Assembly (NCBI GenBank): GCA_964508365.1
Contig: CAZDTP010000045.1
Span: 1 to 33,486 of the forward strand
Length of the DNA stretch: 33,486 nt
Direction of reading: 5' to 3'
DNA from: an uncultured archaeon
GTDB lineage: Archaea; Asgardarchaeota; Lokiarchaeia; Sigyniarchaeales; SOKP01
Below, piece by piece: positions 1 to 33,486 of this stretch (the first letter of the stretch is position 1; each line of letters opens with the position of its first letter). The position numbers were made by a program, and so were the translations under genes. Under the pieces are notes generated by a model. The model did no database searches, was not told where the DNA came from, and was given only the letters and a program-made list of their open reading frames with translations.

Positions 1-131
1 CAATTATAAAATAAAGTATGATTTCATCTATTTATATGCTCGGGATATGAATGTTAAGATTCTTGTTTTTTACAATATATTTAATCTATGCTATTTAAGG
101 AAAGATTAAAGTTATTCAAATTAAAAAAAAA

Positions 132-1316
132 TTAGTGTTTGGTGAAAATTGCATCCAAGATAAGCTTTAGATGCTTTGGGTTTATAACCATAAAATAATT
201 ATCATAATTCAAGACATTATCGTTAAAGTATCGAAAATTATTTATGTCATTTTTTTTTGAAGCGTTTAATATCCCTATGTTGCGTAAATTAACGATTAAA
301 TGTTTAAATTCCGTTATATCCTTTTCATAATCTATTGATTCACATGTTACATAATACAATTCTCTTAATTCTTGGATGGTTATATAAAGATTTGCTTTTT
401 TTAGAAAATAGTTAGATAAATTATCCAGAAAAATTAAGTTTAAGAGATCTGATTCTGAGATATAGCTTACCATACTGAATTCATCTGTAACTTGAAGCGT
501 GTCAAATTGGTTTTGAAGAATATCATAAATCTCGAATTTTTTTAAAGTCATTTTTTGATTTAAAACAGGATAAAGCTCTCTTAAAATTTCAATACCTTTT
601 CCAGGAACAGGTACATAGTGCTCGAAAATTAAATCGGTAATTAAATCTATTAATTCTTTATCGATCTCATTGAGGAACGCCAATGAAATTCTTTGCTTTA
701 TAATATCATTAAGCTCGGAGAAAGAAAAATATTCTAATTTCTTCTTAAAGTCAAATTCGCTTAAAATTTCCAGGATTGACGATCTTAAAACTTGATTACC
801 TGTAGATATTATGGTAATTTTGCTTTCTTTGCCGTATTTTAAAAATTTTTTAAAAGCCTCTGGTTGTATGTGTTCAATGTTATTAAACATTAGGGTGATA
901 TTATGATCTACTTTTCTACATGTGAGTTTAAACAAATTCCATAAATCCAAGATAGAAGAATTTAAGAAAGAATTATAATCAAATTTAAAGTTCCTTTTCC
1001 TTCCAACTTCGGTTATTAACGAAACTAAAATCTCTTCCAAACTTTTTTCAGAACAATCAATCTGGATTTTTATAAGTTCAGTATTTAGAGTAGATATGTC
1101 GTTCAAAACCTTATTTACAATGACTTTTTTTCCAATGCCTTGTATACCTTGAAATAATATATTTAGTTGAAATTCATCATGTAATGAATCTTTAAGAATT
1201 GAATAAAGCGATTTTTCTTCTTTTTTTCGATGTAGTATTTTAGGAGGGATATAAGATTGATCAAATAACGCTCTTGGGCCTACAAATCCACTATTTATCC
1301 TTGGCGCGGAAATCAT
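132..1316 (-). CDS. Orc1/Cdc6-family AAA+ protein with degenerate ATPase motifs and C-terminal winged helix
   Basis: N-terminal LFDQSYIPPKILHRKKE matches the Cdc6 YxPxxLxHRE motif. Walker A-like GIQGIGKK (aa57-64), Walker B position reads LMFNNIE, and a wHTH-like C-terminus ends in LIVNLRNIGIL. Confidence 0.8.
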   Translation of the reverse strand: MISAPRINSGFVGPRALFDQSYIPPKILHRKKEEKSLYSILKDSLHDEFQLNILFQGIQGIGKKVIVNKVLNDISTLNTELIKIQIDCSEKSLEEILVSLITEVGRKRNFKFDYNSFLNSSILDLWNLFKLTCRKVDHNITLMFNNIEHIQPEAFKKFLKYGKESKITIISTGNQVLRSSILEILSEFDFKKKLEYFSFSELNDIIKQRISLAFLNEIDKELIDLITDLIFEHYVPVPGKGIEILRELYPVLNQKMTLKKFEIYDILQNQFDTLQVTDEFSMVSYISESDLLNLIFLDNLSNYFLKKANLYITIQELRELYYVTCESIDYEKDITEFKHLIVNLRNIGILNASKKNDINNFRYFNDNVLNYDNYFMVINPKHLKLILDAIFTKH

Positions 1317-1483
1317 TTTTTTTCTTATTTTTTCTTTTTTATTATTAGTTTAGAAATTTATATTTAAACCCCCCGGGAGATAGGTCATTGGATCTAAAAC
1401 TACTCCAATTTAAATTTGAAAACTATTCTACAAGGTGCTAAAAAATTATAACCAAATTGAAGAAAAGTTTATGGTTTTCTGAT

Positions 1484-2299
1484 TTAATTAGTTTTTCTTA
1501 TGATAATTGCATTTTTATCTATAACTTCTTTAAATCTCAATTTTCTAAGCTTTTTTGGAAATATTAAATCTATCTCATCGTATAAATATCCACTTGAATC
1601 AATGGGACCTTCAATTACCCTTAGTTTTGAAGGCGATATAAAATCTTTTTCGAACGATATTATTTTACTATTTCCTGGAAATTTCCTTTTTAATATCGTC
1701 CCAAAAGTGTTACATGCTACAACTGGTATCCTGTTTTCTAGAGCTCGAGTTTTTAAATATGTTTTCCAATTTAACATCCCATCTACATTAATTTGCGTAG
1801 GAGAAAACAATAGATCAGCCCCACTTTCTGCAGCTAGCCTAGGGGTTTCAAAAAATGCCATGTCAAAACAAATTAAAATTGTAAAACTGATTTTTTTAAA
1901 TGAAAAAACTATTAATTCTTTACCTGGTTCAAATTTAAGCTTTTCATATGAATAAAGATGTATTTTATCTTGTCTATTAATCTCATCTCCATTATTATCA
2001 AAGAAATAGCTAGTTATTCTCGGTTTAATCGTATCTTTTCTTTTTTCCCATAAGGCTCCTGATATTATACCTATTCCATATTCTTTTGCTAAATTTTTTA
2101 TAAATTTATAATTATGTCCCCTTTCTTTTTGAATATTAAGTTCTTTTCCATTAGTAATTGATGTCCATCTTTCTGGTAAACAAATAATATCACAATTATT
2201 GTGGTGTTTAATAAGAGAATTCAATATTTTTTCTACTTCAGAGTAACTTTTATCTATTTGGGGTAAAATTTCTGGTTGAATACAAGCAAGACGTATCAT
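1484..2299 (-). CDS. Carbon-nitrogen hydrolase (nitrilase superfamily)
   Basis: Glu-Lys-Cys triad motifs ICLPERW, QDKIHLY and ILICFDMAFFE. Its ATG shares base 2299 with the upstream HAD stop (TAATG). Confidence 0.9.
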   Translation of the reverse strand: MIRLACIQPEILPQIDKSYSEVEKILNSLIKHHNNCDIICLPERWTSITNGKELNIQKERGHNYKFIKNLAKEYGIGIISGALWEKRKDTIKPRITSYFFDNNGDEINRQDKIHLYSYEKLKFEPGKELIVFSFKKISFTILICFDMAFFETPRLAAESGADLLFSPTQINVDGMLNWKTYLKTRALENRIPVVACNTFGTILKRKFPGNSKIISFEKDFISPSKLRVIEGPIDSSGYLYDEIDLIFPKKLRKLRFKEVIDKNAIIIRKTN

Positions 2300-3054
2300 T
2301 AGACTTTTCCGATATAGAATTTTTTATTGATATCAATAATGATATTATAAAGTTCGTTTAGCCTTGAAATTTCATGATCAGGTTTGTTTTCTTCAGAGAT
2401 AATTTCACCTGTAATATTGATATCATATTTTCCCCCACGATGTATATAAACGCTATGGATTTTATTAATTTTAGCTGGTATTATATCCTTGTAAATATTA
2501 TCTCCAACATAAATCGTCTCGTGTCCCTTTACCTTAAATTTATTTAAACAATAAGAAAATAGCTCAGGGTTTGGTTTTCTAATCCCTATTTCATCTGATA
2601 TTACAACTAAATCAATTAAATCGTTTATCCCAAGTCGTAAAATCTTCTCATATTGCTTGATAGGAATTCCATCCGTTATAATAGCAGTTTTAATTGAAGT
2701 TTTCTTAAGTTTTTCCAAGCATTTTAAAACATCGTCGTATAGTTGAATATGCTTAATTTTTTGAGAATGGTAAGCCATTACTGCTGCAGCAATGTATCTA
2801 GCTTGCTCGTTAAAAGTAATTGCATAATTTTCATATTGGTTTAATCTCCTAATAAAGTAATCATAGTGCTTTGAAGAATTAGAACCATATTCATCGACGA
2901 TTTCTTGGATTAAGATTAAGGCTTTTTGCCTCTCAATTTTCAACCCTAAGCTTATCATCGCATCTACACCCTTAACTCTTGCTCTTTGAGAAAGACCGGT
3001 TGAATCGAAAAGGCAATCATCAAGGTCAAATCCTACAAGTTTTATAGCGCACAT
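2299..3054 (-). CDS. HAD-superfamily hydrolase, subfamily IA (archaeal TIGR02253-like)
   Basis: Motif I FDLDDCL, motif II IITDG, motif III KPNP, motif IV YVGDNIYKD. GGAG Shine-Dalgarno upstream. Confidence 0.92.
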   Translation of the reverse strand: MCAIKLVGFDLDDCLFDSTGLSQRARVKGVDAMISLGLKIERQKALILIQEIVDEYGSNSSKHYDYFIRRLNQYENYAITFNEQARYIAAAVMAYHSQKIKHIQLYDDVLKCLEKLKKTSIKTAIITDGIPIKQYEKILRLGINDLIDLVVISDEIGIRKPNPELFSYCLNKFKVKGHETIYVGDNIYKDIIPAKINKIHSVYIHRGGKYDINITGEIISEENKPDHEISRLNELYNIIIDINKKFYIGKV

Positions 3055-3205
3055 AAGCTCCTAATGAAAAACCTTTTATTTCATTTGATTGAAATAAATT
3101 TATTTATTTTTACGAATATATAACCTTTAATATTAATTTATTCTAGGTAAAACTAAAGTTATTTTGAAGAGAATTTTACTACAATATTTAACGGAGATTC
3201 TTTAA

Positions 3206-4366
3206 TTGAAACCTATTGTAGCATTATCTTATTTTCATCGAAAGATTGGTCCACTTGTGTTTTATTCATATCCTGAAAATATGTTAGATGAACAGCTTTC
3301 AACGAGAATAGCAAATATAATGGATCAAACAGTAAGCGAAGGATTTTTTACTCATTCTTTTGAACAAAATATCTCAAACAACTACTATTTTGAAATACCT
3401 TCTGATTGGGCTCGTGGAAATAAGGATATGTTAATGGTTTCTATAATTTTTGATCAACAAATTAATTCGGAAATAGAGCAAAATGTAAACATCTTATGCA
3501 CAGAATTTCTTGAAAAATTACTCTCTAACGAGGAGATTTTCACTGCGTTTTATATAAATGATATTAATAATTTTGAGGAATATGACAAAGACCTTATTCA
3601 TAAAAACAATTCTTTAATAAAATTATGGGTTAAGGAGTTATATTGGGCAACACTTGAAGATACCAGAGAAAAAAGCGAGGAAGAGAAGATTGCAGCGTTA
3701 TTAAATAAAAAACATGTATTTTTAACATTAAAAAAACTTTCAAAAGGCCCAATTGCTTTAGATGGATTAAGAGAATGGTATAACAATGCGTTTCCAAAAT
3801 TAGGTTTTAAAGAGTTAATCGATACTTTAGTCTCCAAACAGTTTATTTTCATAAATCAAATTGGGATTGTAGAGAAGTATGTGTTATTATTGAAGGAAGT
3901 TAGCGCTGAAAGAATACCTCCCGATAGTGTAATAGAATATATTGACGAAAATCCCGATTTAATTGAACTTGAGCTAATTGAATTATTACTACCAAAAGTA
4001 CAGGAGTATTTTAGTATTTACGAAAATAAAAATCAAAAAGAATTGGAGGAAGATACATTCACTTTATTTCAGATTGTTTCTGATCCAAAAAAATATAATC
4101 TACTATCAGAATTAAGAAATGGGCTAATTTCTAAAGACAAATTACCAAAATTAGTCTCAAAAAGAGCACTTGACCACCTCAACTCTTCGTTGTCCTTCCT
4201 AAAAAAATATGATGTAATTGAAGAATTAAAATATAAAAGCGAGCGATATATTTTTTTAAAAACTAATATTCAGATCACTACTGCCTTTCCCGAATATTTG
4301 AGAAAATCATTACCTCAGGAATCTAAACCAGTAATTGCAAAAAAATATAAACCAAAAGGAGATTAA
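3206..4366 (+). CDS. Longin/uDENN-domain protein (NPRL2/FLCN/SMCR8-like N-terminus) with probable tandem winged-helix C-terminus
   Basis: SYFHRKIGPLVFYSYPE resembles NPRL2 SEFHPTLGPKITYQVPE, and DWARGN resembles FLCN/SMCR8 xARG. Two helix-helix-helix-beta-hairpin segments follow. TTG start with upstream GGAG. Confidence 0.7.
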   Translation: MKPIVALSYFHRKIGPLVFYSYPENMLDEQLSTRIANIMDQTVSEGFFTHSFEQNISNNYYFEIPSDWARGNKDMLMVSIIFDQQINSEIEQNVNILCTEFLEKLLSNEEIFTAFYINDINNFEEYDKDLIHKNNSLIKLWVKELYWATLEDTREKSEEEKIAALLNKKHVFLTLKKLSKGPIALDGLREWYNNAFPKLGFKELIDTLVSKQFIFINQIGIVEKYVLLLKEVSAERIPPDSVIEYIDENPDLIELELIELLLPKVQEYFSIYENKNQKELEEDTFTLFQIVSDPKKYNLLSELRNGLISKDKLPKLVSKRALDHLNSSLSFLKKYDVIEELKYKSERYIFLKTNIQITTAFPEYLRKSLPQESKPVIAKKYKPKGD

Positions 4367-4372
4367 GAGCCT

Positions 4373-4624
4373 ATGAGTAAGGGGGAAGAATCGCTCCAGG
4401 ATTTAAAATGCTTACTTGGGAACATGGGGATTGAAATATTTTTCGCAATCGAAAGGGGAGCGAAAGATTGTGAGACTATGAAAATATTCTCAGGGTTACC
4501 AATGGCTTGTATTAAAGGAAGGGTACCGGTTCTCCTCGAATTAAACCTTGTAAAAAAAGATATCGAAGGATACATTTTAACGAAAAAGGGTTTGAGCTTT
4601 AAGAAAAAGATCGAAAACGACTAA
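4373..4624 (+). CDS. Small winged-helix-like protein
   Basis: 83 aa ending LLELNLVKKDIEGYILTKKG, a typical wHTH wing (Y-x-L-T-x-x-G). GGAG upstream; 6 nt after the longin gene. Confidence 0.6.
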   Translation: MSKGEESLQDLKCLLGNMGIEIFFAIERGAKDCETMKIFSGLPMACIKGRVPVLLELNLVKKDIEGYILTKKGLSFKKKIEND

Positions 4625-4630
4625 ACAATA

Positions 4631-4716
4631 AATTTAAATTTCAGTTTGGGGCGACAACATCATCGCTTTGAGCAAAAGCTCTTTCGATTGTCATAAGTTC
4701 ATCATTAATCTAAATT
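4631..4716 (-). ncRNA. Box C/D sRNA (2'-O-methylation guide-like)
   Basis: Perfect C box ATGATGA (4705-4699) and D box CTGA (4644-4641). A 10-bp terminal stem AATTTAGATT/AATTTAAATT has exact K-turn geometry (3-nt bulge). Internal D'-like AAGA and C'-like ATGATGT are closed by a GCTTT/AAAGC stem. Confidence 0.75.
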
Positions 4717-4725
4717 CTTATTGTT

Positions 4726-5223
4726 TTATAATTCACCATCAGTTAAATTTTTTTTCCTAGGGAATTTCTTTTCGTAATATCCTGGCGTTTTTAAACCACC
4801 ATATTCAAGAAGTAATTCTTTTAATCCCCCCTCTTCTTTTATCCGGTTTTTTATTCTGTGATAATCCATGGAACATAATTCATTTTGTTCTAAAAGAAAG
4901 TCCAATATTTTTAAAGCATCCTCGGTTTCTGTACATCTTCTAAGGAAGTCAATCGCTCCAGGATTTTCTAAATCTTCGCAATAGGGTTCTTTTGGATGCT
5001 CTTCATTCTCTTCTTGTTCCTGCTCGATATCGTCATCCACTCCTTCAATCTTGAGAGTTTTTTTTTTTACAGATAATTCATGCATTAATTGAGGAAATTG
5101 AGTCTCTAAATCGCTTTTATTGTATGAAATTCTCAATCCTTCTTCATCGTTAATTTCAAGGTTTTTCTTCAATTTATTCTCTAGAGTATTTTTCTCTTTG
5201 TTTTTTTCTTCTTTTCCTTTCAT
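4726..5223 (-). CDS. DUF2095 family protein
   Basis: NPGAIDFLRRCTETEDALKILDFL and GGLKTPGYYEKKF match the archaeal DUF2095 pattern; low-complexity K/E N-terminus. Confidence 0.75.
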   Translation of the reverse strand: MKGKEEKNKEKNTLENKLKKNLEINDEEGLRISYNKSDLETQFPQLMHELSVKKKTLKIEGVDDDIEQEQEENEEHPKEPYCEDLENPGAIDFLRRCTETEDALKILDFLLEQNELCSMDYHRIKNRIKEEGGLKELLLEYGGLKTPGYYEKKFPRKKNLTDGEL

Positions 5224-5427
5224 TTCTTTATTTGCTCTTTTTTATTTTTTCTGACATTTTTCTTATTTTCCATGTTCCAAGTGATAAAACATTCAAGGTT
5301 GTATTATGTATAATTGTAAATTTAAAACTATAAAATTATCGACATCCATATAAGAAGATGAAACAATAAAATTAATTAATTTTACATTATTTCAACATTT
5401 ATTATACCATTGGAGTTTGCCTAAATC

Positions 5428-6012
5428 TTGAAGTCTGGATATAGTTATGTGAAAGATACATTCGAAAAACACGAAACTGGATACCAAACACCTCATTGGA
5501 AAAGGGGAATTGAATATAGAAGAGGAAAATCTATCGAGCGAGTTGAAAAACCAACTAAATTGCATAGAGCACGTACTTTAGGATATAAGGCAAAACAAGG
5601 ATATGTCGTTGTTCGAGCTAAAATCCGAAAAGGTGGGATGCATAAAGTTAGACCTAAAAGAGGCAGAAAACCTCGAGCAATGGGTGTCTCTAAGTATACA
5701 ACCGGTAAAAATTTACAATGGGTAGCTGAAGAACGCGTACAGCGAAAATACCCAAATTTAGAGGTTCTGAATAGCTATAAAGTATATGCCGATGGAAGGA
5801 ATTGGTACTATGAAGTTATTATGGTGGATCCAAATCATCCAGTTATAAAATCAGACCCAAAAATTAATTGGATTTGCGAACCTCAACACACAAGAAGAGT
5901 AACTCGTGGTTTATCTGCTTCTGGAAAGAAAGCCCGAGGATTATATAAGAAGGGATGGGGTTCTGAAAAAACCCGACCAAGCTTAGGTTCCAATAAGGGG
6001 CGTGGAAAGTAA
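5428..6012 (+). CDS. rpl15e: 50S ribosomal protein L15e (eL15)
   Basis: ERVEKPTKLHRARTLGYKAKQG, EERVQRKYPNLEVLNSY, YEVIMVDPNHPVIKSD. TTG start. Confidence 0.98.
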   Translation: MKSGYSYVKDTFEKHETGYQTPHWKRGIEYRRGKSIERVEKPTKLHRARTLGYKAKQGYVVVRAKIRKGGMHKVRPKRGRKPRAMGVSKYTTGKNLQWVAEERVQRKYPNLEVLNSYKVYADGRNWYYEVIMVDPNHPVIKSDPKINWICEPQHTRRVTRGLSASGKKARGLYKKGWGSEKTRPSLGSNKGRGK

Positions 6013-6149
6013 TTAGTACTACTCACTTATCCCTTGTTTTATCTACTTCCTAATAAAAGTAAAATTTTAATTAATTGCGTATTATTAAATCATATTAAAA
6101 AACAAAATAATAAATTATTTTAGAACTCAGGACTCGTAGCCTAGCATGG

Positions 6150-6178
6150 TTGTTTTTACTTCAGTATAATTAGTGTAA
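6150..6178 (+). other. tRNA intron in D-loop (after G19), 29 nt
   Basis: BHB-like: central helix GCAT/GTGT (two G-U pairs), bulges GG|T and AA|A, outer helix CCTA/TAGG. Inner helix weak. Confidence 0.8.
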
Positions 6179-6219
6179 ATAGGGCGTCGGACTTCTAATC
6201 CGAAAGTCGCAGGTTCGAA

Positions 6220-6250
6220 ATTATGAATTAAAAAATAATTCAAACGAATG
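6220..6250 (+). other. tRNA intron in T-loop (59/60), 31 nt
   Basis: Canonical hBHBh': central helix TTCG/CGAA, bulges AA|A and TG|T, outer helix is the T stem, inner hairpin TGAATTA/TAATTCA. Confidence 0.9.
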
Positions 6251-6447
6251 TCCTGCCGGGTCCGCTTAATTTCAAAATAATAATGTGATAATTAGTGTGA
6301 ATTCATCGTAGGCAGATGATTTAAGTTTAATGGTTAACGCTAAACAAAAAAAATTAATAAATCATTAATATGATTTTTTTTTAATATTTGATGCATTTTA
6401 AATAATTAATTAATATTTTTGAATCACCTTAATGAACCAAGGATTCC

Positions 6448-7173
6448 ATGCTTAAGAAAAAATTATTTATTCATCAGAATATCCCCTATGCCTTTAACTG
6501 GAATATTGCTCACCATAAACAAAAATTATCTTCCAAAAACCCTTATCGAGAAGAATTTAAAAATCTGGGTTCGTATTTTAAGAAGATTTACCAAGGAATC
6601 ATACCGAATGAGCTGTTCAATTCACGGAACCTTCCACGCGTCTCGCAATTTAAGATCCGAGGATTGAGACCCGCGTTTATAAATAGTTTTAGTAAAAGTT
6701 TAATTCGAGAAGGAAAAATAGAACAATATGGTTCGGATTCAAAATTACCTAATTATGCCAAGGATGTTTATGTAAATTTTAAACTTAACGAAATTGGTAA
6801 AAAACCTGGCCACGAACCGATTTTAAAGAATATTTTAATCAAAGATAGTAACTCTGTTGCGATTGAAATTCCTATTTGGAAAAAAATGGATAATAAAGTA
6901 CTAACCGGACATATTGATTTGATCCAAATAGAAAACAATCTAGTAAAAGTTATAGATTATAAGCCGGAAGGAAATTTTATGATTTCTCTACCACAAGTTG
7001 CCACATATGGTCTTTTAATTAAGTCAATGTTCAATTTACATAAAATTAAGTGCGTTTCCTTTAATAAGAAGGAAGCTTGGGAATACAATCCAGAAATTTT
7101 ATTGTCTGATGTTAAAAACTACTTAATTTCACAGAGATTTAACGACAGGAATTGGGAAGACTTCTTGATATAG
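6448..7173 (+). CDS. PD-(D/E)XK nuclease, RecB/Cas4-like fold without Fe-S cysteines
   Basis: AIEIPIW, GHIDLI, VIDYKP, QVATY motifs; only one Cys in the protein. Confidence 0.8.
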   Translation: MLKKKLFIHQNIPYAFNWNIAHHKQKLSSKNPYREEFKNLGSYFKKIYQGIIPNELFNSRNLPRVSQFKIRGLRPAFINSFSKSLIREGKIEQYGSDSKLPNYAKDVYVNFKLNEIGKKPGHEPILKNILIKDSNSVAIEIPIWKKMDNKVLTGHIDLIQIENNLVKVIDYKPEGNFMISLPQVATYGLLIKSMFNLHKIKCVSFNKKEAWEYNPEILLSDVKNYLISQRFNDRNWEDFLI

Positions 7174-7180
7174 GTAAAAT

Positions 7181-7453
7181 CTAGTTCATTTTTGTTTTTA
7201 CTTTCTGGATCGATTTATTACTCCCCTCTTCTTTTGGAATGACATATCTTCGAAGTAACAAGTAGCTTATGATAATACCTATAACTTCAATGGTAATTCC
7301 AGTAAAAGCAATTATAGTACCATTAAAACTGGCTAATCTCAGGAATATTGCAGAACCTAAACCAGAAATAGTAAGTCCTACAAGAAGTATTCCAATTAAA
7401 ATCTGTGAAAACGAAGCCTTTATGTATCCTAATTCCTTTTTTAACCAGGGCAT
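7181..7453 (-). CDS. Small two-TM membrane protein, unknown function
   Basis: Two hydrophobic segments (aa ~15-38 and ~45-67) and a basic tail; fills the gap between convergent genes. Confidence 0.65.
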   Translation of the reverse strand: MPWLKKELGYIKASFSQILIGILLVGLTISGLGSAIFLRLASFNGTIIAFTGITIEVIGIIISYLLLRRYVIPKEEGSNKSIQKVKTKMN

Positions 7454-7553
7454 AAGTAATTCAAATGATTTTATATAGAGTTTTAGTGGAAAATGTAAGT
7501 AAATTAAATAATAATAATTTTAAAATTTTTGTTATTTCTTCTTGAAGTGTTTG

Positions 7554-9965
7554 CTATTTTTCCGGTTTCTTCTTAAATTTAAAATAGAGAGTTTTATCTA
7601 GGATATTCCCAATTTTTGTGGCAAGATTGTTAGAAATTTTGTAGCGTTCCCCTTCTAGCATCTGTTTAATTTCTTCAGGATTCGGAAGACGATTTAGTCT
7701 CTCAGAAAGTACATTATTAGTAAAAGTAGTTATTTCATGTTCTATTCTTTCCATATTAGGTAATTTCATATCTGGAACGAGAGATTTAATTTTTTCGATC
7801 GTAAACAAATAAAACTCGCAGAATCTAGAAAAACTATCACCCTTTAATCCACTGTGTAACTGAATTTGCTCGGTAAGTGTTTTTGTATCTTTTTCGCTCC
7901 AATAAAACTGACGTGGATTCATCCCACGGCGGCTAATCCCCATTAAATTTGATGTAATTTTACGTTCAATCCAATTAAATGTGCTTTCTTGGCGTAACTT
8001 AATAATTTCTTTTTTTTTATCATCCTCTATTTTCTTTTTTTCTACATTCGCACTTTCAATTTTAACTTTTTCTAATTCTCCTAATTCTTCAAATCTTTTT
8101 ATTAGATCATAAGCTACACAATAGGATACAGGAGATACTAAATCCGCTTTTAGCTTTAAGGGGGATATACCCTTATAAACATAACTTTCTTGGCTCTTTA
8201 ACTCTGTAATACTTTCTTTGAGAGACTTTTTCATCAAACGAGATAATATAAATCCATTTATAAGAAAAACTTGATTGACAGCATTAAAAACTACTACTAG
8301 TTCTTTTTGCCTCTTCATAATTCTTTCGATACTTAATTCCTCCAGTTTAACTTGAACCCAATCTTCATAACCTTTGGTTTCTGTAACTACCATTAGAGCT
8401 TGTGAGTAAATCGCCTTATCATTTGAAAGTATACCATACAATTCGATTATTCTACTTAATTGTCTTAGAATTTTCGACAATATATTGTAAAACAAATCTG
8501 TTACTATATTATTTAATATCTCGTCATAGTCAAGAAGAAGAATTATTTGAGAGTAGTTGCTTAAATTCAAACCTTGAAAGAAAATTTTATCGACTGTTTG
8601 TTTTTTCCTTACAAACTCTCTCAGATCGTTTATATTTATCTCTGTTTTATTTTCTAAAATATCCCATAACTCGTTATATTCAGTTTCATTTCTATAGAGA
8701 ATTTTAAATAAATCGAATTCAAAATTATCAGCAACTTTTGTCATAAATTTCTCAAGATTTGGAAATTTTATACTAAATAATGCTTTTTTTGAAATATTTA
8801 TCAAATTTTTTTGATTGTCATTTAAAAGGATTAGATCTTGTTTTTTTATATTATATCTTATCATACTTTTCTTTACATTTTCAGCTAACTCATAATCAAC
8901 ATTCATTAAGTGTAATGTATTTTTAATTCCTCTTTTATTAAGTAAAAAAATAGCATCCTCAAAACTTGATTCGTTTAAACTTTGAAGGAAATAGATAAAA
9001 TCATTTGGATTTTTTTTTAATTGCTTAACAAGAGCCAATTTTAATTCTGAAAGAATTTTCTCTTCAAAATCGTCATATTTAAGATTCTCCTTAAACGCGT
9101 TTTCAATCGATTTGATAGTTTTTTTTTTTAAATTATTCCCTTCGATAAAAGTTTTTAACCCAGATATTGATATAGGAAATTTATTTAATTCATATTCCAT
9201 GATATGTTTCTTTATCATCCGGATAGGCATTGTTTGAATTGATAATTCCTTATATGATTTAAATTCAAATAGTTTTTGCATCCTCTCAATTAATCTATTT
9301 AAAGTAAAAACCTCAATAAATTTATCTTCTTTCTCTTCCTGGCCTAATTGTTCTTCAATTGGTATCGAGATGCCTTTAAACGCAGCGCTTTCTTCTAAAA
9401 TTTCCATTTTTATGATTTCATTTAAACCAATAATATCCCCTATAAAATCGTAAAAATAAAAGGATGGTAATTTGGATATAATGTTTAATAGTTCTCGTTC
9501 AATTTGATCTTCAATTTCCTCTATTTTTTTCTTTCTCTGAGTTTTTTGTAAATTACCTACCCTGTCATCTATTAATAATAATAAGAACATATTCTCTAAA
9601 TTAATAATTTCATCGAAAAGAACTCTTTCTAATTCAAAAGAATTTTTTAAAAAAGTCTCAACTTCTTCCATTAGAATCTGTTTCTCTACCATTTCAAGCT
9701 GTTGAGTCGAATCAACTGTCAACTTGTTTTTATCTAAAGATTCTTCTACTTTTATACCCATATAATGATACAAATGAACTGCTGCAGTAGCTATTAGAAG
9801 AGAGCGTAACGTTGGTTCTTTATGAATCAATTCGAAAATCTTTTCTTTATCAGCTTCTCTTTTCAAATGGGAAATTATTAAATCGACAGTCTGAAAAAAC
9901 CTAGAGGCACTTTCAGTCGCTGTTGATTTTCTTTTTACTCCGCTTATCATAACTTTTTTATCCAT
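7554..9965 (-). CDS. Large (803 aa) predominantly alpha-helical hypothetical protein
   Basis: Long ORF with amphipathic or coiled-coil-like periodicity and no recognisable catalytic motif. Its start overlaps the upstream gene by 19 nt. Confidence 0.85.
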   Translation of the reverse strand: MDKKVMISGVKRKSTATESASRFFQTVDLIISHLKREADKEKIFELIHKEPTLRSLLIATAAVHLYHYMGIKVEESLDKNKLTVDSTQQLEMVEKQILMEEVETFLKNSFELERVLFDEIINLENMFLLLLIDDRVGNLQKTQRKKKIEEIEDQIERELLNIISKLPSFYFYDFIGDIIGLNEIIKMEILEESAAFKGISIPIEEQLGQEEKEDKFIEVFTLNRLIERMQKLFEFKSYKELSIQTMPIRMIKKHIMEYELNKFPISISGLKTFIEGNNLKKKTIKSIENAFKENLKYDDFEEKILSELKLALVKQLKKNPNDFIYFLQSLNESSFEDAIFLLNKRGIKNTLHLMNVDYELAENVKKSMIRYNIKKQDLILLNDNQKNLINISKKALFSIKFPNLEKFMTKVADNFEFDLFKILYRNETEYNELWDILENKTEININDLREFVRKKQTVDKIFFQGLNLSNYSQIILLLDYDEILNNIVTDLFYNILSKILRQLSRIIELYGILSNDKAIYSQALMVVTETKGYEDWVQVKLEELSIERIMKRQKELVVVFNAVNQVFLINGFILSRLMKKSLKESITELKSQESYVYKGISPLKLKADLVSPVSYCVAYDLIKRFEELGELEKVKIESANVEKKKIEDDKKKEIIKLRQESTFNWIERKITSNLMGISRRGMNPRQFYWSEKDTKTLTEQIQLHSGLKGDSFSRFCEFYLFTIEKIKSLVPDMKLPNMERIEHEITTFTNNVLSERLNRLPNPEEIKQMLEGERYKISNNLATKIGNILDKTLYFKFKKKPEK

Positions 9966-12271
9966 TCTCTATATACTTCCTTAAAATTGTCTGCAATATC
10001 ATATTTAGCTTTATTGTGCCAGTACTTAAACTCAAAAACATGAAATAAGTCAGCGCTGAATAAGTCAACTTCTTCCGCTGTTAGTTCTTGTTTCAAAATC
10101 AGAGAAACTGGTCGAGGTATTAATTTTGAGAAATATTTGAGCTCCTTTTCCTTTATATAATTATAAAATGTGTTCTGTTCATCAATACTAAGATATTTTA
10201 AAGAAAGAATTTTTTCTTGTTCAATATTAAATAAGTTAATTTCTTTTTCAACTTTATTTTGGAGATACTTTGGAAATTCAGTTTTGATACCAATACAAAA
10301 TTCATAATGTTTATAGAAATCTATTAAAATTTCTTTTTCTACCTCATTTGAAATCCTTAAAATATATTTGTCTAAAAATTTGAAGAATGTTTCTGGTTTT
10401 TGTTCGTCTGATTCTCGTTCTTCCAAATATTTTATAAATTCAAATAATGTTTCATCCAAAGACCAATCTCGTATTTCTTCAATATTAAAAAATTTTTTAG
10501 CATAATCTTTTATCCATTCTAATATATATGTTTTCCAAGTTAAATTTATCGCCCCGATCCGCTTTTCTAAGAAGCGATGGAATCTATTTGTAAAAGTAAC
10601 TGGATCACTAATTTCTCCATCTGGTTCTTCTTTAAGAAATCGATTAATAGTAGTAAATCTCAAAATATAACTTAATAAATATTTTAATTCATTTGAGAAA
10701 CATTCAAATTTCTTTAAATGCGAGTTTATTAATTTTGAATCTTTTTCCATTTGTACTTCGGCGAAGGCAATTAAGTCACTTATGCTTAAATTAATGCTAC
10801 CAAAGAATGATTTGATGTTATCATTTACTAACTTTTTAAATTCTCTATTCAATATATCTTCGTTAAAAGTACCACCTTCTAACAATACAATTGGATTTAT
10901 CTCTATCTGCGAAATTAAGTGTTGTTCGAATTTACTTAAAATATTTTGCCCTAAAATTTTAGAAGGTTTTTGTTCATTTTCAAATTTTTCGTGCAAAACT
11001 CTAATAAAGTGATAGGTCAAAGTATTTAGTCTTCGGCGTGATAAATATCGTGGAAACGAGTTTCTAATACATACTATGCTATTTTTAACGACTTCTGCGA
11101 AATATTTTATTACAGAACTTAATTCACTTGCCCTCAGCTTTCCTTCACTAATAATTGATAGTGTTATTGAATTTATAGCTAATTCGCTGAGATCTCTATA
11201 AAAATCATTATTTTCTTCAGAATTGTCAATCATAAATGAGTTAAATTTTTCTAACAACTCCGAGATATTCCCTATTTCGCCGGTCGTTAGGAATTTCTTA
11301 GAAATTATTAAAAATTTATCAACTTTGACATTAAATTCAATTAAAATTTTTTCCATAAAGGAAATTATTTCGACACCAGAGACGAATTCTTGATTTTTAC
11401 TAAAACTTTCCTCAATTTTAGCAATAAAATATGATATAGTCTTTTCTTGGATTTCATCTATTGTCCCAATATTAGCTAACTTAAGTAAATTGGTTCCTAG
11501 GATTAGCGTTTTTTCAATAATAAAATTAGCACTCGGCTCTGAAATCGCAAATTTAAGGTGATCTATTGTTGACTTTCCAATATATGGCGATTTAAGCCGA
11601 TTATATTTTTGATCTGAAAATATAATCTCAATAGGGCTTTTATTCCAGAGATAATTTACATCCGTTTTTATCGATCCATAAGTAGATAACATTTCTTTTT
11701 CAGTTGGTAAAGAAACGTTTAAGCCTATTAATTTTTTATTCCATTTATCCTCAATCAAATCCCCATAAAGTTTTTTGCTAAATCGATTAGCAAATTTATT
11801 ATAAACTTGAATTTTTTTTTGATGTTCTAAAAGTGGATGATTAGAAAACTCTTCTACTTCGTAAAATAATTTACTTATATCATTAAGTGATTCTCTTGAT
11901 TTGTGTGGATCTAAATATCCAGTTTCTGGTTTTAAAGCAAGTAATAAACTTTCACACTCCTTGTATTTACCAGGAATGAGTATCATCGATTTTGGGTAAA
12001 TATTCATTTGAGCGTCTTTTTGGTTATAATTATACAATTCAAATTCTATTGAAAATACTTCAGAACCAGCAAAGTCCCTCAAAATAGCATTATACATTCG
12101 AAGATATGTTATTACTTCCTTAGAAAGCGCGTTCACCATTTCTTTAGTTAGTTTTCCTGGTCCTATTACATCTCCGGCTATTAAATCTGTGGGACTAGAG
12201 TACCCAAAGATTAAAGAAAATTGAAAATTAATAGACTCACGTGTAGTTATCATAATTTCGTTTTTTTTCAA
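9947..12271 (-). CDS. Large (774 aa) hypothetical protein, alpha/beta N-terminal domain followed by a helical body
   Basis: Long ORF; start is TTG 12271 or ATG 12253. No Walker or TM motifs. Confidence 0.85.
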   Translation of the reverse strand: MKKNEIMITTRESINFQFSLIFGYSSPTDLIAGDVIGPGKLTKEMVNALSKEVITYLRMYNAILRDFAGSEVFSIEFELYNYNQKDAQMNIYPKSMILIPGKYKECESLLLALKPETGYLDPHKSRESLNDISKLFYEVEEFSNHPLLEHQKKIQVYNKFANRFSKKLYGDLIEDKWNKKLIGLNVSLPTEKEMLSTYGSIKTDVNYLWNKSPIEIIFSDQKYNRLKSPYIGKSTIDHLKFAISEPSANFIIEKTLILGTNLLKLANIGTIDEIQEKTISYFIAKIEESFSKNQEFVSGVEIISFMEKILIEFNVKVDKFLIISKKFLTTGEIGNISELLEKFNSFMIDNSEENNDFYRDLSELAINSITLSIISEGKLRASELSSVIKYFAEVVKNSIVCIRNSFPRYLSRRRLNTLTYHFIRVLHEKFENEQKPSKILGQNILSKFEQHLISQIEINPIVLLEGGTFNEDILNREFKKLVNDNIKSFFGSINLSISDLIAFAEVQMEKDSKLINSHLKKFECFSNELKYLLSYILRFTTINRFLKEEPDGEISDPVTFTNRFHRFLEKRIGAINLTWKTYILEWIKDYAKKFFNIEEIRDWSLDETLFEFIKYLEERESDEQKPETFFKFLDKYILRISNEVEKEILIDFYKHYEFCIGIKTEFPKYLQNKVEKEINLFNIEQEKILSLKYLSIDEQNTFYNYIKEKELKYFSKLIPRPVSLILKQELTAEEVDLFSADLFHVFEFKYWHNKAKYDIADNFKEVYREWIKKL

Positions 12272-12497
12272 ATCTTTTTTTATAAAAGATAATAATCATA
12301 CATTTTAACTTTTAGCAATAGATTTTTTTTAGTGTTTTGTGTATTATCGTTTATTATTATTTTTCTTGACTTTGATTAATAATTGTGGAGAAGAAAAAAT
12401 AAAGAAATAAAAAGTAACAATATTATATTAATAATATTTAAGTGAAGTAAATTCTCAAATAGCAATCGTAAATATATACCGTGGATGGTGATACAAA

Positions 12498-12902
12498 TTG
12501 GAGTTTGGTACAGACCTTGGAATTGGGCCCAATGAAATAGAAAAAATAAGTCCTCAAATTACTTTTATCACCTCAAACGCGGATATAGAAGCTATCGCAC
12601 TTGTAAGCTTGGAAGGTTATCAGATCGCTTTTTCAGCTCTTCCACAATATCAAGTTGATGGAGATCAGTTTTGTGGACTAGCTAGTGCATTGTTAATGAC
12701 GGGAAGTTCAACAATTAAAACATTATTTCAAGAAGATTTAAGTGAAATAATTGTGAGAGCAGAGAATGGCTATATAATTGTTAGTAACGCAGGTCGTCTA
12801 GTAATTGTATGTGCGGGAACTATTATTGATACTTTGATGAAAACTGTTAAAGTAATGAGAGTTGCTGCAAAGAAGTTAGCTATGATTTTTGAACAAAAAT
12901 GA
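12498..12902 (+). CDS. Roadblock/LC7 (MglB-like) domain protein
   Basis: IEAIALVSLEGYQIA, GLASALL, EIIVRAENGYIIVSNAG, MRVAAKKL are the roadblock pattern. GGTGAT SD before the TTG. Confidence 0.9.
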   Translation: MEFGTDLGIGPNEIEKISPQITFITSNADIEAIALVSLEGYQIAFSALPQYQVDGDQFCGLASALLMTGSSTIKTLFQEDLSEIIVRAENGYIIVSNAGRLVIVCAGTIIDTLMKTVKVMRVAAKKLAMIFEQK

Positions 12903-12987
12903 ATAACAATTATTTTTTTTTTTTGTAGAATAAGTTTTTAAGGTTTCAATAATAATATTTTCAATATACATTTTATGGTTAATATCG

Positions 12988-13059
12988 ATGCTTACTAAAA
13001 TGAACCTCCTTAAATGTTGGCGAGGCACATGGCGTTTAAAAACGCTTTTTCAACGGTAA
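12988..13059 (+). CDS. Putative Trp-containing leader peptide MLTKMNLLKCWRGTWRLKTLFQR upstream of trpB2
   Basis: 23-codon ORF (alternative ATG 13000) with TGG at 13018 and 13030. It lies in a locally GC-richer island 152 nt before the trpB2 ATG. Confidence 0.35.
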   Translation: MLTKMNLLKCWRGTWRLKTLFQR

Positions 13060-13112
13060 AACCATAAATTTTGCTCTGACTACTTTTTAACATCACTTTT
13101 TAAATAACACGT

Positions 13113-13126
13113 ATTGCATCTGCAAT
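13113..13126. promoter_or_regulatory. Palindrome ATTGCA-TC-TGCAAT, candidate operator for trpB2
   Basis: Perfect 6-bp arms just downstream of TATA-like TTTTTAAATA (13097-13106). Confidence 0.3.
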
Positions 13127-13211
13127 TAGGCATTATTATTATTGAATTCCAATTTTAAGATGAGACATCATTTAAATTTGATGATGAAAAAATAGTAAAA
13201 AGGAAGCAAGT

Positions 13212-14612
13212 ATGACAGATTTTTATAAAACAAGAATTTTACTTGAACCGAGTGAAATACCAAAAGAGTGGGTTAATATCGTACCAGATTTACCTGCTCC
13301 CATGACGCCCTTAATAAATCCCATGGATGGAATGCCTGCACCTCCAGAACTTGCATTTGCAATATTTCCAAAGGAATGTGTACTTCAGGAAGTCTCTCAA
13401 GAGCCTACAATTCAAATTCCTAAGGAATTAAGGGAGCTTTATGCGAAATCTTATCGGCCAACACCGCTTCATAGAGCATATGGTTTAGAGAAAGAACTTG
13501 GAATTGAAAATGAAGACATCAAAATTTTCTATAAAAATGAGTCGGTTTCTCCTACTGGATCTCACAAACCAAACACTGCTCTAGCTCAAGCTTATTACTC
13601 TAAAAGAGATGGAGTCGATGAATTGATAACCGAAACAGGAGCTGGTCAATGGGGTTCTGCTTTAGCTTACGGATGTAATTTGTTTGACATAAAATGTACT
13701 GTTTACATGGTGAGAGCTAGCTTTATCCAAAAACCGGGAAGAAAAATACTAATGAGAGCTTTTAATGCACAAGTTCATGCAAGCCCTTCAAAATTGACAG
13801 ATTCTGGAAGATTTTATTATGAAAAAGATCCAGATCATCCAGGAAGTTTAGGAATTGCTATATCTGAAGCGGTTGAACATAGTATGAGAAGTGAGAAGTC
13901 GAGATATTCTTTAGGTAGTGTTGTGAATTTCGTTCTTTTACATCAAACTATCATAGGACAAGAGGTTAAAGCACAACTACAAAAAATTAAAGTGGAACCA
14001 GATGTTTTGATTGGGTGTATGGGGGGAGGGTCTAATTTAGGAGGTCTAATGATTCCTTTCGCGAAAGATAAATTACAAGGGAAATATCCTGATTTAGAGA
14101 TCGTTGGAGTAGAACCTAGAGCTTGCCCAAGTGTCAACAAAGGAGATTATAGATGGGACTACGGAGATTCTGCGAAAAAAGCTCCAATTTTAAAGATGTT
14201 TACATTAGGTCATAATTTTATTCCAAGCCCAATTCATTCAGGAGGATTACGATATCATGGAATGGCTCCAATAATATCGATATTAGCGAAAAAAAAAATA
14301 ATGTCTTCAGTCATGCATCACCAAACTGAAGTTATTGAATCAGGTTTAATTTTTGCTAAAACAGAGGGGATTCTACCTGCGCCTGAAGCCGCTCACGCGG
14401 TGAAAGAAACGATTGAACAAGCCTTAAGAGCAAAAGAAAACTCCGAAAAGAAAACGATCGTTTTCTGCTTAAGTGGACACGGATTTTTTGATTTATTAGC
14501 ATATAAAGAATATATGGCTGGTAATTTAGTAGATTATGAACTGCCAAATAATGAAATTCAAAAGGCTTTAAGCGCACCTGATATGCCTAATATTGATGAA
14601 ACTCGGTTTTAA
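13212..14612 (+). CDS. trpB2: Stand-alone tryptophan synthase beta chain, TrpB2 type
   Basis: YRPTPLHRA, YKNESVSPTGSHKPN (PLP lysine), TETGAGQWG, GGGSN, IHSGGLRYHG, PAPEAAHA. No other trp genes adjacent. Confidence 0.95.
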   Translation: MTDFYKTRILLEPSEIPKEWVNIVPDLPAPMTPLINPMDGMPAPPELAFAIFPKECVLQEVSQEPTIQIPKELRELYAKSYRPTPLHRAYGLEKELGIENEDIKIFYKNESVSPTGSHKPNTALAQAYYSKRDGVDELITETGAGQWGSALAYGCNLFDIKCTVYMVRASFIQKPGRKILMRAFNAQVHASPSKLTDSGRFYYEKDPDHPGSLGIAISEAVEHSMRSEKSRYSLGSVVNFVLLHQTIIGQEVKAQLQKIKVEPDVLIGCMGGGSNLGGLMIPFAKDKLQGKYPDLEIVGVEPRACPSVNKGDYRWDYGDSAKKAPILKMFTLGHNFIPSPIHSGGLRYHGMAPIISILAKKKIMSSVMHHQTEVIESGLIFAKTEGILPAPEAAHAVKETIEQALRAKENSEKKTIVFCLSGHGFFDLLAYKEYMAGNLVDYELPNNEIQKALSAPDMPNIDETRF

Positions 14613-14704
14613 ATACAACTAAAAGCTTTTTATTAAATTTTTTTTCATTTTTAATAAAGATTTTAAAATTTCTTAGATAATATCTATAAGAAAACATAAA
14701 GAGA

Positions 14705-15799
14705 TTGTTATTTTTGGATACACTATCTATTATAATTACTTGTATTCTATATTTTTATGGCTTAATTTCGCTTTACATTGCTTTTTTGGCAAAAAAAAGA
14801 GACGAAAAAGAAGCTTTTATTAATAACCTTGTAAATTCATTAATCTTCATTGTTAGCATTACAATTAATATAGCGATAAATTCTCTAAAATTTTCCAATA
14901 TTGGGTTTATAGTATTCCCTTTTGATATATTTATAATAATTTTTGTTATTTTTTTCTTACCTCTTTTTTCATTATCTATAAAAAGAGAAAAAAAAAAAGT
15001 TAGATTAAAAGAAAAACATATAGAAGAAGAAAATTCTAAATTGACTGAGGACCTACCTTTTAAATACGAACTATACAGAAAATTAACACATTTAATAGTC
15101 TTAGGAATCGCTTTTTTCTATTTTACGCTTGGATTTTTGGTTCAAAATATTTTTATTTATATACTAGAGTTTTTCCCGAATATTATTTCTGAGTTCTTCT
15201 TCTCAATCTATAATATTGAAGCTAATAAAATGATTTTTACGCAATATTTAGTAGTTTTTTTAGTTGGAGTATCTTTAATTGGGTTACTCACAGCAGATTT
15301 TATTAGAATTTTAAAACCAAACCTTTACCCTTTAAAACCAGTAAACCGAATTCTTAGGAAAAAGGAGCGGCAAATGAGATTAGGTCCGCATATTTCTATG
15401 GGAATTGGTTGTTTTTCGATTATAATATTGTTTGGACCTTTTCAGCCTATTGGGCCTATTGTTATATGTACATCGATGACTATGTCTATTTTTGGAGATA
15501 TGACTGCTAATTTGGTGGGACGAAAATTTGGGCATCACAAAATTCGTAATACAAAAAAATCTTACGAGGGATTAATTGCTGGAATGAGTATAGCATACAT
15601 CTCGGGAATTATTACATTAATATTTATTAATCAATTATTTCCAATTAACCTCGCTAGTTTGATAATTCTTCCCTCTGTCGGAATGTTAGTGATAGGATTT
15701 ATAGACTACTTAGATTTAGATATTGATGATAATTTGACATATAATTTTATGGTATCAACTACTCTATTCATTATTTCATTATCTATTTTAGGTTTATAA
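14705..15799 (+). CDS. CTP-dependent polyprenol/dolichol/phytol kinase-family membrane protein (SEC59/DGK1/VTE5-like)
   Basis: ELYRKLTHL, GDMTANLVGRKFG, KKSYEG and DDNL motifs; about 9-10 TM segments. Confidence 0.85.
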   Translation: MLFLDTLSIIITCILYFYGLISLYIAFLAKKRDEKEAFINNLVNSLIFIVSITINIAINSLKFSNIGFIVFPFDIFIIIFVIFFLPLFSLSIKREKKKVRLKEKHIEEENSKLTEDLPFKYELYRKLTHLIVLGIAFFYFTLGFLVQNIFIYILEFFPNIISEFFFSIYNIEANKMIFTQYLVVFLVGVSLIGLLTADFIRILKPNLYPLKPVNRILRKKERQMRLGPHISMGIGCFSIIILFGPFQPIGPIVICTSMTMSIFGDMTANLVGRKFGHHKIRNTKKSYEGLIAGMSIAYISGIITLIFINQLFPINLASLIILPSVGMLVIGFIDYLDLDIDDNLTYNFMVSTTLFIISLSILGL

Positions 15800-15855
15800 A
15801 TTAAAGGATGTTATTAGCAAAAATTTTTCAATCACAAAATTTTATTTAAAAGAAT

Positions 15856-16359
15856 ATGAGCGAAGAAAAATTAAAAATAGATAAAATAAAGAAAGGGACA
15901 GTTATCGACCATATTGATAGCGGTTATGCTTTAACCATTCTGAATTTAACTGGGCTTGGAGAATCTCCCAATCTAATGACAATTGGTGTTAATGTTTCTT
16001 CAAAGAAATACAATAAAAAGGATATTATTAAGATTGAAGGTGTTTTTCTCAACCAAATTCAACTTCAACAAATTTCAATCCTTTCGCCAAATTCAAAGAT
16101 ATCCTTGATTGAAGATTATAAAGTAATCGAAAAAAAGAAAGTGAAACTCCCAGATATTATCAAAAGTCTAATTTTATGTCGAAGTAATACATGCATTTCC
16201 AATTCTGGTGAACCTATCGATACAGAATTTAATGTTCTAGAAGAAAAACCATTGAAAATTCAATGTGTGTATTGCAATCGTATATATAAATTGGATGAAA
16301 TTGTTTTCAGTTCTAAGGAAAAAATCGAAAAAAGAGTAAAACAATCAATCGAACTGTAA
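15856..16359 (+). CDS. pyrI: Aspartate carbamoyltransferase regulatory chain
   Basis: KIKKGTVIDHI, KKDIIKIE, Zn ligands CRSNTCISN and CVYC. Confidence 0.95.
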   Translation: MSEEKLKIDKIKKGTVIDHIDSGYALTILNLTGLGESPNLMTIGVNVSSKKYNKKDIIKIEGVFLNQIQLQQISILSPNSKISLIEDYKVIEKKKVKLPDIIKSLILCRSNTCISNSGEPIDTEFNVLEEKPLKIQCVYCNRIYKLDEIVFSSKEKIEKRVKQSIEL

Positions 16360-16365
16360 AAATTT

Positions 16366-16788
16366 TTAGCTAAAAGCTAAAAAGGTATGTGTAATTACCG
16401 TAACGATCATAAATAACAAGAAATATATGCCTATACCCGGTTTAATTATATTTTTCCAATTCCATTCTTCTTTATCGTATTGATATTTTAAGATAATAAA
16501 ACTAACAAAAAACGGTGTTAGAAACCAAAAGCATAACATCCAGATAAACAACCAAAAACCAAAGATTCCAAATAGCAATCTGCCCAAAAGTCCGCTTAAA
16601 ACGGCAGTAATTACTCTAATCCAATAAAGTTTTGTTTCCTTTTCAAGCCGTATATCAATCTTTTTTGTTGATTTTTTATCAATATTAATTTCTTGTTCAG
16701 GATGTGATTTTCTTTTTTCCCTTATGAGTTTTTGGCGTTCTTTTTTAATATTAACTCTTTTTGGTTTCCGATTTTCTTTTTTAACCAT
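16366..16788 (-). CDS. Rab5ip-family (EMC6/OPTI-like) three-TM membrane protein with basic cytosolic N-terminus
   Basis: LYWIRVITAVLSG, DKEEWNWKNIIKPG and FLLFMIVTVITHT resemble my recollection of OPTI/RAB5IF (IYWFRQIIAVVLG, DEEEY..W..TKEG, FALFMVIWIIFYT). Confidence 0.65.
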   Translation of the reverse strand: MVKKENRKPKRVNIKKERQKLIREKRKSHPEQEINIDKKSTKKIDIRLEKETKLYWIRVITAVLSGLLGRLLFGIFGFWLFIWMLCFWFLTPFFVSFIILKYQYDKEEWNWKNIIKPGIGIYFLLFMIVTVITHTFLAFS

Positions 16789-16938
16789 AATTAGTACTAT
16801 TAATATTATTGTTTTTATTAAAATTTTGAAATTTAAACCGAGTATAAACTATATTTGTATCTGTTAAAAATGGAAAAATAGAAAAAAATGAATTCATGAC
16901 TAATAAATAAGAAAGAAATAATTTCAAACGACAATGCA

Positions 16939-19002
16939 ATGATGAAAAAAAATATTAAATTTTCAAATTTTGATGTATTTGCGATTACTAAAGAATTAGG
17001 TACTATTCTCCCTTATGGAAAAATTGAAAATGTTTATGAAATTGATGGGGAATTATTAATTTTAAAAATTAAAACACATCTAAATGAGAAAAAGAATTTA
17101 ATTGTAAAAAACGATTCTCGTTTAAATTTTACAAACTTTAATTACCCAATTCCAAAATATCCCTCTCAGTATATAATGTCTCTAAGAAAGCACCTAAAAA
17201 ATAAGATAATTTTATCTGTTAATCAACATAATTTTGATAGAATTATTATTTTTGAAATAAGCAATGTGGAGGGAAAATCATGGAAATTTATTGTTGAACT
17301 ATTTAACAAAGGTAATTATATTCTACTCGATGAAAATAACATCGTAAAAATCGCAAAAAGTTATAGTAAATATAGAGATAGGGACATTTTAGCTAATAGA
17401 GAATATAACTTTCCTAGTTCTCGTGGCAGAGATTTTCTTAACCTTTCTCAAATCGATTTTAATGAAACAGTAAGTAATTTAGAAGATGAAATCGTAAGAA
17501 TCCTTGCAAGAAATATTAATATCTCAGGAACGATTTCAGAAGAAATATGCCTTAGGGCGGAAGTTGATAAAAAGCGAACAGGATCGGATCTTACTCCTCT
17601 AGAACTAGATGCTCTATTTAATTCCTTCAAAAAATTAAGAAATGAATTACTATTTGGGGAAATTAAGGCACAGATTGTATTCAACGAACAAGATGAAGAA
17701 ATTTCAGTTATCCCTTTTGGTTTAGAGCTTTATAAGAATAATAAAGTTCAGCAGTTCAATTCGTTTAATGAAGCCGTTGATGTGTTCTTCTCTAAACTAG
17801 ATTCTAATAAAATTATTACTCCACAAGATCAAGCCGTTAACAAAAAAATAAAGTCTCAAGAAAAAATATTAACGAACCAACTTGAATACGTTGAAGAGCT
17901 AAAAGCAAAAAAGAAATTGTACTATGAACATGGTAATTTTATATATGCTAATTTCAACTCATTAAATAAGTTATTTAATGGAATTAAAGAAGCAAAAGAA
18001 AAGGGCTACGCTCTAGAGGATATAAACACGAAACTAACTAGAGCAAAAAACGAAAATTTTGAGGATTTGGATATGTTTGTGAGGATTTTACCTGCGACTA
18101 AACAAGTAGTAATTTTAATTGATACTAATGAAGTTTATTTAGATTTAAACAAAACTGTTGGAGAAAACGCAAATAGAATTTTTTTAAAAGGCAAAAAGGC
18201 GGAGAAAAAATTAAGGGGAACACTTCCAGCTATTCAAAAAACAGAAGAAAATATTAAAAAGTTAAACAGAGAGAGAGAATCTATCGAATTAGATATTGAT
18301 TTTCTAGTAAGGAAACCACAAAAGAAATGGTATGAAAAATTTAGATGGTTTACTTCTTCCGATGGATTTCTAATTATCGGTGGACGAGATGCTAGCTCAA
18401 ATGAAACGATATTTAAAAAATATATAGAACCCAACGATCTAATTTTTCACACAAACTTTCCGGGGTCCCCTCTTACTGTATTAAAGAATCCAGAAAATAA
18501 TCAGATCCCTGAAAAGTCAATTAAGGAAGCCGCAAACTTTGTAGCTAGCTATTCTGTAGCGTGGAAAGAGAATTGGGGTATTGTCGATGTATTTTATGTG
18601 TTTGCCGATCAAATTTCTAAAACGCCACCTACAGGTGAATATTTACCAAAAGGTAGTTTTATGATTTTAGGAAAAAAAAATGTAATTAAGGGTGCAAAAA
18701 CCGAAATTGCGCTAAGATTAAGTTTCCTTGAAATAAAAAATGAAAGCGTTTCTGATTTAAAATTATTCTATCCCCAAGTATTGTACGAACCTCTTAATGC
18801 CATTAATAATAAAGAAGGGAATTTAATAATTATTAAACCTTCAAAATCGGGGAAAACAAAGGGACAGATAGCAAAAGAGATTAAAACATATTTTCTTAAC
18901 AATTCAGAAGCAGAGATGAAAAAATGGGTTAAAATTTTACCTATAGACGATATTATAATTGTCTTACCTACGGGTACATCTAAAATTATTATTCCCAGTT
19001 AA
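16939..19002 (+). CDS. rqcH: Ribosome quality-control factor aRqc2/RqcH (NEMF/NFACT family)
   Basis: FSNFDV, QHNFDRII, VELFNKGNYIL, WYEKFRWF, GGRDASSNE, GEYLPKGSFMILGKKN. Confidence 0.95.
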   Translation: MMKKNIKFSNFDVFAITKELGTILPYGKIENVYEIDGELLILKIKTHLNEKKNLIVKNDSRLNFTNFNYPIPKYPSQYIMSLRKHLKNKIILSVNQHNFDRIIIFEISNVEGKSWKFIVELFNKGNYILLDENNIVKIAKSYSKYRDRDILANREYNFPSSRGRDFLNLSQIDFNETVSNLEDEIVRILARNINISGTISEEICLRAEVDKKRTGSDLTPLELDALFNSFKKLRNELLFGEIKAQIVFNEQDEEISVIPFGLELYKNNKVQQFNSFNEAVDVFFSKLDSNKIITPQDQAVNKKIKSQEKILTNQLEYVEELKAKKKLYYEHGNFIYANFNSLNKLFNGIKEAKEKGYALEDINTKLTRAKNENFEDLDMFVRILPATKQVVILIDTNEVYLDLNKTVGENANRIFLKGKKAEKKLRGTLPAIQKTEENIKKLNRERESIELDIDFLVRKPQKKWYEKFRWFTSSDGFLIIGGRDASSNETIFKKYIEPNDLIFHTNFPGSPLTVLKNPENNQIPEKSIKEAANFVASYSVAWKENWGIVDVFYVFADQISKTPPTGEYLPKGSFMILGKKNVIKGAKTEIALRLSFLEIKNESVSDLKLFYPQVLYEPLNAINNKEGNLIIIKPSKSGKTKGQIAKEIKTYFLNNSEAEMKKWVKILPIDDIIIVLPTGTSKIIIPS

Positions 19003-19730
19003 TTTCCTCTTATTATCTTAAGATTATGATAATCATCAAATAATACACCATCTATCTGGTTATCAATTAAACTGTTTATTACTTGTAGAGGTTGCTTATA
19101 GCCCATAAAGCCCCAAGCAAGTGACTTAATATCATTAATATGGCATACTTTTATAAATTGATTAGAAATTAAATCTGATCGAAGGTTTATCATATCCGGA
19201 ATATTTTTTAGTTTTTTTCGAAGTCCTTTTTCTATAAATTCCTTTAAATTTAAACCTCTACCTTTAGTCATGTTAAAACATGTTGTTATCGGTTTAAATG
19301 TTTTCTTATATTTATTTAGTTTATTAAAGTCTCTTCCGCTTATTGTACAATTTTTCAAAACTCCTTTTTTATTAATTAAGTCAAAAATTTCTTTCTCAAT
19401 TCCTTCATCTTTCATGTGTATAATAATTTGCGTTTTATCTATCATATAATCCAGGGATTCTTCTAAAAGAGGGACTTTTTGGTTTCTTACTATGGTTTTA
19501 AGATTTTTAACATCATTGTAATTTAAGTTTTTTAATACTCCTATACCATTAGTTGTTCTGGCTAATGTAATATCGTGAAATACGATTAACTTTCTATCTT
19601 TTGTTCTCCTGACATCAAGTTCTATGCAATTTGCCCCAGATTTAATTGCGATATCGAACGCTTCCAATGTGTTTTCATCGTAATCTACTAAAGTGCCTCT
19701 ATGTCCAATAAAAAGTGTAATTTTTTTCAT
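18999..19730 (-). CDS. Glycerophosphodiester phosphodiesterase (GDPD/UgpQ family)
   Basis: IGHRG, ENTLEAF, IELDVRRTKD, VFHD. ATG 19730 preferred over TTG 19742. Confidence 0.92.
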   Translation of the reverse strand: MKKITLFIGHRGTLVDYDENTLEAFDIAIKSGANCIELDVRRTKDRKLIVFHDITLARTTNGIGVLKNLNYNDVKNLKTIVRNQKVPLLEESLDYMIDKTQIIIHMKDEGIEKEIFDLINKKGVLKNCTISGRDFNKLNKYKKTFKPITTCFNMTKGRGLNLKEFIEKGLRKKLKNIPDMINLRSDLISNQFIKVCHINDIKSLAWGFMGYKQPLQVINSLIDNQIDGVLFDDYHNLKIIRGN

Positions 19731-19763
19731 TAAAGGAAACAAATTTTAGAATTATAAATTTGG

Positions 19764-20180
19764 TTAGTTTTCCTGAACTAAAAACAAGTAAACGATTATT
19801 ACTAATAGGCCTATAAAACTGAAAGAAAATACAATAGCATCTCTAAAAGACTGGATCAAGGAAAAGATAAAAATAATCACAATCAACTTTAAATCTAATG
19901 GTTTACCCGTCAATTCCTTATAATTTCCGATACTAATCGTCATAAAAATGAAGAAAAATAGGATTACTAAAACCTTAATAGTGATATCTAGAGTTTGGAA
20001 TAGAATGTTTTCGCTTGCAAACAGAGATATATAACCCCCGTTTAATAAAACTGATATTATTAATAATAACCCCCCAATAACGGCTGATCTTATAACTGAA
20101 CGATAAGCAGATTTTTCTTCTAATTTTGGTTTTCTATTAACCGTTCCTAATTTTAGATTTTCTTTTTTTATTTTTGACAT
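19764..20180 (-). CDS. Hypothetical membrane protein (3-4 TM)
   Basis: Basic N-terminus followed by hydrophobic segments; tightly spaced with its neighbours. Confidence 0.7.
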   Translation of the reverse strand: MSKIKKENLKLGTVNRKPKLEEKSAYRSVIRSAVIGGLLLIISVLLNGGYISLFASENILFQTLDITIKVLVILFFFIFMTISIGNYKELTGKPLDLKLIVIIFIFSLIQSFRDAIVFSFSFIGLLVIIVYLFLVQEN

Positions 20181-20189
20181 GGTAACATG

Positions 20190-21011
20190 TTAGCTCCTTA
20201 TTCTTTCGATTTCTTTCTTAATTCTGGAAATTCGATATATATAAAATGCATAAAATGCCCCAATCGAAGAAAAAATAACAATTGTGGAGATTGACATCAA
20301 AAGCTCACCAATAGGTTCTTCCGGGGCCCCAGGGGGGAATTGTAAATGGATAGAAATAATATTCGAAATAATAATTCCACTGGGGTAGATTGCAGTTTTA
20401 CCGAATATTATTTTAAAGTTAAATGTATCACCATGGTCTAATTCTACATCCTCGATACCACTTTCGATATTTTCAACAGGCATGGAAAACTCGTAAACTA
20501 TTCGATTCCCCTCTAATTTCGCAGCACCATCACCATTAGGATTCACATCTTCATAATAAACCATATCATTAATATAATAATCTAAATAAGAATAACTATT
20601 CGTTGACATGTTTGAAAATTGAACAATTTTGGCATCAGTGAAGTTTAAATCCTCGTCCCAATCCGCTATTAAAACCCCAAGAAATTCATTATCGTATTCA
20701 CTAGATATATGATCGTCAAAATCAAATCTAGCTAAAATGTATAAGTTTGGTTCAGCTTGTAAAATCCATAATTCAATAGATAACCCGTTGCTTTGGGTTG
20801 ATAAATCGGGAAATAGTTCTATTTCCAACTTTTCAGCAGAAGCCCATTCGTTTGTTGCTCCATCAACAACACCGTCTATAACAGGTGCGGTTCCAAATCC
20901 CACATCAAATTCAATTGGAGTTCCATAGGTTTTTACAATCAGAAATGCAGAACTTATAAATACTTGAACAATGAAGATGAAAATAATAATGCTTGTTGCG
21001 TTTTTTTTCAC
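20190..21011 (-). CDS. Secreted, C-terminally anchored protein with CBM9/DOMON-like domain
   Basis: Signal-peptide-like N-terminus, APVIDGVVDG...EW and NLYILARF motifs, acidic beta-rich core, Pro linker, C-terminal TM and basic tail. Confidence 0.65.
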   Translation of the reverse strand: MKKNATSIIIFIFIVQVFISSAFLIVKTYGTPIEFDVGFGTAPVIDGVVDGATNEWASAEKLEIELFPDLSTQSNGLSIELWILQAEPNLYILARFDFDDHISSEYDNEFLGVLIADWDEDLNFTDAKIVQFSNMSTNSYSYLDYYINDMVYYEDVNPNGDGAAKLEGNRIVYEFSMPVENIESGIEDVELDHGDTFNFKIIFGKTAIYPSGIIISNIISIHLQFPPGAPEEPIGELLMSISTIVIFSSIGAFYAFYIYRISRIKKEIERIRS

Positions 21012-21214
21012 TTTTTTATAGCCACTTTTTTATCATTAAGCGATAGTTCAATTTTGCTTTTAATTAAAGAAACTCAATAAAATTGATAATTAAAATTGAA
21101 TTTAATATTTTTTCTTTGTCTTCGCAAATTTTAAGGATTTTCAATCAAAAACTTGTAGTATTTCCCTTGTATTGAAGAAATAGCTCTCTAATCAGTATTT
21201 AAATAAATTTCATT

Positions 21215-21664
21215 TTATGAAAGATAATTAGGTAATAGAACGCTGCAATTGAATTTGTTTAAATACGCCACAATATAGTTTATCAAGCGTTTTATATCGC
21301 GTTTAGCTTCAAGCATATTACTATTATTATATTCTGCGAATTGCTTTGGTCCAATTGCAATTAACAATCCCGATAAATCCTTTTCTCTCTTAATAAAAAG
21401 CCAAAAAGGTTTTTTTTTTTCATTATCTTTAAATAGTAGTAGCATCCATGGATTTAAAGTCCAATCCTTAGAATCAGGGCCGATTACTTTTTCTATCGCG
21501 TGCCCCGTAGTATATTTTTTAGTTATTTTTATAGCTTTTACTAATCGATTAAAGTAGGACCGTTTCAGTTTTAAATACCCATTGAAATAAGATTTAGCAT
21601 CGTAGAGTTCTATTTTATTACCCGTTCCATCAGCGAATTTCAAATCAATTTTCCAAGTGCTCAT
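21215..21664 (-). CDS. Hypothetical protein
   Basis: 149-aa ORF, Trp/aromatic-rich, co-oriented with a 21-nt gap to the upstream gene. Confidence 0.7.
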   Translation of the reverse strand: MSTWKIDLKFADGTGNKIELYDAKSYFNGYLKLKRSYFNRLVKAIKITKKYTTGHAIEKVIGPDSKDWTLNPWMLLLFKDNEKKKPFWLFIKREKDLSGLLIAIGPKQFAEYNNSNMLEAKRDIKRLINYIVAYLNKFNCSVLLPNYLS

Positions 21665-21685
21665 TTTAAATCCAAATAATTTTTC

Positions 21686-22105
21686 CTAGCTTATTTCCAT
21701 AATTTGAATATCTTTAATATTCTTTTTATTTTTATCCAAAAAACATAATAAATCTATATATTTTTCCTCGTTTATAGATAGGTTAAGATAACATTCGAAA
21801 AATAACAATCCCTCTATCATAATTAATCCCGTAGAATGAATAATACCATATTCTTGAAGTCTTTTTGAGAATGCTTCAGAGTATTCGTCAATTTTTTTTA
21901 AACCTCGTAGTGTTAATTTAATTATCTTTTGTTTTTTTACAGGGTAAATAATTATTTTTGAATATCTACTTGTCTCAGATCTGATAATTAATATATAGTC
22001 ATAATTCTCTATATTATCAATATGAGTTAATGATAACTCGATATTAGTTGTTTGTGAGGAGCTGATTTCTTTTACTTGGGCTGATGTGAGGTGAGGATTC
22101 TTCAT
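21686..22105 (-). CDS. Hypothetical protein, possible C-terminal ACT/ferredoxin-like fold
   Basis: 139-aa ORF whose C-terminal half shows a beta-alpha-beta-beta-alpha-beta pattern (IIHSTG...FECYL). Confidence 0.6.
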   Translation of the reverse strand: MKNPHLTSAQVKEISSSQTTNIELSLTHIDNIENYDYILIIRSETSRYSKIIIYPVKKQKIIKLTLRGLKKIDEYSEAFSKRLQEYGIIHSTGLIMIEGLLFFECYLNLSINEEKYIDLLCFLDKNKKNIKDIQIMEIS

Positions 22106-22142
22106 TTTCTATTTACTTAATAATAAAAAATATATACTTATA

Positions 22143-22481
22143 TTATTCCAAAAATACTTTTTTAATAATTTTAATACTACGAATAGTTCCGGATGTTTTT
22201 ATAGGAGATAAAACGACTTTATTACCAGAGATTTCAGTAATGAAAGTTAAAGCGGAAATCACTATTTCCTTTGTTTGATGAGAGCATCTAATAATTCCAA
22301 AACCTTCTAGAAAATTAATATCAACTAACCATAACCCAACTCTACTAGCTTCTTTTAAGCCAAAATACTTCCATAGGGATGCCCATATCGAATTTAGAAT
22401 CATTCGTTTATCCAAAGATGTAATATGTTCCGATATCACTTTGAATAGTACATATCTATGACGTTCGCTTTTTACGACTAT
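22143..22481 (-). CDS. rnp2: RNase P protein component 2 (Pop5/Rpp14); probable ATA start at 22481
   Basis: The frame extends upstream of the tracked GTG to include ERHRYVLFKV (family RY motif). Also GIIRCSH and SGTIR. Confidence 0.88.
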   Translation of the reverse strand: MVVKSERHRYVLFKVISEHITSLDKRMILNSIWASLWKYFGLKEASRVGLWLVDINFLEGFGIIRCSHQTKEIVISALTFITEISGNKVVLSPIKTSGTIRSIKIIKKVFLE

Positions 22482-23203
22482 ATTTCACCCCGATTTATTA
22501 GTTTTACACCTGATTCTATGAAATTTTTATCTTGACGCTTTTGTACTCGATTTAGAAGAGAAACTACATTTTTAGAAAAACAATTTTTAGCTTGTATCAA
22601 TGAAATGCCTAAAAGTGTATGGCATACGCTAATTAAAGCTCTAGGATGACGTAATGAATAAAAATCGTCAAAGTTTCCACTTATGATATAGTTTGCATTT
22701 AGTTTATTAGCTAGCTGTACGCCTCGGTAAAGATTTCTTAGATTTTTGGACTGTAATGATTTGTTTTTTACCATTATTGGTGCGAGTGAAAATTCGATAA
22801 ACGATTCATTCTGTTTGGTAAGCGAAATTACTCCTGGAGAAATAGTTTTTAGTACTGCTTGCTCTGAATACGAGATTATGTCCACTCTGGAATCTTTAGC
22901 TGCTTGGATTTGAATTTTTTTATCTGCAGATTCAACTACTATAATGTTAGATGACTGTCCAATTCCTTTGAGTTTCTTAATTAAGCTTTCTAGATTTTTT
23001 GGATTAATTTTAGTGCGATATTTAACATTTACATTTATTATCTCTTCTATTTTTCTTTTTAAATCTGGTTGCATTTTTTTTCCATTATTTTCAAGTTCTA
23101 TGATCACATTTTGAATCCCTAATAATTTACAAAAATGTAATTTCTGCTCAATTTCCTTAAAGTTGTTAGTATTTAACCTTAACCTTGACTCAAAATATGA
23201 CAA
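22478..23203 (-). CDS. rnp3: RNase P protein component 3 (Rpp30)
   Basis: QAAKDSRVDIISY, IEFSLAPI, YIISG...SLRHPRALIS. Directly upstream of Pop5. Confidence 0.88.
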   Translation of the reverse strand: MSYFESRLRLNTNNFKEIEQKLHFCKLLGIQNVIIELENNGKKMQPDLKRKIEEIINVNVKYRTKINPKNLESLIKKLKGIGQSSNIIVVESADKKIQIQAAKDSRVDIISYSEQAVLKTISPGVISLTKQNESFIEFSLAPIMVKNKSLQSKNLRNLYRGVQLANKLNANYIISGNFDDFYSLRHPRALISVCHTLLGISLIQAKNCFSKNVVSLLNRVQKRQDKNFIESGVKLINRGEI

Positions 23204-23323
23204 ACAGATCTTAACCTCTAATTTCAGATCGGGATTTATTTGTAGCGTTTTCGATGTTTTTAGTGTTTTTAAATAAAAAAAAATTTATTAGAATAAATAT
23301 TTTACATGTTATATATGTTATAA

Positions 23324-24622
23324 GTGGTTCTATTGGCTAATAAACGAAAGCTTTCTGATATAAAGAAAAAAATTCATAGCGGCAACGCAAATGTTCTCAC
23401 TGCTCAGGAATTTATCAGTCGCATTGATAAGGGAGAAAAATTCAAATTTGAAGACATTGATGTGATTACAACCGCCACTAAAGGCCTAATGAGTGGAATT
23501 ATGGGCATATTTTCTTTTAGATTAACTCCCCCAAAAACTTTAAGAAAATTTACTGAAATCAGCTTAAATGGAATCTCTGCTTTTCCTGGACCGTGCCCCA
23601 ATGAGTATTTAGGAATTGCTGATCTAATTGTCTACGGTACTGCTCAAAGTCATTCAAAAGAGAATTATTGTGGGGGTTCTTTGTTCAGAGAACTAGTGGA
23701 AGGAAAACCTATCTCCATTCAAGCTAAAAGCAGTGAAGGAAATATAATCGATATAGATTTCACTTTAAATGAAATGCAATATGCAAAACTGATGGGCACT
23801 CGTCAAGCGATAAAAAATTATAATGCTATGCTTAATTGCGAAACATATCAAGTAGATACGATATTTTCATGTCAATCTTTTGAACCTAATAACTCCGAAT
23901 TAACATTTTCTGGCTGTGGTGCCCTAAATCCTTTCCAAAACGATCCTAATTTCCTGACTTTTGGAGTGGGGACCCCACTTTTAGTTAATGGGGCTCAAGG
24001 GTATTTAATGGGGCCAGGGACGCGTAATTATCTCGTAAAACCTAATATGATGACAATCGCCCCCATGGATCAAATGAAACCGGAATATTTAGGAGCTTTT
24101 AAAACTTCTTATGGATTAGAACCCATTTGCTCGATAGCCGTTCCAATACCTATCTTAACTGACAAAATTTTTGATGACATTGTCAAATCAGACAGAGATG
24201 TTAAATTAACCATTTTAAGTCTTGTAGGGCGTGAAAAGGTTGGAGAAATTACTTATGGAGATGTATGGGATAATAATTTCGTACTGAAATTTAATCCTGA
24301 AGTGTGTAAAAAAGGATATAAATGCAAAGTCATAGATAAATGCCCTACAAACGCTTTTATTATAAAAGAAGGGTTAATCTCAGCAATCGATAGATCTAGA
24401 TGTTTTAATTGTGGAAATTGCGTGAGATTGTGTCCCGACGCGTTTAGCTTGGACTTAAAATCAGTTCAATATAAAGGAAGTGAAATTCCCGTTGTCTTAA
24501 GGCAATCAGATAGGGCAGGAGCTATCATGCTAGCTGAAGAACTCAAACAACAGATTCTAAAAGAGGAATTTCAGTTAAAAAAGCCAACGGGAAGGCTAGA
24601 TTTTGCTGAAAAATTAAAATAG
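23324..24622 (+). CDS. DUF39/HcyBio-family protein with C-terminal ferredoxin (methanogenesis marker 16-like)
   Basis: KIHSGNANVLTAQEF, IDVITTATKGLMSG, GPCPNEYLG, FSGCGALNP, Cys clusters CKKGYKC....CP and CFNCGNCVRLCP. Confidence 0.8.
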   Translation: MVLLANKRKLSDIKKKIHSGNANVLTAQEFISRIDKGEKFKFEDIDVITTATKGLMSGIMGIFSFRLTPPKTLRKFTEISLNGISAFPGPCPNEYLGIADLIVYGTAQSHSKENYCGGSLFRELVEGKPISIQAKSSEGNIIDIDFTLNEMQYAKLMGTRQAIKNYNAMLNCETYQVDTIFSCQSFEPNNSELTFSGCGALNPFQNDPNFLTFGVGTPLLVNGAQGYLMGPGTRNYLVKPNMMTIAPMDQMKPEYLGAFKTSYGLEPICSIAVPIPILTDKIFDDIVKSDRDVKLTILSLVGREKVGEITYGDVWDNNFVLKFNPEVCKKGYKCKVIDKCPTNAFIIKEGLISAIDRSRCFNCGNCVRLCPDAFSLDLKSVQYKGSEIPVVLRQSDRAGAIMLAEELKQQILKEEFQLKKPTGRLDFAEKLK

Positions 24623-24652
24623 AATCAAATCATAATTAAAGGTGAATTCTAA

Positions 24653-25096
24653 ATGACTGATATTAAATTAGATAAATTTGATCAGATTGGGATTGTAGTA
24701 AATAATATCGAAAAGTCGGCTCAAATGTACCGAAAACTGTTTAACTTTAAGGGAAACATAAATATCGTTGAACAGAGCGCAACTGTTACCTACAAGGGAA
24801 AAGAGGTAACCTTTAACATGAAAAAAATTATGCAATTTTTTGGGGGGAAACAATTTGAGATCGTTGAAGTAGTTGATGCAACTGGTCCTAATCTTTACTC
24901 TGAGTTTATAGCAGAGGGAAATACCGGCTTACACCACTTAGGTATTTACACAAAAAACGCTGAAGATTTAATTGAGCAATTTAAACAACAATTTAATGTG
25001 GAAACCGCTCAAGTGGGAAAATTGGGAAAGTTAACTTTTACCTACTTAGACACTAAAGATATTCTAGGATATTACATCGAAATCCTTGAGTTTTAA
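24653..25096 (+). CDS. VOC-family protein (methylmalonyl-CoA epimerase/glyoxalase-4-like)
   Basis: DQIGIVV, FEIVE, GLHHLG and IEILE metal-ligand positions. Confidence 0.85.
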   Translation: MTDIKLDKFDQIGIVVNNIEKSAQMYRKLFNFKGNINIVEQSATVTYKGKEVTFNMKKIMQFFGGKQFEIVEVVDATGPNLYSEFIAEGNTGLHHLGIYTKNAEDLIEQFKQQFNVETAQVGKLGKLTFTYLDTKDILGYYIEILEF

Positions 25097-25161
25097 CAGT
25101 AAACCATTGGTTTTTGCACTTATGTAATAAAGTTTATTTTTTATTTATAATAATTCAATTT

Positions 25162-26904
25162 ATGTCAAACCAAAATACTAATCCCTTAGACGGAGGAGAT
25201 TTAGTTGTGAAAAGCCTCCTTAAAGAGGGAATCACTAAAATTTTCGGTCTTGTTGGTGGAGAATTGTTAAGGATTTATGACGCTATAGAACGATATGGTC
25301 GAGAAGAAGGTATAGATACTGTAATGGTTCGCCACGAACAAGCTGCAGGCCACATGGCAGATGCTTGGGCGCGCGCTACTGGGAAATTAGGAGTTTGTTT
25401 AGGAACTGCAGGGCCAGGTGTCGCTCATCTTGTTCCAGCTGTGGCTGCAGCGTGGGCTGACTCAATCCCACTTCTTGTTATTGGGGCACAGATAGCAAGG
25501 ATGTTTGATGATACTGGTATTCTCCAGGGAGGCTTAGATCAAATGAAATTGATGGAACCGATTACAAAAGCACAGATATCAGTTGAAGATCCTTATGAAA
25601 TTCCTAAAGCAATACAAAAAGCTATTAAAGTTGCAATGTCAGGTCGAAGAGGTCCCGTTTTTCTAGAATTTCGAGAAACGGCTCTTGTAAGAAAAGCTTC
25701 TGAGGATGATCTTAAAAATATTTTAGAGCCTGAGCAATACAGACCCATTAATAGACCTATAGGAAATCCAGATTCGATTAAGGCTGCGATAGAAATTTTA
25801 AAAACTGCAAAAAATCCATTGATCGTTGCGGGAGGAGGAATTCACGCCTCAGATGCGTCTATCGAGCTTAAAAAATTATCTACAACATATAAAATTCCTT
25901 GCGGAACAAGCATAAACGGTGTTGGTGCTATTGATATTCGCAGTGAAACATATGTTGGGTCATATCTAGTTGCAAACGCATATCGGAAAGCAGTATCAGA
26001 AGCTGATGTCGTTATTTCGTTCGGTGCTAAATGGGATTATTCAATCCTATTCGGAGCTCCACCCATTTGGAATCCAAACGCGAAAGTTATTCAGAATGAT
26101 ATCGATCCAGAAATGATTGGTCGAAATAGAATAGTGTCTGTTGCTATTATTGGCGACGCTAAGGTCGTAATTAATCAATTGCTGGCAGAAATGGAACGAT
26201 CGCTTCCGAAAGAAAAGATTTCTGAATGGTCCGAATGGAATTCTTATCTTACAGATCTCAGAAAAAACGACGCCTTAGCGATTCAAAAATTGTTGAATTA
26301 TGATAAGCTTCCTATGAAACCAGAGCGCCTTGCTTACGAAGTATTGGATTCAATAAAAAATGATACTCAACTTGTCATCGATGGAGGAGACATCGCCGTT
26401 TTTACTTTTGGATTAATTAGTAATTTCCCTCGCGATCCAAGAACTCTTTATTTCCCATTATCGATGGGTCATCTAGGTACAGGTATCCCTTACGCTATAG
26501 GGGCTCAAATTGCGAATCCGGATAAACAAGTTGTTGTTATCAACGGAGATGGTAGTTTTATGTTCAATATTCAGGAACTTGATACGGCCGTTCGTCTAAA
26601 TTTACCCATCATTATTATTATTGCTAATAATTGCGCGTGGGGGATGATTAAAAGCAAGCAAAAAGGGGAATTTAAGAAAAGATATTGCGATGTAGATTTA
26701 CCACCAACCAATTATGCAAAAATAGCTAAAGGTTTCGGTTGTTATAGCGAAAAAATAGAGAAACCAGAGGATATTAAGCCTGCTATACAAAGAGCGATAG
26801 AATCTAAAAAACCAGCAGTTCTGGATGTAGATATTGCTTTTGAAACACCTATAGCGATGAAGGTAATCGGAAATCTTAAAAAAAACCGGGGATTGTACGG
26901 TTAA
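25162..26904 (+). CDS. ThDP-dependent enzyme of the AHAS superfamily, ILVBL/HACL-like
   Basis: RHEQAAGHMADAWAR, GDGSFMFN...NNCAWG ThDP motif, DGGDI motif. ATG 25162 preferred over TTG 25114. Confidence 0.88.
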   Translation: MSNQNTNPLDGGDLVVKSLLKEGITKIFGLVGGELLRIYDAIERYGREEGIDTVMVRHEQAAGHMADAWARATGKLGVCLGTAGPGVAHLVPAVAAAWADSIPLLVIGAQIARMFDDTGILQGGLDQMKLMEPITKAQISVEDPYEIPKAIQKAIKVAMSGRRGPVFLEFRETALVRKASEDDLKNILEPEQYRPINRPIGNPDSIKAAIEILKTAKNPLIVAGGGIHASDASIELKKLSTTYKIPCGTSINGVGAIDIRSETYVGSYLVANAYRKAVSEADVVISFGAKWDYSILFGAPPIWNPNAKVIQNDIDPEMIGRNRIVSVAIIGDAKVVINQLLAEMERSLPKEKISEWSEWNSYLTDLRKNDALAIQKLLNYDKLPMKPERLAYEVLDSIKNDTQLVIDGGDIAVFTFGLISNFPRDPRTLYFPLSMGHLGTGIPYAIGAQIANPDKQVVVINGDGSFMFNIQELDTAVRLNLPIIIIIANNCAWGMIKSKQKGEFKKRYCDVDLPPTNYAKIAKGFGCYSEKIEKPEDIKPAIQRAIESKKPAVLDVDIAFETPIAMKVIGNLKKNRGLYG

Positions 26905-27040
26905 TCCTTTTATATTATATTTTCTTAACTCCTTTTTTAATTTTTAAAGATTTTTAAATAACATTTAATTCAATGAAGAATAAAAATAATCTTAAAAACG
27001 CTCGTAAATTAAATTCTATAATTCTAAGAGGTAAAAATTT

Positions 27041-27844
27041 TTGTCAGAAGATATGTTTTTAGAAGGAAAGACAGCTCTAATTACTGGAGCGGGCAGTGGA
27101 TTTGGTCAAAAAATGGCAGTTGCTTTTGCTGCTAAAGGAGCAAATTTAGTCTTAAATGATATTAATGAATCTGGTCTAGAAGAAACGCGCGATTTAGTTT
27201 TGAAAGATTATAATACTCAGATTCTCTTAGTTAAAGCCGATGTTTCAAATTCTGAGGAAGTAAACGAGATGGCTAAAAAAACTTTTGAAACTTTCGATAA
27301 CGTCTTTTTACTTGTGAACAACGCTGGTATCGATGGAGGTCTTTACACTGCTTTAAAAGCAAAAGAAGAGGTTTATGACAAAGTATTTGCAATCAATGTT
27401 AAAGGCCCTTTAAATGTAACCAAGGCATTTTTTCGAAGAATGAAACGACAAAAGCAGTTTCATCCCATTTCAGGTAAAATTATTAACATTGCATCGACTG
27501 CAGGAACTCCAAATGGCCATAATCCTATGCTTGGGATTTATAGCGCAAGTAAAGCTGCGTTAATCGCATTTACGCGACTATTTGCACTTGAATTGGGTCC
27601 AAGTAACATAACCGTGAACGCTATAAGTCCCGGAGTATTCCTTACGCCTATTTATAACAATGATCCTAAATTAATTCGTCAATTTCTCGAAACAAGGAAA
27701 GTAAAGATTCCAATTGATAAGATAGGTGAAGCAAAATGGGTAGCTGACTTAGCAGTGTTTTTAGCATCTCCAACAGCAGATTATATCACTGGACAAAACC
27801 TAATTATTGATGGTGGAATGACAATTTCAATAAATAAGCTTTAA
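27041..27844 (+). CDS. Classical SDR oxidoreductase (FabG-like)
   Basis: TGAGSGFG, NNAG, YSASK, VNAISPG, ITGQNLIIDGG. Confidence 0.93.
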   Translation: MSEDMFLEGKTALITGAGSGFGQKMAVAFAAKGANLVLNDINESGLEETRDLVLKDYNTQILLVKADVSNSEEVNEMAKKTFETFDNVFLLVNNAGIDGGLYTALKAKEEVYDKVFAINVKGPLNVTKAFFRRMKRQKQFHPISGKIINIASTAGTPNGHNPMLGIYSASKAALIAFTRLFALELGPSNITVNAISPGVFLTPIYNNDPKLIRQFLETRKVKIPIDKIGEAKWVADLAVFLASPTADYITGQNLIIDGGMTISINKL

Positions 27845-28107
27845 ACGATATATTACTCTTCAATAATATTTCTTAAACTTTATTTTACTTAATATCTAAA
27901 TTTAATCATATTCTCTAAAACTAGTTAATCTATATCATAATTCAACATTTCTTCAATTTTCGAAGTAAATAATTTAATATTTTTTCAGTAAAAATTGTGT
28001 TGTTTTAATATATTTTTTCTAAATTGTTTTTGTAAGTGATTAAATCTTTAAAATATTGCTTATGGTGAAAGCTAACATGCCACACTCCCCAAATACTGTT
28101 CCGTAAG

Positions 28108-28126
28108 TTTCTCTTAATGAGAAACC
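28108..28126. terminator. Hairpin GTTTCTC-TTAAT-GAGAAAC between convergent genes
   Basis: 7-bp perfect stem, 17 nt past the DUF885 stop, with a T-rich run following on the + strand. Confidence 0.3.
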
Positions 28127-28142
28127 ATTATTCTTCTTTTTT

Positions 28143-29333
28143 TTATATTAAGTCTGAGGGGAGAGTTTGTTCAGTCAAAAGTCTATGAAAATCTTTTGGT
28201 GATGGTCGAACGCCATATTTTTCAGTGATAAGGCGCTCTCCTTGATATGCCATGATGTAAGGGGCCCATATCTTATCGGAAATAAATTTTAGGTGTGCCT
28301 TAATTATTGTGAAAGGAATTACTTTAAAGCTTTTTGCATATTCAATTAATTTTTTGTCGTCCCATTTATTTACATATTTATGATAAGCGAGATTACTTTC
28401 AAACCTCCTAAAACCCCTTCTAATTTCACTTTGGCCTATTAGAGAGTCCATAGAAGCTTCATTTATGGGAACGGGATGAATATCCTCTATCAATGACCTG
28501 ATACTTTCTGTGGGACTAAACATTACATTCTCAGCAGTTACTCCAATACCTTCTGAAATAACCATCTCAGGACTATAAATTAGTAGAATAGAACTCTCAA
28601 AGTAACCTTTCTTGCTATATAATAATTTTTCTCTTACTGCTCTTTCCGTGTGATGCCCGGGGTAACCCTCATGACAAGCAAAATATAATAAATGGGTCCA
28701 ATAATGATGTGAACTTACATTAACTTCAATTATAGAAGTATAATTTCCCTTATACCAGCAATACATATGCCAACTTTGATTTTCTACTTCACCTATTTCA
28801 ATTTTTTCATTATCTGGAAGCATTTTAGGAAATATTTCTTTCGTTCGCATTTTTGCCAGTTGTATAGCTTTCATATACAAATCTATTAAACTATCTGAAG
28901 GTATAGTTCTTTGGGTAGCAATCCTTTTTATTCGTTCAGAAAGTGTTCCTTTTCCTTTATACAATTCTTCTGCTTTTTTTGTTAAACCATAAAAAAAATT
29001 ATCATCGTATAAAACTGGTTCTAAATTAAATAAATTCTTAACTTGCTCTAAATATGGAATACTCTCTCCATTTAATTTTCTTAATATGGTTTTTATAGCT
29101 GTAAGAGTGCTATCAAGGAATAAATAACGCCTTTTTTCAAAATCTTGCTTTTGGAGCTTAGTTTTTAGACTTTTCCAGATATTAAGAAGCTTATTTGGAG
29201 ATAACAATTCTTCCGAATCTACAATTTTTTTAAGTTTGGGAGGCCCATAATAATGTTCAACATATCCATTGATATGTTTGTTGATCCGCAATCCTAATAA
29301 AATATAATCTTTAGCAAAATCATCTAATTCCAT
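28143..29333 (-). CDS. DUF885-like putative metallopeptidase
   Basis: CHEGYPGHHTE and a downstream SEGIG. ATG 29333 preferred over TTG 29348. Confidence 0.8.
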   Translation of the reverse strand: MELDDFAKDYILLGLRINKHINGYVEHYYGPPKLKKIVDSEELLSPNKLLNIWKSLKTKLQKQDFEKRRYLFLDSTLTAIKTILRKLNGESIPYLEQVKNLFNLEPVLYDDNFFYGLTKKAEELYKGKGTLSERIKRIATQRTIPSDSLIDLYMKAIQLAKMRTKEIFPKMLPDNEKIEIGEVENQSWHMYCWYKGNYTSIIEVNVSSHHYWTHLLYFACHEGYPGHHTERAVREKLLYSKKGYFESSILLIYSPEMVISEGIGVTAENVMFSPTESIRSLIEDIHPVPINEASMDSLIGQSEIRRGFRRFESNLAYHKYVNKWDDKKLIEYAKSFKVIPFTIIKAHLKFISDKIWAPYIMAYQGERLITEKYGVRPSPKDFHRLLTEQTLPSDLI

Positions 29334-29466
29334 ATTGAACAATCTCAAGATTTCATAGATAAAAAATAGATCAAAATATCAAAGTTACTCTTAATTATTA
29401 AAGTTTTTAAATAAAAATTTTAATTTTATTAATAAACTAATTACTTATGGTTCATAAAAATAAGTA

Positions 29467-30624
29467 CTATGTAAAAAACTTGAGTTTTAAATCCAAAACT
29501 ATCAAATCTGACTTAGGAGAAAACGGTTTAATAACCTTGGAGCTCAAGATTTCTTCGATATACCATCCACTATCTTTTAAATTAGTATTTAAATTTTCAA
29601 TTCCTTTTTTGACGGGATTTGGTTTTTCGCAGAATTGATAAAAATGTAATATTCCGCTTGATTTTTTCATCAAAAAACATGCGACATCAAGAAAATTAAT
29701 AGATTGTTCTGGTAAATTCATTATAATTCTGTCGATTTTATGTTTTAAATAATTTCCTAATTTGTTATCTTGATTCAAAAGCTCTTTAACATCCATATTA
29801 TGAGTGATTACCTCTCCTTTCATTTTGTTTATTTCAATATTTTCATTGAGGTATTTATAGGCAGATGGATTGACATCGAAGGCATAAATTTTCGCATCAT
29901 TATTTTTTGCTATTTGAATCGAGAATGGGCCAACTCCCGTAAACATATCTACAATAAATTCTTGTTTTTTGAAACTACTTGAACTTACACGCTTTCTTTC
30001 AAATACTAAACGGGGGGTGAAATAAGTTTTTTTTACATCTAATTTAAATAAACAGTCGTTTTCTTTATGAATTGTTTCTGGATTGTCATCACCATAGATA
30101 ACTTTTAACTCTTTTAATCTATATTTTCCCTTAACTTCACTCAATTTTTCGTAAACCGTTTCTACTGATTTATTTACTCTTACTAGCGCTTTAGCTACTT
30201 TTTTCTTATAAGATGAGACATTTTTATCGTTAATTGTGTTTAGTTGGTCGAATTCAACAATCGCAATCTTTCCAATAATATCGTAAGATTTTGGAATCAA
30301 TTCTAAAATATTTTTTGGTAATTCACCTTCGAGAGCTTCTTCTATTGAGCGACATTTGTAATTTACTTCGGCAATACCCTCAGCACTAACTATATTAAAA
30401 TTTATCTGATTTGAAATCCCTCTGATTAACGCTTTTACTTTTTCTGCATCATTAGTTATGGGAAAAAGCACAAAAGCGCCCTCGTGTTTAACTTTAATTC
30501 TTCTATCGAGGTAGGGTTCATTATATAATTTTGTTTTTAGTATTTTGAGGAATTTCTCAGCAGATTCCTGTTTAATCTTTACAAATTGTGTCCGTTCCTT
30601 TTTACTTCTACCCATTCCCATCAT
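29467..30624 (-). CDS. trm5: tRNA (guanine37-N1) methyltransferase Trm5 family
   Basis: PKSYDIIGKIAI, YFTPRLVFERKR, DMFTGVGPFSI, DRIIMNLP. Confidence 0.9.
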   Translation of the reverse strand: MMGMGRSKKERTQFVKIKQESAEKFLKILKTKLYNEPYLDRRIKVKHEGAFVLFPITNDAEKVKALIRGISNQINFNIVSAEGIAEVNYKCRSIEEALEGELPKNILELIPKSYDIIGKIAIVEFDQLNTINDKNVSSYKKKVAKALVRVNKSVETVYEKLSEVKGKYRLKELKVIYGDDNPETIHKENDCLFKLDVKKTYFTPRLVFERKRVSSSSFKKQEFIVDMFTGVGPFSIQIAKNNDAKIYAFDVNPSAYKYLNENIEINKMKGEVITHNMDVKELLNQDNKLGNYLKHKIDRIIMNLPEQSINFLDVACFLMKKSSGILHFYQFCEKPNPVKKGIENLNTNLKDSGWYIEEILSSKVIKPFSPKSDLIVLDLKLKFFT

Positions 30625-31039
30625 TACCTTTAAAAATAATTGAAAATCGTTCCTTGGAACTGGTTAAATTCTTAATAATTCTTCTATCCAGTTCGCTTGA
30701 GGATTTAGAACATTTTATTAAAATCGTTCTATCGCATATAAAATCACTTTTTCGAAAAACCATGTCTTTTTTGTTTAGCAAAGTTAAATTTTTATCACCA
30801 AAACCGTAAAAAGAATCAACATACTTGCCCGCTTTTATAATCACCGTGATTTTTTCTCCGTCTGTGATTTTTTTCTTTAGGAGCGGATTTACATCGTAGC
30901 AAGCTTTTGATGTATCTATTCCTAATATGCACGTTCCATTTTTCGTGAGATAAGTATCCTTAGTTAATTCAATAGTCGTGGTATGGGTGCATTGAATTAG
31001 CATGTGGCCTTTTGCTGTAATAGTATCTAATATAGTCAT
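30608..31039 (-). CDS. DUF371 family protein
   Basis: GHMLIQCTHTTTIELTKD, TCILGI, MVFRKSDF..DRT..I...K. Confidence 0.85.
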   Translation of the reverse strand: MTILDTITAKGHMLIQCTHTTTIELTKDTYLTKNGTCILGIDTSKACYDVNPLLKKKITDGEKITVIIKAGKYVDSFYGFGDKNLTLLNKKDMVFRKSDFICDRTILIKCSKSSSELDRRIIKNLTSSKERFSIIFKGNDGNG

Positions 31040-31042
31040 ATC

Positions 31043-32695
31043 CTATTTTTCCTTAAAAAAATGTAAAATATCTTTAATTTGGTTAAAAACAGAAAAATTT
31101 GATTTATACGCTCTTTTTAATATAACCTTTAACCCATAAATGAGGTGATTTTCTGGAAATTGTATTGATTCTTCAAATTGGTTCAGATAAAAATCAGGAA
31201 TTAGAAGTCCACATTTTTCATAAATAGTCGAAAATTTATCTACAAACTTTTCTGCTGTTTTAATAGAATTTTGATAGCTACCATCATTTGTGCCATATGT
31301 GGAACTTATTTCGTATTGCCCCAATGGAAAAGAATTAATTAGCTCGTACGGAATAATGCCGTAAATAATAGAGTAAAACACTAAATGGATCTGCTCTCTA
31401 TTAATTAAATTGTTGTTGTCTATTTCAGCTAACCATCGATTAATCGTAGGAGAAGTTTTACCCTTAACATCTAATTCAGGTAAAATGATAATATAATGAA
31501 CATCTTTAGGTGGACGATAATTAATTAATAATTTCTGTTCGTACCGATAAATTAAAGGTCTTTCTATGCTCTCTTTAGATGCGTAAAGTCTTCCATGGCT
31601 TTTATAAATTTTCTCATAAACTTCGAAAAATGGTTTGTTTCTTTTTACTAAGCTTGCTGCTTTAACTAAACTGGGATGATTTCGGATTCTTTGTTCAACT
31701 AACTCCCAAATATTCCCTTCTCTAATCGCTTGTCTAATAGTTTTCAATTCTGAGAATGATAAATATAAATTATGCTTAGCAAGTAATTGGATTCTCAAAT
31801 CCTCTTCAAACTTCATAAGCTCGGTGGGTGTATATTTTACACAGATTGGGCAATGGCAAGGAAATTCTTCCAGTTCCTCGAGTTTCCTAGTGCCTGTGGA
31901 TAAGGTAAAATAACGATTTTCATTAGCAAACAATGCATACGCTGCCGAATCCATTAAATCACAACCGCACGCTACAGCTAATGAAAAATATTGTGGTAAT
32001 CCTAACCCAAACATATGAACTGGTTTGTTAGGAATAATGTTCTGTTTTACGGTTAATAACATTTGTGTGGTGAGGTCAAATCTGTAATTTAAAAATGCTT
32101 TTACAATTCCTCCAACTGCGTAGATTCCAAAATCTAGTTTGCTCATTTCAATTGTGCTTTCTTTCAACAAATCGAAATGCGTTCCTCCGTGTATCGGGCC
32201 AAACCAATAACAATCCGGCCGAGACCTCCTCGAGATATTATCCTTTGCCCTCTCAATAGTTGTATTAACTTTTTCTTTTGCGATTTCGTAAATATCTTCT
32301 AACTGTACTGGAATATCTAATATCACCGCGAAGTCTGAGCCAATGTCTTCTTGAAATCTTTCTATGGTAGTAGTATCAATATCAAAAGAGTCTTTATTAT
32401 ACATGTATTGTTGAAACGCTCCACTATCTGTTGCAATTATTCCATCGTAATCCAAATGCTTATGGAGTCCTTTCTGGAGAATCTGAGCTCTTAATTTTTC
32501 ATTTTTATAAATAATGTATGCATTGGTGAAGAGACATTGTGCTCCGAATGTTTTTAGATCTTTTGGTGCGATAATATTTCTGGAGGGATGTATTACTGGA
32601 AATAGATTGGGAGTAATCATCTCTTTACCGTTCAAACTGATTCGTCCTAATCTTGCTATTGCATCAACATCTTCTATTTCAAATTTCATGTTCAT
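31043..32695 (-). CDS. tgtA: Archaeosine tRNA-guanine(15) transglycosylase (ArcTGT)
   Basis: TPNLFPVI, ATDSGAFQ, GPIHGG, PVHMFGLG, DLMDSAAY, Zn site CHCPIC...HN. Confidence 0.93.
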   Translation of the reverse strand: MNMKFEIEDVDAIARLGRISLNGKEMITPNLFPVIHPSRNIIAPKDLKTFGAQCLFTNAYIIYKNEKLRAQILQKGLHKHLDYDGIIATDSGAFQQYMYNKDSFDIDTTTIERFQEDIGSDFAVILDIPVQLEDIYEIAKEKVNTTIERAKDNISRRSRPDCYWFGPIHGGTHFDLLKESTIEMSKLDFGIYAVGGIVKAFLNYRFDLTTQMLLTVKQNIIPNKPVHMFGLGLPQYFSLAVACGCDLMDSAAYALFANENRYFTLSTGTRKLEELEEFPCHCPICVKYTPTELMKFEEDLRIQLLAKHNLYLSFSELKTIRQAIREGNIWELVEQRIRNHPSLVKAASLVKRNKPFFEVYEKIYKSHGRLYASKESIERPLIYRYEQKLLINYRPPKDVHYIIILPELDVKGKTSPTINRWLAEIDNNNLINREQIHLVFYSIIYGIIPYELINSFPLGQYEISSTYGTNDGSYQNSIKTAEKFVDKFSTIYEKCGLLIPDFYLNQFEESIQFPENHLIYGLKVILKRAYKSNFSVFNQIKDILHFFKEK

Positions 32696-32715
32696 CCTCT
32701 TTTAATCTGGATTTG

Positions 32716-33309
32716 CTAATCAAAAAATTGCTGCAAACGATCCTCTTGAGATAATTTTTCTAGCCAATCAATATTTCCGATGACATATTCATTCACATCA
32801 ACTCTTCCCGTAAGAATTCCTATTATTGTTTTAGTAATTACTTTAATATTTTTTTTTGTAGTATCGATTTCCAGTATAGTTTTTTCCAATTGTTTATTCA
32901 AGAAATAATTTGCAGAGTTTCCTAAAATTTCAGATTGGACATTTTCTCTAATTTTTTCCATTTTATAACCCCTTTCCTTTAACCTAATATATAATTCATC
33001 GGGATCACATCTTAAAATTATAACGAAATCGATATATTGTTGGGGTACAATGTCAGAAAAATGGCTCTCGATAATTAGATATTCTAGATCTAGTTTGTTG
33101 TAACATTCTATTAACTTTATTACATAGCGAATTAATTCTTTTTCGTTAATAACCGATGTTTCTCTTTCTTTATCATAGTTTATTATTAACTTCTCTGAAA
33201 TTGCTAATTCGTTTAAGCTAATTACTTTAGCTTTTAAGTATTTTAATAGATTTTTTGAAACTGTTGTCTTACCGGTTCCCGGAGTTCCAGAAATGATTAA
33301 AATTTTCAT
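32716..33309 (-). CDS. Adenylate kinase 6 / Fap7-like nucleoside monophosphate kinase
   Basis: GTPGTGKTT, IIESH, LRCDPDELYIRLKERGY, ENVQSE. ATG 33309 (MKILIISG) preferred over 33417. Confidence 0.9.
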   Translation of the reverse strand: MKILIISGTPGTGKTTVSKNLLKYLKAKVISLNELAISEKLIINYDKERETSVINEKELIRYVIKLIECYNKLDLEYLIIESHFSDIVPQQYIDFVIILRCDPDELYIRLKERGYKMEKIRENVQSEILGNSANYFLNKQLEKTILEIDTTKKNIKVITKTIIGILTGRVDVNEYVIGNIDWLEKLSQEDRLQQFFD

Positions 33310-33382
33310 TTTTAAATAATTAGAATCATCGATAAAATATAAAAATAGTAATCTAATAAATAAAAAAAACTTAATAAGAACC

Positions 33383-33409
33383 TTGTTGGAAGAAAGCTTT
33401 GTTGGAAGA
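33383..33409. repeat. Tandem 11-bp direct repeat TTGTTGGAAGA, 16-bp period
   Basis: Exact copies at 33383-33393 and 33399-33409. Confidence 0.8.
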
Positions 33410-33433
33410 GCATTCATTTAAGATAATTTTTAA

Positions 33434-33486
33434 TGGGAAAGGGGGGCTTCGAACCCCCGACCTCACGGTTATCAGCCGTGCGCTAT
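33434..33486 (-). tRNA. tRNA-Ile(GAU), 3' two-thirds; 5' end lies beyond the window
   Basis: Minus strand reads CACGG-CTGATAA-CCGTG, AGGTC, GGGGG-TTCGAAG-CCCCC, CTTTCCC-A. Anticodon at 33473-33471; CCA not encoded. Confidence 0.93.

Follow-up and report, generated by a model that had tools for sequence, protein, structure and literature searches.

In eukaryotes, Rag and Arf GTPases at the lysosome are inactivated by the longin GAP complexes, namely GATOR1, folliculin and C9orf72-SMCR8. NPRL2 (yeast Npr2) is the catalytic subunit of GATOR1/SEACIT and acts as a GAP for RagA/Gtr1, folliculin (FLCN; yeast Lst7) is the RagC/D GAP subunit of FLCN-FNIP, and the SMCR8-C9orf72 (CSW) complex is an Arf GAP that combines an Arg-bearing longin with an Arg-less one. 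R164 of folliculin and R78 of NPRL2 are the arginine fingers of their complexes. The origin of these assemblies is an open question of eukaryogenesis. In NPRL2 the longin is followed by repeated winged helices (PMC3747258). According to PMC12290439, a Gly-Pro "GP motif" is specific to GAP-type longins and absent from GEF-type longins, and the GP motif and the arginine, which together mark the GAP-type longins, both occur in longins of Asgard archaea. NPRL2-like and GP-motif FLCN/SMCR8-type longins have already been published for Asgard (Liu et al., bioRxiv 10.1101/2020.10.19.343400; Traffic 2025, PMC12290439), and the remark in the first-pass annotation of this DNA that Asgard longin families have been noted in surveys is borne out.

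The window analysed here, a stretch of 33,486 nucleotides, encodes a protein of this class, designated P0001. Its open reading frame was judged to be real on the basis of the translation, the start context and the starts of its orthologs. The TTG start codon abuts the preceding TAA, with GGAG approximately 12 nt upstream, and the start sites of the aligned orthologs coincide with it. The features of the locus are as follows:

3206..4366, + strand: whole gene of P0001, a longin and two winged-helix protein of 386 aa (ORF/translation)
3206..3574, + strand: longin domain, aa 1-123 (secondary structure of the model, VIA-align, N-domain profile)
3248..3253, + strand: GP motif (Gly15-Pro16), where strand 2 begins (conservation, NPRL2 alignment)
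3401..3421, + strand: strand 4-5 loop S66-D-W-A-R70-G-N72, candidate arginine finger, Arg70 codon at 3413-3415 (translation, conservation)
3578..3664, + strand: long connecting helix, aa 125-153 (AlphaFold2 model)
3677..3916, + strand: winged helix 1 (WH1), aa 158-237; it has an additional third strand and an invariant ERIPPDSVI motif (models, conservation)
3923..4081, + strand: acidic helical linker, aa 240-292, pI 4.05 (model, pI)
4085..4285, + strand: winged helix 2 (WH2), aa 294-360, followed by a conserved FPEYL motif (models)
4373..4624, + strand: gene for an 83-aa winged-helix protein, coupled to the P0001 gene and lying 6 nt downstream of it, with a weak match to Pfam HTH_45

The reading frame and the two winged helix-turn-helix units behind the longin had been proposed at first reading, and the translation and the AlphaFold2 model (pLDDT 91.4, pTM 0.81) agree with them. 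In the translation, residues 9-17 are YFHRKIGPL and residues 66-72 are SDWARGN. P0001 is compact and looks soluble, and its conservation within its own order is very strong. We found 552 homologs, the best 120 of the 552 being 69-95% identical to it; among the matches listed, the source names are "hypothetical" or, for some orthologs in JGI, ArsR/HxlR regulator.

The first 123 residues of the model have the longin topology (strand-strand-helix-strand-strand-strand-helix-helix). In an unbiased structure search of this domain against 48,161 PDB representatives, performed independently of Foldseek, the six best matches, with Z scores of 10.9-13.7, were the Asgard Roadblock-Longin, folliculin, GATOR1, SEA-complex chains, C9orf72-SMCR8 and Lst4; the Roadblock-Longin, folliculin and GATOR1/SEA chains led with 11.7-13.7, and the longins of SNARE, adaptor and TRAPP proteins reached at most 10.2. 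The VIA-align Z scores were 13.3-13.8 for folliculin, 13.7 for the Lokiarchaeal Roadblock-Longin 8yqg, 11.4-12.8 for the GATOR1/SEA chains, 11.3 for C9orf72-SMCR8 and 10.9 for Lst4, while generic longins scored 10.6 or below. Whole-chain Foldseek retrieved NPRL2 chains as the best matches, with E values between 1.6e-5 and 1.7e-4 and alignments of 290-420 columns. The claim of a longin fold stands, with folliculin, GATOR1/SEA, C9orf72-SMCR8 and Lst4 chains as the nearest solved relatives. The accompanying label "uDENN" is valid for the fold only. The uDENN of DENND1 aligns via its longin alone (Z 8.9-9.6), and the identification of P0001 as a DENN protein was rejected because it has no cDENN or dDENN module, residues 125-386 being a helix and two winged helices.

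Among 177,635 PDB sequences, the profile of the N-domain family had human NPRL2 as its sole match, at a marginal E of 0.079. Scanning P0001 itself yielded just a sub-threshold DUF5118 in Pfam and no match in NCBIfam; phmmer against the PDB gave a chance match to terpene synthase and nothing else useful, the profile of the full-length family gave chance-level or ArsR-type matches only in the same database, and the ESM Atlas provided leads below 0.9 only. The Pfam NPR2 model (PF06218) matched neither P0001, at E up to 10, nor anything else in the genome, and the Pfam Folliculin model did not match P0001 and had weak matches to other longins of the genome (C104, C31, C3 paralog). One Asgard cluster of the ESM Atlas carries PF06218 on 19% of its members.

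Both signature elements of the GAP-type longins were found in the N-terminal domain. Gly15-Pro16 begins strand 15-22 of the model, is invariant in 16 orthologs and is kept by most of the wider N-domain relatives (Gly in 101/104, Pro in 99/104); the HMMER alignment of the family profile pairs it with G20-P21 of NPRL2. The likeness to NPRL2, originally aligned by eye, was reproduced by this alignment, 8 of 17 residues being identical between SYFHRKIGPLVFYSYPE and SEFHPTLGPKITYQVPE of the human protein. Arg70 is located in loop 66-72 of the model, which connects strand 4 (55-65) to the last longin strand (73-82), just where the first-pass annotation had placed it, and its conservation, proposed there as a check, is high: W68, R70, G71 and N72 are invariant in the 16 aligned orthologs and 111 of the 120 wider N-domain relatives keep an equivalent of Arg70, which some stand-alone relatives have lost. 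The motif FEIPSDWARG matches residues 156-165 of folliculin without gaps, which brings Arg70 onto Arg164, and in the HMMER alignment the loop is at most one residue off R78 of NPRL2. Judging by sequence and secondary structure, Arg70 is a candidate counterpart of the GAP-longin arginine finger. The predicted longin fold of the NPRL2/folliculin/SMCR8 type, combined with the Gly-Pro motif and the conserved arginine, makes P0001 a well-supported candidate small-GTPase regulator, and it is an additional member of the longin class already reported for Asgard archaea.

The HMM search revealed no Arf- or Ras-family GTPase on the P0001 contig, so the earlier observation that the window lacks a GTPase gene holds for the entire contig. 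The genome contains 69 matches to the Arf HMM and 66 to the Ras HMM, for the most part at shared loci. At nine distant loci with orthologs or second copies, no GTPase gene was a conserved neighbour, the adjacent genes being those for a HAD hydrolase, a CN-hydrolase, the 83-aa winged-helix protein, DUF2095, L15e and sugar- or inositol-metabolism enzymes. A Roadblock gene is located 8 kb from P0001; in a sister family, it and the ortholog form a row on one strand.

The same domain type is fused to GTPases in other proteins. Arf, Ras or Roc domains are present in 14 of the 64 multidomain N-domain relatives, and a canonical P-loop was recognized in 16 N-domain relatives, 15 of which have the order longin-then-GTPase (14 database cluster representatives and P0273, a paralog from the same genome); the Arg loop is found in all 15 of them, the GP motif in 13 and a DxxGQ switch II in 11. 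P0045, 85% identical to P0001 over the whole protein, has a Ras-like domain fused to it, and its gene is flanked by two further GTPase genes. The P-loop of this Ras-like domain is degenerate (GDESDETRS), so the fused domain may serve for binding and not be a substrate. Paralogs from the same genome that share the C-terminal module of P0001 adjoin Arf-like and Ras-like GTPase genes. In a paralog from this genome the N-domain is joined to a TBP domain and, elsewhere, to PAS, V4R and histidine-kinase ATPase domains, and Roadblock-longin fusions, such as P0138, occur among its relatives.

These data suggest that P0001, on balance, probably regulates a small GTPase and belongs to the GAP-type longins, the class of NPRL2, folliculin and SMCR8. 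Its longin would dock on the nucleotide face of one of the many Arf-, Rag- or Ras-like GTPases of the genome. Gly15-Pro16 would form part of the pocket lining, and Arg70, in the loop between strands 4 and 5, may serve as the catalytic arginine finger that speeds up GTP hydrolysis. An assembly or targeting module may be constituted by the two winged helices and the 83-aa winged-helix protein, whose partner could be DNA or a second longin subunit. Several observations weigh against this assignment: neither the contig nor the conserved surroundings of the orthologs contain a GTPase gene, the Pfam NPR2 and Folliculin models miss P0001, the profile match to NPRL2 is marginal, some stand-alone relatives are without the arginine, the P-loop of the P0045 Ras-like domain is degenerate, and the mildly basic winged helices are most similar to DNA-binding regulators.

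The same domain could also be a GTPase platform without catalytic activity, i.e., an exchange factor, effector or scaffold comparable to TRAPP, Mon1-Ccz1, Ragulator or MglB, in which Arg70 would have a structural role or contact a ligand other than the gamma-phosphate. Longin and Roadblock domains are mostly GEF platforms (PMC3747258, PMC10933270), generic longins and the DENND1 uDENN also align well with P0001 (Z 9-10), the Ras-like domain of P0045 looks unable to bind nucleotide in the normal way, and the Roadblock gene 8 kb away, with its same-strand arrangement beside the sister-family ortholog, would fit such a function. We nevertheless consider this explanation unlikely: the best structure matches and the sole sequence match are longins of GAP complexes, GEF-type longins are described in PMC12290439 as having no GP motif, and Arg70 is conserved far beyond what its surroundings would require.

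The C-terminal half demands separate consideration. WH1 has its best structure matches, with Z of about 8, among MecI, cullin WHB, MarR and Rpa2-type winged helices, and WH2 matches ArsR/SmtB/HlyU-type proteins (Foldseek E 3e-3, VIA Z 7.4-8). When the C-terminal half, modelled alone, was compared with ArsR/SmtB proteins, Foldseek gave a probability of 1.0 over 70 aa with an rmsd of about 2 A, which identifies the winged helix-turn-helix fold. The NPRL2/3 C-terminal domains were absent from the top 50 of either search made with this half. The "GATOR1-like layout" of the first-pass annotation is therefore true as an architecture only, a longin followed by winged helices; searched alone, the winged helices match generic ArsR/MecI/cullin-type domains. 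The 83-aa winged-helix gene stays near the P0001 orthologs across the whole order, at 40-96% identity, and in some species its product is fused to the main protein (P0066, 471 aa; G171 and G077, open frames of 475 and 489 aa). This protein is likely a partner subunit of P0001.

Another possible identity of P0001 is a DNA-binding transcription regulator, a one-component protein under GTPase or ligand control, whose winged helices and 83-aa partner would bind DNA while the longin, devoid of GAP catalysis, would provide the input by sensing, dimerising or docking a GTPase. The best matches of the C-terminal half alone (ArsR/SmtB, MecI/BlaI, MarR and PadR; VIA Z 7.4-8.3), the mildly basic character of WH1 and WH2 (pI 9.3 and 9.8), the ArsR/HxlR labels in JGI and the N-domain fusions to TBP, PAS, V4R and histidine-kinase ATPase domains, as known for signalling input domains, all point in this direction. 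On the other hand, the recognition helix of WH1 (FKELIDTLVS) is acidic to neutral with hydrophobic invariant residues, the protein-binding winged helices of cullin WHB and Rpa2 score just as high, the whole protein is acidic (pI 5.3), and a purely DNA-binding function leaves the strict conservation of the GP and Arg motifs specific to GAP longins without explanation. A transcription regulator is in our opinion an improbable identity for P0001.

If P0001 is a GAP-type regulator, a second longin may take part. The N-domain of the P0272 family is homologous to that of P0001 (hhalign 93%, E 3.5e-7); this family has a 7-residue gap at the Arg loop, a conserved W-D-x-x-x-G and the same C-terminal module as P0001, and such Arg-less proteins are present in 147 of the 201 genomes searched across the phylum. 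Six clusters consist of tandem proteins with an Arg-less longin followed by an Arg-bearing one, an arrangement that mirrors the catalytic/non-catalytic longin pairs of eukaryotes. The W-D...G motif of the P0272 type resembles W33-D34 of C9orf72. The profile search with the P0272 family retrieved neither C9orf72 nor NPRL3, giving chance-level matches only, including the Roadblock domain of RagA at E about 1, and a kinship of this family with C9orf72 or NPRL3 is unsupported by sequence. It is conceivable, though we regard it as doubtful, that P0001 and a P0272-type paralog form a heterodimeric GAP for an Arf/Rag-like GTPase, similar to NPRL2-NPRL3 or SMCR8-C9orf72, pairing via the longin and the winged-helix tail. 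Were this so, the catalytic/non-catalytic longin pair would predate eukaryotes and the two-subunit logic would already exist in Lokiarchaeia.

The first-pass annotation had also considered P0001 possibly ancestral to GATOR1/FLCN. Full-length orthologs, however, were found in one order of Lokiarchaeia only, and P0001 should therefore be regarded as a lineage-specific member of the class rather than as a demonstrated ancestor. It makes a practical bench target for asking whether longins of Asgard archaea already used an arginine finger for GAP catalysis, since it is compact, soluble-looking and conserved, carries both motifs and has relatives fused to GTPases and to second longins.

Compared with ArsR/SmtB-type regulators, both winged helices of P0001 superpose at 2-3 A over 66-87 residues; unlike those proteins, P0001 has tandem units, each carrying an additional strand plus a Pro motif, and no identifiable ArsR/SmtB metal-site or dimerisation-helix features. 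The Lokiarchaeota Roadblock-Longin of PDB 8yqg, for which our literature search found no publication, is the best or joint-best longin match (135 residues at 2.9 A), with only 13% identity and with Roadblock as the partner domain in place of winged helices. NPRL2 shares with P0001 an N-terminal longin with F-H-x-x-x-G-P...Y-x-x-P-E, an Arg in the loop between strands 4 and 5 and a similar length (380 vs 386 aa); the Arg loop of P0001 is one residue longer in the HMMER alignment, and in contrast to NPRL2 it has no Pfam NPR2 match and no known DEPDC5-like partner. Folliculin gives the top longin structural score (136-139 residues at 2.5-2.8 A) and has F-x-I-x-x-x-x-A-R-G at 156-165 in identical register, but continues after the longin with a DENN domain. 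SMCR8-C9orf72 has the same longin fold and the same logic of GP and Arg (PMC12290439, PMC8213707), and the source genome likewise contains an Arg-less paralogous family, which shares the C-terminal module of P0001; DENN domains and WDR41, however, are absent from the P0001 system. The published Asgard longins are from the same phylum and have the same motifs and inferred function, and, as their authors describe, they resemble the N-domain relatives of P0001 in their fusions to PAS and histidine-kinase-type domains. The P0001 subfamily differs from them in that it lacks annotation of the Pfam or UniProt type, and its tail of two winged helices, 83-aa gene and full-length Ras-like fusion are features that the consulted passages of those papers do not mention. 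As the longin-GAP class itself is already published, what P0001 adds to it is a concrete and testable family together with candidates for its partners, rather than a new principle.

The best-supported reading of the 386-residue window protein, and one that we hold with somewhat more belief than doubt, is that of a GAP-type longin regulator of some Arf/Rag/Ras-like GTPase. Arg70 would act as a finger on the GTPase, and the winged helices, together with an 83-aa winged-helix (WH) protein encoded next to it, would serve in assembly or targeting.

Genes of the window considered here
2299-3054, minus strand: HAD-family hydrolase gene, adjoining the longin gene throughout the order
3206-4366, plus strand: window protein, 386 aa; TTG start immediately after a TAA, GGAG about 12 nt upstream
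4373-4624, plus strand: 83-aa WH gene, 6 nt past the stop of the window protein
7554-12271, minus strand: two helical ORFs of about 800 aa, separating the small WH gene from the Roadblock gene
12498-12902, plus strand: Roadblock/LC7 gene (Pfam E 1.9e-8)

The orthologs start with M, L or V at the same residue as the window protein in their alignment. The window is AT-rich (GC 27-36%) and the close homologs are named as Lokiarchaeota or Promethearchaeota MAGs. Direct searches with the protein gave nothing beyond a sub-threshold DUF5118 in Pfam, no match in NCBIfam and only a chance match with phmmer against the PDB. Full-length orthologs were found in all 40 genomes sampled from the window's family and, at 38-44% identity, in 3/3 of those from its sister family within the same order; elsewhere among Asgard families the C-terminal half alone matches, at about 25% identity. 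Among the matches listed, homologs within the family share 69% to 95% identity, a strikingly high level.

An AlphaFold2 model was built from alignment A3 (59 sequences, orthologs and more distant relatives drawn from a representative library of 1.8 billion proteins) and reached pLDDT 91.4 and pTM 0.81.

Segments of the AlphaFold2 model
aa 4-11, 15-22, 46-52, 55-65 and 73-82: longin strands
aa 29-41, 88-106 and 111-122: longin helices, the last two completing the longin fold
aa 125-153: long helix
aa ~158-237: first winged helix (WH1)
aa 240-292: acidic helices between WH1 and WH2
aa ~294-360: second winged helix (WH2)

When this model was compared with the PDB by Foldseek, chains of GATOR1 entries came at the top (best 9v0j_A, 9o5d_D, 9o5a_H and 7t3b_B; E 1.6e-5 to 1.7e-4 over 290-420 aligned columns), followed by chains of the SEA complex (9h4q_T, 8adl_S) and of folliculin complexes. 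According to the PDB sequence listings, 9v0j, 7t3b, 9o5a and 9o5d are among the NPRL2-containing entries, and folliculin is 6nzd_H/8dhb and 6ulg_L. VIA-align, a search independent of Foldseek over 48,161 representative chains, gave the following ranking.

Top six VIA-align matches of the window protein's model
1: Lokiarchaeota Roadblock-Longin protein 8yqg, Z 13.7, 135 aa, 2.9 A
2: folliculin 6nzd_H, Z 13.3
3: GATOR1 chain 8fw5_C, Z 12.8
4: SEA-complex chain 8adl_S, Z 11.7
5: C9orf72-SMCR8 7o2w_A, Z 11.3
6: Lst4, Z 10.9

The SNARE, adaptor, TRAPP, DENND1 and Mon1-Ccz1 longins ranked after these, at Z 10.2 or less, and therefore the small set of longins that build GAP complexes lies nearest to the longin of the window protein. 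The longin fold proposed in the first-pass annotation is recovered, with matches to GATOR1 (NPRL2 entries), folliculin and C9orf72-SMCR8 chains.

The motifs of the N-domain point in the same direction. When 25 N-domain sequences were made into a profile (A4) and searched against 177,635 distinct PDB sequences, the single match was human NPRL2 (E 0.079, 15.9 bits), which taken alone is marginal and is consistent with the fold result. The profile alignment, which reproduces the NPRL2 alignment first made by eye, places the family pattern F-[DH]-x-x-x-G-P...Y-x-x-P-E on NPRL2 F15-H16...G20-P21...P28-E29, and W-A-R-G-N on Y-S-R78-N79 with a one-residue slip within the same loop. From the sequence of human folliculin 154-179 in 6ulg_L, F62-E-I-P-S-D-W-A-R70-G71 of the window protein pairs without gaps with FLCN F156-F-I-K-D-S-L-A-R164-G165, 5/10 residues being identical, A-R-G among them. 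In the model strand 2 starts with Gly15-Pro16, and one report (PMC12290439) describes a GP motif located exactly at the start of strand 2 as specific to GAP-type longins. Sixteen orthologs (69-92% identity) show no variation at Y9-P16 (YFHRKIGP), W68, R70, G71 and N72. Among 132 N-domain matches from a 50%-clustered library, counting non-gap cells only, R70 is kept in 111/120, G15 in 101/104, P16 in 99/104, S66 in 120/123 and E74 in 114/121; the arginine is lost in a few stand-alone N-domain proteins.

The same N-domain is joined to GTPases in many proteins.

Pfam partners among 64 longer relatives with this N-domain
Arf/Ras/Roc GTPase: 14/64
PAS: 5/64
V4R: 2/64
TBP: 1/64
TIR: 1/64
histidine-kinase ATPase: 1/64

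A canonical P-loop occurs in 16 N-domain relatives, and in 15 of them (P0273, a paralog from the window's own genome, and 14 representatives of database clusters, most of which measure 298-330 aa, with outliers of 197 and 833 aa) the longin is N-terminal to the GTPase. The Arg loop is present in 15/15 of these proteins, GP in 13/15 and a DxxGQ switch II in 11/15.

Fusions and paralogs with the GP/Arg longin
L001 2810-4828 (metagenome contig; also L002): P0045, one 672-aa ORF
L006 1486-2529: 347-aa paralog on contig C3 of the window's genome, GP/Arg longin (YARGG), then a divergent small GTPase
L004 1291-2256: 321-aa paralog on contig C14 of the window's genome, GP/Arg longin (WARGK, 38% identity) plus TBP fold (Pfam TBP, E 2.4e-19)

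Across its entire length P0045 shares 85% identity with the window protein; it is found on two contigs that may both come from one sample. Its N-terminal Ras-like domain (Pfam Ras, E 1.6e-31), whose P-loop is degenerate (GDESDETRS), is joined through a Cys-rich linker to the full longin with both winged helices, and a Cys-rich tail closes the C-terminus; the gene lies between two more small-GTPase genes. The GTPase of the C3 paralog has the P-loop GPTNAGKS and NKFQ instead of NKxD, and its longin gives a weak Pfam Folliculin match (13 bits). Paralogs in the window's own genome that carry the C-terminal module of the window protein adjoin GTPase genes, Arf-like on C57 and Ras-like on C115. The longin-TBP fusion is an unusual combination. 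The best Pfam Folliculin matches of the genome, both sub-threshold, are C104:4757-4933 (21 bits) and C31:38106-38288 (17 bits); one has a GTPase gene on either side and the other falls within a 488-aa ORF also bearing an Arf-type GTPase domain.

The C-terminal half (aa 156-386, modelled separately, pLDDT 87.8) gave as best Foldseek matches ArsR/SmtB-type regulators (E 3e-3, about 2 A over 70 aa) and in VIA-align MecI, an archaeal WH protein, cullin WHB, SrnR, SmtB, MarR, PadR and Rpa2 (Z 7.4-8.3); NPRL2/3 chains were absent from the top 50 of both searches. Since these matches are to generic winged helices, and NPRL2/3 consist of a longin with two or more winged helices (PMC3747258), the GATOR1-like layout claimed earlier is supported as an architecture rather than as homology of the tails. 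After each winged helix come one more strand and a proline motif that is conserved (ERIPPDSVI; FPEYL), which suggests an internal duplication. Both winged helices have mildly basic pI values (9.3 for WH1, 9.8 for WH2); those of the longin (4.4) and of the inter-WH helices (4.05) are acidic. A DNA-binding winged-helix regulator with the longin as input domain, to which the regulator-type matches and the basic winged helices could be ascribed, seems a doubtful alternative, and FKELIDTLVS, the recognition helix of WH1, does not resemble one that reads DNA. A second alternative, a GTPase platform, exchange factor or effector acting without catalysis, we consider about as unlikely. The alternatives are not fully exclusive of the GAP-type regulator: winged helices that bind DNA, joined to a longin that docks onto a GTPase, would merge them.

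The genome has 69 Arf-HMM and 66 Ras-HMM matches, mostly at the same loci; none of these lies on the contig of the window, in agreement with the first-pass annotation. Apart from some insertions and inversions, the gene series HAD hydrolase, longin gene, 83-aa WH gene, DUF2095 and L15e is kept across the order, the hydrolase and longin genes being divergent in the window and G162 and on the same strand in two other genomes (G083, G089). In some species the small WH gene is fused to the main one (P0066, 471 aa; frames of 475 and 489 aa in G171 and G077), and because of this and the conserved adjacency its product is probably a subunit or a third winged helix. In G162 a Roadblock homolog (L036 9558-9959) comes last in a same-strand row, after the longin-WH ortholog, a 147-aa ORF and the gene for the small WH protein.

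Proteins of this kind are already known in Asgard archaea. NPRL2-like longin families, some fused to two-component signalling domains, are described by Liu et al. (bioRxiv 10.1101/2020.10.19.343400), and FLCN/SMCR8-type longins with the GP motif, an arginine finger and a proposed possible GAP activity in PMC12290439; longin-GTPase fusions occur, and GTPase-regulator operons are generally lacking (PMC10933270). The window protein, itself unannotated, therefore joins a known kind. The present analysis adds the match to FLCN Arg164 at the level of the motif, the profile match to NPRL2 only, the full-length Ras-domain fusion, the probable small WH subunit coupled or fused to the longin protein and, as leads to a partner, a sister family with a deleted Arg loop and tandem longins.

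Arginine-less sister family and a fusion of its N-domain type
L005 1069-2172 (contig C53): P0272, 367-aa paralog, with relatives at L047-L060
L034 1501-2808 (contig C15): 435-aa W-D-type longin with a Gtr1/RagA-type GTPase (Pfam E 1.8e-18), directly followed by a second small-GTPase gene (2847-3197)

P0272 and the window protein have a common C-terminal double-WH module (E 3.7e-6, within-genome search) and homologous N-domains (hhalign probability 93%, E 3.5e-7), with a 7-residue gap in the P0272 family precisely at the S-x-W-A-R-G loop. W10 and G15 are invariant in this family and D11 nearly so, giving the motif W-D-x-x-x-G. Its members, of about 360-370 aa, were found in 147/201 genomes sampled across the phylum, several copies being common; the P0272 N-domain profile retrieved neither C9orf72 nor NPRL3 from the PDB. 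The family is a possible non-catalytic partner of the window protein. Six representative clusters (P0178, P0182, P0208, P0215, P0220 and P0243; 313-395 aa) are tandem proteins whose GP/Arg longin stands after an Arg-less one (89% and E 2e-6 by hhalign to the family). Eukaryotic longin heterodimers pair an Arg-bearing with an Arg-less longin, a rule that the sister family and the tandem proteins may echo, the latter resembling a covalent version of such a heterodimer.
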